From Nostochopsis sp. (GTDB taxonomy: Bacteria > Cyanobacteriota > Cyanobacteriia > Cyanobacteriales > Nostocaceae), in NCBI GenBank assembly GCA_051172755.1, contig JBMNDX010000001.1, positions 863,566 through 927,565 of the forward strand: a stretch of 64,000 bases of DNA, written 5' to 3'. The first letter of the stretch is position 1. Each line of letters begins with the position of its first letter. The notes under the pieces are model-generated. The model was not told the origin of the DNA. It did no database searches and saw nothing but the letters and a program-made list of their open reading frames with translations. The position numbers and the translations under genes were made by a program. Shown here in pieces: positions 1-64,000 of this stretch.

Positions 1-244
1 AATACGCATAAAAAAAGCTCATGATGTATTCTATCTACTTCCGAATTCACCGGAAATTGCTGCTTTAATATATTTGCTTTTATACCGATACTCTGCAAAA
101 TTGCTGATTTAATAGTTTGTATGATGAATATTTAGATACCATAGCACTCCATTTATCACAAATGCTACGGTATTAAGTGTTGTGTAATGGAAAATCTATA
201 GGGTGTTCGTATTTACCAAAACTATTAATACTTGTTATCTATAG

Positions 245-360
245 GACAATACGGTTCAGTTAAGGATTTTTGGTACAAAAAATTGGTGTGTAGAGACGCG
301 CATGGCTTCGCTAAGGCGCGTCTCTACAAAGAATTGTGGGCTTAACTGAACTGTATTGAT
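245..360. repeat. MITE-like nested palindromic element; core TAGAGACGCGC-ATGGCTTCGCTAAGG-CGCGTCTCTA with outer inverted arms CAATACGGTTCAGTTAAG/CTTAACTGAACTGTATTG
   Basis: Perfect inner inverted repeat at 291-326 and outer inverted arms read directly. Related copies at 27960-28050 (inverted orientation) and a rearranged copy at 5225-5310. Confidence 0.7.
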
Positions 361-649
361 CTATAGGAATCCGCTTAGATTTTTGAAAAAATCTAAGTAT
401 ATGTAGGGTGTGTTACGGACTCCGTCCTAACGCACCAAAGCCTTCGGACTACGTGTATTTCAAAAATCAAAGATGAGTCTGATATTTCCCTTTTCTTTTT
501 TCCGTAAATTGAAAATTGACAGATTACTAGTTGCTTTTTTATGACTTCTAACAACAGTCTAAATATAAAGACATATTATCAGGCAAGTCTGTATCTAGAT
601 TTTGGTGTTTATGTTTGATATTTAGGCTTTTATACTATAGGAAATTAAT

Positions 650-1045
650 ATGTCAGTACCTACAATTGGACAATTAGAGAGAGAAATTTCCAATCGTATT
701 CGTTCTCTGTATAATGTTGAGTTTGGGTTACGTCCTAGTAAAATAAATTGTCATTTTTTTCATGGAGAATTAGCAATTATCTTAGAAAACTCTGTGAGTA
801 AAATTGAGCAAATATTGCTTAAATCTGGTTCTGGTATCTTAGCTGAACAAGTAAGGAACGATATAAATAGAATTATTGTGCCGCAGATTCAAGATTTGAT
901 TGAGGAAGTGATTGGCAAACCTGTATTGGACTTAATTAGCCACACAAATTTAACAACAGGACGAACAGGTATGATTGCTTTTATCGGAAATTTGCCAGAG
1001 GTTCGCAATCCTCAAGCTATTCCTAAAGCTCATAAAAAAAAGTAA
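650..1045 (+). CDS. DUF2294 / MpsC-like small protein
   Basis: 131-aa ORF. Sequence pattern is typical of the DUF2294 family, which is common in cyanobacteria next to response regulators. Confidence 0.5.
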   Translation: MSVPTIGQLEREISNRIRSLYNVEFGLRPSKINCHFFHGELAIILENSVSKIEQILLKSGSGILAEQVRNDINRIIVPQIQDLIEEVIGKPVLDLISHTNLTTGRTGMIAFIGNLPEVRNPQAIPKAHKKK

Positions 1046-1101
1046 CTGACTCGAATAGCAATGCATTTGTAATTTAGTTAGTAGTTGCTTGTTGATGGTT
1101 T

Positions 1102-1128
1102 TAGAGACGTGAAAAATAGCACGTCTCG
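1102..1128. repeat. short palindrome TAGAGACGTG-N-CACGTCTC, a variant of the GTAGAGACG repeat family
   Basis: Inverted repeat read directly. Shares the TAGAGACG core with the elements at 291, 15481, 16113, 27978 and 48207. Confidence 0.5.
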
Positions 1129-1245
1129 TCTCGAAATTTGGGATGCTCCCCTAGATTTATTTTTGATTTTTTAATTATTTTATGCCGCTACTATTTCCAC
1201 TTTTCGATATCTTAATTTTCCTATTTCAAATTCCCAGGCACATGC

Positions 1246-1644
1246 TTAGTTAAAAGAATGTAATAGGCTCAGATGGCGGTGAAGACAAAATTGTATTTGA
1301 TGGAAATTAAATGGTTTGGCTATACAATCAACAGCTCCGCTCTGGATAGTAGGATTTAAATTTTGTGACATGCTTCCAGATATTAGCCCAATAATTGGTA
1401 TTTGCTTGGTTTCTAAATTACGCTTGAGGTAATAAATAACTTGGATACTATTCAAATCAGGCAGAACCATATCTAAAAAAATTAAATCTGGTTTATGAGT
1501 TTGTGCCAAAATTAAAGCTCTTACCCCTTGTTTTGCACACATGCATGAAAATTGTAGTTTTTTAACATAACTATTGAGAATTTCTAATTCATGTAGGTTT
1601 GGCTCTACAACTAAAATCAATGGCTGCCTATTTATAAACATCAA
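1246..1644 (-). CDS. CheY-like receiver domain protein (stand-alone REC)
   Basis: Conserved phospho-acceptor Asp in IFLDMVLPD and conserved Lys in IAKPF. The N-terminal acidic pocket is atypical (VVEPNLHE). Confidence 0.6.
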   Translation of the reverse strand: MMFINRQPLILVVEPNLHELEILNSYVKKLQFSCMCAKQGVRALILAQTHKPDLIFLDMVLPDLNSIQVIYYLKRNLETKQIPIIGLISGSMSQNLNPTIQSGAVDCIAKPFNFHQIQFCLHRHLSLLHSFN

Positions 1645-1990
1645 GAATCCTCACACATTTGATTAGCATTTGAGAAAAATCTTCGTAGCCAGGTTATTTT
1701 TCTCACAAAGAGTTACGAGGATTCCTCCAGACGGCTATAATATGTGCGTGCTGTCTGAACGGATTAACTCGTGTGTGACTAACTAGGTTGGGTATCTGCA
1801 CTAGTATTCAGGATAGAACACCACAAGCTAGTGGCACTAACAAGCAGATATAATGCTAACAAATGCATGTATAGTCAAGAGTTAGTTGACAAAAATTTAT
1901 CTTTGTAGGGCTTGCACCCATACAGTGGTTAGTGGTTAGTTTTCTAATCCCCGTCAACAATGTATATTGAAAAAATTGGGATGCTGCCTA

Positions 1991-3793
1991 TCAAAAGGGA
2001 TTGACAATGATGGAAAAGTACAAACCGTTTTCTTGCCAAGAGTCTTTCTCCTCGGAATCAACTGAAATTAAAGGAATACCCCAATCAAGGCGAGCGGTGA
2101 GATTGTCTTCAAGTTGTAAGCGCAGCCCTAATCCTATAGATAGCAAGATATTGCTATTGAGTTCAATTTCTGTGTCTTCTCTACCAGAATCATTCCAAGC
2201 ATTGCCGAAATCCACAAAGGGAGTCACCTGTAAAAAGTTCCTGCGTCCTGAGAAGCGAACGATGGGAATTCGCACTTCCGCAGATGCAAAAATACCGTTA
2301 TCTGTCAATAAAGCATCTTGACGATAGCCCCGCACGGAATTTAAGCCCCCAATACCAATTTGTTCAAAGGGAACGAGTGGTCTATCTGCTAGTTGTATGT
2401 CACCTCGTAGCAGCAACAAAGTATCGCGACCCAATAAGCGTACCCACTGTCCTTGTCCTCTCCAAGAGACAAAACGACTATCGGGAAAGGTTTCATTGAT
2501 AGTGGCGTCAAAAAGACCAACTCCGACACTTAACTGAGAACGCATAGCAAATACTTGCTGGCTATCACGAGAAACCCATTGTTGAAAAAAGCGCACAGCT
2601 GTTACTCGTGTTCTTCCTTCGGCGTCTGCACCTGACCCCGGAAAAGGAGTTTCGTCATCCAAAAATATGGCTTTACTGCGACGATGAGTTGCTGTTATGC
2701 CTAAGAGAAATTCTTGAGTAGTTTTTTGTAGTATGGGCTGAGTTAGTGTTAGTTCGTAGTAATTAGTGTTTGATTGAATATCAAGAACATCAAACGGTTT
2801 TTCTATAACTTTATTATCAGAAAGACCATAGCTAAATGACAAAGTGCCATTGCGAGAGTTGATGGGCAAGGTATAGTTTAAATCAAAGGCATTACTACCA
2901 TCTGTATTGGCGTAAGCAGCACTAATGCTATCGCCCGATCCAGAAAGATTGGCTTCGCTTAGTTCTATTTGCCGACGAAAAGCGCCGATAGCTGGCGATC
3001 GCCCATTATCCAAAGTGAACTTTACATTAAAAGTATTGGCTTCTGTAATTTTTACTTCTAGTAAACTTTGAGCAGGACGAGATCCTGCTGACAATTCTGC
3101 TGATAAGGCTTCAATTAAAGGATTAAGTTGTAATAACTGCAATGCTTCTAACAAGCGATCGCTATTTAGGGGTTTTTTTGTGACTAGAGCAAGACGACTT
3201 TGTAAATATTTAGGGTTAAGTTTTTGAGCACCTGTAACTTTTATGTCTTCTAGTTCACCCTCAACAACCCTAATTTCCACTACACCATTCTGCAATTTTT
3301 GCGGGGGAATATAAGCCCCAGATGTGATGTATCCTTTGTTTACATAAAATTGAGTAATCTTTGAACTAACTTGGAACAGTTCTGCAAAGGTAATAGGGCG
3401 ATTCGTAAAAGTTTTAGTAATTTCGTCAAAATCTTCAGGACTAAAAACCGTACTACCTGTGATTTTAAATTTTTTCACGATGATAGTTTGGGGAACTTCA
3501 CCACTTGGGGTTGGTTCTGGAATTGGAGTTGTTGTTCCAGGAGGTTGCAATAATTCCTCTGGAGACGGTAAAGGTAATGCTGGTGACTGTTCTGGTAAAG
3601 GCTGACTTGAGGGAAGTTTATCAAGTAGAGGTCTGACATTTGGAATTTGAGCAGTTTTGTGATTTGATATTTGCGTTGTTTGAATAACTTGGGCTTTTAG
3701 TGGCTTGATTGCTGTTGTACTAAAGATTATTACTACACTCACCCAATACCAGTATTTAAACATATTTAATTGGAATTGAATGTTACTGGACAT
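1991..3793 (-). CDS. TpsB / ShlB-FhaC family outer-membrane two-partner-secretion transporter (POTRA plus beta-barrel)
   Basis: 600 aa with an N-terminal signal-anchor and a POTRA-like segment (FKITGSTVFSPEDFDEITK). The C-terminal region is typical of ShlB/FhaC-type barrels and ends with an aromatic residue (F). Confidence 0.65.
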   Translation of the reverse strand: MSSNIQFQLNMFKYWYWVSVVIIFSTTAIKPLKAQVIQTTQISNHKTAQIPNVRPLLDKLPSSQPLPEQSPALPLPSPEELLQPPGTTTPIPEPTPSGEVPQTIIVKKFKITGSTVFSPEDFDEITKTFTNRPITFAELFQVSSKITQFYVNKGYITSGAYIPPQKLQNGVVEIRVVEGELEDIKVTGAQKLNPKYLQSRLALVTKKPLNSDRLLEALQLLQLNPLIEALSAELSAGSRPAQSLLEVKITEANTFNVKFTLDNGRSPAIGAFRRQIELSEANLSGSGDSISAAYANTDGSNAFDLNYTLPINSRNGTLSFSYGLSDNKVIEKPFDVLDIQSNTNYYELTLTQPILQKTTQEFLLGITATHRRSKAIFLDDETPFPGSGADAEGRTRVTAVRFFQQWVSRDSQQVFAMRSQLSVGVGLFDATINETFPDSRFVSWRGQGQWVRLLGRDTLLLLRGDIQLADRPLVPFEQIGIGGLNSVRGYRQDALLTDNGIFASAEVRIPIVRFSGRRNFLQVTPFVDFGNAWNDSGREDTEIELNSNILLSIGLGLRLQLEDNLTARLDWGIPLISVDSEEKDSWQENGLYFSIIVNPF

Positions 3794-4258
3794 AGTACGA
3801 GCTATGTGACAATCCTGAACTAAAATAATTAAATATCTCTGAGTATATTTGGCTTTTTATCAGTTTTTTAATATTGATTATGATAATCTTAAATATACTT
3901 TAATTATGCTTTAAACATATATACTAACAAAACGATATTTAAATATAATTCAATCACAATGTATTATGATCTTCACGTAATTTTATGGTTTAATTCTGTG
4001 TCTATGGTGAGCAATCAAAGTGTTTGATGAAGTGTTTGATGATTAGCATGGTTTTATATCACTAATGATTCATCATTTTCAAAGCTTAAACTAAAAGTGA
4101 TTATAGTTGCAAGTACTTACAGAAAATACTACATCAAAAATTTTCGTTGAATCAATGTGATTAAGATTACTTTTTTGTACTGAGAGTAAATATTTATTTT
4201 TTTACCCTTGATAGCATAATACTTTCAAGCTCATAGTACATAAGAATATAGTGTTAAA

Positions 4259-4304
4259 GCATACTAAGCATATGTCATACTTTCATGACATATGCTTAGT
4301 ATGC
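4259..4304. repeat. perfect 20-bp inverted repeat (GCATACTAAGCATATGTCAT / ATGACATATGCTTAGTATGC) with a 6-nt loop
   Basis: Read directly. Sits inside a ~900-bp AT-rich non-coding stretch (3794-4700). Confidence 0.8.
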
Positions 4305-4400
4305 CTGATTTAGACCCTCTAAAATAAATTCAATAGGAAGCAATAAGAGTGGTATTAACTTTTCGTATGTTGGTATTAGTATTTAGTGTTCAAGATTTTT

Positions 4401-4598
4401 TCAATCTATTAAAATAGCTTTTCTAGGACGAATTCGAGTTAGAACTCTGATGTTTTTGCCTTCGTTTTTAATTCCTAAAGCTTCTTGTAGTTTATGCCAG
4501 TAGTAGCGCATCATGCCTTCTGAGACACAGATATTTTCAGCGATCGCGTCTAATTTCATATATATAAATCCGAAATTATTTGTGAATGACAAAAACAA
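4401..4598 (-). other. short ORF (52-65 aa) resembling an HTH-containing fragment, possibly a transposase N-terminus
   Basis: Sequence MKLDAIAENICVSEGMMRYYWHKLQEALGIKNEGKNIRVL has an HTH-like pattern only. No complete gene is present. Confidence 0.2.
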
Positions 4599-5224
4599 AA
4601 AACCCGATTTTTGAATAGGGTGAGATTAATTTTAGAGGGTGTTTGAAAAGTTCGTTTTCATGTATCCTGGCGATGTTCGCCCTGCGCGGCTTCCCGAAAG
4701 GTAGCCTGCTTACGCAGGCTATAATTAGTCCACAAAGGCGAACTTGGTTTGTAAAGCAAGAGACTTCCAGTCTGTCTGTGGTGTGGGGATTTTAAAGATT
4801 TGGGATGCTCTCAATAACAGCGATCGCGTACCAAAATTAAGCTATCTTTCCACCTGTTTGATCACTTTTCCTGCTTCACCCTTACTTTTTGATTTGTCTT
4901 TGACGATAACTTTGACTCTCACACCAACGCCTTTTTTTACTAAAACGCGGACTTTAACAATGAGATTACCGACTTTGACTAGAACCTCAACCTTAACCGG
5001 CATGAGTTTTCTATTAAAGGATTAAAAACATCCCTTTAAAGTTGGCATAGATTAATTAGATTATCAGTCCAATCTCATACAGTCGGCAAAGTTTAAATTG
5101 TGATTAAAAACACAATAATAAGGCGCTCTCGTAAGCTAATGAGCATTTAAGTTGCATAAAACCAGGGCTGAAGCCCTTACTACAAGCGAATCAGTCTGGA
5201 AAAATGAATGACGATGAGCTTACG

Positions 5225-5310
5225 ATCAATACGGTTCGGATAAGACAAATCTAAGACGTGCCTTAGCGAAGCCATGCGCTACAGCGCTATTGGTACGTCT
5301 CTACATGTTC
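5225..5310. repeat. degenerate, rearranged copy of the MITE-like element (contains CAATACGGTTC, CCTTAGCGAAGCCATGCGC, GTACGTCTCTACA)
   Basis: Sequence similarity to 245-360 read directly. Confidence 0.5.
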
Positions 5311-5349
5311 AAAATTATGAGGAAATTACAATGATATTGGTGTGTAAAT

Positions 5350-6534
5350 TTACACTTCTAATGAAGAACGGAACAAAACGCGTCCTGGAATTACCTCATC
5401 GTTAATCTTGGCATACACCCGCAGACAGGCGGACACTTCTCCTGGTATACCACCAATCTCTAGTTGTAAATCGTCTTTTGACCAAGTATAGATATCGGCG
5501 TAGGTTCCCCACAATGGGCGGATTTGTATTTGATAACCAGCATCACGGGCTTTTTCCACGACGCCATCAAGAGTACGACGGGCTTCTTGTTGGAGTTTTC
5601 CCCACCAAGAAAAGCGATCGCACGGTGGCAAATATACTAAAGAATGAATCGCCTCATCTAAATCTAATCTAGCCCGGAGTGCGATCGCTGGGTCACCATT
5701 GGTACTAGTAAGGACACGCTGAAACCGGTCTACCAGTGCTGTCACATACTTAGATTTTTCTGAATCTGAACTTAAAGGTCTAACACCAAAGCGGTCTACG
5801 GTTTTTAAAGTATGGTGTAAACACGTATCTGCTTCGATAAAATAGAGACAAACAGATACAACCCCAGCTAAAACATCTAATCCCCCACCTCTTTTTTCTA
5901 CTTGCAACTGTGGATCAAAATCAACCTGATCTGAGAAAAACAAGCCAGTTGCATAAACACTTCCCTGTAAACCAGAGTAAACAGGTTCATTGCGGCTAAA
6001 ACCAACCTGTTGGACAGCAAACTTTTCTTCCAAAGCACCTAATTGACTGACTTCCGCCAAAATGCATTCCCGCCAAATATGAGCTAGTTTTTCCGGAACT
6101 CGTAGCAGCAAGCGTTGGATTTCGTTCCACAAATCTAGATCATTTTTGCTGTGAAACTTGTACACACCAACATATTGCAACAATTCTTGATCACCCAGCA
6201 AAGCATCACCAATGTGTTTAAGTTTCTGTTCTTGGGGAATTTCCAACTGAATTGGTTCCAGTACATCTTCCCAGGTGGGGGGAGCGGGAGTGTGGGGAGT
6301 GTGGGGAGTGTGGGGAGTTTCCTGTGGTTGCAAAAGTTGATCTAATTCGCACACCAGTTCTTGACAAGCGCTGTTACCTGGATCTGTTGTATCTTCTTTG
6401 AGTGCTTCTTGTAATTGAGTTCGCAGTCCATGTAAACCTAACCGCAGTACCCAAGCTAATTTTGAGTCCTCAATTTCCAATAACTTGCTGAGGTGCTGCA
6501 TGTTCTCTCCATTATTTCTGCAATACTGACGCAA
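5350..6534 (-). CDS. hypothetical protein, third gene of the dynamin/Hsp70-like operon; carries an HTPHTPHTP repeat
   Basis: 394-aa ORF. The start is more likely 6502 (MQHLSK), which is preceded by GGAGAGAAC. No recognisable domain. Confidence 0.55.
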   Translation of the reverse strand: MRQYCRNNGENMQHLSKLLEIEDSKLAWVLRLGLHGLRTQLQEALKEDTTDPGNSACQELVCELDQLLQPQETPHTPHTPHTPAPPTWEDVLEPIQLEIPQEQKLKHIGDALLGDQELLQYVGVYKFHSKNDLDLWNEIQRLLLRVPEKLAHIWRECILAEVSQLGALEEKFAVQQVGFSRNEPVYSGLQGSVYATGLFFSDQVDFDPQLQVEKRGGGLDVLAGVVSVCLYFIEADTCLHHTLKTVDRFGVRPLSSDSEKSKYVTALVDRFQRVLTSTNGDPAIALRARLDLDEAIHSLVYLPPCDRFSWWGKLQQEARRTLDGVVEKARDAGYQIQIRPLWGTYADIYTWSKDDLQLEIGGIPGEVSACLRVYAKINDEVIPGRVLFRSSLEV

Positions 6535-6552
6535 AATCTCTCTCTTATTTCT

Positions 6553-6617
6553 TCCTCTGCGTTCTCTGCGTCTCTGTGGTTAAATAAAAACCGCAGAGAC
6601 ACAGAGGACACAGAGTT
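6553..6617. repeat. intergenic palindromic hairpin (CTCTGCGTCTCTGTGGTT-loop-AACCGCAGAGACACAGAG), shared with 10070-10135
   Basis: Imperfect inverted repeat read directly. A near-identical arm sequence lies in the other internal spacer of the same operon. Confidence 0.65.
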
Positions 6618-6619
6618 TC

Positions 6620-9600
6620 TCAGTGCAATCCGCAAAATGGATCGCGTTCTGTCTCGACGTTGTTAGACTGAGCTTGGAGGGAATCAGGGTAAACGCATCC
6701 CTCTATTTTCAGACATTCGGGATTTGTTGATGTCCAGTAGGGTACTTCAAACGCGTGGATTCGCAAGATACCTTGTTTGTTGAGGGAGACGTAATATTTA
6801 CAAGGATATTCGGATTTGATGTCTGGTTGGGGAAGTTCGCCGATCAGTTCCCATGTGTTTGATTCTGGGTTGCGAAATTGGAAGTAAAATGTGTGTTTAC
6901 CACTGACGGGGAAGGGTGGTAATTCTGCGATTAAACCTATTCCTTGGATTTGGGTGTCATCTTCGTTGTAACGAAATATTTGTACTTCTTGGTTTTGATT
7001 GGTGGAAAATAGTACTGTGTGAGCATCGGTTTTGAAGGCGTTGGCTGATTCGGCGACGTTGACGGCGATATCACAGACGACTTCTCCATGATCAGAAATC
7101 ACTGTTTGTGTGGCGATCGCTTTGGCTGAATCAAGACAAGGTATATTAATGGGGATGAGATAATGGGGTTTACCTCGTGAAAGTAGTAGGTCGATGTCTA
7201 GTTTTTGGTTGATTTCAAATTGGACTTGAATGTTGTTTTTAAAGTCTTCTTCGCTCAATCCCAATTTTTTCATCAGGATATCGCCGTTGTAGCTACCCCA
7301 AAGTTGGAGTTTCATGTTCTCGAAGTCTTGACGTCTGACGTTGTTGGTTAATTGCATTCCCATCCAACGACTGCGATATTTGGCGATCGCATCTGTGGCT
7401 TGAAGTTGATATAATTCTTGTCCAGCGTGAAAGATGGGATCGGGACTACCGCCGATAACTTCGCGCACGAAGGAGCAGGGGAGAAAGTAAAATAGATTTT
7501 TGACATCTATATATAGTTGGTTTGCGCCTTTTTTGAGTAAGTCTTTGGCTTGTTGGGGAGAGAAGCTGAGTTGTCTGAGTTTTTCAGCGAAGCAAGCGCC
7601 GGCGGATGTGGCTAGTTTGGTGTATTCTGGTTCAAAGGTGACGCGTTCTTCGTTCCAAAGAAAGTAGTCGGATTTGCTGAAGACTCGGTAGAGTTCGCGT
7701 TCGACAATTTCTAAGTTGCAGGTTTTACCGGAAAGGATTAACCAATCGACTGTTTCTGTGGAGTCATCAGGATTGAGGGATTTGTTTTTAAAGGCGTTTT
7801 CGATTAATCCTTGGGCGATACCGACTGCTTCTTTGACTACGGGTGCGACTGCTTTTTCAAATTGTTCGACGGTGATGGTGATGTTGAGGCGATCGCTCAC
7901 GCTGCTAGGTAAGGTAATATCGTTGTGTAGCAGCAGTTCTGAGATTTTTTGCTCATCGAGGATGAATAAAGGTGTATCGAGTGTTTGACGTTTTTGTCCA
8001 AGGGTGAGTTTGGCTGCTTCGGCGTGTTCCCAAAGGGTGTAAAATGTTTGAGCGCGGGATGGAGCATTTTTCCACCGGGTGGGAAGGACTTTTTCGGCGT
8101 CGTTTAAAGCTTCTTTGTAAGCTTCTCCTTCGCGCACTTCGTTATCAATACAAGCTAACAACGAACCTGGTTGATATTTACCGTTTTGCAGAAAGCGATC
8201 GCTTAATTCTTCCGGTTGAACTTTTAAGATATCTCTGGGTAAGATTTCCTCTACAATTGCAGTTAGTAAACAATCGGCTATTGCTGCTTTCAATAATAAA
8301 AATAGCCGCAAGGTAATTAACTCACCACCCAGTTGCAGATGTCCAGAGGAACCGAGTAGTTTGGGTGTAAGTTTATAGTAGCGTCCACCGTCACCTCGAT
8401 CTTCTCCTGGTTCAAAGGGATTAATTTCTTTGAGGGAAAGACGAATTAAGGCTAAATCGGTAGTTCCACCACCAATATCCAACACCATCACATTTTGCCA
8501 CCATTTCTCCCCATCCTGGCGACAGCGAGTTTTAAAAGATTCAATTCCTAAATTTAAATCGCCGCCAAATTCTCGCCAGAGGAAAAATATTGCCACGGAA
8601 ACAGCTTCGTCATAAGCCATTTGCACATCTTCGATATCTAGCTGTTTCACCAACTGTTCAATTTCTCGGCGGACAAAAGGCGAAGCAATAGTTGGGTATG
8701 TCACCACCGTGCGGTAAAATTTACCTTGGGAACATTTGCCCGAACGCTGGCGATATTTTTCGGTTAACTCGATTAATTGAGCATAAGCTGCTTGCAAAAG
8801 CTTGTTAACAGGGATGGAATCTTCTTGATCATTGAGAGTAATTTGAAAAGAACGTTCTTGTCCAAAATAACGTTTTGGTGAATGCAAAAATCTGCTATCA
8901 ATTCCCTCACCTTGTCTAATCGCATCCAGACGGTGTTGTTTAGCTTGTTCACCCAAACTAACTTTGACTTTTAGGGGATCATTGGTTGGTAAAAACGGTT
9001 CTAAGCCAATAACTTCCAACTCGCTAGGAATTTCACTCAAACGTCGATCTTTATCCAACTCTACCGAGATCAAACTTTGCCATTCTAGGGGTGGAACCCG
9101 AAACACTTCATGATAAATTTGATTTAAACGTTTACTAGCAGACCGACGAAACCAAGGTAAACGCTTACTCAAAGCAATTTCAATTTGACGAATAGCTTCT
9201 AAAAATTGCTCTCCATTTAAATTGCGTAAATTGACATTACTATCAACCTGGATATTTTTACTCACTTCAATCAAAAATCTTTGCCATTCCTGCGCCCAAG
9301 CATCCTGACCAATACCTGCTACATTATCCACAGGACGTTGAGTTAACCATGTCGATAAGCGATCGCGCAACCTCGCTTCTTGTTCGCTAGGTAAACTATG
9401 GGGTGTGACAATCACCTTGGGATCGTACAGCGTCACTGTAGAATTAGATGTGCCAAAATCAATCGCAAACCAACCAGGATAAGTAATCTCCGGTTGATTT
9501 TCAACTTGCGTCGCTGGTACTTCAGCAGGTAACTTTACTTCTTCATCCGGTAAAGTTTGGGGAACTGTATTTTTAAAAGAGTTTAAGACTGAATCGGTAA

Positions 9601-10039
9601 AAGACATGAGTGGATTTTTAATTGAGTAATCTTTGATGGGATAAGTCCAGATATTGCATTCAGCAGTTGTCTGTTTGTTAATAGACAAAAGCGGATCACC
9701 CGTTGCGTCTGATTCAAAATACTCGATAATTATTTGCAAATTACAATTAACACCTGTGGGTAAAGGTTCATTCCAGCGACAATCACTTTGTCTTAATCGC
9801 TGGGGAGTATTCAGCTGTAAAAGCTTGTGCGTACCAAAGTTTACACTTTTATAAGCCGATTGCATCACTATCGCCAAGTCTTCTGGTATACCAGAAACAA
9901 ATATATTAATGCGGAAAATGTGAGGAAAATGAGGATTAGGAACAGGCTTAATTTCAATAGCAGGTAATAATAATAAAGATGGATCGTTGGGATGTGTACG
10001 TAATTGGTAACGATTAAAAAGTTCTATCTTGATTGGCAT
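6620..10039 (-). CDS. giant Hsp70/actin-fold ATPase-like protein (1139 aa) with N- and C-terminal extensions
   Basis: Hsp70 phosphate-1 motif AIDFGTSNSTV and phosphate-2 motif VLDIGGGTTDL are present. A weak adenosine-motif equivalent is LILSGKTCNLEIV. Spacing is larger than in DnaK. Confidence 0.65.
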   Translation of the reverse strand: MPIKIELFNRYQLRTHPNDPSLLLLPAIEIKPVPNPHFPHIFRINIFVSGIPEDLAIVMQSAYKSVNFGTHKLLQLNTPQRLRQSDCRWNEPLPTGVNCNLQIIIEYFESDATGDPLLSINKQTTAECNIWTYPIKDYSIKNPLMSFTDSVLNSFKNTVPQTLPDEEVKLPAEVPATQVENQPEITYPGWFAIDFGTSNSTVTLYDPKVIVTPHSLPSEQEARLRDRLSTWLTQRPVDNVAGIGQDAWAQEWQRFLIEVSKNIQVDSNVNLRNLNGEQFLEAIRQIEIALSKRLPWFRRSASKRLNQIYHEVFRVPPLEWQSLISVELDKDRRLSEIPSELEVIGLEPFLPTNDPLKVKVSLGEQAKQHRLDAIRQGEGIDSRFLHSPKRYFGQERSFQITLNDQEDSIPVNKLLQAAYAQLIELTEKYRQRSGKCSQGKFYRTVVTYPTIASPFVRREIEQLVKQLDIEDVQMAYDEAVSVAIFFLWREFGGDLNLGIESFKTRCRQDGEKWWQNVMVLDIGGGTTDLALIRLSLKEINPFEPGEDRGDGGRYYKLTPKLLGSSGHLQLGGELITLRLFLLLKAAIADCLLTAIVEEILPRDILKVQPEELSDRFLQNGKYQPGSLLACIDNEVREGEAYKEALNDAEKVLPTRWKNAPSRAQTFYTLWEHAEAAKLTLGQKRQTLDTPLFILDEQKISELLLHNDITLPSSVSDRLNITITVEQFEKAVAPVVKEAVGIAQGLIENAFKNKSLNPDDSTETVDWLILSGKTCNLEIVERELYRVFSKSDYFLWNEERVTFEPEYTKLATSAGACFAEKLRQLSFSPQQAKDLLKKGANQLYIDVKNLFYFLPCSFVREVIGGSPDPIFHAGQELYQLQATDAIAKYRSRWMGMQLTNNVRRQDFENMKLQLWGSYNGDILMKKLGLSEEDFKNNIQVQFEINQKLDIDLLLSRGKPHYLIPINIPCLDSAKAIATQTVISDHGEVVCDIAVNVAESANAFKTDAHTVLFSTNQNQEVQIFRYNEDDTQIQGIGLIAELPPFPVSGKHTFYFQFRNPESNTWELIGELPQPDIKSEYPCKYYVSLNKQGILRIHAFEVPYWTSTNPECLKIEGCVYPDSLQAQSNNVETERDPFCGLH

Positions 10040-10069
10040 TTTTTCAAATATAAAATTTAGTTTAGTTTT

Positions 10070-10135
10070 TTCTCTGTGTACTCTGCGCCTCTGTGGTTGA
10101 TAAATTATTGATTGAACCGCAGAGTACGCAGAGAG
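10070..10135. repeat. intergenic palindromic hairpin (CTCTGTGTACTCTGCGCCTCTGTGGTT-loop-AACCGCAGAGTACGCAGAGAG)
   Basis: Read directly. Paralogous to 6553-6617. Confidence 0.65.
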
Positions 10136-10147
10136 GAGAGGTGAGAG

Positions 10148-12703
10148 TTAATCCTTGATTATTGTTACTTGGGAAAGGGTTTCGAGCCAAGGTGGAACAG
10201 ATTTTGTTTTATCTTTATCTGCATCGGCGATATATCTTAGTAAAGGTTCGTGTTTGGATTTTAGTAGTTCTTGTAAACTATCGACAATCTCTTTTAAGGC
10301 TCTGGAAAATGAAATTTTCACTTGCTTGGTTAACTGACTGACGTATTGAACTAAATGTAAACCAGCACTAGCAGTAATTTCATCTCGCAGACGCAAAACG
10401 GCTATTTGATGATTAAATGGTCTGGGAGGGGTGGGAAATTGTTTATCGGGACTCCAATCTAGGATTTGTCCGTTGGGATGTTTGTCATCTTTGCGCGCTA
10501 AGGGAAATAAAGCATCGGCGTTGATGACATGATTGTTATTAGCTAATCCACTGTGGTCAATAATTAATCTTTGCCATTTATTCGCTGGGTCAACTGCGCG
10601 TAAAAAGTTACGAAATAGGCGGAGTTGATTTTTGCCAAAGTTGTCTTGAATGTATTTTTCGATATCTGGTGATAGGACAGAATTAACTGTGTTACGTTCA
10701 TCGGCGACTTCGATTGATAGTTTTTTGAAAAAGTCGATCACTGCTTCTGTGGTGCGATCATGAGCAAAAGTTTGCATTTCTTGAATTGTTTGTACAAATG
10801 CAGAGTAGAAATCATCGCTTTTGGTGGGAATGCTATCTTCTACTTCTTCGTCACCAAAAAAACTGTCACTTTTGGTGAGAGAAATTGTGCCATTTTTAGT
10901 TCTATCAAATAGTAATGTCCATTCGCTCCATTCAAAGAAGATTTTATTAGTTAATTCGTCTTTGACGACATCACTCACGGCGACACCATCGCGGTTTTTT
11001 AATATTGGTTGCTTTTCTAATTCTTCTTGAAATTGTCTGTAAATTGTGACTAAGTTTTCGATTCCTTGGCGCAGTTCGATAAATTTCGGGTTTTCTTCGA
11101 CGGGGATATAAGCGGGTACTTGTTCGAGGAGGGTTTTGAGGTTATCTTGCTCTTTTTGCAAAGCTTTGACGGTTCTTTGGGTATCCTCTACAAGTTGTTT
11201 TAAACCATTTTGGGCGACATGATCTTTGAGTAATGCACGTAATCTACTTATTCCTCCATCTTCTGCAAAGTCACTGATTTGTTTTTGGAGGGTACTCGAT
11301 GGTGGTAACATTTTACTTAGTTGTTGCCATTTTTCCCGCAATTCCACTTCTGAGAGTTTGTTGGGAATGTCTAATTCTGGCAAAAACTCTGGGGAGGAAA
11401 CTTGGATTAACGAAGAAAGTTCCGCCAGTTTGGCTAAACCGTGGAGTTGGGAGAGTAAAACTATATTTTTTTTCTCTGTGGTTAAATTGCTGGCACTGGC
11501 AATGGTAAGTTGGAGAATACCCAGGCTTTCTAAAATATTGGCTTCGGAAAGTAATGGTTCGTCTACGAGTTCATCAAGGGCGCGTTCGTCACTCTGGGTA
11601 AGGGGAAGTTGATTGAAGCGTCCGACACCAACAATAATTCTATCTCTTAAGTCGTGTCCTTTATCGCGTTCCAACATCGTGCGAATTTTTGAGGCGATCG
11701 CACCACCTGGATATCTACCGTTGAGTAGCAACAGCAGAGTTTGCACGTCTCTGAGTTCCCGCAGTGACAAAAAGGTATCCCGTACCCCAGAATCTGCTGA
11801 ACCTAAACCGGGAAAGTCTAATAAAACAAATTCATTTGTCCCTTGGAGTGCAGATAAATCCCAGATGTCTTTGGATACTTCAACGCTAACATCAATGCGG
11901 CGAATCAAAGAAAAGCTTTTCTGTAAATCTACGGCTGATGGTTGAGCAAAATTTGTCCATGGTTGCGGAGGTGGTGGAAGTTGATCAAAGCTGAGTTCTA
12001 AAATATTCATCGGTGGTTCAGATAACCTCAGCCCTTTTTTCGCGGTAGTATGATCTATTTGGTAGCTTTTACCGCCAATTTGTTTTCCGTAAGTATTGTA
12101 GGTACGCATATACACTACTATTTCTCGCAGTAGCGATCGCAGTTCTAAACTTTGCGTCTGATTCCAAGCTTGTTCGCACCATCTTAAGATTCCGTTGCTA
12201 TCAATAATTGTTATCGGGTGCAAGTTTTTCAAACTAGTCAGCAATTCCAGGGATATTTCTGACGCTTTCGCCCGTGTTTCCACTTCCTGGAGCATAAACC
12301 GCAGACACTCTTTCACACCCTCATCGGAGAGATACTGAACGGTGTACTTACCAATTTGGGTAGTTTGTAAGTCTGGTTGTTGACGCAAATGAATTGCGGT
12401 GACGTTCCCGGTAGTGGGGGTTTCACTGATAGGTAAAGCATCAGCGTAGCCAATGAGACTACCAATTAATAAAGTTTTGCCACTACTGAATTCACCCATA
12501 ACGCCGATTTTGACAGGTGAAGCAGCAATTTCTACGACTCTTTGGGCAGATTCTTTTAAACGTTGAATGTTCTCATGGATACTTCGAGGGAACCAACTTT
12601 CTTGGGGAGGCGGGTTTTGCGAGACTAACTCCAGGCTTTGGAGGACAGATTCTCCATATTCTTTGTAGTGGCTTAGTTGTGCGATCGCTATGTCACTTTT
12701 CAT
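10148..12703 (-). CDS. bacterial dynamin-like GTPase (851 aa)
   Basis: G1 P-loop GVMGEFSSGKT, G2 Thr in PTTGNV and G3 DFPGLG. Large alpha-helical stalk region. G4 is non-canonical. Confidence 0.65.
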   Translation of the reverse strand: MKSDIAIAQLSHYKEYGESVLQSLELVSQNPPPQESWFPRSIHENIQRLKESAQRVVEIAASPVKIGVMGEFSSGKTLLIGSLIGYADALPISETPTTGNVTAIHLRQQPDLQTTQIGKYTVQYLSDEGVKECLRFMLQEVETRAKASEISLELLTSLKNLHPITIIDSNGILRWCEQAWNQTQSLELRSLLREIVVYMRTYNTYGKQIGGKSYQIDHTTAKKGLRLSEPPMNILELSFDQLPPPPQPWTNFAQPSAVDLQKSFSLIRRIDVSVEVSKDIWDLSALQGTNEFVLLDFPGLGSADSGVRDTFLSLRELRDVQTLLLLLNGRYPGGAIASKIRTMLERDKGHDLRDRIIVGVGRFNQLPLTQSDERALDELVDEPLLSEANILESLGILQLTIASASNLTTEKKNIVLLSQLHGLAKLAELSSLIQVSSPEFLPELDIPNKLSEVELREKWQQLSKMLPPSSTLQKQISDFAEDGGISRLRALLKDHVAQNGLKQLVEDTQRTVKALQKEQDNLKTLLEQVPAYIPVEENPKFIELRQGIENLVTIYRQFQEELEKQPILKNRDGVAVSDVVKDELTNKIFFEWSEWTLLFDRTKNGTISLTKSDSFFGDEEVEDSIPTKSDDFYSAFVQTIQEMQTFAHDRTTEAVIDFFKKLSIEVADERNTVNSVLSPDIEKYIQDNFGKNQLRLFRNFLRAVDPANKWQRLIIDHSGLANNNHVINADALFPLARKDDKHPNGQILDWSPDKQFPTPPRPFNHQIAVLRLRDEITASAGLHLVQYVSQLTKQVKISFSRALKEIVDSLQELLKSKHEPLLRYIADADKDKTKSVPPWLETLSQVTIIKD

Positions 12704-12724
12704 ACTTAGTCCAGTAAATTAGAG

Positions 12725-12792
12725 GATCGGGGATTGGGGAAGGTGGGGCCCCTGGAGGGGATAAGGGGTAATGAGGATTGGGGATCGAGGTG
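12725..12792. repeat. G-tract-rich sequence with degenerate STRR1-like ATTGGGG units
   Basis: GGGGATTGGGGAAGGTGGGGCCCCTGGAGGGGATAAGGGG... read directly. Lies in the promoter region of the dynamin operon. Confidence 0.5.
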
Positions 12793-13035
12793 TAAGAGAA
12801 ATAATTGTCAATTAATGCTATCTATCTATACCCCTACACTCCTTTCTTTACAGCAATAGCCATAGTTATAACTTGGTTTTTAATCAAAGAAGTTTAGCAA
12901 TTTGTTCGTCATGATTGTTTCCAAATTGCAAAACTTTGTAGAAGTTTGCATAAATTTTTGACACTCCCGTACCTGAAGGCGACGGGATTCTTGCTTCATC
13001 CAGCCAACATGTCCCTCATGGGCTTTCTGCTCTAA

Positions 13036-13779
13036 TCAAAGTACTGGTTTGAGACATTGTAAAAAAGCAAGGGCTTCTGGGTGGGGCGATCGCATAAATT
13101 CTGCTGGAGTTTCCAACACTACCAATTCTCCCCCATACATTAAACCAATTCTCGATGCCAAAACAAAGGCTTCTTGAATATCATGAGTCACAAAAACAAC
13201 TGTTTTGCCTAATTCTTGTTGTAAGCGTTTAAATTCTTGCTGCAATTCCAACCGCGTAATCGGATCAAGAGCGCCAAAAGGTTCATCCATCAACAATACA
13301 GGCGGATCGGCTGCTAACGCCCTCGCTACACCCACTCGTTGTCTTTGTCCTCCTGAAAGTTCGTGGGGATACCTTTGAGCAAATTTTTCTGGTTCTAAAC
13401 CCACCAACTGTAATAGTTCATAAACACGGCTTTTGATTTGGTTGGGTTTCCAACGTTCTAGAGAGGGAACCAAACCCACATTACGCTCAACAGTAAAATG
13501 AGGAAATAAACCAGTTTCTTGAATTACATAACCAATCTTGCGTCGCAATTTAATTTCATTCCACTGGCTTGTGGGAATGTTGTTAAATAACACTTCGCCT
13601 TGGCTGGGTGTGAACAAGCGGTTGATTAATTTCATCGTCGTGGTTTTACCGCTACCACTACGTCCAAGTAATACCAGTGCTTCTCCTTGAGGAATATTGA
13701 AATTCAGATTTGCTACCAGTGGGCGATGGTTCCTGCTAAAGGTGACATGGCGAAATTCAACAGCAATCTCCTGGGACAT
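13036..13779 (-). CDS. ABC transporter ATP-binding protein (ProV/OpuA-like NBD, orphan)
   Basis: Walker A GRSGSGKTT, signature LSGGQRQRV and Walker B LLMDEPFGALD. Confidence 0.8.
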   Translation of the reverse strand: MSQEIAVEFRHVTFSRNHRPLVANLNFNIPQGEALVLLGRSGSGKTTTMKLINRLFTPSQGEVLFNNIPTSQWNEIKLRRKIGYVIQETGLFPHFTVERNVGLVPSLERWKPNQIKSRVYELLQLVGLEPEKFAQRYPHELSGGQRQRVGVARALAADPPVLLMDEPFGALDPITRLELQQEFKRLQQELGKTVVFVTHDIQEAFVLASRIGLMYGGELVVLETPAEFMRSPHPEALAFLQCLKPVL

Positions 13780-13991
13780 GGATGAATTTTTGTGGGGGTT
13801 GGTTTTCTGTCATTATGTGATATTTTGCTGTTGATTGCAGAAGATCAGGAAGTTAAAGTCTCGCACTCAGCAGATATACCGAGGCGAGATAGATTGCGCG
13901 GTGAGTTGATAGTCCTATTTATTTAATACTCTTGTCAATATATTATTATTAAAATAATTATGTGTGCTGCGTGTATACAATTTAAGAAATA

Positions 13992-14210
13992 ATGCCTATA
14001 CAAAATCGAGTCAAAAGCTTCTTAGAAAGTAGAAACTTGTCTGCGTACCAGTTCATTAAAGATACTGGTATAGCTCCTGCTACTGGTTATAAGTTGGCTA
14101 AAAAGTCTAGCTATCTGCCTTCTGTCCGTGTGCTAGAAGTAATTTGCGATACATATAAAGTCAAACTCAGTGAAATCTTAGAATGGATCGAAGAAAAAGA
14201 AATCAGTTAA
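13992..14210 (+). CDS. XRE-family helix-turn-helix transcriptional regulator (72 aa)
   Basis: Cro/C1-type HTH pattern LSAYQFIKDTGIAPATGYKLAKK. Confidence 0.55.
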   Translation: MPIQNRVKSFLESRNLSAYQFIKDTGIAPATGYKLAKKSSYLPSVRVLEVICDTYKVKLSEILEWIEEKEIS

Positions 14211-14254
14211 CAGTTATCCATTTTTATTGTTGACCGAAAATAATGGGATACAAG

Positions 14255-14280
14255 CCCCGTCCTTCTAGGACGGCTTTTTA
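14255..14280 (+). terminator. rho-independent terminator (CCGTCC-TTCTAG-GGACGG followed by a T-run)
   Basis: Hairpin plus a TTTTTATT run read directly. Confidence 0.55.
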
Positions 14281-14329
14281 TTGATTAATTCATCAATATA
14301 GCCCCTTAGCTTGTCTTGCCACCCAGGAA

Positions 14330-14816
14330 TATCTTTTAGTGCGTCTTTCTGTCCAATTCTACCCCTAAAACAAATGGGAGAAGCGTCTAGTGGATTGTCA
14401 CTAGTAAAACCTAATTTATGTTTTTTCTGGAAAGTCTACAAGGGTGGAGAGAGTTTAGAACTTTGTGCGAAGGTAAGTCTGAAAAACTTAATCGAGATTT
14501 TCACGTTATAAGTCGATGGGAACCAACAAGCCAAATTTGTTCCGAATGTGGATACAAATGGGGTAAACTCGATTTAAAAATTCGGAAGGTTCAGTGTTTG
14601 AATTGTGGCACTGAACACGACCGAGATGAAAACGCAGCGAAAAATATAAACAAAGTCGGGATAGGGTATTGCCACGACTCTAAACGGACGCAGAGACAGA
14701 GTAAGACGACAATGGTCGCGTCAGTCATTGAAGCGTCAAGAATCACCGCTCCTAAAGGAGCGGTGAGTATGTCAATTGAATTCTCAGCTTGCGTTCAGCT
14801 TCAGCATTTATCGTAG
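14330..14816 (+). pseudogene. TnpB (IS200/IS605 OrfB) C-terminal remnant with zinc-finger and RuvC-III motifs
   Basis: TSQICSECGYKWGKLDLKIRKVQCLNCGTEHDRDENAAKNI matches the TnpB C-terminus. Upstream frames are degenerate and no intact N-terminus exists. Confidence 0.6.
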
Positions 14817-14988
14817 CGATCGCGTGAGGAATCTCTAATCAAGTTAGACGATTTGCCTAATTGTTAAGTTTATCAAACTTAATAAAATATAATGAATGAA
14901 GATGAAAAGAAGACTTCTTTTAGAAACAGGTACTGCGATCGCTGGAGCGCTGTGGTTGTCAAATTATTTAACCAGGAGGGAGGGAGTT

Positions 14989-15408
14989 ATGGCAACTTCT
15001 AACACTGAAAATTTTGAAGTTAATAAAACAGAGGAAGAATGGCGTAAAACTTTAACATCCGAACAGTTTCGTATTCTACGTAAGCATGGTACAGAACGGG
15101 CTGGGGGAAGTCCATTAGATAAAAATTATGCTGATGGTACTTACGTCTGTGCTGGTTGTGGACAGGCGTTGTTTACATCAGCAACTAAGTTTGATAGCGG
15201 TACTGGCTGGCCGAGTTTTTACGCACCGATTGAAGGCGCAATTAGCACAACCGTAGACAGGTCATTTTTTATGACAAGGGTGGAGGTGCATTGTAGTCGT
15301 TGCGGCGGACATTTGGGTCATGTATTTGAAGATGGCCCTGCACCAACTGGTCAACGCTATTGTATGAATGGTGTGGCGATGAAGTTTGCTCCACAAGCAG
15401 AAGCGTAA
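14989..15408 (+). CDS. msrB: peptide-methionine (R)-S-oxide reductase MsrB
   Basis: CxxC...CxxC zinc site plus the catalytic motif RCGGHLGHVFEDGP. A strong SD (GGAGGGAGGGA) precedes ATG 14989. The ORF track extends the frame upstream to 14896. Confidence 0.85.
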   Translation: MATSNTENFEVNKTEEEWRKTLTSEQFRILRKHGTERAGGSPLDKNYADGTYVCAGCGQALFTSATKFDSGTGWPSFYAPIEGAISTTVDRSFFMTRVEVHCSRCGGHLGHVFEDGPAPTGQRYCMNGVAMKFAPQAEA

Positions 15409-15480
15409 AATCTTGGTGTCTTGAAAAGATCCCCGACAACTTGTGCGGATACAGCTGGCGAATGGTGGATCTGAACCCCA

Positions 15481-15508
15481 GTAGATACGTTAAATTTAAC
15501 GTCTCTAC
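15481..15508. repeat. 28-bp perfect palindrome GTAGATACGTTAAATTTAACGTCTCTAC
   Basis: Read directly. Family members also at 16113 and 48207. Confidence 0.8.
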
Positions 15509-15858
15509 TTTTGGTGGAATGACGAAAAATCTTGTGAGGGGCCTTATCCCCTATTCACCAACTATCCGTATTTAATCTATCTTCAATTGCTTTCAACAAT
15601 ATCTCAAAGTTTGATTGAGGTGAATATCGGACGTCAGAGCATTCATGTCTTTCAGTAATTTGGTGAGTTCAGCAAACGTGTTGCGAATTTCGGTTTATAA
15701 GTCAAGTTCTTCTCGAAATCCCTGCAAATTAGCACCGAGTTCCGTCAAACCCTCTGTTGCTCCTTGTCCAATTACCTGTAGCAGTTCTTCCTCGGTCACT
15801 TCCAATTCGCAATTGTTTTGGTCACATAGTCAGTTTAAATTGAGTTGTGGTGACGAAT

Positions 15859-16072
15859 ATTGATTGATCTATAGAAAACATTCAAACGTTTGTTCAAAAT
15901 GCTTTAATGTTTCTTATAAATGCTGATTGATCTATAGAAAACATTCAAACGTTTGTTCAAAATGCTTTAACGTTTCTTATAAATGCTGATTGATCTATAG
16001 AAAATATTCAAGCGTTTGTTCAAAATGCTTTAACGTTTCTTATAAATGCTGATTGATCTATAGAAAACATTA
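15859..16072. repeat. tandem repeat: 63-bp unit x about 3.4 copies, each with the 10-bp palindrome CAAACGTTTG
   Basis: Unit period of 63 bp read directly, with 2-3 substitutions between copies. Non-coding, between msrB and the radical SAM gene. Confidence 0.85.
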
Positions 16073-16112
16073 GACCTCTCCAGAAATGAACTATGCGTTG
16101 CCCAAAACCCTT

Positions 16113-16140
16113 GTACAGACGTTAAATTTAACGTCTGTAC
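16113..16140. repeat. 28-bp perfect palindrome GTACAGACGTTAAATTTAACGTCTGTAC
   Basis: Read directly. Confidence 0.8.
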
Positions 16141-16380
16141 ATCTGGTGGGTTTAAATGTCAATCGATTTGTCTGATCCGAGCAGTATTGAAATCGAATGA
16201 TGCTGAAATCGAGGTTAAGATTTAAAATCTTTGCTTTTTTAACAAAAATCATCTTTGATAAAGTTATATCAAGATAAAGCCGCAAAACTAAATCGTCAAT
16301 AGTGATGTAGCAAACCAGTTTTGGGGAGATGGCGTAAATCCTAGAAATATAGTCATCTGTCAAAAATAAGGAGCCAGGTT

Positions 16381-17970
16381 ATGCGGATCATGATGATTCA
16401 ACCCAATTATCATTCTGGTGGTGCTGAAATTGCGGGAAATTGGCCACCCAGTTGGGTTCCTTATGTGGGTGGGGCGTTGAAAACAGCTGGCTTTACTGAC
16501 ATCTGTTTTGTTGATGCTATGACCGATTATATTGGCGATGATGCTTTAGGCGAGATTATTGCCAAACATCAGCCGGATGTGGTGCTAGCAACGGCGATTA
16601 CGCCAATGATTTACCAATCTCAAACAACCCTCAAGATAGTTAAACAAGTTTGTCCTCAAGCCAAGAGAATTATGGGCGGGGTTCACCCGACCTATATGTA
16701 TAATGAAGTTCTCAACGAAGCGCCTTGGGTAGATTATATAATCCGGGGAGAAGGGGAAGAAATCACAGTTAACTTGCTCAGAGCGATCGCCAATGGTACA
16801 GATGAGAGCGATCGCCGTAATATATTAGGTATTGCTTTCTTAGAAAATGGCCAAGTCGTCGCGACACCAGCCCATCCCCCGATGGCTGATTTAGATACCC
16901 TTACCCCAGATTGGAGCCTATTAGACTGGAGTAAATATATCTATACTCCTCTCAACGTCCGAGTAGCAGTTCCCAACTACGCCAGAGGATGTCCCTTCAC
17001 TTGTCGTTTTTGTTCCCAGTGGAAATTCTGGCGCAAATATCGTTCTAGTAATCCCAAAAGATTTGTTGATGAGATTGAAATCTTGGTCAAAAAACACAAA
17101 GTTGGCTTTTTCATTCTTGCGGATGAAGAACCAACTATTAACAAACCAAAATTTATCGCTTTGTGTAACGAATTAATAGAACGTAACTTGGGTGTTCACT
17201 GGGGAATCAATACACGGGTGACAGATATTTTGCGAGATGAGGAAGAACTACCACTTTACCGCAAAGCCGGACTAGTTCATGTTTCCTTGGGGACAGAAGC
17301 AGCAGCGCAGTTAAAGTTGAATTTGTTCCGCAAAGAAACAACTATCGAACAAAACAAGCGCGCCATCAAACTCTTAAATCAAAATGGCATGATTACAGAA
17401 GCTCAATTTATTATGGGTTTAGAAAACGAAACCCCAGAAACCATCGAGCAAACCTATAAAATGGCTTTGGATTGGAAAGCAGACATGGTGAACTGGAATA
17501 TGTTTACGCCTTGGCCATTTTCCGAATTATTTCAAGATTTAGGCGATCGCGTCGAAGTTCGCGATTATTCTCAATATAACTTTGTCACGCCGATCATGAA
17601 ACCGGATGCAATGGAACGGGAAGATGTTCTCAAAGGAGTACTACGGAACTACGCCCGTTTTTACCTACGCAAAACCTTTGAATATTGGTTTGTCAAAGAT
17701 CCATTTAAACGCAGATATCTTTTAGGTTGCTTAAAAGCATTTGTGCAAACCACCCTCAACAAGCGCTTCTATAATCTCAAACGAGTCAAATACAATGGAC
17801 TGCAAACCGAGATAGAACTAGGTTTTGATGAGTCGAAGATTCTCACCCGCGAACAAATCGCCCAGCGTAAGCAACAACATCCAGAACTCATGGCTGATGT
17901 GAATTTCACAGGTAATATTTCCGCCTGTGGCTCACCCAATGACCTACCCGAATATGATCCCCCTGCTTGA
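16381..17970 (+). CDS. cobalamin-binding (class B) radical SAM enzyme, HpnP/BchE-like
   Basis: N-terminal B12-binding-like domain and a CPFTCRFCSQW radical SAM cluster motif. 529 aa. Confidence 0.75.
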   Translation: MRIMMIQPNYHSGGAEIAGNWPPSWVPYVGGALKTAGFTDICFVDAMTDYIGDDALGEIIAKHQPDVVLATAITPMIYQSQTTLKIVKQVCPQAKRIMGGVHPTYMYNEVLNEAPWVDYIIRGEGEEITVNLLRAIANGTDESDRRNILGIAFLENGQVVATPAHPPMADLDTLTPDWSLLDWSKYIYTPLNVRVAVPNYARGCPFTCRFCSQWKFWRKYRSSNPKRFVDEIEILVKKHKVGFFILADEEPTINKPKFIALCNELIERNLGVHWGINTRVTDILRDEEELPLYRKAGLVHVSLGTEAAAQLKLNLFRKETTIEQNKRAIKLLNQNGMITEAQFIMGLENETPETIEQTYKMALDWKADMVNWNMFTPWPFSELFQDLGDRVEVRDYSQYNFVTPIMKPDAMEREDVLKGVLRNYARFYLRKTFEYWFVKDPFKRRYLLGCLKAFVQTTLNKRFYNLKRVKYNGLQTEIELGFDESKILTREQIAQRKQQHPELMADVNFTGNISACGSPNDLPEYDPPA

Positions 17971-18183
17971 AAGCATGGAAGAAGGCGTAGGCGAATTTAT
18001 ATTAGACATCTGGTGAAAAATGATGTAGAGACGCGATCTATCAGAATAACAGGGAAGCGTGAGAACCCCTGTTAATAGATCATATCGTAAACGTTGCGTA
18101 GCTCGGATTTTATCGGAGTCACACAACATCTGTTTAGAATCCCCTTACTTCTAGTGAGGGGAGATGTCAACACGTCTCTATAC

Positions 18184-20136
18184 TCAATTTTTCAACAATC
18201 GTAAACCACTAAGGGTGACTAACACAGTAGATCCTTCGTGTCCTACTACACCGATGGGTAAGTTAATATCACCCAAGAAATTGCCAATTAACAGTAAAAT
18301 AATAAATCCTAAAGCAATAGTAATATTCTGTTTTACTATTGCTTGCGCTCTTTTTCCTAAGCGGATCGCTATTTCTATTTTCTCTAATCTATCTGCCATC
18401 AAGACAATATCCGCCGTTTCTAATGCTACATCACTTCCTGCTGTCCCCATGGCAATACCTACAGACGCCTGAGCTAGGGCTGGTGCATCATTAATACCAT
18501 CACCTACCATGGCGACTATTTTATACTCTTGCTGCAAACGGCGAATCACATGCAGTTTGTCTTCTGGTAGTAACTCTGCATACACTCGATCTATTCCCAA
18601 ATCCCGCGCCACACTCTCAGCAGTCTGTTGATTATCTCCAGTCAACATGACTATTTGCTCAACTCCCAATTTTTTCAGATGAGAAATAGTTGCTGCTGCT
18701 TGCGATCGCACTGTGTCAGCAATAGCTATAATACCTAGCACTTGATGTTGCGGTGCTGAGGTGAATTCTTTCTCCCCATCTCCAGATATTTTTTGTGCTA
18801 TCCAAACAACAGTTTTCCCCTGTAACTCAAACTTAGTAGCTATCTCAATTAAGTTTTTAGGTAAATCAACAACATAGTTTTGGACAAAATCATCTTTCCC
18901 GGCGATTATTTTCTGGTGATTTACAATACCGATAATTCCCTGTCCAGGGAAAGCTTGTACTTCTGTTGCGGCTATCCAATCTAAGTTTTTTGCTGCTTTG
19001 ACAATTGCTTCACCAAGGGGATGTTCGGAACGAGATTCTACAGATGCAGCAGCTTTTAATACATAATCTCTTGTATATTTACTAACGGAAATCACTTCAT
19101 ATACTTCTAAGACTCCTGTTGTGAGAGTACCGGTTTTGTCAAAAGCGATCGCTCGTACTTTCCCCATCATTTCTAATTGAGAGCCATTTTTAAACAAAAT
19201 TCCCTGTTTTGCACCATTAGCAATCCCAGACAGTAGTGTTGGCATAATTGCAGCCATTAATGCACAAGGAGAAGCCACCACCAAAAAAGTCAAAGCACGA
19301 TAAATCGATGTTTCCCAGTCCCAATTCCCAAGGAATGGTGGCAAAATCAACAGCAATACTCCAGCAATCACAATTACTCGTGCATATCCTCGTTCAAATC
19401 GTTCAATAAACTGTTGAGAAGGAGGTGTTTCTGTTTGTGCTTGCTGTACTAGACGAATCACCCGTTGAATCAAACTACTTTCCGGTGGTTGATGCAGCTT
19501 TAACTTCAGCGCCCCATAGCCATTTAGCGTACCTGCAAATACTTCGTCACCAACTGTTTTCTCAACAGGTAAAGACTCGCCTGTAATTGCAGCTTGATTG
19601 AGAGTACTGTAACCTTCCAGAATTACTGCATCTGTGGGAATTAACTCTCCTGGTTTGACGATGATTTCATCTCCTAATTGTAACTGCGCGATCGCAATTA
19701 ATTCTTCTTTATCTTGACGCACAACCCTGGCTGTATCTTGTGTTAAGCTCATCAAACCGTGGATACTGCGTTCAGTTCGCCGCATCGCATAACCTTCTAA
19801 GGCGCCACTAATAGCAAAGATGAGAATCAAAATAGCCCCATCGATAATTAAGTAATACTCTCTTCGCCATAAACCCAGCCCAGCTGCACCAAGCGCAGCC
19901 ACTATCATCAGCAAATCTACATCCAGTTCTTTTTCTTTGATGAGGGTTGTGAGTCCTTCACGGGCGCTTTCGTAGCCACCAATCACATAGGCGATGGGTA
20001 ACAGCAACAGCGCCCATCCCAAAAAGCCAAGATGGAGAGCGAACCATCCGCAAAATAAAAACAACCCACACACCAGAGCTGCTACAGTATCTGCGTGTTC
20101 TTTAGTAAGTTGATGCAACCGTTCTGGATAAAGCAT
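18184..20136 (-). CDS. P1B-type heavy-metal translocating P-type ATPase (P1B-4-like, SPC motif, no N-terminal metal-binding domain)
   Basis: DKTGTLT phosphorylation site, GDGINDAPAL hinge and SPC in TM6 (VVASPCALMAA). 650 aa, similar in size and architecture to CoaT-type cobalt exporters. Confidence 0.85.
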   Translation of the reverse strand: MLYPERLHQLTKEHADTVAALVCGLFLFCGWFALHLGFLGWALLLLPIAYVIGGYESAREGLTTLIKEKELDVDLLMIVAALGAAGLGLWRREYYLIIDGAILILIFAISGALEGYAMRRTERSIHGLMSLTQDTARVVRQDKEELIAIAQLQLGDEIIVKPGELIPTDAVILEGYSTLNQAAITGESLPVEKTVGDEVFAGTLNGYGALKLKLHQPPESSLIQRVIRLVQQAQTETPPSQQFIERFERGYARVIVIAGVLLLILPPFLGNWDWETSIYRALTFLVVASPCALMAAIMPTLLSGIANGAKQGILFKNGSQLEMMGKVRAIAFDKTGTLTTGVLEVYEVISVSKYTRDYVLKAAASVESRSEHPLGEAIVKAAKNLDWIAATEVQAFPGQGIIGIVNHQKIIAGKDDFVQNYVVDLPKNLIEIATKFELQGKTVVWIAQKISGDGEKEFTSAPQHQVLGIIAIADTVRSQAAATISHLKKLGVEQIVMLTGDNQQTAESVARDLGIDRVYAELLPEDKLHVIRRLQQEYKIVAMVGDGINDAPALAQASVGIAMGTAGSDVALETADIVLMADRLEKIEIAIRLGKRAQAIVKQNITIALGFIILLLIGNFLGDINLPIGVVGHEGSTVLVTLSGLRLLKN

Positions 20137-20228
20137 GAGAGTCGAATTAGTATTGACTCTCTTACGCTAAACCTTGACATTAATGTCAATGTCAAGGTTT
20201 AGTTATTGGTTGGTGGTTTATTTCCTCC

Positions 20229-20262
20229 AAACAACTAACAACTAACAACTAACAACTAACTA
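20229..20262. repeat. heptanucleotide tandem repeat (CAACTAA) x about 4.5
   Basis: Read directly. Confidence 0.8.
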
Positions 20263-20736
20263 TTCAGGAATCTCTTCGCGGGATTCAATCATGATTTGCA
20301 TGGTTTCAACTGCTAAATCGCGTAAATCATTGTTCAGAAAAACCACGCCATTAGAACCAAACCAGCGATCGAAGATAGTAACATTTCGTTTGTCGCCATC
20401 CACAAATCCTTGCATGAACTTGTAAATAGTATAGTTAACTGAGTCCAGAAATCTAGAATTATTCTCAGGAACCATACATGCAATACCTTCTCTAGAGTAA
20501 GGGCGATCTGGTACCACTTGAAAAGCGTCTGGGTTTTTCGTTTTTCCTAACCATCCTTCTAACAAAATGCTATCTGATGCAAAAGCATCGATTTTTCCCT
20601 GTTGCAAAGCAGCATATCCTGCTGCTCGATCTTTTAATAGGACTAGTTTAGCTTGGGGTTGGATTCGCTTGAGTGCTAATTCATTGGTAGTTTGGCTCAG
20701 TACACCAATATCTCAACGGCGAGGTAGCCCCTGTTT

Positions 20737-20940
20737 TCAAACATGGGGGTAAGCCGTTGGCGATTTCAATCGCCGTCCCCATTCTTCAATTAATTCACTC
20801 GCGCTCAAACCTTGCCTTTGCGCTTCATCTTTGATGTTCTGCCATGCTGTAGGTGTTAAAACGACAGTCCTTTTTGCTTTAACTTCATCATGAAGTATTG
20901 GCACATTTTTTAGTCTTTTTTGTCCCTTTTTATTTGTCAT
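20737..20940 (-). CDS. small basic protein (68 aa), possible RHH-like or antitoxin-like passenger inside the TnpB element
   Basis: ORF MTNKKGQKRL...ASELIEEWGRRL. The family assignment is tentative. Confidence 0.3.
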   Translation of the reverse strand: MTNKKGQKRLKNVPILHDEVKAKRTVVLTPTAWQNIKDEAQRQGLSASELIEEWGRRLKSPTAYPHV

Positions 20941-20999
20941 TTTTAGATACGCAGTGTATACTAGATATAGTCTAGCAAATAAAAGGAGGTGATTCAATC

Positions 21000-22388
21000 T
21001 TGGTAGCAAAAACATCTAGTTTCGTCACAGAAATACCGTTGATCACGGCATCTAAAGATTTGTCTGTTCTTGCTGCCAGATTGGAAGCAGGAAGGCAGCT
21101 ATATAATGCTGTATTGTCTGAAGGTAAAAACAGGTTGCAGTTGGTCAGAGATTGTGAACTTTACTCAGATGCCCGACTCATAGATAAAAACGATAAAAAA
21201 GCACGTAGCACAGCATTTCAAAAAGCTAGAGAGGCTTACCGTTTTAGCGACTATGATTTACAATCTTTTGCCAACAAAACAGCTATTGCAAGTATTTGGA
21301 TTAAGTCTCACCTTGATGCTAATACTATTCAGAAAATAGCAACTAGAGCTTTTAAGGCTTTAGAGAAAATGGCATTTGGCAAGGCTAAAAAAGTTAGGTT
21401 TAAACACAAAGGTCAGTTCTCGTCACTAGAAGGCAAGACCAATAAACAAGGCATCAGATGGACTGGTAACGATGTTGAATGGTCAAAGTTAAAACTACCT
21501 GGCATCATTGCCAACGACCCTGTAATCTTGCACGGTTTAAACTCAAAGATTAAATATGTGCGTTTAGTGCGTCGTATTCTTAATCAAAAAACCTATTGGT
21601 TTGCTCAATTAGTTTGTGAGGGTAAACCATATCAAAAGCCTAAAAATATTATCGGTGATGGTACTGTTGGTATTGATTTAGGCGTTTCAACTGTTGCAAT
21701 TGTTGGGGATGAAGAGACTATCTGGACTACTTTTGCTGTCGAATTAACATCAAAGCAGAAGAAGATTAGAAAGTTACAGCGTCAAATGGACAGGCAACGC
21801 CGTGCCAATAATCCTGACAATTTTAACCCCAATGGCACAGTTAAATCATGTTGCAAACGCTGGAATAAATCCAATCGTTACAAAAAGACTACTGCTAAGA
21901 AACGCGAGATTGAACGCAAACAAGCCGCACATCGGAAATCGTCTCATGGTAAATTGGTCAACCAAACATTAAAGCTTGGCAAGAATATTAAAACCGAAAA
22001 AGTCTCGGTTAAAGCTTGGCAGAAAATGTTTGGTAAAAGTATTGGGTTTAAATCACCATCAAGCTTCCAATCCGAACTGAAGCGCAAAGCTGAAAATGCT
22101 GGCGGTACAGTTCTAACGTTTTCGACTCGTAAGACCGCGCTATCACAAACCTGTTTGTGCGGCAACAAGCAGAAGAAATCATTATCGCAACGTGTTCATC
22201 ATTGCTCAGTCTGTGGGTTAAAGATGCAACGTGATATTTTATCTGCTTACCTGAGTCGTTACGTTGACCCCAAAACAGAAACTTTGTCAATCCAATCAGC
22301 CAGAGATGGTTGGTTAAGGATGGAACAATCCTTGTTGCACGGTTGGCAAAGAAAGAAGGTCAAATCAATCAGCGAGAACCGAGGCTAG
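21000..22388 (+). CDS. tnpB: TnpB (IS200/IS605 OrfB-type RNA-guided nuclease family), TTG start
   Basis: 462 aa. C-terminal zinc finger CLCGNKQ...CSVCGLKMQRD. SD AAGGAGG upstream. Confidence 0.8.
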   Translation: MVAKTSSFVTEIPLITASKDLSVLAARLEAGRQLYNAVLSEGKNRLQLVRDCELYSDARLIDKNDKKARSTAFQKAREAYRFSDYDLQSFANKTAIASIWIKSHLDANTIQKIATRAFKALEKMAFGKAKKVRFKHKGQFSSLEGKTNKQGIRWTGNDVEWSKLKLPGIIANDPVILHGLNSKIKYVRLVRRILNQKTYWFAQLVCEGKPYQKPKNIIGDGTVGIDLGVSTVAIVGDEETIWTTFAVELTSKQKKIRKLQRQMDRQRRANNPDNFNPNGTVKSCCKRWNKSNRYKKTTAKKREIERKQAAHRKSSHGKLVNQTLKLGKNIKTEKVSVKAWQKMFGKSIGFKSPSSFQSELKRKAENAGGTVLTFSTRKTALSQTCLCGNKQKKSLSQRVHHCSVCGLKMQRDILSAYLSRYVDPKTETLSIQSARDGWLRMEQSLLHGWQRKKVKSISENRG

Positions 22389-23568
22389 TCCAAAGTTACC
22401 TACTAACAGTGGGTCAGAGTTGATGTGCAATCATCCAATAGCTTGTAAGGAGTCGGAACCTGTAAGGGTAAACGAAACTTGCACAGCAAGTTGGAACCCC
22501 ACGGATAAATCCGGGGGGGGTGAGTTCAGCAACACGCTTACCGATTAAAGACTGAGGAGAACCTAAATTGCTTCCTTGTTTTACTAACAACTGAGTACCG
22601 GTAGCACCATAACTCAGTGAAAAATCTACTTTTTTATCTCGTTCCCAGGTAAAACTGCTAGCATCACAAACAATATCCACTTGTCCATTTAGAATTTTCG
22701 GAATCCGTTCTCCTGGTGTCACTGTTAAGTACTCACGCAAAATTAATTACACATTTTAAAAACCCAGAATGACCAGATGACAAGCATTTCAGGCGATGCG
22801 AGTATGAAATTAATTTTGCACAGGTACTTATCAATTGCAATCGAAATTTTTTTCCCAGTTCCTTTTCTAATTGTTCTTTAATCAGATTCAACATATCTAC
22901 GGAATAACCAACCAATTGTCCCTGATTATTGGTATAGGCAAAGGGAATTGCATCTTTGCTAGTACCTGCTGCTAGTACTCCCGTACGTGCTACTTTTTCC
23001 ATCACTGTTTCAGCTTTAGCAACCGCAGGTATGAATGTTGTTAACAACAGACTCAAGGTAGTTATCGTCGCCAGGTTTTTAAACATCTTCAATCTTGTAA
23101 ATATTGCTTTTTGTCGGCATATTTTACAAGGATGTTCCAAAGTAGTAAAGTCAATTTATTTTCTCACTTGGCTTTATCAACGTAGTTTTTACTGATTGAA
23201 TTTCTACTTATATATAATTTTTATAAATTACGTTTTGTAACACTGAACTTAATAATCAATCATCATAATTTAACTTGAGATGGATATACAATTTTAAGAA
23301 ATATATGTTACTCTATTCTCTTAAGTAGAGTAAGTCAGCCTAATCTAGCGAATTCACAACGCTAACGCTGGAGCGGAGGAACCATATCTTGGGGCGTATC
23401 TTGAATTAGAAGGACATCTCTCAGTCCTAGCCCGTCAGCTAACTTCGTAGGCATTGAGAGGAGACTGAAGAGGCAACATTTTTTTAATGTTTAAACCTCA
23501 TCAGCTTCCTTGGCTGGTACTGCTCAGGTTTTTTGTACCTGCACTTGACTCTGTTGAGGTTGCATCGA

Positions 23569-24420
23569 ATGATATTTCAATTGAATTTGGCTGCAATATT
23601 TGCAGTTGCTGGACAAACTGCTTGGAAAAAGGCAAAACCTTTTGTTTTCAAAGATGTAATCTTGTATCCTGCTTTGGGATTCTTGGGGATCATCCTGTTG
23701 TGGTGGGTGATTGCGCTGGCGAACCACGAATTGATGCCTACTCCCCCAGAAGCACTAGTTGCCAATTTAGACAACATACTCCACCCTTTCTACCAACGCG
23801 GGCCGGGGAACTTGGGAATTGGTTGGTTGTTATTGGCAAGTATCAGACGGGTATTGTTGGGTTTTTTGTTGGGTGCTGTGGTGGCAATTCCTGTAGGCTT
23901 TCTGATTGGCATGTCGAGAGCGGCAATGCTAGCAATAAATCCCATAATTCAGATTTTTAAACCCGTATCCCCCCTAGCTTGGCTACCTATTGCCTTAGCC
24001 ATATTTAATTTGGCGGACCCTTCAGCTATTTTTGTGATTTTTATTACCTCTTTGTGGCCGACAATTATTAACACTGCTCTGGGAGTTTCTAGCGTTTCTA
24101 AAGATTATTTAAATGTGGCACAAGTCCTAGAAATGCCCCGTTGGCGACAGATTACTAAGATTATTTTGCCTGCAAGTTTACCATACATTTTTACAGGTTT
24201 GCGGATTAGTTTAGGAATTGCTTGGTTAGTAATTGTTGCGGTGGAAATGTTAACAGGTGGTATTGGTATCGGCTTTTTTGTTTGGGATGAATGGAGCCGT
24301 TTAAATCTGAGTTCTGTGTTTCTCGCTGTATTGGTAATTGGCTTAACTGGGTTAATTCTTGATTATGCTGTAGCCAAATTTCAAGAATTCGTAACTCATG
24401 GTCCGAAAGTTGTAAATTAG
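23569..24420 (+). CDS. NitT/TauT-family ABC permease (NrtB/CmpB-like)
   Basis: Multi-TM protein with a conserved EAA-like loop. The ORF track starts at 23533, but ATG 23569 (MIFQLN) is a plausible start. Confidence 0.8.
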   Translation: MIFQLNLAAIFAVAGQTAWKKAKPFVFKDVILYPALGFLGIILLWWVIALANHELMPTPPEALVANLDNILHPFYQRGPGNLGIGWLLLASIRRVLLGFLLGAVVAIPVGFLIGMSRAAMLAINPIIQIFKPVSPLAWLPIALAIFNLADPSAIFVIFITSLWPTIINTALGVSSVSKDYLNVAQVLEMPRWRQITKIILPASLPYIFTGLRISLGIAWLVIVAVEMLTGGIGIGFFVWDEWSRLNLSSVFLAVLVIGLTGLILDYAVAKFQEFVTHGPKVVN

Positions 24421-24569
24421 CAAAATAAAACTTGGCTCAGATCACAGTTGCCACATTAATAAAAACGCCTAATGTTTGACGTCAAATTTTGTGCTAAAAA
24501 CGCACCCTAAAACTAATATTTAGGTTTGAGGTTGGCTAAGAATAATTAATAACCAGTGGAGCTAAGACT

Positions 24570-26021
24570 ATGAGTAACGCCGACCAAAATTATTGGTATC
24601 GACGAGACTTTATTAAAGGAATAGGAGCAACAGCAGCAGGAATGGTGCTGTCTTCTTGTGCAATCTCAGGCGATCGCTCTGCTAAAGGACTGACGGAAGA
24701 AGCTGCTGCTATTAAACCTGTAGTCAATCCTGGAACTTTAGAAAAACCAGATATTAGTGTTGGCTACGTTCCTGTTAACGATTGTGCGCCTTTTGCGATC
24801 GCTTGGAAAAAAGGTTTTTTCCGCAAATATGGGTTGAATGTCACACTCAACCGGGAAGCAAGCTGGGCTACATCGCGCGATGGGTTAATTTTTGGTCGCC
24901 TTGATGCTTCGCCTGTAGTATCTGGTGCTGTTACCAACGCCAGAATTGGTGCGGAAGGCGCGCGTCACGCTCCTTTGTGTGCAGCGATGACTATTCACCA
25001 CCACGGTAACGCCATGACCATGAACAAAGCCATGTGGGATTTTGGGCTGCGTCCTTGGTATGAATACAAACAACAATATGGCGATCGCGCTTTGGAAGCC
25101 TTTGGTCGTGATTTTAGAAACTACTTTGATAAGCAGCCACCAGAACGCAAAGTCTGGGCAGTGGTACTGAGTTCTGCTATTTACGAATACTTTATCCGCT
25201 ACGTATCTGCTGCTGCTGGTGTCGATCCTTTCAAAGAATTTCGTGTCATCATTGTTCCTCCACCACAGATGGTGACTAACGTACGGATTGGTGCAATGCA
25301 AGCCTACATGGTTGCAGAACCCTGGAATACACGGGCAATTACTGGTAATGAAGGTGTCGGCTTTACCTTCGCTCAAGGTAAAGAAGTCTGGTTAGGACAC
25401 CCAGACCGATTGTTGGGGGTAATGCAATCTTTTATTGACAACTACCCAAAAACCTATCGTTCTCTCGTGAAAGCGATGATTGAAGCTTGTCAATATTGCA
25501 GCAAACCTGAAAATCACAAAGAAGTTGCGGAATTACTCACAGAACGCTCATTTACGGGTGCTAAACCCAAAAAACCGGGTGTGCCAATCACCAAGTTTAC
25601 AGGCCCCGCAATTCTCGGTAACTACAACTATGGTGGTTTTGATGGCAAAGATCGTACAATCAAAGCTGCTGACAACACTATTTTCTTTGACATTCCTGAT
25701 AATATTCCCAAACAAGCAGATGAAAACTCTACATTCATGTGGAGGTCTAGAAGTATTTGGTTGATGACACAAGCCACTCGTTGGGGACAAATTCATGAAT
25801 TTCCCAAAAATGCAGATAAATTAGCTGCAAAAGGCTGGAGAACAGACCTTTATCGAGATATTGCCGCAGAAATGGGTCTTGCGTCCCCAAAGGATGATTA
25901 CAAAGTCGAATTACCAGAAGTATTTATTGACAATAAGGGTTTTGATCCCAGTGATCCTGTAGGGTATCTCAACAGTTTTGAAATTAGAGCCAATGCTCCT
26001 ACTCGTTTTTATATGTCCTGA
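24570..26021 (+). CDS. NrtA/CmpA-like substrate-binding protein with a Tat-type signal (RRDFIKGIGATAAG)
   Basis: 483 aa. The Tat motif and lipoprotein-like Cys (LSSC) are typical of cyanobacterial nitrate/bicarbonate/cyanate SBPs. Confidence 0.75.
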   Translation: MSNADQNYWYRRDFIKGIGATAAGMVLSSCAISGDRSAKGLTEEAAAIKPVVNPGTLEKPDISVGYVPVNDCAPFAIAWKKGFFRKYGLNVTLNREASWATSRDGLIFGRLDASPVVSGAVTNARIGAEGARHAPLCAAMTIHHHGNAMTMNKAMWDFGLRPWYEYKQQYGDRALEAFGRDFRNYFDKQPPERKVWAVVLSSAIYEYFIRYVSAAAGVDPFKEFRVIIVPPPQMVTNVRIGAMQAYMVAEPWNTRAITGNEGVGFTFAQGKEVWLGHPDRLLGVMQSFIDNYPKTYRSLVKAMIEACQYCSKPENHKEVAELLTERSFTGAKPKKPGVPITKFTGPAILGNYNYGGFDGKDRTIKAADNTIFFDIPDNIPKQADENSTFMWRSRSIWLMTQATRWGQIHEFPKNADKLAAKGWRTDLYRDIAAEMGLASPKDDYKVELPEVFIDNKGFDPSDPVGYLNSFEIRANAPTRFYMS

Positions 26022-26151
26022 TTGACTGCTAAAAAATAATGTGCATGTAGTCTTAATCACTACAGAGTAGAATTTCCCAGAGCAATTTGAGTATTTGCTA
26101 ATACAAAATCTGAACATTATTTTTTGAAAGTGCCAAATATTATCCTAATTT

Positions 26152-27000
26152 TTGGAGCTTACTATGACTAAATCTACTTCATTTTCTATGATAGATAAAG
26201 AAAGATTTCATAATCCCCCTTTTTTGGAAATAGAAAATCTAGTCAAATCTTATCCAACCAACGGTAGTAATGAGTTTGTCGTCTTAGATCATGTTAATCT
26301 CACAGTAGGCGAAGATGAATATATTTCTGTAGTTGGTCATTCTGGCTGTGGTAAATCAACACTGTTAAAAATTGTTGCTGGTTTGGAAAAAGCAACTGCT
26401 GGTTCTGTAAGACTTGATGGCAAAGAAATTCGTAAACCTGGTGCAGAACGCATGATGGTGTTCCAACATTATTCATTGCTACCTTGGTTAACAGTAAAAG
26501 AAAATATCCGCTTGGCTGTGGATGAAGTACTAAAAGATGCTAATCGTGCAGAAAAGATAAGCATTGTTAACGAACATTTAGCAATGGTAAATTTGACTGC
26601 GGCAGCAGATAAATATCCGGATGAAATTTCTGGAGGAATGAAACAAAGGGTTGGGATTGCGAGGGCTTTAGCAATTCGACCAAAAATGTTATTAATGGAT
26701 GAACCTTTCGGTGCTTTAGATGCTTTAACTCGCGGCAAATTACAGCGCCAAGTTTTAGATATTTGGGAAAATCATCGCCAAGCCGTGATGATGATTACTC
26801 ACGATGTTGATGAGGCTATTTATATGTCCGATCGCATTGTTTTAATGACAAATGGCCCATCTGCTAAAATTGGAGAGATTCTAGAAGTCCCTTTTCCACA
26901 TCCACGCGATCGCGCCGAGATGCGAAACTCAAAAGAATACTACGAACTCCGCAATTATGCACTAAATTTCCTTGAGCGGAATTTTGCTACTGATGAATAG
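26152..27000 (+). CDS. NitT/TauT-family ABC ATP-binding protein (NrtD/CmpD-like)
   Basis: Walker A GHSGCGKST, signature ISGGMKQRV and Walker B LLMDEPFGALD. Confidence 0.85.
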   Translation: MELTMTKSTSFSMIDKERFHNPPFLEIENLVKSYPTNGSNEFVVLDHVNLTVGEDEYISVVGHSGCGKSTLLKIVAGLEKATAGSVRLDGKEIRKPGAERMMVFQHYSLLPWLTVKENIRLAVDEVLKDANRAEKISIVNEHLAMVNLTAAADKYPDEISGGMKQRVGIARALAIRPKMLLMDEPFGALDALTRGKLQRQVLDIWENHRQAVMMITHDVDEAIYMSDRIVLMTNGPSAKIGEILEVPFPHPRDRAEMRNSKEYYELRNYALNFLERNFATDE

Positions 27001-27121
27001 TTATTTGTTAGTAGATAGTAGATAGTAATTTCTTGTTTGTTGTTTGGAATGAGTAATTTTTCCCAATCAACCAGCAACTATCAACCAGCAACTATTAAGA
27101 TCCAATTTTGATTGCAAAGAA

Positions 27122-27775
27122 GTGAATGCTGTGAATATCAAACCTATGTTAGTGCGTTTACAAGACGCGATCAATAGAGATGACTTAATTGAGCAAATGT
27201 TATTGCACTGTAACCCAATAACATCTTTCTCAGAACAGGCTGAATCCACAAAATCAATCAATTTTATAGTTGGCTACAATAGTTCTCCTAACAGCCACAC
27301 TGCGTTAGATATTAGCTTGTTGATTGCTCATCAAACACGTTTAGCCACCAAATTAGATGTTCTAGTTCAAGTTGTTTACGTGTTAGAAGAAAACCAAAAA
27401 AATGATGTCTTTGATGTTTTATCAGCACAGGAATTTCAAACAAGTGAATCCTTTTATCAGTTTCCAACATATTGCCCAATCAGTTTACCATCAACAAATG
27501 TTCAAACCCCTGTATTAACTAGAACAAACAAATTTGCACAAGCAGAAAGAATATTATGGCAAGCACGTTGTCTTGCTGAAGAATGGCAGAGTTATTTTAA
27601 AGCTCATTTGCGGTTTGGCTGCGTAGCTGATGAGCTAAAGAAAGTAGTTGAATCAGAAGCTGCAACTATACTATTTTTAGGCTGTAAATCAGCAAAACAT
27701 CCAATTGTGCAAAAACTTGGTTCTAATTTCCTTTGTCCGGTACTGGGTATACCCACTTGTATTGATGAAGAATGA
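27122..27775 (+). CDS. hypothetical protein, possibly USP-like (Rossmann-like N-terminal segment)
   Basis: IVGYNSSPNSHTALDISLLIAHQ resembles the UspA N-terminus, but the similarity is weak. Confidence 0.3.
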   Translation: MNAVNIKPMLVRLQDAINRDDLIEQMLLHCNPITSFSEQAESTKSINFIVGYNSSPNSHTALDISLLIAHQTRLATKLDVLVQVVYVLEENQKNDVFDVLSAQEFQTSESFYQFPTYCPISLPSTNVQTPVLTRTNKFAQAERILWQARCLAEEWQSYFKAHLRFGCVADELKKVVESEAATILFLGCKSAKHPIVQKLGSNFLCPVLGIPTCIDEE

Positions 27776-27959
27776 AAATTAGGGCTTGTAATGAGTGTTA
27801 ATTAATCATAACATACTACGCCTCTGATGCACTCGCTACAAGCTTATAAAAGGATTTAAAATTACTAAAAACTCATATTTTTATTTTTCAATTTGCAACA
27901 AAAATTAATTATATCTTAATTATATATTTATAGAAACCATGAATCAATACGCTTGATGT

Positions 27960-28050
27960 TAGACCCGTAATCTTTTGTAGAGACGCGCCTTAGCGAAGCC
28001 ATGCGCGTCTCTACAGATGAATTTTTTGTACCAAAATCCTTAACACCAAG
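27960..28050. repeat. MITE-like palindromic element, inverted copy of 245-360
   Basis: TAGAGACGCGCCTTAGCGAAGCCATGCGCGTCTCTA plus the flanking TTTTTTGTACCAAAATCCTTAAC read directly. Confidence 0.7.
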
Positions 28051-28237
28051 CCTATTATCCTATATACTAGGTAGCTTTTTTAGTTTAATATGCAAAATAT
28101 TAGATCAGTAAGTAGTAAAAATAAAAAACTACCAGGGTTCAACTTCACATTATAAATTAAAACACCAAGTAAAATAAACAACTGATAACTGAAAATTAGC
28201 TGAATTTGTGCCGACATACTGAATCCAGGAGTAATCT

Positions 28238-29575
28238 GTGGAAAACTGGGAAGCTATTCTGAGCGTTTTGACTTTTATCACTGTCATTTTTTTTGTCATG
28301 ACAGAATGGATTCATCTAACAATTGCAGCATTGTTAGGTGCTTTGGTATTAGTATTTACCAATATCATGACTTTACAAGAAGCTATTGGCTATATAGGTA
28401 AAAGTCACGGCACACTTGGTTTATTTTTTGGCGTGATGGTATTGGTACGCGCATTTGAACCGACGAAAATATTTGAGTATTTAGCAACTCAAATGGTTCT
28501 ACTAGCTAAAGGGGAAGGTAAACGTCTGTTATTAGGTATTGTGGCGATTACTACTCCTATTTGTGCGGTTTTACCTAATGCCACAACCGTGATGCTATTA
28601 GCTCCATTAATTCCGCCAATGGCTCAAGAAGTTGGGGTCAATTTTGTACCATTATTAATTCTAATGGTGTTCATTGCTAATAGCTCTGGATTACTGACAA
28701 TAGTTGGTGATCCGGCGACATTTATTGTAGGTGATGCGATCAATCTTAGCTTTACAGATTATCTATGGCGCTTGAGTTTAGGTGGAGCGATCGCTGTTAT
28801 TACTGTGATCGCAATTTTGCCATTGTTATTCCGCAAAATTTGGGATAAAAAACTAGAAAATTTAGAACAGTTGCCACATCCTCAAATTAATCATCCACGT
28901 GTTTTATCGTTGGGAGCATTAATTGTAGCTCTTGTATTAGTGTTTTTTGTGATCGGAGAATCTCTTCCAGTACCGATTTCACCAGCTGCTGTAGCTCTAC
29001 TCGGAGCAGCTTTAGCAATGCTTTTGTCACATCAGAGCAAAATAGATTCTGTTAATAATATTTTGCGGGATGTTGATTGGAGTACATTGATATTTTTTAT
29101 GAGTATATTTGTGCTAATTGGAGGACTAGAAAAAACTGGCGTGATTAACGGTTTATCAGGAGTATTAGCAATTGTTTTGGGAAAAAATATTCTCTTCGGT
29201 TCACTAGTCTTAATATTTTTAATCGGGCTATTGTCTAGCGTAATTCCTAATATTCCTTTAGTAGTAGCAATGGTACCGCTACTCAAACAATACGTTGTTA
29301 ACGTTGGATTAGCGCCAGCAGAAGTTCTCGCATCAGACTTTCAAGGACAGTTTCCACCAGAAGTCTTACCACTTTTTTATGCAATGATGTTTGGTGCTAC
29401 TTTGGGAGGCAATGGAACTTTAGTTGGTGCATCGTCTAACATCGTAGCAGCCGGGATTTCTGAACAACATGGACGCCGTATTTCCTTCAAAACTTTTCTA
29501 CACTACGGTATTCCCGTCATGCTATTGCAACTATGTACCGCATCAGTGTATATGCTGGTTCGCTTTTTACTCTAG
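28238..29575 (+). CDS. ArsB/NhaD/CitMHS-superfamily anion permease
   Basis: 445 aa, 10-12 predicted TM helices. Gly/Pro-rich hairpin loops are typical of this ion-transporter superfamily. Confidence 0.65.
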   Translation: MENWEAILSVLTFITVIFFVMTEWIHLTIAALLGALVLVFTNIMTLQEAIGYIGKSHGTLGLFFGVMVLVRAFEPTKIFEYLATQMVLLAKGEGKRLLLGIVAITTPICAVLPNATTVMLLAPLIPPMAQEVGVNFVPLLILMVFIANSSGLLTIVGDPATFIVGDAINLSFTDYLWRLSLGGAIAVITVIAILPLLFRKIWDKKLENLEQLPHPQINHPRVLSLGALIVALVLVFFVIGESLPVPISPAAVALLGAALAMLLSHQSKIDSVNNILRDVDWSTLIFFMSIFVLIGGLEKTGVINGLSGVLAIVLGKNILFGSLVLIFLIGLLSSVIPNIPLVVAMVPLLKQYVVNVGLAPAEVLASDFQGQFPPEVLPLFYAMMFGATLGGNGTLVGASSNIVAAGISEQHGRRISFKTFLHYGIPVMLLQLCTASVYMLVRFLL

Positions 29576-29599
29576 TACTCGGCCACACGAACTATGCTA

Positions 29600-29650
29600 T
29601 GTTCGTAGTACGCTGCGCGTAAAGCGCTCATAGAGGACTACGCTCTATGC
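29600..29650. repeat. REP-like palindromic element (GTTCGTAGT...AGCGCTCATAGAGGACTACG), member of the GTTCGTAGTGAG family
   Basis: Related to the elements at 35027, 50281 and 52317. Confidence 0.5.
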
Positions 29651-30635
29651 AGAAAAATTGAGGAATAGTAGTAGACTCAAAATAGCTAACTGTTGTTCAG
29701 AGCCACTTTTAACGTTTTTTGATTCGCTCTTGCGCTCTTAGCAAATTGTCAAAGGGACTGTGTAACTATCTTCCCTTTTATTCATTCATTCTTAACTTGC
29801 ACCAATATAAAGTTGATGTACTTTAATCACTCAGTAAAAAACCCAATACCTTGATTTAGCGATAAAAGCTGATAAAAAGAAGGTAGCTTTATCGCGCCTA
29901 TTTTTAATTTACCTGGGTTTGTACGGAGAGGTGTAAGTTAAGAGTTGAAGAACCATATTACGTTAGTATATGTTTCTAGGTTTTAGAAGCACAATATATT
30001 GCTTGATGAGAAAGTGCTAATGTAGGAAATAATACTTGAAATTAAAATTAAGGCAATAACAAGAAATTGTCTTAATATATATTAAAATTAGAAGCTAAAA
30101 TAACTTATAACATAACAAGGATTAAAAATGTCAACGACCCAGGTCTAAAGACACGCTTGCTTCTAGCCTAAAGTCTTTAGACAATAGTTGACCAGACTAA
30201 GTTCTTAACTGAACTACGTTAGAGGCGAGTGTTAAAGACCTACCAAGGAATGCGTAGCTAGTTTCTTGCTCTAGAACCGAACAGTTAAATATCTGTAGAA
30301 GGGTTAAGGAAGTGCTGTTTGGAAAGTACCGACCTCTAACATTGTCGAAGCTAACATTACCCCAGAAATGGGAGGCTCTTAGGAGGCGAAAGCAAAAACA
30401 ACGGGCAGGCTTCTTTGAGATATCTCGAACGGCCCACTAATTAATTAGGGGGTATCAAGCCTGCTCGTTGTTTCCAAGCCAAATGTAAAGGAGCAAAACT
30501 ATTATGCGTACAGAGTTGTGAGATTTGAAATGGTAACTGTCCCATTGAAAGTGCATTACAAAAGCACACCGAATCAAGTAACTCCAAGGCGGTAATAGAA
30601 CAAGGCGATGTTCATATCGCACGTGCCGTTTACTT

Positions 30636-30660
30636 CTCAGCTTTTCAAAGCTGAGTTTTT
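30636..30660 (+). terminator. rho-independent terminator or attenuator hairpin (CTCAGCTT-TTCA-AAGCTGAG plus TTTTT), 8 nt upstream of the SD of the 30679 gene
   Basis: Read directly. Confidence 0.55.
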
Positions 30661-30678
30661 CACATCCCGCGAGGTTTT

Positions 30679-31281
30679 ATGAGTTCGGTGGAAGGAGAAA
30701 AATTTCATCATAATTTTACAGACTCAACCCCAGGTGGTTTAGTCCCAAGCGTAAATCAGGCTGCAATCAGTAATAACTTTGGCGACATTAGCAGTTTAGA
30801 TAAAGTCAGAGATATTCTTTTTGGTGGTCAGATGCGAGAACTAGAAAAAAAGTTTACGCGTCTAGAAGATCGTCTAATTAAAGAATGTGCTAGCTTACGA
30901 GATGAAACAAAAAAACGTTTAGATTATTTAGAAACTTATATCAAAAATGAAATTGAAGCTGTAAATGATCAGCTAAGAAGCGAACAATTAAAACGAGAAG
31001 AAGCCATCACAACACTCAGCGAAGAGCAAAAAGGAATCAATCTTTCTATAGAAAGAAAACTCTCGCAATTTGATGAACAAGCAACGACAAAAACACGAGA
31101 ATTACGCGAACAACTTCTTAATCAATCTCAAAGCCTACAGGATGACATTCGTCAAAAATACGAGGATATCTTAGCACTACTGCAACAGGAATCTCAAGAA
31201 ATACGTGCAGAAAAAACAGATCGTTCCACTCTTGCAGCCATGTTTACAGAATTAGCAATCCGGCTGAATTCTAGACAGTAG
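30679..31281 (+). CDS. coiled-coil protein (200 aa)
   Basis: Heptad-rich E/K/Q/L composition. SD GCGAGG 5 nt upstream. Confidence 0.5.
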   Translation: MSSVEGEKFHHNFTDSTPGGLVPSVNQAAISNNFGDISSLDKVRDILFGGQMRELEKKFTRLEDRLIKECASLRDETKKRLDYLETYIKNEIEAVNDQLRSEQLKREEAITTLSEEQKGINLSIERKLSQFDEQATTKTRELREQLLNQSQSLQDDIRQKYEDILALLQQESQEIRAEKTDRSTLAAMFTELAIRLNSRQ

Positions 31282-31299
31282 AGAAAGTGTCAAGAGTGT

Positions 31300-31383
31300 A
31301 AGACTAACCTCTAACCACTAACCCCTAACCACTAATCACTAACCACTAATCACTAACAACTAACCACTAACCCCTAACCACTA
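31300..31383. repeat. heptanucleotide tandem repeats (CTAACCA/CTAACCC/CTAATCA) x about 11
   Basis: Read directly. Confidence 0.85.
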
Positions 31384-31440
31384 TTTCCAATAAATTTTTA
31401 ACAAATGTGCAACTCAACATAGCTCGTGAGTTGAATAGTT

Positions 31441-33252
31441 TTGCCCATGAATGAATATTACCCTGAAGAATTAACGTACAAATCACGGGAAATTTCTAAT
31501 GATAGCAATTCCGATGAAACTTTACCTGTAAATAACGGGGAAGCTACTAATGAACTCAGTGAACTCCGTAGTTTGCTTTTGGGGGTAGAAACTGCACAAC
31601 TTGATAAACTATACGAGCGATTAGAAAATCCTCAGATTCAAGCAGAAGATATTAGTAGTTTGCTTCCAGAAGCTGTGATTCTGGGAACAATACAAGATCA
31701 GCAGTTAGTCAAAGCAATAGTTCCTACAGTTGAACAAGCGATTCAATCTTCTGTTAAGCAAGATTTAAATGTTCTTTCTGAAGCATTTTTTCCCATAATT
31801 GGCCCTGCGATTCGTAAGGCTATTAGTACAGTTCTAGATCAAATGATGCAATCTTTGAATCAAACACTAGAACACAGTATGTCACCACAAAGTTTTAAGT
31901 GGAGACTAGAAGCACGACAGACAGGGAAGACTTTTGCTGAAGTTGTTCTACTACGCACCCTGATTTACCGAGTAGAGCAAATATTTTTAATTCACAAACA
32001 AACTGGATTATTGCTGCAACATATTTTAGCGCCACAGGTAGCCGCTCAAGATCCTGATTTAGTTTCAGCTATGTTGACAGCTATTCAAGATTTTGTCAAA
32101 GACTCTTTCGATGTTAAAAAAGGTGAGGCGTTACAAAGTTTGCATTTTGGGGAACTCACAATATGGATTGAGGAAGGGCCACAAGCAGTATTAGCAGGTA
32201 TAATTCGAGGAAATGCTCCTCATGAACTACGATTAGTTTTTCAAAACGCCATAGAAAAGATTCACCTGAAATTGCATAGAGAACTTCATGATTTTACAGG
32301 TGAAACAATACTATTTAGTATTAGTAAACCTTATCTAGAGGAATGTTTAGAAGTAAGGTATAAAGTTTCATCCAAGAAAAAATATATCTATGCATGGAGT
32401 TTATTGGGTGCGATCGCGATCGCACTTGGGATATGGAGCTTTTTTAGCTTTAGAGAACAATTACGTTGGAATGCGTATTTAGAAAAACTTAACTCTCAGC
32501 CTGGGATTGTTGTGATTCAAGCCAAGAAGGGATATGGAAAAAATTTCATTTCTGGAATGCGCGATCCTTTAGCTACAGATCCGTATTTACTGATGCAACA
32601 AGCTAACATTAATCCTCAGACAGTTATCAGTCAATGGCAACCTTATGTATCGCTTGAACCGCAAATAATAGCAAAAAGAGCCGCAGAATTACTGCAAGCT
32701 CCCAAAACTGTATCACTCAAAGTTGATCAAAATGGTGTCCTTTCTGCTACAGGAAATGCTCCACGTCAATGGATTTTAGAAACAAAAAAATCTTGGCGTT
32801 TGGTTCCTGGTATCACTGAATACATTGATAAAAATTTACTTGAATTAGAACTACAAGAATTGCAATTATATAAACAAAAAATTGAGCAGTATCAACTCTT
32901 ATTTGTTGAGGGAACTACTGAATTTTTGCCAGGTGAAAGTAATAAATTACCAGATATAGTATTCGCAATCAAAAAAATATCCAGTTTAGCTAAGTCTTTA
33001 GGCAAAGATGTGCGTTTTGAAATTACAGGACACACAAATATAACTGGAACAGAGCAAAGAAATATGATACTCAGTCAAGCCCGTGCTAATAAAATTATAG
33101 CTTACTTAAATTTTCAAGGTATTAATACAATTAGTTTTACTAGCGTGGGTGTAGGGTCAAGTCAATCTTCAAGCATAGGACTAACAGAACAAAATCAACA
33201 AATTAATCGTAGGGTATCTTTTAAGGTATTCTTAATTGATGCCCATAACTGA
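31441..33252 (+). CDS. membrane protein with an N-terminal cytoplasmic domain (about 310 aa), one TM helix and a C-terminal OmpA/MotB-like peptidoglycan-binding domain
   Basis: TM helix YIYAWSLLGAIAIALGIWSFFSF. OmpA-C-like motif ITGHTNITGTEQRNMILSQARANKIIAYL. Confidence 0.6.
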   Translation: MPMNEYYPEELTYKSREISNDSNSDETLPVNNGEATNELSELRSLLLGVETAQLDKLYERLENPQIQAEDISSLLPEAVILGTIQDQQLVKAIVPTVEQAIQSSVKQDLNVLSEAFFPIIGPAIRKAISTVLDQMMQSLNQTLEHSMSPQSFKWRLEARQTGKTFAEVVLLRTLIYRVEQIFLIHKQTGLLLQHILAPQVAAQDPDLVSAMLTAIQDFVKDSFDVKKGEALQSLHFGELTIWIEEGPQAVLAGIIRGNAPHELRLVFQNAIEKIHLKLHRELHDFTGETILFSISKPYLEECLEVRYKVSSKKKYIYAWSLLGAIAIALGIWSFFSFREQLRWNAYLEKLNSQPGIVVIQAKKGYGKNFISGMRDPLATDPYLLMQQANINPQTVISQWQPYVSLEPQIIAKRAAELLQAPKTVSLKVDQNGVLSATGNAPRQWILETKKSWRLVPGITEYIDKNLLELELQELQLYKQKIEQYQLLFVEGTTEFLPGESNKLPDIVFAIKKISSLAKSLGKDVRFEITGHTNITGTEQRNMILSQARANKIIAYLNFQGINTISFTSVGVGSSQSSSIGLTEQNQQINRRVSFKVFLIDAHN

Positions 33253-33264
33253 GGAAAAATACTT

Positions 33265-33762
33265 ATGCTGCAAAAAAAGATTTGCATGGTAGGTGCATTT
33301 GCTGCTGGTAAAACTAGTTTAGTAGCGAGGTTTGTTCACAGTATTTTCTCTGATAAGTATCAAACAACAGTTGGTGTAAAAATTGATAAAAAGTCAATAA
33401 ATGTTCAAGGACAAAACGTAGATTTTATTATTTGGGATTTATATGGAGAAGATGAGTTTCAAAAAGTACGTATGTCATACTTACGTGGTTCTTCAGGATA
33501 TTTATTAGTAGTAGATGGAACTAGAAAGAATACTCTAGAGAAAGCTTTAAACTTACAAATTAAAGTAGAAAATACCATTGGAACAGTCCCTTTTATACTT
33601 ATAGTCAATAAATGGGATTTAACAGAAGAATGGGAAATTAGTGAGTCTGAAATGAACGAAGTTGTGCAAAGGGGTTGGATTGTCATCAAAACGAGCGCGA
33701 AAACAGGTTTGGGTGTCGAAGAATCTTTCCAAATTCTTGCTAATAAAATTTTAGAAATATAG
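33265..33762 (+). CDS. Ras-superfamily small GTPase (165 aa)
   Basis: G1 GAFAAGKTS, G2 Thr (YQTTVGV), G3 WDLYGED, G4 NKWD and G5 TSAK. Confidence 0.8.
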   Translation: MLQKKICMVGAFAAGKTSLVARFVHSIFSDKYQTTVGVKIDKKSINVQGQNVDFIIWDLYGEDEFQKVRMSYLRGSSGYLLVVDGTRKNTLEKALNLQIKVENTIGTVPFILIVNKWDLTEEWEISESEMNEVVQRGWIVIKTSAKTGLGVEESFQILANKILEI

Positions 33763-33888
33763 GTAATTAGTTAAACAAATATATAGTTGATTAACAAAAA
33801 AATTCCATAAAATCTATCTTAATTGACGCCAGTTTTTAAGCAGTTATAAAATTAACAATATTTAATCACAACTACATTTAAGAAAATA

Positions 33889-35016
33889 GTGTATATCATG
33901 AGCGACTCTATTATAACAGATGTGTTTGCTGCTCTAGATACTCTAGTCTTAGAGAGATTAAACTTTGGCCGCTTTAGAATTATTGGAACCCCACCAGATT
34001 GGTTACAACCATTTTGTCTTAACCAAGTTAAATCTGGAATGCAAATACTCATACCGGAACAAGAGTTTCCCTTTTTAGAAAATTTTCTAATAGATGCTGA
34101 AGAGCTATGGAACAAAAATGACAAAAATCAATTAAACTCAGGTATTTGGCATCAATTAGATTTATCTGGCAAAGAATATCATTTTGAAGCCATAGCAATT
34201 GGTGTTAAAAATAATAAAATCTTATTAATCAAATTATTAGAGGAGGAATTTGAAGAAAAAAGAAACCTAATTCAAAAAGCTAGAGAGGATCAACTTAATT
34301 ACCAATATATTATAAAAGAGAACCAAAAGAAAGATATTTTGGTTCACTGTATTATACATGATATTGCTGGACATATCAGTGGAATTAATTGCTGTTTGAT
34401 GCTGTTAGAAACTGAAAATTTAACGCCAAAAGCCAGAGAGTATTTAGAAATAGGAAAAAAACAAACACTTCAGGAAGAAAACTTAATTAGAGATATTTTA
34501 TATGCATTCTCTGCCGAAGTAAATTCTCTAGAATCTTTTACTGTAGATACCGATATAGCTCCAAATACTTTAACTTCTGCACAAGAAGTTATCCAACTTT
34601 TATCACCCACTTTTTTACTGAATAAAGTAAAGTTGCAACTTGCAAATAATATTGATATGACAGCAGATTGGAGGGTTATAGGTGATAAATCACGCTTGAA
34701 TAGAATTCTTGCTAATTTGGCAGAAAATGCTTTTCGTTACAGTCCTATGAGTTCTACAGTGACAATCGGTTTACAGCAAGAAGAAGATCATATTTTTGTT
34801 ACGGTAGATGACCAAGGTGTTGGTATCCCAGCAGGAAAAGCTAAAAATCTTTTTGATAAGTTTTCCCAAGCTGATAAATCTGGTAGGGTTGGGCTTGGAC
34901 TATATTTTTGCCGTATTACTATAGAACGTTGGGGTGGTCAAATTGGTTATGTTCCTCTTGAGCAAGGAGGTTCTCGGTTTTGGTTGCGGTTATTAAAACC
35001 GAAATCACAGACTTAA
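33889..35016 (+). CDS. cytoplasmic sensor histidine kinase with a novel about 130-aa N-terminal domain
   Basis: H-box IIHDIAGHISG, N-box ANLAENAFRYS, G1 DDQGVGIP and G2 GLGLYFC. No TM segment. Confidence 0.75.
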   Translation: MYIMSDSIITDVFAALDTLVLERLNFGRFRIIGTPPDWLQPFCLNQVKSGMQILIPEQEFPFLENFLIDAEELWNKNDKNQLNSGIWHQLDLSGKEYHFEAIAIGVKNNKILLIKLLEEEFEEKRNLIQKAREDQLNYQYIIKENQKKDILVHCIIHDIAGHISGINCCLMLLETENLTPKAREYLEIGKKQTLQEENLIRDILYAFSAEVNSLESFTVDTDIAPNTLTSAQEVIQLLSPTFLLNKVKLQLANNIDMTADWRVIGDKSRLNRILANLAENAFRYSPMSSTVTIGLQQEEDHIFVTVDDQGVGIPAGKAKNLFDKFSQADKSGRVGLGLYFCRITIERWGGQIGYVPLEQGGSRFWLRLLKPKSQT

Positions 35017-35026
35017 GTTCGTAGTA

Positions 35027-35071
35027 AGCACCCCTAGCCTTTTTTTGAGAACTAAAGTCCTCACTACGAAC
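35027..35071. repeat. REP-like palindrome GTTCGTAGTAAG...CTCACTACGAAC
   Basis: Inverted arms read directly. Sits between the convergent histidine kinase and hli genes. Confidence 0.65.
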
Positions 35072-35091
35072 CTTTAATTACATAAAATTCA

Positions 35092-35292
35092 CTAACCAAT
35101 AAAATGCAAAACATCACGTAACACGCTGTAACCAGCTAAATCCCAAAGCAAATAAGCAAGAAAGCCAATCATGGCCAAGCGACCGTTCCATAGTTCTGCT
35201 TGGGGATTAAAGCCAAAGATAAAAGCGTTACGGTCAACGCCATTGTATGCTGGAGCTACTGGTGGTAAATCTGTTGAAGGACGAGTTTCCAT
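35092..35292 (-). CDS. hli: high-light-inducible protein (HLIP/Scp, one-helix CAB-like)
   Basis: Chlorophyll-binding motif AELWNGRLAMIGF. 66 aa with a single TM helix. Confidence 0.85.
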   Translation of the reverse strand: METRPSTDLPPVAPAYNGVDRNAFIFGFNPQAELWNGRLAMIGFLAYLLWDLAGYSVLRDVLHFIG

Positions 35293-35406
35293 TTTTTGCC
35301 TCCGAAATTATTCTATAGATTGCTTGACTTTTGTGTGATTAGCTATTAGTAATTGATGATTTTTAAATCTTAATAACTAATAACTAATTTGGGTTTCCGA
35401 ACGATT

Positions 35407-35426
35407 TGTTACATATGTTTACTTTA
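35407..35426. promoter_or_regulatory. HLR1-like direct repeat (GTTACATA-TG-TTTACTTT), candidate RpaB binding site upstream of hli
   Basis: Matches the (G/T)TTACA(T/A)(T/A)-N2-(G/T)TTACA(T/A)(T/A) consensus with one mismatch. About 115 bp upstream of the hli start. Confidence 0.4.
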
Positions 35427-35799
35427 GCTAGGAATTATTAGCTTGCTGTATTCCTATGGTTACAAAGTATAGGCACTCCTAATGGATGATTATTCAATCG
35501 GTTTTTGAATACGGAAATGTATCCTAAGAGGGTGAAAATTTTTTATTTTTAAATAAATATTAAAACAACCCAGCGCTTAAGTGATAACACCGAGGTAGCT
35601 AAAAAAATTGCAGGCTGAAGTATTAGTGATAAAAACTTATATCTAACGCAGTATATAGTATCAGACCTTGGGCGGATGCTGTAATAGGCTAAATTCCACG
35701 ATTCTGAGCTAAGGAATCGTGTATGGCGAATGATATAGATGTAAAACTAATTAGCAACTTTTTATACCAAAAAATTAAAACATAGAGGAAAAAAATAGA

Positions 35800-38700
35800 A
35801 TGTTTCAGAGTACGGTAACAACGCTGGAACTCTACCAGTCTTTATTTTGGATAGCGCAGGTTATAGCAGAGCCAGAAGGTATCTCACCAGCACAAGCATC
35901 GGTTGCTATTTCAGGGCCACGTTTTTTTACTGCTTTAATTTCCGGTGTAATCCTGGCTTTTGCGTTTCAATTGGTATTAACTAACCTTTCAGTTGCAGCA
36001 GGTATTTCCTATTTAGGGCGTCCATCTGATTCCAATTCAGATCACGAGGAAGTCGGTAGTTTCGGCGGAACTATCCGCAAAATTGGTACTGCTGTAGGAA
36101 TTTGGACTTTAATCACAGTCACTATCGCCTTAGCGATCGCTTGCTTTTTGGCTGTCAAAATGAGTCTGGTTATTTTTAGTCCAGGACTGGGTGCAATTCT
36201 CGGTTTAGTAATTTGGGGTGCATACTTCTTATTACTAGTGTGGGTGAGTTCCACCACAGTCGGTTCTTTAATTGGTAATGTAGTTAACACTGCAACTTCC
36301 GGCTTTCAGGCAATTATGGGAACAGCCACCGCCGCTTTGGGTGCAAAGGCTATAAACCAGCAGGTAGTAGCCACCACCGAAGCCGCAGCTGCGGCTGTTC
36401 GCCGGGAATTCGGTAGTGCGATCGACCCTACCAGTGTCCGCGAACAAGTCGAAGATTACCTGGAAATGGTACGTCCGCCGGAACTAGACTTAACTAAGAT
36501 TCGCGGTGATTTTGAAAGATTGTTGAGTGATCCGCAAGTCCGAGAAATAGCCACTTCAGGCGATATTCGCAATATTGATCGCCAGAAATTTATCGACTTA
36601 GTCAGCAGTCGCACCGACCTATCAAAGCGTGATGCTAACCGGATCGCCGATACCTTGTATGGTGTTTGGCAACAGGTAGTAAGTCAAACTCCCTCCCAAG
36701 ATAAAATGGCTGAGTTAGTTGATTATCTCAAATCACTCCAACCAGGACAAGCAAACACAGGCGAACTCAACCGCAAACTCGATCAGCTAATGGCAGAAAT
36801 GCGTTCTGCTAAAGAAGCAGACCAAAAAGCGACCCCTGGCCCGATTCAGCGAACATTACAACAGGGAATAACAGCTTTGAGTGGGATTGTCTTGGGACGG
36901 ACTGATCTGTCAGATTTAGATGTCGAAAAAATCTTGGGTGCTTTAACCACAGCTAAAGATAAAGTTAGTGAAAAAGCAGATCAATTAGGACTACCGACAC
37001 CAAAACAACCTTACAGTCCGATTCGTGCAGATGTAGAAAACTACCTGTTGAATACTTATGCTTGGCAGTTAAGTCAAGAGAGAATAGCTCAGGATTTCCG
37101 CGATGTGATCTATGATCCTGCGGCTGATCCTGGAACCATACGCCGGGAATTAGAACAACTGTCTCGCAGGGATTTTACTAATACCCTGCAACAGCGTGGT
37201 CTTTTGACCCAAGCAGAAATTCAACGTATCGTTGACCAGTTAGAAGCTGTTCGACAAAATGTCTTGGTGACAGTCACTGCTGAAGAAGAAAGAGAAATTG
37301 TACAGGACTTGCAACGCCGAGTTGAGAGTTATTTACTCGTCACTCCCAAATCAGAATTAACTCCAGAGGGAATTGAGCAGAACTTTAAATCACTGTTGCA
37401 GGACTCCGATGCAGATTATGAAACTCAATCTCGCCGTTTAGCATTGTTAGACCGTCAAGAACTGCGGGAAATACTGCTAGAACGGAATGATATTAATCCA
37501 GAAGAAGCAGAGACAATTCTCAACGAACTGGAAAAACAGCGCGATCGCGTCCTCATTGAATCTAAAGGATTAGCAGATCAAGCCAAATATCAAGCCGAAA
37601 CACTCTGGCTAAATGTAGAGTCATATCTGCGTAATACTGGCAAAGAAGAACTAAATCCCAACGCGATTAGAGCCGAGTTAACAAGACTGCTGCAAGATCC
37701 ACAAGCTGGAGCCGCAGCGCTGCGGGCGCGTGTGTCTCGTTTTGACCGAGATACTTTAGTCAAATTGCTGAGTCAGCGCCAAGATTTGAGTGAAGACCAA
37801 GCCAATCAAATTCTCGGCACAGTTGAAGATTCTTGGCATAATGTTCGCCATGCACCGCAAGCCATAGCTGATAAAGCCAAACAACAATACGACTCAGTTA
37901 CAACTACCATCGCTGATTATCTGCGGAAGACGGGCAAAAATGAACTCAACCCCGAAGGGATTCAACGGGATTTGAATCGGCTGTTGCAAGATCCCAGAGA
38001 AGGAGCGATCGCTCTCCGTCGCCGTTTGTCTCAAGTAGACCGAGATACTTTAGTAAAATTACTGAGCCAGCGTCAAGATTTATCTGAAGAACAAGTCAAT
38101 CAAGTGATTGATTCTGTTCAAGACACAATTCGCAATATCGTCCGCTCACCACGTCGTTTGGCTACTCGGACACAACAAAGAGTCGAAACATTCCAAACTT
38201 ATTTGGAAGAATATTTGCGTCGCAGTGGCAAAGAGGAACTCAATCCAGAAGGTATTAAACGCGACCTGTATTTGTTGTTGCATGATCCGCGTGTAGGTAT
38301 GGACAGTTTGAGCGATCGCCTAGCTCAATTTGACCGCTCTACAATTATCACCTTGCTGAAACTGCGCGAAGACCTAAGTGACGAAGAAGCAGCGCGGATT
38401 GCTGATACAATTTTCTCTGTACGCGATTCCTTTGTAGAGCAAGTACGGGCGATTCAACGACGCATTCAAGACACAATTGATGGAATTTTTGCTCGTATCC
38501 GTAGTTACCTTAACTCCCTAGAACGTCCCGAATTGAATTATGATGGTATTAAGCGGGATGTTCGCACATTATTTGATGATCCTCAAGCTGGATTTGATGC
38601 TTTACGCGATCGCCTGTCTTCTTTCAACCGCGAAACCTTGGTAGCAGTCATGAGTTCTCGTGAGGATATCTCAGAAGAAGATGCGAATCGGATTATCGAC

Positions 38701-38916
38701 CAAGTGGAACGAGCGCGTAACACCGTCTTGGAACGAGCAGAACGACTACAACAAGAAGCACAGCGACGCCTAGAAGAAGTGAAGCACCAAGCCCAAAAGC
38801 AAGCCGAAGAAACCCGCAAAGCAGCCGCATCAGCAGCCTGGTGGTTATTTACTACAGCTTTAGTATCGGCTATATTCTCTGCAATTTCCGGAGCAGTAGC
38901 AGCGATCGCTGTGTAG
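35800..38916 (+). CDS. polytopic membrane protein with eight tandem ~90-aa alpha-helical repeats and a C-terminal TM anchor (1038 aa)
   Basis: The N-terminal region has about 4 TM helices. Repeats have the pattern YL..(G)...ELNPEGI.RDL..LL.DP..G...L..RL...DR.TL..LLS.R.DLSEE.AN.I. The final TM helix is WWLFTTALVSAIFSAISGAVAAIAV. Confidence 0.6.
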   Translation: MFQSTVTTLELYQSLFWIAQVIAEPEGISPAQASVAISGPRFFTALISGVILAFAFQLVLTNLSVAAGISYLGRPSDSNSDHEEVGSFGGTIRKIGTAVGIWTLITVTIALAIACFLAVKMSLVIFSPGLGAILGLVIWGAYFLLLVWVSSTTVGSLIGNVVNTATSGFQAIMGTATAALGAKAINQQVVATTEAAAAAVRREFGSAIDPTSVREQVEDYLEMVRPPELDLTKIRGDFERLLSDPQVREIATSGDIRNIDRQKFIDLVSSRTDLSKRDANRIADTLYGVWQQVVSQTPSQDKMAELVDYLKSLQPGQANTGELNRKLDQLMAEMRSAKEADQKATPGPIQRTLQQGITALSGIVLGRTDLSDLDVEKILGALTTAKDKVSEKADQLGLPTPKQPYSPIRADVENYLLNTYAWQLSQERIAQDFRDVIYDPAADPGTIRRELEQLSRRDFTNTLQQRGLLTQAEIQRIVDQLEAVRQNVLVTVTAEEEREIVQDLQRRVESYLLVTPKSELTPEGIEQNFKSLLQDSDADYETQSRRLALLDRQELREILLERNDINPEEAETILNELEKQRDRVLIESKGLADQAKYQAETLWLNVESYLRNTGKEELNPNAIRAELTRLLQDPQAGAAALRARVSRFDRDTLVKLLSQRQDLSEDQANQILGTVEDSWHNVRHAPQAIADKAKQQYDSVTTTIADYLRKTGKNELNPEGIQRDLNRLLQDPREGAIALRRRLSQVDRDTLVKLLSQRQDLSEEQVNQVIDSVQDTIRNIVRSPRRLATRTQQRVETFQTYLEEYLRRSGKEELNPEGIKRDLYLLLHDPRVGMDSLSDRLAQFDRSTIITLLKLREDLSDEEAARIADTIFSVRDSFVEQVRAIQRRIQDTIDGIFARIRSYLNSLERPELNYDGIKRDVRTLFDDPQAGFDALRDRLSSFNRETLVAVMSSREDISEEDANRIIDQVERARNTVLERAERLQQEAQRRLEEVKHQAQKQAEETRKAAASAAWWLFTTALVSAIFSAISGAVAAIAV

Positions 38917-38962
38917 TAGATTTACAAAAGTAATTAAAAGTTGTCTCCGCTAAACCTACTGT

Positions 38963-38990
38963 AGCCTCTCAAGATTGAGAGGCTTTTTTA
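38963..38990. terminator. bidirectional rho-independent terminator (AGCCTCTC-AAGATT-GAGAGGCT plus T-run)
   Basis: Read directly, between convergent genes. Confidence 0.6.
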
Positions 38991-39043
38991 ATTTAGGGAT
39001 TATTAAGTCGTATCGTTTTTAACCACCAACAACTAACCACTAA

Positions 39044-41242
39044 CTACCCCAAAACATTCCCATCCAACGGAAAATCAACAACTACGGGTGAATTACCATT
39101 TGCTTGAACTGGTTCTGCATCGGTAACTGGCGGTTTCGGCTGTAACGGTGATATGACTTCACCGGGTTTAGTTGTTTGATTCCAGAGAATCATCGAAAGT
39201 AACCCATCTACCAAACCGTTGCTAGTACCATTGTTACCGCCAACTAAGACATCGGGGATGAGACGAACGTGGCGATCGCCAATAATTTGCATGAGCTGCA
39301 TTGCTGTATAACCCTGTGAACCCAAAGCTTCCACACCAGCATGGTATGCTTCTGCTTTGGCGTTACCAGTAGCACGGATGGCTTCGGCTTCAGCAAGGCT
39401 TTTGAGTCGTAGAGATTGGGCTTCTGCGTCGGCTCTTAAACGAATAGCTTGAGCTTCACCCGTGGTTTCTTTAACTTTGGCATTTGCTTTGAGTTCGGCA
39501 ATTTTCACGCCTTGCTCAGATTTCACCGCTTCTTGCTGAATATCAGCCTTAGCTTTCAATTCGGCAATCATCACCCCCTGCTCAGACTTCACCATATCTT
39601 GCTGGATATCAGCCAAAGCTGTTTCCCGTACCAGTTGCTGTCTTTGGGTTTGCGCCTGCTGCTGAACTTCAAAGGTTTTACGTTGTTCTTCAGCAATTTT
39701 CCGGTCTGTTTGGGTCTGCATCAAACTTGCTGGCGGTTGAATATCACCAATCAACGTATCGATCGCCTGTACATCATAAGCCCGCAGCGCTACTCTAATA
39801 AAATCGGCTGCTTCTGCTTGCCGTTCACTACGGGCGCTCAAGAAATCTAGTACGGTGTAATCTTGGGCTGAGTTGCGGAAATAGTTACCAATTGTTGGTT
39901 CTAATACATGGTCTACCAAATTCTGCATCGAACCCACACGAGAAATCACCTTGGGAGCATCCAAAGCACCAACATGAATAATTTGGGCAATTTCCAAGTC
40001 AAAAGCAAACCCGTCTTTGGAACGTACTGTTAAAGAGTCAAGTTTGGCATCATAATTATGGCGTTCGGTGCGAACCGACCAATTTAAAACAATATTGGTT
40101 GTTGGCACTAATTCAATTTTCATGATGCGGGTATTAACTGGGTGCTTACCTGGATAAAGTGGTTCTATCCAAACACCTTTGTGTCCTTGATTGACTAAAT
40201 TACCGTGGGTAAAAGCTGCACCACTCACATCTTCATGCGCCTTACCAACAAACGAAATCACCACACCCACATAACCAATGGGAATTTCTGTCATCGGTAC
40301 TTGCTCGACTTGGACAAACCAAGGATTCAAGTTCCAAGAACCAGAAAGCAAAATCTGTTCTTGCAAACCTCGACGTCCACCACCATCAATAAATCTTTGT
40401 CCATTTTGGAAGTTATCGTGAGCAGCGATCACCGGGCCAGCAATTTCACCCCCCGGAATCGGAAGACCATCTAGAGTCGTGACGATCCCAACTTTGTCCC
40501 CAGCCACACTATACAGCCGCAATTGGTCTGGACTCATGCCATGTTTGCTGGCGTTAGCTGCTGTGATGATCTTAAATAGGGCAGTGTTGATTCGATAAGT
40601 ACCAGCTGTGAGAAAACCCATTTGTCGCCCTTTTTCCCCAGCATGAGTCAAAAATTTCCGGGCGTCTTGGAAATTGTCGCATTCTACTATTTTGCCCAAA
40701 ATACGTTCGGGCGGGGTATGTGTGCCATCTTCCGCTACAATCAGAGCAATTTCACCTTGGGGAATGGCGACCACTGGCTCTTTTTTCACCGAGTATTGCC
40801 AAGGCCAATAGCCCCAGTGCCAACCAGGAGCCAGAGTATCAGCCTGAAAACCAGCTTCACCATTCATGGCGATTAAGCGTCCGGCGGGAAGTCCACGTCC
40901 AGAAATCGTAAATTTTTTAATAACAACGCCAACTTCTCGTTCACCGATCACAACCAGTCCGCCAAAAAACAGGGGGACAAAAATCACAACACCACCCACA
41001 ACAATAATGGGAATAACTCCCCAAGGTGACACATCTGAAAGTCTAATGGTCGTTGGTTGTGTTTGCTGAATTTGGGTTGAGACTGAGGTGAATTCTTGGG
41101 GAGTAGTTTTGTTAACAGGATTGGCGCTAGCAGTATGAATGCTACCAGCTATAGTCAAAGTTGTGATTACAGATGCTGCGAAACGAAGTATTTTATTGTG
41201 CTTTTGTTGACTTTTCTTAGAAGAATCTTGTGAGGCTTCCAT
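39044..41242 (-). CDS. flotillin-like SPFH/band-7 protein with an N-terminal extension (732 aa)
   Basis: SPFH domain followed by an EA-rich coiled-coil flotillin region (AEAQSLRLKSLAEAEAIRATGNAKAEAYH). N-terminal signal or TM segment. Confidence 0.8.
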   Translation of the reverse strand: MEASQDSSKKSQQKHNKILRFAASVITTLTIAGSIHTASANPVNKTTPQEFTSVSTQIQQTQPTTIRLSDVSPWGVIPIIVVGGVVIFVPLFFGGLVVIGEREVGVVIKKFTISGRGLPAGRLIAMNGEAGFQADTLAPGWHWGYWPWQYSVKKEPVVAIPQGEIALIVAEDGTHTPPERILGKIVECDNFQDARKFLTHAGEKGRQMGFLTAGTYRINTALFKIITAANASKHGMSPDQLRLYSVAGDKVGIVTTLDGLPIPGGEIAGPVIAAHDNFQNGQRFIDGGGRRGLQEQILLSGSWNLNPWFVQVEQVPMTEIPIGYVGVVISFVGKAHEDVSGAAFTHGNLVNQGHKGVWIEPLYPGKHPVNTRIMKIELVPTTNIVLNWSVRTERHNYDAKLDSLTVRSKDGFAFDLEIAQIIHVGALDAPKVISRVGSMQNLVDHVLEPTIGNYFRNSAQDYTVLDFLSARSERQAEAADFIRVALRAYDVQAIDTLIGDIQPPASLMQTQTDRKIAEEQRKTFEVQQQAQTQRQQLVRETALADIQQDMVKSEQGVMIAELKAKADIQQEAVKSEQGVKIAELKANAKVKETTGEAQAIRLRADAEAQSLRLKSLAEAEAIRATGNAKAEAYHAGVEALGSQGYTAMQLMQIIGDRHVRLIPDVLVGGNNGTSNGLVDGLLSMILWNQTTKPGEVISPLQPKPPVTDAEPVQANGNSPVVVDFPLDGNVLG

Positions 41243-41249
41243 ATATTTG

Positions 41250-42700
41250 CCCCTCTGGGCAACTAATTATCCAATGTATCACTTCACTTAGGCTTCACCT
41301 CATTTCTTAAACTTGTCCTAATTTTGTTGACACTCCCCGGTCGCGCATACACGGGGATTCTTGGTTCAGTGACTCGCCGTTAGACGACAGGTTTACACCA
41401 ATCGCCCAAGAGGGTAAATCTCCCCAAGTGTAAGTTCCGGTATGCCCTACCGTACTGAGACCTAGTCTCAAAATATTGATTGCTGCATTGACATCTCTGT
41501 CTTCGATATATCCACAATGTGGACAAACATGAGTTCTGGTAGACAGAGATTTTTTCACCTTCAAGCCACAGTTAGAGCAATTTTGGCTTGTATTGTGGGG
41601 AGGAACAGCAACTGTTACCTTCCCATATTTATGTCCAAAATATTCTAACCATGACCTAAAAGTTGACCAACCAGCATCACTTATTGACTTAGCCAGATGA
41701 CGATTACGTACCAAGCCTTTGACATTTAAGTCTTCATAGGCGACCAAATCGTTAGATTGGATGACGGAGTATGCAACACGCTTGCAATACTCTTTTCGTT
41801 GCCTACTTACTTTTAAATGCTTCCGAGCATATCGTATCTTCGCTTTGTGGTAGTTGTTAGATTGACGTTGTTTAGACTTCTTTTTATCCTTGCTGAACTT
41901 CTTGGATTTTTTACGATTAGCACGGTTTAATTGTTTTTCAGACTTGCGGTAAAACTGGGGTGATTGTTCTACATTGCCTTTGTTATCAGCAATGAAATAC
42001 TTCAGCCCCAAATCAATACCAACTACTTGATTTGTAGGTTGTGTTTCAACCCTAGCATCAACATCAACCGCAAATTGAGCGTAATATCCATCAGCACGAC
42101 GCACTAATCGTACACGCTTAATCTGTTTGATGTCGTAGTAGTTCAAGTCGTAGGTTCCTTTTAACTTTAAGGTTCCTATTCCCTTTTTATCTGAGAAAGT
42201 TATAGCTTTACGAGTTTGTGAAAGCTTCCATCCTGATGTTTTGTATTCAACAGAACGGCAGTTTTTCTTAAACTTTGGATATCCTTTTTTACCTTTAACT
42301 TTCTTCTTGCAATTCTCGTAAAACCGAGCAACTGCACTCCAAGCACGTTCAGCAGCAGATTGACGAGCCATTGAATTGAGTTCCGAAGCAAAGGAAAATT
42401 CAGCAGCTAATACTGCACAATATTTATTGAAGTCGTATTTGCCAATCTTTTTGTTATCCATCCAGTAGCGTAAAGCTTTATTTTGAATGAATTGACTAGT
42501 ACGAATAGCATCATCTATTGCACAATATTGCTTGTTTTTCCCTTTGATTTTGAACTCGTAAATTATCATTGACTCGACCGAATCGACTACATTATTATGC
42601 TAACACACCATGTATAAATTATCTGGCAATCTTGAAAAGATTACGGCGACTAAAGTCGCTTGAGTCGCTTATATCTCAGCGGCTCAAGCCTCTGAGTTTT
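41250..42700 (-). mobile_element. IS200/IS605-family TnpB-only element (boundaries approximate)
   Basis: tnpB lies at 41307-42569. Subterminal hairpins are present at 42640-42700. Confidence 0.45.
41307..42569 (-). CDS. tnpB: TnpB (IS200/IS605 OrfB-type)
   Basis: 420 aa. RuvC-like motifs and a zinc finger CSNCGLKVKKSLSTRTHVCPHCGYIEDRDVNAAINI. Confidence 0.85.
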   Translation of the reverse strand: MIIYEFKIKGKNKQYCAIDDAIRTSQFIQNKALRYWMDNKKIGKYDFNKYCAVLAAEFSFASELNSMARQSAAERAWSAVARFYENCKKKVKGKKGYPKFKKNCRSVEYKTSGWKLSQTRKAITFSDKKGIGTLKLKGTYDLNYYDIKQIKRVRLVRRADGYYAQFAVDVDARVETQPTNQVVGIDLGLKYFIADNKGNVEQSPQFYRKSEKQLNRANRKKSKKFSKDKKKSKQRQSNNYHKAKIRYARKHLKVSRQRKEYCKRVAYSVIQSNDLVAYEDLNVKGLVRNRHLAKSISDAGWSTFRSWLEYFGHKYGKVTVAVPPHNTSQNCSNCGLKVKKSLSTRTHVCPHCGYIEDRDVNAAINILRLGLSTVGHTGTYTWGDLPSWAIGVNLSSNGESLNQESPCMRDRGVSTKLGQV

Positions 42701-42787
42701 ACGCTTACCACGAGGTTGTATAAAAATTTACTCAATAACCAAAAGTAATCAGTGTTGTGGAATTTTTATAAAATTTAATACTTACCA

Positions 42788-42819
42788 AAAACCCGGTCTC
42801 TTCTAGAAACCGGGTTTTT
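42788..42819 (-). terminator. rho-independent terminator after atpC (AAACCCGGT...ACCGGGTTT plus T-run)
   Basis: Read directly. Confidence 0.6.
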
Positions 42820-42821
42820 AA

Positions 42822-43235
42822 TTATACCATCCCACCAGCAGCTTGAAAACGAGCGCGGGCGCGTTTAAAAGCTTGGGTAGCTTGGATTTGAGCTTGGCGA
42901 TCGCCTTCTTTAACTTGACCTAAACGGGTTTGTGCTTCGTTAAAAGCAGTACGAGCTTCCTCAAGGTCAATTTTGTCGCCACGTTCTGCACCATTGACCA
43001 GAATGGTCACTTCATCTTCTTCAACTTCAGCAAATCCACCTAGAAGAGCAATAGGTGTCCAGCCTTGGTTTTTACTAGGACGTACTCGCATCACACCAGT
43101 ATCCAAGGCAGTTAATAATGGTGCGTGTCCAGTGAGGATACCTAGCTGACCAGTGGTGCTGGGCAAAATTACTTCTTCAGCAACAGCATCCCAGATTGTT
43201 TTGTCTGGGGAAATTACACGAACTGTTAATGGCAT
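42822..43235 (-). CDS. atpC: F0F1 ATP synthase epsilon subunit
   Basis: 137 aa with the typical epsilon sequence. Immediately downstream of the beta subunit gene. Confidence 0.9.
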
Positions 43236-43242
43236 ATGTCCT

Positions 43243-43325
43243 TTGTTAGTAGTTAGTAGTTAGTGGTTAGTAGTTAGTAGTTAGTAGCTGTCACCACTAA
43301 TCAATAACCAATAACCACTAACTAA
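43243..43325. repeat. heptanucleotide tandem repeats (GTTAGTA/GTTAGTG) between atpD and atpC
   Basis: Read directly. Confidence 0.8.
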
Positions 43326-44837
<1,512 letters not shown>

Positions 44838-44980
44838 TCATTTTCAAGAGTAGCACTGAACGACGCCAGAAATTTGGCATAAATTCATTATTAAGCTTGA
44901 GCAGATAAGTCGTTAGTCAGGTTAGGATAGCAGTAGAGGTGGTCAAAACTGTCTAGAGAAGCTTGTTTGTGATCATTTAT

Positions 44981-45754
44981 TTATTGGGTGAGAACGTTGG
45001 GAACGTTGGTACTTGTAGCTTGAAAAAATTCCTTTTTCTCAAACCCAAAAGTATTAGCAATGAGTGAGTTGGGAAAACTCTGAATTTTTTGATTATATGC
45101 TTGCACTGCTTGGTTGTAGCGCATTCGCTCGACCGCGAGGCGATTTTCAGTACCTGTTAACTCGTACTGAAGATTGGTAAATAATTGGCTAGATTGCAAT
45201 TGGGGATTAGCAACTGCATAATCACGGAAACGATCAATCGCTTGATTGATTTGGACTGTTGCAGCAGCTTTTTGATTGGGAGTAGTTGCTTGTAAATAAG
45301 CCTGACGCGATCGCACCAACAAAGAAACTAACTCTTTTTCCTGTTTAGCATAGGCTTTTGTCACATTCACAAGGTTGGGAATCAGATCAGCACGTCGTTG
45401 CAGTTGATTTTCGACTTGCGCCCAAGCTGCATCAACTTGAGTACTAATGCTTTGAAGTGAGTTGTAAGTCCAGCCACACCAAATATTTAATGCTGCTAGT
45501 ATCCCCGCACCAGCTATTAATAACTTTTGGCGCAGATGCACTAATCGCTTTTGTTCTTTTTGTTGCTGCTGGTGCTTTGCTTGCACATCTTGGATCGCTT
45601 GCTGAATAAACTCGGCGGGAATATCAGCTTCCTTTCCTGCTGCTACCAAGTCCGCAACCGAATAACTTTGGGTATGATTGGCATAGTAGCGCGAGGCTAA
45701 TTCTAGCACCTCCGGCGCGATTTCTTCAGGAATTTTCTTCTGTGGATTGTTCAT
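44981..45754 (-). CDS. LemA-family protein with an about 70-aa N-terminal extension
   Basis: TM helix followed by the LemA domain (NSLQSISTQVDAAWAQVENQLQRRADLIPNLV). Confidence 0.75.
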   Translation of the reverse strand: MNNPQKKIPEEIAPEVLELASRYYANHTQSYSVADLVAAGKEADIPAEFIQQAIQDVQAKHQQQQKEQKRLVHLRQKLLIAGAGILAALNIWCGWTYNSLQSISTQVDAAWAQVENQLQRRADLIPNLVNVTKAYAKQEKELVSLLVRSRQAYLQATTPNQKAAATVQINQAIDRFRDYAVANPQLQSSQLFTNLQYELTGTENRLAVERMRYNQAVQAYNQKIQSFPNSLIANTFGFEKKEFFQATSTNVPNVLTQ

Positions 45755-45759
45755 AATAT

Positions 45760-47004
45760 TTACCAGTTACCGCCAGCACCACCGCCGCCGCTACTTCCAC
45801 CACCAAAGCTACCACCGGCACCACTACTTCCACCACCACCACCATAACTCGTGGGAGGAGGGGGTGGAGGAGGTAAGCGAGGAATAATTTCCTCTTTTTC
45901 GTAGCTATAATCACAACTGTGGCAATCATCGATAATTAATCGTTTGCCAGAATGAAATTGTGTAGCTGGTCTGACAGTAGTTTTAGTACGGGTGACAGTC
46001 AACTCTTGGCAATGAGGACATTTCTGAAATCGAGCTGAACGAGATTCTTGGGCAACAATGTGGAAGCCATTACCAGTTAGCTTGTGGCTACAATTGGCAC
46101 ATCTCCAACCTTCAAATTTGACACTACCAAGTTCTTGTGCTGTTTTTTCTGGTTTGCTGAGAAAGGAATCAACAGTAGTTGCGTCTACTTTTGCCATCGG
46201 TTGTTGGCAATCAGCACACAAAAAAATGTAATTTCCCTTACTTTTGCGTGTACGTCCTTCTGGTGCAATTAAAATTTTTCGAGGAATTACCAGAAAAACA
46301 CCTGTTCCTATCGTTAGTAAAATCATTCCACCAATGACAAATAATTGCCAAGGAGTATTGCCATCAGAATTTGTTTGTGAATTCGGCGCAGTTTCCGAGT
46401 TGGGAGTTACGATTTGATTTGGAGTGGTTGTCTGATTTCCAGAGGATGTTTGCTCAGAGTTTAAAATAACTATTAACGCTTTTGTTCCCGCCAGTGTTCC
46501 AGCTTCAAAATCTCCCTTTTTAAATTGGGGAATGATTTGGGTATCGATAATATTGCCGACTTTTGCATCAGGCAAAATTGCTTCCACACCATAACCCGTC
46601 TCAATTTCCACGCGGCGATCGCCTACTGAAATCAAAAACAAGACACCATTATCTTGTCCATTTTTGCCGATTCCCCACTTATTAAACAGTTCGGTGGCAA
46701 ATTTTTTGGGAGTACTTGCAGGTACAGTTTCTGGTACTGTCACCACTGCCATTTCTGTGCCATTTTTTGCCTCTAATTCCGAAATCATCTGATTGATTTG
46801 GCTTTCTGTGCGATCGCTGAGAATCCCTGTCATATCAGTTACCCAACCACCATTTTGCTGTCGAGGGTTGGGTACTTCTTGGACAGTCACAGCCAAACTA
46901 GAAACTGGAGAAACAAGTATGGCAGAGGAAAATAAACTCACCCAAAAAATGTGTTTTGGTTTGAGAAAATTTAATTGCATTGCTTTAGCCTCCAGCAGAA
47001 ACAT
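45760..47004 (-). CDS. TPM-domain (YgcG-like) protein with TM helix, tandem zinc ribbons and a Pro/Gly-rich tail
   Basis: TPM domain (LFLISVGDRRVEIETGYG). CxxC pairs CADCQQ...CANC and CPHCQ...CHSC. Tail PPPPPPPTSYGGGGGSSG. Confidence 0.75.
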   Translation of the reverse strand: MFLLEAKAMQLNFLKPKHIFWVSLFSSAILVSPVSSLAVTVQEVPNPRQQNGGWVTDMTGILSDRTESQINQMISELEAKNGTEMAVVTVPETVPASTPKKFATELFNKWGIGKNGQDNGVLFLISVGDRRVEIETGYGVEAILPDAKVGNIIDTQIIPQFKKGDFEAGTLAGTKALIVILNSEQTSSGNQTTTPNQIVTPNSETAPNSQTNSDGNTPWQLFVIGGMILLTIGTGVFLVIPRKILIAPEGRTRKSKGNYIFLCADCQQPMAKVDATTVDSFLSKPEKTAQELGSVKFEGWRCANCSHKLTGNGFHIVAQESRSARFQKCPHCQELTVTRTKTTVRPATQFHSGKRLIIDDCHSCDYSYEKEEIIPRLPPPPPPPTSYGGGGGSSGAGGSFGGGSSGGGGAGGNW

Positions 47005-47140
47005 TTCTGGAGTTAGTTTGAGTCAAAATCAATTTCTGTTATTTTTAACAAGTGTAGATTATTCTCTATAGTTTAGTATTATTGTACTATAATGAGTATT
47101 TCAAAGTTAAAATTCTAAGTTCCTAACACTACCTACAGAT

Positions 47141-47482
47141 ATGCTGAATAACAGCAAAAACCCTCCAGTTAATTCAGCTAATGTTCTTTACAGACATGGC
47201 GACGTTTTGATTAGACGTGTTGCCACTATACCTAATCTTGCCGAAAAGCATACAGGTTCTATTCTAGCTCATGGTGAAGTTACAGGACACAGCCATCGCA
47301 TCCAGCCATCAAATGCTGTGCAGTTATGGGTGCATGGTAGTGAGCTTTTTTTGGAAGTGAAACAAACAGGTGCTACTCTGGTTCATGAAGAGCATCGGGC
47401 AATTGAAATACCTCAAGGTTTTTACCGTGTTTGGAGACAACGTGAATACCGCCCTGATGCTTACGTGGAGGTCGAAGATTAA
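47141..47482 (+). CDS. hypothetical protein (113 aa)
   Basis: Its stop codon abuts the start of the next gene (TAA-ATG). Confidence 0.45.
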   Translation: MLNNSKNPPVNSANVLYRHGDVLIRRVATIPNLAEKHTGSILAHGEVTGHSHRIQPSNAVQLWVHGSELFLEVKQTGATLVHEEHRAIEIPQGFYRVWRQREYRPDAYVEVED

Positions 47483-48181
47483 ATGCTGAGTTTGATGTCT
47501 AAGGGGCGTGTACCAAAGAAACCAGTAAAACAACGCCCAACCGAAAGTGATGAGCCTGTATCGGCGGAACTAGCCCGCAAACTCATAATTGAGCATCGCG
47601 CCTGGGATGGAATGCGTGTTTTAGGACATCTGGATTTAAGCGGGGCATCACAACTTTACCATCTGCCGGAAAATCTCACTTGTGAAAGTTTAGATATTAG
47701 CGACTGTATAAACCTAACTCAGCTTCCCAAAGGTTTGCATGTTACTCGTTGGATTGAGTTAGCTGGAAGTGGAATCACCGGTTTAGGGACAGGACATGGT
47801 TTCGTGTTGCGTTGGCGGGGTGTACAGGTTAGCGATCGCCTCATCTTTAATCCACAATCCATCACAGGACAAGATATCCTCAATACAGAAAATGTTGAGC
47901 TGCGGCGCGTGCTGCTTGAGCGTCTGGGATACGAAAAATTTTTACAGCAAGTCGGAGGATTGATACGCGATCGCGATCAGGACGCAGGAGGGGAACGTCA
48001 ACTCATCTACATTCCTTTTGAGAATGATGAAGCCCTGATGGTGTTGAAGGTGATTTGTCCATCTACAAAACACACTCATATACTACGTGTTCCCCCCTAT
48101 ATGCAGAATTGCCATCAAGCAGCAGCCTGGATTGCTGGGTTTAATAACCCAGATGACTACCAGCCTTTGATTGAAGCTTAA
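47483..48181 (+). CDS. hypothetical protein with an LRR-like segment (232 aa)
   Basis: HLDLSGASQLYHLPENLTCESLDISDCINLTQLPKGL resembles short leucine-rich repeats. Confidence 0.45.
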   Translation: MLSLMSKGRVPKKPVKQRPTESDEPVSAELARKLIIEHRAWDGMRVLGHLDLSGASQLYHLPENLTCESLDISDCINLTQLPKGLHVTRWIELAGSGITGLGTGHGFVLRWRGVQVSDRLIFNPQSITGQDILNTENVELRRVLLERLGYEKFLQQVGGLIRDRDQDAGGERQLIYIPFENDEALMVLKVICPSTKHTHILRVPPYMQNCHQAAAWIAGFNNPDDYQPLIEA

Positions 48182-48206
48182 CTAATAGACATCTCCGAGA
48201 AAGAAT

Positions 48207-48234
48207 GTAGAGACGTTAAATTTAACGTCTCTAC
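48207..48234. repeat. 28-bp perfect palindrome GTAGAGACGTTAAATTTAACGTCTCTAC
   Basis: Read directly. Confidence 0.8.
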
Positions 48235-48273
48235 AAGGGTTTTGGGGAACGCATAATTCATTTTTCGAGAGGT

Positions 48274-50151
48274 CTAATTACTGGTGTTGGGTTGCACAAA
48301 ACGCTTAATGTCACCACAAGCAATATAAGACTTGCCATCAGGAGCTATTTTAATTTCATCAACGACGTAAAGCATTCCTTCCTCACGAATTGAGCGAGGA
48401 AAACGCATATTCCAATCAGGCTCATATCCGTCAGAAACTACCCTCGCGCGCAGCTTACTGCCATCTTTCACACACTGAACCAGAATACCATTATTTACAC
48501 TGTCAGTGGTAAGTAAATCGGCAGCGCTGGCGGGGCCTTTGGAAGCTTTGCCAGTGCTAGTAGACCTTGATTGTCTGGAATTAACAAAGATATCTGCTTC
48601 ACCGGGTTTAGCAAAACGGTTAATTTTGCCAGATACACGATAGAAAGAGCCATCAGTTGAAAGTTCCACTCCTTCAACGACATAATGCGCTCCCTCGGCA
48701 CGAATTGCTCTAGGAAACTGAACGTTTTTAGTTGCATCGTAACCATCGGACATGACTTTGACCCGCAACTTACCCCCTTCGCGAACACAGTATAATTCAA
48801 CACCAATTCCTACGTCATTTACTGTTGGCATCGCGTATATTTCATCGCCCGCAGTCACACCACGACCTACCAGATCACTGCGAGTGCGCGTCATTGCCTG
48901 ATAAGTTTGATCGCGCAGTTCTTTACGTCCAGCATTACCTAAAGCTTTTTGAGCAATCCGTCCGGCAAAATATTCCAGTTGATCTATCTCTTCAGCAATT
49001 TCAAAATTCTCGTTCAAACCTTTATTTCGCAGGTCTTGCACCAACGCGCGTAGAATTTGTTCGGCTTCTTGGTGTTTACCATGCTCTGCTAGATCAAGCG
49101 CAATTTCTTTGGCCTTAGCAATAGTCAAACGGCTCAAATCAAGGATGATATGACTGGAAGAAGCAAAAGCTGATTCTTCAACTGTGCCAACTTTGGCCAC
49201 GACATCTGTTGTACCAGACACGCTTTGAATGATGTCATTTTGCACGACATCAGCGCTGTAATGCAGTTTCATCACGGGTAATTGACCTAGTTGAGCAGCA
49301 GGAATCTCCAGACTTAACCCTAAAAGTTTGTCTTCACCTTCGTAAAATTCCCCTAAAGTAATCACAGGTTGACCAGCGTTATTTTGGTCAAATTTAGCAA
49401 GACTTAAGACATCAACCAGATTGACACCATCAGCCAACTCAAGAGTTACTTTCAGGTTTTGACCTACCACTGCTCTGAGGCTATCCAGCTCAATACTGAA
49501 GACTTCGGCTGCTTCATCAATGCTTTGAATAAAGTAGAAGTTACCACTAGCAGCTCTCGCCATACCAATCAGCAAATCCTCATTGAAACCCTGATCAAAA
49601 CCTAATGTAGTTGTGATAATACCTTCCTCAGCTTTTTGCCCTGCTGTTGCTGTGAGTATTTTAGGATCTTGAATACCCATATTGGCATGACCATCGGTCA
49701 GCAGCAGCACACGGTTGATTTTTTGCGCCTCAAGTTGCTGTTTCACATATTCGCAACCTTTGAGCCATCCCCCAGATAAATTGGTAATACCTCCTGCTTG
49801 CACAGTGCCCAGAGAATTTTTCAATACAGATTTGTTGTCTACAGGCTGGGGTGGCACAACAGTATCCACTGCATCATCGTAAACAACCACTGAAAGAATG
49901 TCATTTGCCTCAAGTTGATCGACTACAGATTCAGCAGCTTTGAGCGCATGAAACAAGGGAAGACCCGCCATAGAGCCAGAACGGTCAATTACAAGAGACA
50001 GGTTAAGATCACGTCGTCCAGACTCAGGTATGTCAGCACGAAAACGGAGTAACACATTAGTCTTTAATGAAGAGCCGACTGGTAATATCGCTTGGTCAAA
50101 TGCGTAACTTGTTTTGATCATTTGTAGACTCTCGAAATTATTTTTAATCAC
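48274..50151 (-). CDS. von Willebrand factor A (vWA) domain protein with a C-terminal tandem ~65-aa repeat of unknown fold
   Basis: MIDAS motif DRSGSM...T...D. The C-terminal repeats are VKVMSDGYDATKNVQFPRAIRAEGAHYVV and ARVVSDGYEPDWNMRFPRSIREEGMLYVV. Confidence 0.7.
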   Translation of the reverse strand: MIKNNFESLQMIKTSYAFDQAILPVGSSLKTNVLLRFRADIPESGRRDLNLSLVIDRSGSMAGLPLFHALKAAESVVDQLEANDILSVVVYDDAVDTVVPPQPVDNKSVLKNSLGTVQAGGITNLSGGWLKGCEYVKQQLEAQKINRVLLLTDGHANMGIQDPKILTATAGQKAEEGIITTTLGFDQGFNEDLLIGMARAASGNFYFIQSIDEAAEVFSIELDSLRAVVGQNLKVTLELADGVNLVDVLSLAKFDQNNAGQPVITLGEFYEGEDKLLGLSLEIPAAQLGQLPVMKLHYSADVVQNDIIQSVSGTTDVVAKVGTVEESAFASSSHIILDLSRLTIAKAKEIALDLAEHGKHQEAEQILRALVQDLRNKGLNENFEIAEEIDQLEYFAGRIAQKALGNAGRKELRDQTYQAMTRTRSDLVGRGVTAGDEIYAMPTVNDVGIGVELYCVREGGKLRVKVMSDGYDATKNVQFPRAIRAEGAHYVVEGVELSTDGSFYRVSGKINRFAKPGEADIFVNSRQSRSTSTGKASKGPASAADLLTTDSVNNGILVQCVKDGSKLRARVVSDGYEPDWNMRFPRSIREEGMLYVVDEIKIAPDGKSYIACGDIKRFVQPNTSN

Positions 50152-50280
50152 TGATGAGCTTTATAATACGGTCACAACTCAGTGTTGCTTTTAGTTTACC
50201 CAGTGGCCATAAGGATCTAATTATTTATGCTTTGTGATTGACAAGAGTTTCAAAGATTTTGACATTTATTAACGTTTATA

Positions 50281-50336
50281 GTAAGGACTTTAGTGCTTAA
50301 AAATAAGGACTAAAGTCCTTACTACAAACTTGCTCC
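50281..50336. repeat. REP-like palindrome (GTAAGGACTTTAGT...ACTAAAGTCCTTAC)
   Basis: Read directly. Confidence 0.65.
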
Positions 50337-50408
50337 TTTAACCGACGGTATTGTTAGCCACTCGATAAATATAGTCAACTGCGGGCGATTTGCGTTATAC
50401 AAATAATA

Positions 50409-52244
50409 ATGAGGACTCTTCGTAAAAAACGTAACGCCCTGCGCCAATCCTTGGCGGTATTTCGCTACAGTGGACGAGCGATCGCTTTAGTATGGAATAC
50501 TAATCGCTCTCTGACAATTATTCTGGCAACTTTAACTCTGGTGGCTGGTTTGTTACCAGCAGCTGTAGCTTATATCGGTAAGTTAATAGTCGATGCGGTG
50601 GTTTTTGCATCTCAAAATCATACACAAACTAGTAATCTTATCAACTACTCTCATCCTCTGATTTATGTAGGAATAGAAGCGATCGCTGTAGCTTTACTTG
50701 CTTTTAGCCAGAGGGGATTAACTATTTGTCAATCCTTGTTGCGGGTGTTACTCGGTCAACGGGTGAATGAATTAATCTTGGAAAAAGCCTTAACTCTGGA
50801 ACTGACACAGTTTGAAGACTCGGAATTTTACGATAAACTCACAAACGCTCGCCGAGAAGCTTCCATTCGTCCCCTTTCCCTAGTCAACCGTACCTTTGGG
50901 TTGGTACAAAGCGCCCTTTCACTGTTAACCTATGGCGCTCTGTTAATCAAATTCTCAATTTGGACATTGCTTGTACTGATCTTAGCAGCCATGCCTGCAT
51001 TCGTTGCTGAAACTAGATTTGCGGGGGAAGCTTTTCGCTTGTTTCGTTGGCGCGCACCAGAAACTCGCCAGCAGCATTATTTAGAAACCTTAGCTGCTAG
51101 AGAAGATTTCGCCAAGGAAGTCAAACTCTACCAATTGGGGGAGATGTTGCTGGAACGTTATCGCAATATCTTTTATCAACTCTACGATGAAGACCGTAAC
51201 TTAACAATCCGGCGGGGAATGTGGGGATACTTCCTGAGTTTGCTAAGTACAGTTGCTTTTTATCTCGCCTACGCTTGGATTGTACTGGAAACCGTCGCGG
51301 GGAGAATTTCTCTAGGCGATATGACGATGTATCTCACCGTGTTTCGCCAAGGACAGATGACTTTTTCTGGTGCTTTGACCTCCATCGGGGGAATGTACGA
51401 AGACAATTTATATCTTTCTAATCTCTACGAATTTCTAGAGGAGGAAGTACCACAACCACAAGGGAAAGCAACCAGAGGTGTGAAACCTGGAGATGGTATT
51501 CGGTTTGAAAATGTCACGTTTACCTATCCAGAAAGTACCCAACCTGCATTAATAAATATTTCTTTTCACTTGAAACCAGGAGAGAAATTAGCGATCGTTG
51601 GTGAAAACGGTTCTGGTAAGACTACTTTAATTAAACTACTGACTCGACTCTACAACCCCAGTTCCGGCAGGATTTTACTAGATGGCTTGAATTTGCAAGA
51701 GTGGGATGTGGAGGTGTTGCGACAACGCATCGGTGTAATTTTCCAGAACTTTGTCCGCTACCAATTTACGGTAGGAGAAAACATTGGTGTGGGTGATGTG
51801 GAACGCATGGAAGATAGGGAATTGTGGGAAGTTGCTGCTGAAAAAGGTATGGCGCTACCTTTCATTGAAAAATTACCTACAGGTTTCACTACGCAGTTGG
51901 GTAAGTGGTTCAAAGGGGGACAGGAACTTTCTGGAGGACAATGGCAGAAAATCGCCCTCGCCCGTGCTTTTATGCGAAATAACGCAGATATAGTAGTTTT
52001 GGATGAGCCGACATCAGCGATGGATGCTCAAGCTGAGTACGAGATTTTCAATCATTTTCGGGCTTTAACTAAAAATCAGATGGTGTTTTTAATCTCTCAC
52101 CGTTTTTCCACAGTGCGGATGGCTGACAAAATTTTGGTAATAGAAGCTGGGGAAGTGGTAGAAGAAGGAACCCACGAGGAATTATTGCAGAATGGAGGGA
52201 GATACGCAAGCCTGTTTTATTTGCAAGCGGCTGGGTATCAGTAG
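50409..52244 (+). CDS. ABC exporter, fused permease plus ATPase (MsbA/MdlB-like)
   Basis: 6-TM N-terminal domain. Walker A GENGSGKTT, signature LSGGQWQKIALAR and Walker B VVLDEPTSAMD. Confidence 0.85.
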   Translation: MRTLRKKRNALRQSLAVFRYSGRAIALVWNTNRSLTIILATLTLVAGLLPAAVAYIGKLIVDAVVFASQNHTQTSNLINYSHPLIYVGIEAIAVALLAFSQRGLTICQSLLRVLLGQRVNELILEKALTLELTQFEDSEFYDKLTNARREASIRPLSLVNRTFGLVQSALSLLTYGALLIKFSIWTLLVLILAAMPAFVAETRFAGEAFRLFRWRAPETRQQHYLETLAAREDFAKEVKLYQLGEMLLERYRNIFYQLYDEDRNLTIRRGMWGYFLSLLSTVAFYLAYAWIVLETVAGRISLGDMTMYLTVFRQGQMTFSGALTSIGGMYEDNLYLSNLYEFLEEEVPQPQGKATRGVKPGDGIRFENVTFTYPESTQPALINISFHLKPGEKLAIVGENGSGKTTLIKLLTRLYNPSSGRILLDGLNLQEWDVEVLRQRIGVIFQNFVRYQFTVGENIGVGDVERMEDRELWEVAAEKGMALPFIEKLPTGFTTQLGKWFKGGQELSGGQWQKIALARAFMRNNADIVVLDEPTSAMDAQAEYEIFNHFRALTKNQMVFLISHRFSTVRMADKILVIEAGEVVEEGTHEELLQNGGRYASLFYLQAAGYQ

Positions 52245-52316
52245 AGATGCGAAATTATCCTGCGGGATCTTGCTACGCATCTCTACTCTAGTACTCCACC
52301 ACAGAAACTTTGAGGG

Positions 52317-52370
52317 GTTCGTAGTGAGCGCTTAAGCGCTCATAGAGGACTAAAGTCCTCACTACGAACC
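52317..52370. repeat. REP-like palindrome GGTTCGTAGTGAGCGCTTAAGCGCTCATAGAGGACTAAAGTCCTCACTACGAACC
   Basis: Read directly, between convergent genes. Confidence 0.7.
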
Positions 52371-52394
52371 CAGCATAGTTCGTGTGGGCAAGTA

Positions 52395-54692
52395 CTAATG
52401 TAGCAATTTCTGTAGAGCGCTTAGTAATGCGTGGTTTGTGAAGGGTTTAGGCAAGAATTCTTGGATAGTAAAACTTTTGTTGTGACCATTAACCCAATTG
52501 GGCATCAGTCCACTCATCGCAATAATTTGCACCTGTGGATTAATGCGTTGCAATGTGAGAATCGTAGTAGAGCCATCCATCTCTGGCATCATCAAGTCTG
52601 TCAAAACTACACTGATGTCATCTTTGTACTGAGAATAGAGTGCAAGTGCTTCAATGCCGTCGCTGGCGGTTAAAACCCTATAGTTATGAGTTTCCAGTGT
52701 AGTTTTAGTAATCTCGCAGATTGTGGTTTCGTCATCTACCACCAAAATCAATTCGCCATTGCCGTTTGGTAGTTCTGCATCAACTTCTGTTTGGGGTTCA
52801 ATAGCTTGGTTACTTGGCAAGTATACCTTAAAGGTGCTTCCTTTTCCCACTTTGCTATAAACATTCAAAAAACCACTATGATTTTTAATAATGCCCATGA
52901 CAGTGGAAAGCCCTAGACCGCTTCCTTTGCCTAACTCTTTTGTGGTAAAAAAAGGATCAAAAATGCGGTCTATAATTTCAGGTGCAATTCCTGTTCCGGT
53001 ATCAGCAATACTAATCACAATGTAGGAACCTACCTCAGCATCCACATGCATCCGAGCATAACTTTCATCAACCCAAAGGTTTTCGGCGCTAATACTCAGA
53101 ATCCCGCCATTGGGCATAGCATCGCGAGCATTGACTGTGAGGTTCATCAGCACCTGATGAAGTTGAGTTGCATCTGCAAAAATTGTCCAAAGATCAGGTG
53201 CTAAATCAGCTTGGGTTTCAATCGATTTTGGGAAAGTTCTTTGAGCGATCCGTGCGACATCTAAAAGCAAATGCCTAGCTTGGACAATGGTGCAAGTCCC
53301 TTCCACACCTCGACGCGTAAACGACAGAATTTGCTTGACCAAATCAGCGCCTCGCTTGGCACTGCTTTCTAATATTTCCAACAATTGCCGACTTTTATCA
53401 TCCAGGTTGTGAATTTTAAGGGGTAGCAATTGAGCAACAGCCAAAATGGGAGTGAGAATATTGTTGAAGTCGTGGGCAATGCCCGAAGCGAGAGTGCCTA
53501 AGCTTTCCAGCCGTTGAGTGCGAAGAAACTGCGCTTCGAGTAGTTTTTTCTCAGTAATGTCAGTATTGACAATCAGAATGGATTTAGGATTACCTGCTTC
53601 ATCGCGCACAAGTGTCCAGCGACTTTCGACGATAATGTCTTTACCATCCTTTGTGACTTGCTGTAACTCACCCTGCCATTTACCTTCTTTAGCCAATATT
53701 GCCTGTGTTGCTTCAAATTGCGGCAAAGTTGCGCTATGTCGGTACAAAAACTCAACGGCACTCTTGCTAAGGATTTCTGCTGCTTCCCATCCATACAAAT
53801 GTTCCGCACCTTTATTCCAGAATAACAGATGTTGCTCCAAGTCTTGCACAAAAATTGCGTCAGTTGCGACATCCAATAAAGCAGCTTGCTCACGGATTTG
53901 TTGTTCTGCCAGTTTGCGATTGGTAATGTCCTCCGCAATGCCCACAACTCGATGCGGTTCTCCAAATTTATCTCTGAGCGGGAAACCGCGATCGCGTATC
54001 CATCGCCACGAACCATCGGGACGAATAATTCTATACTCCTCATCATAGTTTCCCGCCAGTGACTGCTCAAAGAAAACATTCTGAATGCGTTGCCGATCTT
54101 CGGGATGAATTGCCTCTAGCCATCCTCTAAAGTTGGCATCCAAGCTTTCACAAGTACGTCCCCAGATGTTTTCGTAGGCAGGACTGACGTAGAGTAACTG
54201 AGGTTCTTTGGGGTCTGCCATCCAGAAAACCATCTCAGTAATATTCTCTGCCAATTGGCGAAACCGTTCTTCGCTTTCCTGTAGAGCTTGTTCAGTGATA
54301 TACTGTTTATACCGTTCCTGTGCCTCCCGCAACTCCCGTTCAACTGCGGGTACTAACCGGGTGAGATGACCTTTGATCAGGTAGTCGTTAGCTCCGGCTT
54401 TCATGGCAGCAACGGCAGTATCTTCACCAATCGTGCCGGAGACGATAATAAATGGTAAATCCAACTTCCGGCTCTGAAGGACTTTCAGCGCTTCTAGCGC
54501 ACTGAAAGCAGGCATACTGTAATCTGCAATCACGATGTCCCAAGACTGTTGATCTAGAACTGCCTGCATGGCACTTGGGGTATCCACCCGAACATAATCT
54601 AGGGTGTAGCCACCCCGACGTAACTCCCGCAGAGTTAACAGAGTATCATCCTCCGAATCCTCAAGAATCAGAACACGCAGGTGAGAGTTCAT
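52395..54692 (-). CDS. hybrid sensor histidine kinase (REC-PAS-PAS-HisKA-HATPase-REC)
   Basis: N-terminal REC (VIADYSMP), H-box AHDFNNILTPI, G-box GLGLSTVMG and C-terminal REC (VLTDLMMPEMDG). Confidence 0.85.
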   Translation of the reverse strand: MNSHLRVLILEDSEDDTLLTLRELRRGGYTLDYVRVDTPSAMQAVLDQQSWDIVIADYSMPAFSALEALKVLQSRKLDLPFIIVSGTIGEDTAVAAMKAGANDYLIKGHLTRLVPAVERELREAQERYKQYITEQALQESEERFRQLAENITEMVFWMADPKEPQLLYVSPAYENIWGRTCESLDANFRGWLEAIHPEDRQRIQNVFFEQSLAGNYDEEYRIIRPDGSWRWIRDRGFPLRDKFGEPHRVVGIAEDITNRKLAEQQIREQAALLDVATDAIFVQDLEQHLLFWNKGAEHLYGWEAAEILSKSAVEFLYRHSATLPQFEATQAILAKEGKWQGELQQVTKDGKDIIVESRWTLVRDEAGNPKSILIVNTDITEKKLLEAQFLRTQRLESLGTLASGIAHDFNNILTPILAVAQLLPLKIHNLDDKSRQLLEILESSAKRGADLVKQILSFTRRGVEGTCTIVQARHLLLDVARIAQRTFPKSIETQADLAPDLWTIFADATQLHQVLMNLTVNARDAMPNGGILSISAENLWVDESYARMHVDAEVGSYIVISIADTGTGIAPEIIDRIFDPFFTTKELGKGSGLGLSTVMGIIKNHSGFLNVYSKVGKGSTFKVYLPSNQAIEPQTEVDAELPNGNGELILVVDDETTICEITKTTLETHNYRVLTASDGIEALALYSQYKDDISVVLTDLMMPEMDGSTTILTLQRINPQVQIIAMSGLMPNWVNGHNKSFTIQEFLPKPFTNHALLSALQKLLH

Positions 54693-54705
54693 CTTGACTA
54701 CCTCT

Positions 54706-55149
54706 TTAAATAGGTGGTGCTTCGTTCAACAGTAACCAGTACATTCCCAATTGCTTTACTGCCTCCGTAAATTCGATAAAATTCACAGGTTTGCGGATGT
54801 AACTATTACACCCCAAGCTATAACTATTGAGCATATCTTGTTCTTCGCTGGAGGTAGTTAGAACCACCACAGGCAAAAGTTTGGTGCGATTATCTTCTCG
54901 CAAGCGGCGCAATATTTCAATACCATCAATGCGAGGCAGTTTTAGATCCAACAAAATCACTGTGGGTTGGATGCTGATATCACGTCCAGCATAAGCTCCG
55001 GTTCCAAATAGGTAATCCAGGGCTTCAACACCGTCATGAGCCACTACAATTTCATTACTGATGTGATTCCGCTTCAAAGCTCGAATTGCCAAAGCTTCAT
55101 CATCAGGATTATCTTCCACCAAAAGAATAGTTTTGTTGCTCACGCTCAT
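54706..55149 (-). CDS. single-domain response regulator (CheY-like)
   Basis: ILLVEDNPDD, phospho-acceptor in ILLDLKLP and conserved Lys in RKP. Confidence 0.8.
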   Translation of the reverse strand: MSVSNKTILLVEDNPDDEALAIRALKRNHISNEIVVAHDGVEALDYLFGTGAYAGRDISIQPTVILLDLKLPRIDGIEILRRLREDNRTKLLPVVVLTTSSEEQDMLNSYSLGCNSYIRKPVNFIEFTEAVKQLGMYWLLLNEAPPI

Positions 55150-56569
55150 TCCCTGCCTTCTCTACTATTAGTGTAAAGTAAAAGATAGCCCCTTGTTCCA
55201 CAGCCCCTTCTGCCCATACTCGACCGCCATGCCGATGCACAATTCGCTGCACAGTGGCGAGTCCAATTCCATTGCCCGGAAATTCATTAATACCATGCAA
55301 ACGCTGGAACGGTCCAAATAGTTTGTTGGCGTATGCCATATCAAAGCCCGCACCATCATCTCGAACAAAGTAGACTGGGATGCCACTTTCACTGTTGCTG
55401 GCTCCAAACTCAATTTTTGCCTGGGCGTGCTTGGAGGTAAATTTCCAGGCATTGTTCAGTAAATTTACTAGCATCACCTGTAGCAAACATCTGTCCCCTT
55501 CGGCTAACAACCCTGTTTGAATGACAAACTCTACCTGTCGCTCTGGCTGACTATGCTGTAATTCAGTACAAATGCTGCTAGCTAACAGACTCAGATCCAC
55601 AAGTTCCAACCGCATGTCGCTGCGTGTCACCCGAGATAAGTTGAGGAGATCATCGATCAATTGTCCCATCCGGTGAGTCGCTAAACGAATTCGCCGCAGG
55701 TAGTCCTGTCCGGTTTCGTCCAGCAGGTCAAAGTAGTCTTCCAGAAGAGCTTGACTGAAGCCGTCAATACCCCGTAAAGGAGTACGCAGATCATGGGAAA
55801 CAGAGTACGAAAAGGCTTCTAGTTCTTTGTTGACTGCCTGTAGTTCAATGATTGCTCGTTGTAGCCCTTGGTTTAGGGATTGAACTTCCTGCTGTGCCTG
55901 TAAGCGCTCCATTACTTCTGCTCGTAGATCAGCCATCAGTTCTGCGTGTTTGAGGGCTACACCAAGGTGGTTGGCAATTTGGTTGACAAACTCGATTTCT
56001 ATTGCTAGCCACTCTCTAGGAGCGCGACATTGGTGAATACAGAGTAATCCCCAGAGCTTTTGACCTTGCAGAAGCGGTACCACTAGGTTAGCTCGGATTT
56101 GAAATTGGGACAGGATTTGAATGTGACACTCACTCAACCCATAATTATAGATATCTGCAACCGCTTGAACCCGGCCCTGCTGATAATGGATGGCAAACTG
56201 CTCCCCAAAACAGTGGTCGTGAATTTTTTGCGCCATAGCTGACGCAAAAGCCGGATCTACATCCTCAGAAACAAATTCCCCATCATCCCAGCCTGAGTCT
56301 GGGTAGAAGCGAAACATTCCCACTCGGTCTGCTTGCAAGAGTTGGCGAACTTCAGTAGCTGTGGCTTTAAAAATCGTTTCCAAGTCTAGAGGTTCCCGCA
56401 GGCGGGTAATCACACGGAACAATGCTTTTTGCTCCTCTACCCAGAAATATGCTTGACTGATTTCCTGCTCTAAGTGTTGGACTTCATCTGTTAGGATCTG
56501 TTTGGCATCCTCAAATGCCGCTTCATCTCGACACAAACTCCGTAACCTTGCTAATATTTCTGGGTTCAT
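55109..56569 (-). CDS. GAF-domain sensor histidine kinase
   Basis: GAF region, H-box SHDLRTPLRGI and HATPase_c G-box GNGIGLATV. Overlaps the downstream RR gene by 41 nt. Confidence 0.8.
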   Translation of the reverse strand: MNPEILARLRSLCRDEAAFEDAKQILTDEVQHLEQEISQAYFWVEEQKALFRVITRLREPLDLETIFKATATEVRQLLQADRVGMFRFYPDSGWDDGEFVSEDVDPAFASAMAQKIHDHCFGEQFAIHYQQGRVQAVADIYNYGLSECHIQILSQFQIRANLVVPLLQGQKLWGLLCIHQCRAPREWLAIEIEFVNQIANHLGVALKHAELMADLRAEVMERLQAQQEVQSLNQGLQRAIIELQAVNKELEAFSYSVSHDLRTPLRGIDGFSQALLEDYFDLLDETGQDYLRRIRLATHRMGQLIDDLLNLSRVTRSDMRLELVDLSLLASSICTELQHSQPERQVEFVIQTGLLAEGDRCLLQVMLVNLLNNAWKFTSKHAQAKIEFGASNSESGIPVYFVRDDGAGFDMAYANKLFGPFQRLHGINEFPGNGIGLATVQRIVHRHGGRVWAEGAVEQGAIFYFTLIVEKAGNEREQQNYSFGGR

Positions 56570-57554
56570 TAGTTTTAGCTATCCCTCTTTTGTTGCTCTG
56601 CGATTAGTAAAATCTTCCGAAAGTGTTTTCTCGGTCTAGAAACTAGTGTAGAAGATCGATGTAGGACTATTGCAGCAAAAAGCCAGGAATGCGATCGCCG
56701 TCAGATCCTTCCCTTAATTCAAAATTCAAAATTACATCTCTTAAATAATGGTGCTTGAAACACCGTGTGTCAATGTTGTTTATTAATTACCAAGCTTTGA
56801 AAAAAAAGTTCGTCCTGAACAAATAGTTGTATTTGCGCCTTTAGATAGCGATCGCAATTCAAACTACCTACTAATAAAGTATTTTCAAAACTTTTTTAAA
56901 TCGCCACAAACCAAATTCACTAATACACAGGCACGTGTCTGTATGCAGGGCTATTTCAGCATAGACATAAATCGCCCTGAACTAAAGTTCAAGGCTAATA
57001 GTTTAAATCCGTCAAAACGGACTAAGTCAACACAGAACAGTCGGTTTTAACCGATTTTTGCTATTAGCCTCATAATTGATTCTGAGGCGGGCTGGATGTG
57101 AATAAAATAGCCCTGTGTCTGTAGGTGATTAATTTACTGTTGTTCGTTATGAACATAATTGTAGCTGAAGTTAATGTTAGATATTAATAAACGTTGAGCT
57201 AGATATTAATCAATTCCTACTACTCTGTCAACTTTGAATTGAGGGATAAGAAAGTTCGTATTAAGGACCAAGCTTCCTTATTTTCTAAGCACGCTTGGTG
57301 CTTACTGCAAAACTTCAAAACTAGCTTGACAGACCACTACTTTAGAATTAGAAAAATATTGATTTTATTTGATTCTTGCGGTAACAGTGAACCCATTCTG
57401 TCAAATTATACAGTTGAAACTCTTGATAATTACTACTGAAGAAAGATGCTTATTTAGTTATTAAATGAGCAAGCTTAAGTAATAACGGCAACTTAAATAT
57501 TGATCATCTTTACCTGCTGTTTAACAAAGTGGAAGTTTTATTTTCTTAACTGCT

Positions 57555-58520
57555 ATGACTAGTAATATCTCGCAAAATAATGTCTGTGGATCTACTAGCA
57601 ACCATCAAACTGTAGAAATTTCTCTGTTATTAGCAAACCTCAAAAATAATATTTGGTTTTGGGGTATTTTTTCTTGGATGTTCGGAATTACGGATAGAGG
57701 TTTTGCTGCGTTTGCTGATGGTTATTTATCTCCAATAGAGATGCTACAGATATGTGCCACCTCTTTCTTATTCTTGAGTTGGCTGTTTTTGAAGCCAGAT
57801 GAAAGCTTGAATGATGAAGGCGTATCTGCAAGCGGACAAACTGACTTAATTCATTATCGTCAGCAAGCAATATCTACAGTTAAAGATAGAATGCTTGAGT
57901 TGCAAGAGCAGCATATGATCAGTCAGGCGTATACTCTGCCTTTTCCTTATCTGTGTCAAATCTATCATTTATTAAATTTAAAACACTTGGAAACAGTTCA
58001 CAGCTTTAGTCTGAATAATTTAAAGGTCGTTGATGTTAATTATGTTCAGGCTACAAACTACGGCGGTAAGCTCAAATTCCAAACAATATTAGCAGTATCG
58101 GCTGTTAATATTTTAAGAATTTGGAGACAACCAATAGTCGAAGTAGATTTAATATTGCACACACCTTTCACTGTTGAATTAAGTATTCCAGTCTATAATA
58201 ACAAAAAGATTATTGTCATATTTAATGCTCTACCTTTAAGCAGTACAAGTCATAAATTCTTTGTAGATATTTACAGTGATCTAGATTGGCCAAAGCCAAT
58301 CATGCAAATTATCTTGCATTTTGCTTCTTGTCTAACACTGTATGAAGATATACCCTACTTACGAACACTGACGAAAAGAAATATAGAGCGTTTAATCAAC
58401 TTAAATAAAGTTTCAAATCACGAAACAATGTGGCTATTTAGAAGGTTTGTTGAATTATATGGTTCGAGTATAGAACCTGCTGAAAATTTAAGACTATTGA
58501 GTAGTCAAGAACATAAATAA
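57555..58520 (+). CDS. hypothetical protein (321 aa), AT-rich gene
   Basis: Long ORF with no recognisable motifs. GC content is visibly lower than the neighbouring genes. Confidence 0.4.
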   Translation: MTSNISQNNVCGSTSNHQTVEISLLLANLKNNIWFWGIFSWMFGITDRGFAAFADGYLSPIEMLQICATSFLFLSWLFLKPDESLNDEGVSASGQTDLIHYRQQAISTVKDRMLELQEQHMISQAYTLPFPYLCQIYHLLNLKHLETVHSFSLNNLKVVDVNYVQATNYGGKLKFQTILAVSAVNILRIWRQPIVEVDLILHTPFTVELSIPVYNNKKIIVIFNALPLSSTSHKFFVDIYSDLDWPKPIMQIILHFASCLTLYEDIPYLRTLTKRNIERLINLNKVSNHETMWLFRRFVELYGSSIEPAENLRLLSSQEHK

Positions 58521-58665
58521 TATCATGTTTGCTTGAATACTTATACTGTCGAATAGGCTGGTAATCGGTAATCGGAAAAACCAACCACCAACTACCAAGC
58601 ATCAAAGATACAATCAGAATGCAAGCAGAAATTGAGGATGTTCTGCATTCTGGGAGCGATCGCCA

Positions 58666-60237
58666 ATGAAATTCATTTCCGAACCATCGATACCTGTAAA
58701 AATTCAAAAGATGAAAGAACGGGTGCGCTGGGGTAATGCAAGTATTATCCAGCGTGGGATTGATCAAACCAGCATGGTGATCGATGATCGCAACTCGGAT
58801 AATCCAGAATTTTCTTTTATGGTGATCGGTGATAGTGGGACGAAATCATACTATCAACACCATCCCCAGCGCCAAGTTGCAGAACTGATGCTTCCGCACC
58901 AAGAAGAATCTAGTTTTGTTTTGCATATGGGGGATGTAATTTATATCGTCGGTTCCCGCGAGTATTATCCTCGAAATTTTATCGAACCTTATCGGGAGTT
59001 TATCAAAGGCGGAGAAAACTACAAACGCATTCCTTACGATCGCATGGTATTTAAAACGCCGATTTTGCCAGTGCTTGGTAATCACGATTACTATGATGTA
59101 CTGCTGATGTATCGACTTTTGGCAGGAACCACATTACCACTGCGTCGCCTTTTGCGCTATAAAGATATTGAAATTGGTTGGCATGGTTCCAATCAAGGTG
59201 ATGCGTACGCACGAGCGTTTATTGATTATCTGAAAGCATTCCACAGCAAAGAACAGTTAGAATTTCATCTCGACGAACACTACACCGCCAAAACAGACAC
59301 AGGACGCTGTTTGCGCTACCAACCTGGACGTTTTACCCGCCTACCGAATCGTTATTACACCTTTCGTTACGGCGGTATTGACTTTTTCGCCCTCGACTCG
59401 AATACTTTTAACGAACCATCTCCCCTACCAGCAACCGAAGAAGGAGAAAGCAGTCGCCGTCAACTGGAAAAACGCCGCCATGAGATCGAAGACGAAGAGA
59501 TGCAAATTTTGGAAGTGTGCGATCGCCTCGACCCAGATCATCCCGAAGATGGGGAAAAACTCGACGCCCTAAAAGCCAAGTTATATCAAATCGACGAAGT
59601 TAAAATTGACATCGAAAAACAACTCGCATCCCACCAGGAACCAGCCACCGACTTTGAACAATTGGAATGGTTCAAGCAAAGGCTGATTGAATCTTGGCAT
59701 ACCCAAGAAGTAAGGGGAAGGGTAGTTTATTTCCATCATCCCCCCTACGTTACCGAAGCAAGTAAATGGGATCAAGCCCAAACTTTAGCAGTGCGTCGGC
59801 GTTTACGTTGGGTATTAGACAGCGCCGCACAAACTCTTGGTTCTGTAACTCAAGGGCGTCCGATTGTTGATTTGATTTTAAATGGTCATGCTCACTGCTT
59901 GGAATATCTCCGCACTACCGATACCGGATATGCTGACTCTCACCTCAATTGTATAATCTGCGGTGGTAGCGGTCGTCGTCCCCGTCGTCAACGAGATGAA
60001 GGGACTGAATTAATGGAGACTTTCGAGTATATAGAAGAAAAACCCACTCGTAAAATTGCGGATTCACTTTTATTTGTTGGTCGCAATGGTTACGATGTTT
60101 TCAAGCGCTTGCCATACTCATGTGTGCGGATTGATGTTAGAGGGGGTACTCCGCCTAAATTTATTGTCAAACCACTTGTTGCTGAACGGTTTCAAGGAGA
60201 GTGGTTTAACAAAGAATTAGAAGCATTTGAGATTTGA
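58666..60237 (+). CDS. calcineurin-like metallophosphoesterase with an acidic coiled-coil insertion
   Basis: MPP motifs GDSG, GDVIY, GNHDYYD, HHPPY and GHAHCLEY. Confidence 0.7.
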   Translation: MKFISEPSIPVKIQKMKERVRWGNASIIQRGIDQTSMVIDDRNSDNPEFSFMVIGDSGTKSYYQHHPQRQVAELMLPHQEESSFVLHMGDVIYIVGSREYYPRNFIEPYREFIKGGENYKRIPYDRMVFKTPILPVLGNHDYYDVLLMYRLLAGTTLPLRRLLRYKDIEIGWHGSNQGDAYARAFIDYLKAFHSKEQLEFHLDEHYTAKTDTGRCLRYQPGRFTRLPNRYYTFRYGGIDFFALDSNTFNEPSPLPATEEGESSRRQLEKRRHEIEDEEMQILEVCDRLDPDHPEDGEKLDALKAKLYQIDEVKIDIEKQLASHQEPATDFEQLEWFKQRLIESWHTQEVRGRVVYFHHPPYVTEASKWDQAQTLAVRRRLRWVLDSAAQTLGSVTQGRPIVDLILNGHAHCLEYLRTTDTGYADSHLNCIICGGSGRRPRRQRDEGTELMETFEYIEEKPTRKIADSLLFVGRNGYDVFKRLPYSCVRIDVRGGTPPKFIVKPLVAERFQGEWFNKELEAFEI

Positions 60238-60790
60238 AGCTGTAAGATGGTGCGTTACTTCTAGGACTTACGCACCAAGTTTGTCCTTTGAGGCTGGGTG
60301 TAAGGGTGTAAGAGGAATTTTAAATCCCTATTTTCCTACACCCCCACACCCTTCCCAAATGCTTTACTTTTCGTTTGACTGCGTAAGTCCTGACTTCGTT
60401 AACGCGCCCGAAATATAGTACGATCGCACACCTGTTTTCAAAGCATGATGTTTTGAGGTGAATATATCTGATCACCTCAAAACCTCCATTTTTCCTTACG
60501 AACTGCTTCCCCGCGAACAGTATTTTCTTTTCCTACTTCGTTAGAATACACATATTTATTAAGTAACTATTAAGTCATTGGAGATCCGAACTGTGATGAG
60601 TTTTGCGGAGAGCGTTAACTACATTGATAAAAACAAGTTGTTTTGCGTATGGAAAAATCACAAAAAAGTTAAATATTTAAGTTCTATTTTTCTACGATGA
60701 TTGTTTATTTATTATTCTCTTTTATTTAGTTAAAATTCTCTGCAAAACTCATTGCTGTCGCGATAAATTTGCAGTACCATTGCGAGGTTT

Positions 60791-62551
60791 TTGATGGATT
60801 GGATTCGCTTACTCAAAGCTCAACAAGCTGATTTCCTTCAACGAGTGAAAAAAACAAGGACTCATGACGTATCTTTGCTGCAAACTCAAGTCAGAGGTTG
60901 TCACACTGAAATCATTACATTTTCGGGTGAAGCACTGGAAAAAATGCTGACAGTTGCTTGCCAGAAAGCAGAAATTATGGTTAGAAATCCACCTCCTACA
61001 CCACCTGAATATGCAGATTTTTCTGACTGGAATATGCCCTTCGAGACATATTTCCAGCAGCAAGCAGAAGATTATATTTTGCGAGAGCAAATTGTTGAGC
61101 AAGTCATGCATCAATGCTTGGGTAAGTCTGTGAAAAAAGTGCCGCAAGATGCCGTAAAAAATATGGTTTTGGATGATGAAGGCAATTTATGTAGAGAGAG
61201 CAAATTTCCTTATTTATTTTTAGGCAATCCCAGTAATCAAATTCTTGTTTGTGTTGCCGATGGAGAAAGTTTTAATGGTATAAAAAGAAATAAAATTAAA
61301 TGGTCATTTACTCAAGAAGATATAAGAAATTACAGAGTTTTGATTTTTGTCTCTCTGTTTTATCCATCTCATAGTGAAAGAGGCTACGAGAAACAAGTGA
61401 TAGTTACTGGTTTTTTGCCGACAAATCAAATTGAATTTAGCGAACCAATAATTTATGTATCTCCCAGTAACTTGTTGTATGTGGGTGGATTGAGTTGGTA
61501 TTTAGCAACAGGAATTACCAAACAAGATACGCCGCTATTTTTCGATGAAATATTTTTACCAGAAAAAACTCAAACTTTACCCGCAGAGCATCCCCTCAAA
61601 GGCATAATTGGAAATTGGGAGTGTTGGCAAACACTGAAAGGACATAGTAGAGGAATTAATTGCCTTGCTTTTTATCCAGGAAGTCGAAACGGCCATTCTA
61701 CTTTAGTAGCAAGTGGAAGTTACGGAGAAACAAAATTATGGGATTTAACCAAAGGAGAATTAGTAGGTACTTTATCAGAACATCCGTGGATGTTGTCTGG
61801 ATTAGTAGATGAAGTCAATGCTTTGGCTTTCAGTCCAGACGGGCATACTTTGGTAAGTGCTGGTGCAGATTCTACAATCAAAATGTGGCACGTCGGCGCC
61901 AGGGATTTGATCGATATTCTGCACAAGCATCATGGGATGGTGCGGTGTGTGGCTTTTACTCCTGACGGACGTATGCTAGCCACAGGAGGAGACGACAGAA
62001 CAATCTGCTTTTGGGACTTGATGCAACGCCGCGTTATAGTTGCTCTCTCTTTGGATGATACTGCGGCTCATTCTCTAGCTTTGAGCCAAGACGGAGAAAT
62101 TTTAGTTACAGGTAGTTACCGCAAAATTAAGGTATGGGAAGTTTACCAACAACCAGAAGGTAAGGCTCCAAATGCCGAATTATTACATACTCTGACTAGT
62201 CATTCTCATATTGTGTGTTCTTTGGCGATGAGTAGCGATCGCAAAATTCTTGTCAGTGGTAGTCGAGATCAAACCATTAAAATTTGGCAACTAGAGACAG
62301 GGGAATTGCTGCATACTCTCAAAGGACATGAAGATGGAGTGTATGCGATCGCTCTTAGTCCTGATGGACAAATTATCGCTAGTGGTAGCGCTGACAAAAC
62401 AATTAAATTATGGCACTTACAAACAGGTGAATTATTAGCTACATTTACAGGTCATCATCACACAGTCACAGCAGTGGCGTTTACTGCTTCTGGGGAAATT
62501 TTGGTGAGTGGGAGTTTGGATAAGACGATTAAAATTTGGCAACGAAGTTAA
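60791..62551 (+). CDS. WD40-repeat protein (7 blades) with a novel about 270-aa N-terminal domain
   Basis: Repeated GH...WD motifs (GHEDGVYAIALSPDGQIIASGSADKTIKLW and similar). Confidence 0.8.
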   Translation: MMDWIRLLKAQQADFLQRVKKTRTHDVSLLQTQVRGCHTEIITFSGEALEKMLTVACQKAEIMVRNPPPTPPEYADFSDWNMPFETYFQQQAEDYILREQIVEQVMHQCLGKSVKKVPQDAVKNMVLDDEGNLCRESKFPYLFLGNPSNQILVCVADGESFNGIKRNKIKWSFTQEDIRNYRVLIFVSLFYPSHSERGYEKQVIVTGFLPTNQIEFSEPIIYVSPSNLLYVGGLSWYLATGITKQDTPLFFDEIFLPEKTQTLPAEHPLKGIIGNWECWQTLKGHSRGINCLAFYPGSRNGHSTLVASGSYGETKLWDLTKGELVGTLSEHPWMLSGLVDEVNALAFSPDGHTLVSAGADSTIKMWHVGARDLIDILHKHHGMVRCVAFTPDGRMLATGGDDRTICFWDLMQRRVIVALSLDDTAAHSLALSQDGEILVTGSYRKIKVWEVYQQPEGKAPNAELLHTLTSHSHIVCSLAMSSDRKILVSGSRDQTIKIWQLETGELLHTLKGHEDGVYAIALSPDGQIIASGSADKTIKLWHLQTGELLATFTGHHHTVTAVAFTASGEILVSGSLDKTIKIWQRS

Positions 62552-63053
62552 CGGAAGGGGAGCAGGGAGAGAAAAATCTTAATATTAGATGAAATTAAGT
62601 GCAGTAAATTTATACTTGGAAAAATTGAAACTCTATGCGATTAGTTGAAAGACAAACTGATATCTTGCACCTACCTCGTATCTCGCCAGAGAATAAATTC
62701 TCAAGCTAATAGCACAAGTCCGTTGAAACGGACTCAAACACTTCCTTAGTCAGAGAAATCTGACTTTAGCTATTAGCCAATACATTTATTTATGGCTCTT
62801 CAGCACATAGTATGCTAAATACGTCGCTAAATAAGGTTTAAACCCTTACTGGGCAATAGTAATAGCCGTTATTCTCAGTTTTTTAGGCTTGATTCTGAAA
62901 TTTAGGCTACAAGTGTCTGTAAGCCTTGATTTTAAAGCAAAGTTATCGACTTTAATTAAAAACTCAGCATAACACCTACTGAAGAACCTTATTTATTGGT
63001 GGGATGACAATCTGCTGCAAGATATCAGCTAACCCGTCTTGATAATTATCTAC

Positions 63054-63644
63054 TTATTTTGATTTACTAGGAGGGGTTTTTACCTGACGCGCCATCTCTA
63101 AGAAAGAATTCATATTCGCTCCAGGACGACGACGACCATTTGTATTAGTAGGTATCAAGTACTTAGGTGCGAAGGTTGTTTCTGCTGGCTGTGCTTTAAG
63201 TGCGGGTGCTTTGTCCTCTTTTGGCTGTAGTGTAACACCTTCAGCAGTTTGTACGAATTCAACCTTAGCAGGCTCAGGTTTAGCTTCTGCTTTAGCTTTT
63301 TTCGCTGATTTAACTGAGGTTTTACCAGAAGGCTTCTTAACTTCTTTTGCTCCGTTAGATGTTTCTGGAGCAGCTGCAACTGATGCTGGTAATTGTTTAG
63401 CACCATTATTTGCAGCAACAGCTTTATCTGCTTCACTCTCAGTCATCTCAGAAACTTTATTGGCTGCACTCTTAGCAGCAGCAGCGAGTTTGTCAGCAGC
63501 AGATTTAGCCTTCGCGACTGGTGGTGTATTTTCAGCTTCTTCTTTCAATTCCAGATAATAACCATTACCTTTTTTCTTGCCAGGAAAAAGCCCAGTGATA
63601 AATTTCATAATTCCACTAATTAAATTTTTGATAAAACCGAACAT
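63054..63644 (-). CDS. Ala/Lys-rich low-complexity protein with a predicted N-terminal amphipathic helix
   Basis: MFGFIKNLISGIMKFITGLF followed by a KAKAEAKPE-type low-complexity region. Confidence 0.4.
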   Translation of the reverse strand: MFGFIKNLISGIMKFITGLFPGKKKGNGYYLELKEEAENTPPVAKAKSAADKLAAAAKSAANKVSEMTESEADKAVAANNGAKQLPASVAAAPETSNGAKEVKKPSGKTSVKSAKKAKAEAKPEPAKVEFVQTAEGVTLQPKEDKAPALKAQPAETTFAPKYLIPTNTNGRRRPGANMNSFLEMARQVKTPPSKSK

Positions 63645-64000
63645 TACAATTACTCCTGTCTTTTATACCTGAAATTTGAGTACTTTTATTAAAAATTAGA
63701 GAAAATTATTACATTTCTTAGAGTTGTTGCTAGCTCTAACTCATCCTTTGTAATCAACAGTTTGATGAAGCTGTTCTTAAAGCTAAAAAACAAAGTGCAG
63801 CACCGTTTTCATTTGCTTTTACAAATGCTCAAGAACAAGCAACAGTACTCTAACGAATCCTACAAATTTTTTATCTCAAGTATTTGGAATAGTTGATACT
63901 TAAGTGCAATTATTAAATTTTTGTGGATGTGAGAGCAACATTCTGAAAGCTAATTTCACAAAACTTAACATGTACTTCCATTATACGTAAATCTGAGGTC

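Follow-up and report, generated by a model that had tools for sequence, protein, structure and literature searches.

A dynamin-like GTPase encoded next to a giant Hsp70-like ATPase and a protein of no recognisable domain raises the question of what kind of system these three genes constitute, and whether their products act together. The pairing of the first two, which the preliminary description did not recognise, has already been noted computationally: a downstream gene annotated as DnaK-domain, "molecular chaperone" or "SrfB" is the feature by which Jilly et al. (2018, Front Plant Sci, PMC5827413) delimited their "chaperone clade" among cyanobacterial dynamin-like proteins (DLPs). The window analyzed here, a 64,000-nucleotide stretch of Nostochopsis sp. 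DNA, carries the three genes (A, B and C) entirely on the minus strand, as ORFs of 851, 1139 and 394 aa. Their coordinates are exactly those first noted, and the single three-gene unit, the motifs quoted for A and B and both spacer hairpins are all present in the sequence or its translations. The features discussed below are as follows:

12704..13035, minus strand: upstream intergenic region of A, C-rich on the coding strand
10148..12703, minus strand: gene A, 851-aa dynamin-like GTPase of the "chaperone clade" (ORF, Pfam Dynamin_N)
12473..12505, minus strand: P-loop (G1) of A, GVMGEFSSGKT, residues 67-77 (translation)
11801..11818, minus strand: G3 motif of A, DFPGLG, residues 296-301 (translation)
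10071..10134, minus strand: hairpin in the A-B spacer, with arms of CTCTGCG-type 9-nt repeats and an AT-rich loop (RNA MFE -30.8 kcal/mol, z -7.35)
6620..10039, minus strand: gene B, 1139-aa multidomain Hsp70-fold (ASKHA) ATPase (ORF)
9647..10039, minus strand: N-terminal β-rich domain of B, residues 1-131 (AF2 secondary structure, pLDDT)
9494-9637, minus strand: disordered linker of B, residues 135-182 (AF2, pLDDT)
7490..9484, minus strand: Hsp70-type nucleotide-binding core of B with helical insertions, about residues 186-850 (AF2 model)
6623..7489, minus strand: C-terminal β-rich domain of B, residues 851-1139 (AF2 model)
6623-6643, minus strand: invariant tail DPFCGLH ending B (homologue comparison)
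6555..6615, minus strand: hairpin in the B-C spacer, built from the repeat family seen in the A-B hairpin (RNA MFE -42.8 kcal/mol, z -8.16)
5350-6534, minus strand: longer ORF of gene C, 394 aa (ORF call)
5350..6501, minus strand: gene C, 383-aa conserved protein of unknown fold (probable start, ATG at 6501)
5164..5177, minus strand: candidate intrinsic terminator about 170 nt 3' of C (pattern scan only)

While the third ORF stands as called, its start and length probably do not: the ATG at 6501 is preceded by GGAGAG, is the start annotated by NCBI and is where the homologues of C begin, pointing to a product of 383 aa and thus to a B-C spacer of 118 rather than 85 nt. The region upstream of A had been described as G-tract-rich and STRR-like; its coding strand is C-rich, and the latter term is only loosely true, as TRF finds no tandem array in it. 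Consensus promoter-like sites are no more frequent in this region than in shuffled sequence. Neither signal peptides nor TM-like segments were seen in A, B or C, which are predicted to be cytoplasmic.

The assignment of A to the dynamin-like GTPases is borne out by a match to Pfam Dynamin_N (PF00350) above the cut-off (39.1 bits against 27, E=9.8e-10), with the same family matched by all 45 members of the A family. Its large GTPase domain combines Dynamin_N with G1 (GEFSSGKT) and G3 (DFPG) motifs typical of the dynamin superfamily, of which GEFSxGK[TS] is preserved in distant homologues, and DFPGLG is both invariant in the family alignment and preserved in the distant homologues. With an Hsp70-fold protein encoded directly downstream of this Dynamin_N protein, A falls within the "chaperone clade". 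Its best sequence matches in PDB are the C. jejuni DLP 5owv_C (E=0.13) and SynDLP 9em9 (E=1.3). At the G4 position a weak phmmer alignment of poor E-value places GRFN of A opposite NRID of SynDLP; G361, R362 and F363 are invariant across the family. Given that A displays this apparently degenerate G4, no TM-like segment (maximum KD19 1.22) and no evident hydrophobic paddle, its membrane binding, and even strict GTP specificity, can be considered only putative.

The product of gene B is predicted to contain a two-lobed actin-like ATPase fold with the phosphate-1, phosphate-2 and adenosine motifs characteristic of the Hsp70/ASKHA class, and the Hsp70/actin-fold core proposed earlier is thus upheld by comparison of the AF2 model with known folds and by these motifs. 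The two signatures AIDFGTSNSTV (residues 192-202) and VLDIGGGTTDL (residues 519-529) contain the phosphate-1 (DFGTSN, 194-199) and phosphate-2 (DIGGGTTD, 521-528) motifs, which are invariant in the family alignments and in distant homologues. At the sequence level B resembles Hsp70 only weakly (E=0.11), and the fold assignment therefore depends on the AF2 model. Likewise, Pfam HSP70 (PF00012) does not match the B of the window at E<=1; it does match two distant homologues (L081, 24.9 bits; L083, 23.8 bits) above the cut-off of 20.6. The C-terminal extension, previously estimated at about 340 aa, spans about 290 aa in the model (residues 851-1139), and it terminates in a tail, DPF[NSC]GxH-COOH, shared by all inspected homologues, whose GC content ranges from 45 to 73%.

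As previously described, the third protein lacks any recognisable domain: it has no match in Pfam, NCBIfam, PADLOC, PDB or among viral folds. It belongs to a conserved family that forms 235 clusters at 50% identity. C combines a helical N-terminus with a disordered HTPHTPHTP linker and an α/β core, and its C-terminal segment is highly conserved. The signature of this segment, GGxPGxV...LR...PGRVxYR, is conserved in all homologues and has a pLDDT below 50 when C is modelled alone, which suggests that it might fold only upon binding a partner. Together with the invariant tail of B, this segment is a candidate for a conserved interaction site. A nuclease or pore-forming effector fold, which the preliminary description had proposed to look for in C and the C-terminal domain of B, was not found, the search being limited for the latter domain.

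The two internal spacers do carry paralogous hairpins, as had been claimed, with arms formed by arrays of 9-nt tandem repeats: an 18-nt arm motif has three matches in the 64 kb against 0.04 expected, all within these spacers. The A-B hairpin is not followed by a U-tract, and the B-C hairpin matches no Rfam family at threshold. The hairpins had been taken to suggest coordinated mRNA processing or stoichiometry control, but they are not conserved regulators of the operon: orthologous spacers contain hairpins built from different repeat units, other repeat families, kb-sized insertions or just 5-12 nt. In distant homologues the genes overlap, and long hairpins are also frequent in background intergenic regions of the carrier genomes. 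These hairpins are stable, lineage-specific repeat elements that were inserted later and are not ancestral to the system. By analogy with REP elements in enterobacterial operons, they might at most adjust how stable the mRNA is or how strongly the three genes are expressed relative to one another.

Examination of gene-neighborhoods shows that the three genes are syntenic elsewhere, as the preliminary description had proposed to check: the A-B-C order on one strand is seen in about 70 of 80 cyanobacterial genome loci and in most of the metagenomic contigs whose length could take in the whole trio (about nine at 55-73% GC, plus one at 45%). The metagenomic proteins are full-length homologues at 24-39% identity, and their genes abut or often overlap, suggesting translational coupling. 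All cyanobacterial carriers seen are filamentous. High-GC relatives add three further proteins to the trio: a DUF4407 protein that contains a hydrophobic, TM-like segment, another Hsp70-like protein and one of 282 aa that matches no domain. Flanking genes are not common even to relatives at 92-97% identity, and genomic position varies; the neighborhoods in T. variabilis, Kamptonema, Calothrix and this window are ordinary. One 9.3-Mb genome encodes several paralogous trios, one directly followed by genes for EAD1-trypsin, EAD1-iSTAND, MoxR AAA and vWA proteins, and another flanked by vWA, PP2C and kinase genes. The trio is a real, self-contained module common to filamentous cyanobacteria and unrelated high-GC bacteria.

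What the analysis shows is the set of genes, the folds of their domains, the intactness of the motifs, and the synteny and co-divergence of the trio. The best reading is that a GTPase/ATPase complex remodels or surveys membranes, to which we assign a probability of roughly 0.4; the trio most likely encodes a nucleotide-driven complex acting at membranes. We infer the formation of this complex, its membrane association, the subunit roles and the physiological purpose as follows. A, B and C would be three subunits of one cytoplasmic machine, inherited as a unit, in which A self-assembles in a GTP-dependent manner, most likely on the cytoplasmic face of the membrane. B, which possesses all catalytic motifs, could use its ATP cycle to bind and remodel a partner, which may be the dynamin assembly or else a client that its extra β domains hold, with its C-terminal DPFxGxH peptide docking onto A or C much as the EEVD tail of Hsp70 docks onto co-chaperones. 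C might serve as an adaptor or regulator whose conserved C-terminal segment folds only in the bound state. In the high-GC relatives, the DUF4407 protein could provide the membrane link. The machine would probably remodel, survey or repair membranes under stress, a purpose also proposed for DynA and other bacterial DLPs.

The main rival, which we regard as possible but doubtful, is an immunity or conflict system acting against phage or through programmed cell death, of the kind typical of multicellular bacteria, with the GTPase and the Hsp70-like ATPase forming a thresholded switch or assembly platform, C acting as sensor or adaptor, and activation leading to membrane sealing, membrane disruption or abortive infection. 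Bacterial dynamins do have defence roles (DynA in phage defence; the "Dynamins" LeoA/LeoBC defence system), and LeoA is the sole match of A in PADLOC-DB v2. That similarity does not go beyond the P-loop (E ~1e-6 over 60 residues around it); the only other match for the trio, PDC-M61B (E>0.004), lies over the DIGGGT motif, and there is no significant match to a defence system. The multiple trios per genome, their variable positions even between close relatives and the paralogues near MoxR-vWA/iSTAND genes are at least as compatible with a conflict system as with housekeeping, as might be the recurrence of the C-terminal domain of B, on its own and at 50% identity, in a 526-aa protein encoded after a vWA_CoxE gene. 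The filamentous form of all cyanobacterial carriers seen further echoes the systems of Kaur et al. (2020, eLife, PMC7159879). Against this, A, B and C are all constant and strongly conserved; none is a variable effector or bears a nuclease, TIR, pore or protease domain; the trio is absent from plasmid and phage collections; and most inspected neighborhoods are of a housekeeping type. The DO-GTPase/GAP1 systems of Kaur et al. themselves use another GTPase family and a GAP1 protein, and we rejected the trio as one of them, given its different GTPase family, its lack of a GAP1-like or variable component and its unrelated flanks; DO-GTPase2 gave a faint match in only two of the 45 A-family members (E 0.22).

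That the trio is a gene-order-permuted relative of proteobacterial SrfABC, with A corresponding to SrfC, B to SrfB and C to SrfA, we consider quite improbable. SrfB (PF07520) is the best Pfam match of B and all its homologues, and many orthologues are named "virulence factor SrfB" in databases; however, every such match falls under the gathering score of 27.1 bits (21.0 for the B of the window, 16-25 for eight homologues) and spans no more than about 70-100 of the model's 992 positions, at around 510-610, close to the phosphate-2 motif. We take PF10139 to be the Pfam family of SrfC; none of the 45 A-family members matches an SrfC family model at E<=1, nor does NCBIfam SrfA find a match among 44 diverse C-family members. 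The subunits are of similar size (465, 1007 and 894 aa for SrfA, SrfB and SrfC of Xenorhabdus stockiae, PMC6950479, versus 383, 1139 and 851 aa here), and SrfA, SrfB and SrfC co-immunoprecipitate; but the gene order is unlike that of the trio, and C has neither the TM helix nor the lipocalin domain described for SrfA. Membership in SrfABC is thus not supported in a comparison made via family models and descriptions, and neither "virulence factor SrfB" nor "proteasome protein" is a supported name for these genes. Least probable of all is that B is a polymerising actin-like protein of the MreB, ParM or MamK type, in which case the trio would build a cytoskeletal element with a part in the shape, septation or thylakoid organisation of filamentous bacteria, its dynamin acting at the membrane. 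The Hsp70 and Hsp110 nucleotide-binding domains outscore every actin-like protein in the fold comparison, Pfam HSP70 passes its cut-off in distant homologues as noted above, and the large terminal domains and insertions of B would be expected to block protofilament contacts. A broader and rather unlikely extension is that the trio exemplifies an ancient, undescribed class of dual-NTPase machines of filamentous or multicellular bacteria, in which an Hsp70-like motor loads, remodels or fires the GTPase via a new adaptor fold, with SrfABC as a diverged, gene-order-permuted member; if true, this would recast SrfABC from a secreted toxin to an intracellular membrane or immunity machine.

Eukaryotic dynamin acts alongside the Hsc70/auxilin uncoating machinery, and the trio ties a dynamin to a dedicated Hsp70-fold ATPase and an orphan-fold protein across evolutionarily far-apart lineages. 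If A, B and C do form one machine, they would allow the coupling of a GTP-driven assembly with an ATP-driven chaperone-like motor to be studied in a tractable bacterial system, and would give its first function to a family found in most heterocyst-forming cyanobacteria, among them the genetically tractable Trichormus variabilis. The trio might also clarify the true role of the widespread SrfABC proteins.

As the preliminary description had supposed, no characterised system in PADLOC or the literature examined matches the trio. Like other bacterial DLPs (Nostoc BDLP, B. subtilis DynA, C. jejuni DLP1/2, ETEC LeoABC, M. tuberculosis IniA/IniC and SynDLP), A has a Dynamin_N domain with a long helical region after it; by sequence, its nearest solved relatives are the C. 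jejuni DLP and SynDLP. It departs from the paired DLPs in its apparently degenerate G4 (GRFN), in showing no evident hydrophobic paddle, and in having as partners an Hsp70-fold ATPase and a protein of unknown fold rather than a second dynamin. The core of B shares its fold and ATP-binding motifs with Hsp70, Hsp110 and atypical Hsp70s (Ssz1, HscC, YegD), whereas B as a whole is about twice as long, has helical insertions and only marginal sequence similarity, bears a 130-residue N-terminal β domain and carries a 290-residue C-terminal β domain in place of the canonical substrate-binding domain and lid. SrfABC, reported as an injectable insecticidal, cytotoxic toxin in X. stockiae (PMC6950479) and also known as a Salmonella SsrB-regulated operon, likewise comprises three co-operonic proteins of similar size; it forms a complex, as we infer for the trio, whose hosts are free-living phototrophs. 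The DO-GTPase/GAP1 systems (PMC7159879) likewise have a constant core in which a TRAFAC-class GTPase is joined by Hsp70-family proteins, and are similarly biased towards multicellular bacteria, but the trio has a dynamin-family GTPase and no GAP1, FNIII, variable effector or tubulin; the MoxR-vWA/iSTAND systems adjoining its paralogues come from the same study. The closest precedent is the "chaperone clade" (PMC5827413), whose strains overlap the hosts of the orthologues found here (Calothrix 336/3, Mastigocoleus testarum BC008, Scytonema tolypothrichoides, Nostoc PCC 7524 and others). That clade was named from annotation only, with no function given and no mention of a third gene, a giant multidomain Hsp70-like protein or a non-cyanobacterial presence; the A-B-C order across the cyanobacterial loci and metagenomes, the third gene, the occurrence outside cyanobacteria, the lack of shared flanks and the paralogues beside MoxR-vWA/iSTAND systems are new here.

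The three minus-strand open reading frames of the preliminary description lie exactly where it had placed them, and the motifs it quoted can be read straight from their translations; as a whole, its observations are confirmed and its interpretation is supported in part.

10148-12703, minus strand: A, dynamin-like GTPase, ORF of 851 aa
6620-10039, minus strand: B, giant Hsp70-fold ATPase, ORF of 1139 aa
5350-6534, minus strand: C, protein of unknown fold, ORF as first given, 394 aa with a TTG start

For C the extent of the ORF stands, while its length is probably to be revised: the true start is most likely the ATG at 6501, giving a product of 383 aa. This ATG has GGAGAG ahead of it, is the start annotated for the identical NCBI protein of a Nostochopsis sp. 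MAG, and matches the position at which all homologues of C begin. C had been said to lack a recognisable domain, and searches of Pfam, NCBIfam and PADLOC indeed returned no match for it, although its family comprises 235 clusters at 50% identity. The structural model of C (pLDDT 77.7) shows a helical N-terminus, followed by a disordered proline-rich linker and an α/β core; the C-terminal segment is very conserved yet modelled with low confidence. The linker is encoded by a 9-nt repeat within the gene, and at 6286-6318 of the window a perfect tandem array of GGGAGTGTG (3.7 copies, plus strand) corresponds to its HTPHTPHTP stretch; the linker differs in length among orthologues.

Protein A scores above the curated cut-off of Pfam Dynamin_N, as do all 45 of the 45 family members tested, and it contains no TM-like segment. 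Its closest solved structures by sequence are the Campylobacter dynamin-like protein (5owv_C) and SynDLP (9em9), both weak, and a profile of A searched against solved structures gave no match. In the weak alignment with SynDLP, the G4 position is occupied by GRFN in A (residues 361-364, window 11612-11623) as against NRID in SynDLP, with the G, R and F being invariant across the family. Given that GRFN replaces NRID at this position, the guanine specificity of A is uncertain, and judging from the sequence the substitution may reflect an altered nucleotide specificity. Several Nostoc and Tolypothrix orthologues of A (e.g. P0326, P0327 and P0331) are called 'proteasome protein' in NCBI/UniRef, a name for which domain scans offer no support.

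The sequence likeness of B to solved Hsp70 and MreB structures is at the level of motifs only (E at least 0.11). An AlphaFold2 model built with 56 homologues (pLDDT 81, pTM 0.71) divides the protein as follows:

Residues 1-131: N-terminal β domain
Residues 135-182: disordered linker
About residues 186-850: two-lobed core
Residues 851-1139: C-terminal β-rich domain

B terminates in DPF[NSC]GxH-COOH, an ending identical in all the homologues that were inspected, over a GC range of 45-73%. B does not earn its database name, 'virulence factor SrfB': it and eight homologues score 16-25 bits with the SrfB model, below its gathering score of 27.1, in local matches that span some 70-100 positions of the 992-position model.

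The expectation that the three genes should be syntenic elsewhere is borne out both in cyanobacteria and beyond. A scan combining pattern searches with tblastn, with one genome per species, yielded 80 loci, all 80 cyanobacterial, from Nostocales and filamentous Oscillatoriales (e.g. Hormoscilla, Oscillatoria princeps and Floridaenema). The order A, B, C on a single strand is seen in about 70 of them, the departures being mostly contig ends; at four loci (L010, L020, L054 and L072) C was not found within reach. The trio extends outside cyanobacteria, as distant members of the C family recovered by profile search lie on metagenomic contigs of 45-73% GC. Those that are long enough carry, in this order, genes for a GTPase (850-950 aa), an Hsp70-like protein (1115-1277 aa) and C (378-490 aa), frequently with overlaps of a few bases between the genes. 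All three proteins have diverged together, the distant versions of A, B and C each aligning over their full length at 24-39% identity. More high-GC loci with the A-B-C order where the contig suffices (L087, L088, L089 and L112), and one with A and B only (L116), came from a scan of metagenomes. Searches by tblastn of 72,556 plasmids (with A, with B and with two of B's distant homologues) and of 50,697 phage records (with B) were empty, and a plasmid or phage origin was rejected on these grounds.

Flanking genes furnish no functional clue, none being common to the window and its closest relatives. Since the flanks differ even from those of relatives whose trio is 92-97% identical, the inherited unit is exactly A, B and C. 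The trio of the window has commonplace neighbours (a ShlB/FhaC-type transporter, an ABC ATPase, a TnpB fragment, MsrB, a radical-SAM enzyme and a P-type ATPase), as do those of Trichormus variabilis, Kamptonema and Calothrix PCC 6303. The transporter (window 1991-3793; POTRA_2 plus ShlB), of the two-partner-secretion type, lies on the same strand 1.5 kb downstream of the trio, with no obvious TpsA-like partner among the ORFs inspected. A 132-aa ORF 1.7 kb upstream of the operon (14418-14816) has only the C-terminal Cas12f1-like TNB (TnpB) domain and appears to be a fragment of a transposon-nuclease gene.

A long hairpin is present in each of the two internal spacers, and both belong to one family, as had been noticed. 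Within the 64 kb, the 18-nt motif of their arms has three matches where 0.04 would be expected, all of them in these two spacers. Each arm consists of 9-nt units repeated in tandem, and RNA folding is predicted at -30.8 kcal/mol (z -7.4) for the A-B hairpin and at -42.8 kcal/mol (z -8.2) for the B-C hairpin. In other genera, too, hairpins tend to occur in the orthologous spacers, but they are of different kinds:

CCTTTGTG units
GGGGAGT/ACTCCCC units
GTTCGTAGTGAGGACTTTAGTCC family, as in the A-B spacer of Iningainema (L008:9876-10000)
GGTTGGGTTAAGCG elements

The GTTCGTAGTGAGGACTTTAGTCC family is additionally represented in the window at 35017-35071, 50274-50329 and 52283-52403. A near-perfect 30-nt palindrome, TGTAGAGACGTTAAA/TTTAACGTCTCTACA, is present in the window three times (15480-15509, 16112-16141 and 48206-48235), and one related hairpin lies at 27971-28020; together they constitute another dispersed family of small repeats.

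The hairpins are real and structurally maintained: the B-C hairpin is built of CTTGGCG/CGCCAAG units in Westiellopsis versus CTCTGCG/CGCAGAG in the window, a swap by which, in an alignment of six sequences, five base pairs are fully compensated. Counted by stem length, the share of spacers with stems of at least 15 bp is 19% for A-B and 37% for B-C, against 9% among length-matched control intergenic regions of the same loci and 16% among all controls, so the enrichment is moderate and on a high background. The spacers of some orthologues are merely 5-12 nt long, others bear insertions of 0.7-6 kb, and the genes of distant homologues overlap; hence the hairpins are lineage-specific repeat insertions and not ancestral to the system, contrary to the earlier suggestion that they are part of the operon's coordinated processing or stoichiometry control. 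They are not intrinsic terminators, as a U-tract follows neither, nor do they belong to a known RNA family, Rfam giving only spurious miRNA-precursor matches far below threshold. They may conceivably influence mRNA stability or relative expression in the manner of REP elements. Kilobase-scale gaps in several orthologous operons (6.1 kb between A and B in L016; 2-2.9 kb between B and C in L004, L005, L025 and L057; 0.7-1.6 kb between A and B in about 14 further loci, mostly Nostoc) indicate that the spacers can accommodate big insertions, and co-transcription of the genes may not be universal. Upstream of A, the region described as G-tract-rich and STRR-like is C-rich on the coding strand; TRF detected no tandem array there.

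In one high-GC subgroup the operon is longer. Upstream of the trio, L081 and L087 encode a DUF4407 protein that includes a TM-like hydrophobic segment, and in L081, L088 and L089 a second Hsp70-like protein of 570 aa (PF00012, E 1.9e-7) and a protein of roughly 280 aa with no domain match are encoded downstream.

L081:1787-13821: extended-trio stretch, upstream and downstream additions
L087:310-3413: extended-trio stretch, upstream addition
L088:12573-15200: extended-trio stretch, downstream additions
L089:12412-14909: extended-trio stretch, downstream additions

One 9.3-Mb cyanobacterial metagenome-assembled genome encodes three B paralogues, and the full trio surroundings were inspected for two. 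In one (L128:3684-18113) the trio is directly followed by EAD1-trypsin, EAD1-iSTAND, MoxR-type AAA and vWA_CoxE genes; in the other (L129:1-15644) it is flanked by genes for vWA_CoxE and a 526-aa protein on one side versus VWA, PP2C and Ser/Thr-kinase genes on the other. The C-terminal half of the 526-aa protein (L129:746-2326, after the vWA_CoxE gene) is 50% identical to B residues 851-1117 (window 6689-7489) and is devoid of the DPFxGxH tail; at 46% identity, its N-terminal domain resembles the beginning of the gene after the vWA gene in L128. The C-terminal β domain of B is thus a separable module that vWA-linked systems also use.

We tentatively propose, with a probability of about 40%, that the trio is a three-subunit cytoplasmic GTPase/ATPase machine acting at membranes. 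The dynamin A would assemble, the Hsp70-like motor B would remodel this assembly or a client, and C would serve as an adaptor. The analysis shows the folds, the motifs, the synteny and the co-divergence of the three proteins, and from these we infer complex formation, membrane binding and the physiological purpose. A role in immunity is a serious rival, though a less probable one: it draws on the EAD1-trypsin, EAD1-iSTAND, MoxR-type AAA and vWA genes adjoining one of the paralogous trios, but neither the plasmids nor the phage records searched contain the trio, and PADLOC yields just P-loop-level matches to the dynamin-type defence protein LeoA, in keeping with the initial impression that the trio is not recognisable as a characterised system. 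A cytoskeletal role for the trio is very improbable.

The nearest named system is SrfABC of Salmonella and Xenorhabdus, which resembles the trio in comprising three interacting proteins of similar sizes. However, descent of the trio as a diverged SrfABC relative is improbable, and every membership test, run with family models, failed: no SrfC model was matched by the 45 A-family members searched, and none of 44 diverse C-family members matched the SrfA model. Literature searches for a connection between SrfC and dynamin, or between SrfB and Hsp70, gave nothing relevant. The DO-GTPase/GAP1 systems (Kaur et al. 2020, PMC7159879) likewise combine GTPases with Hsp70 proteins, but of families different from those of the trio. 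The classification of cyanobacterial dynamin-like proteins by Jilly et al. 2018 (PMC5827413) includes a 'chaperone clade' set by a downstream DnaK-domain gene that carries the label 'molecular chaperone' or 'virulence factor SrfB', and its strain list overlaps our homologue matches. Thus, the pairing of a dynamin with an Hsp70-like protein, which the preliminary description had treated as an unrecognised architecture, is not new, and our literature search found no follow-up work on this clade. What appears to be undescribed so far is the obligatory third gene, C, the way B is built from several domains and its conserved tail, the occurrence of the trio beyond cyanobacteria, and the extended and paralogous versions of the trio.
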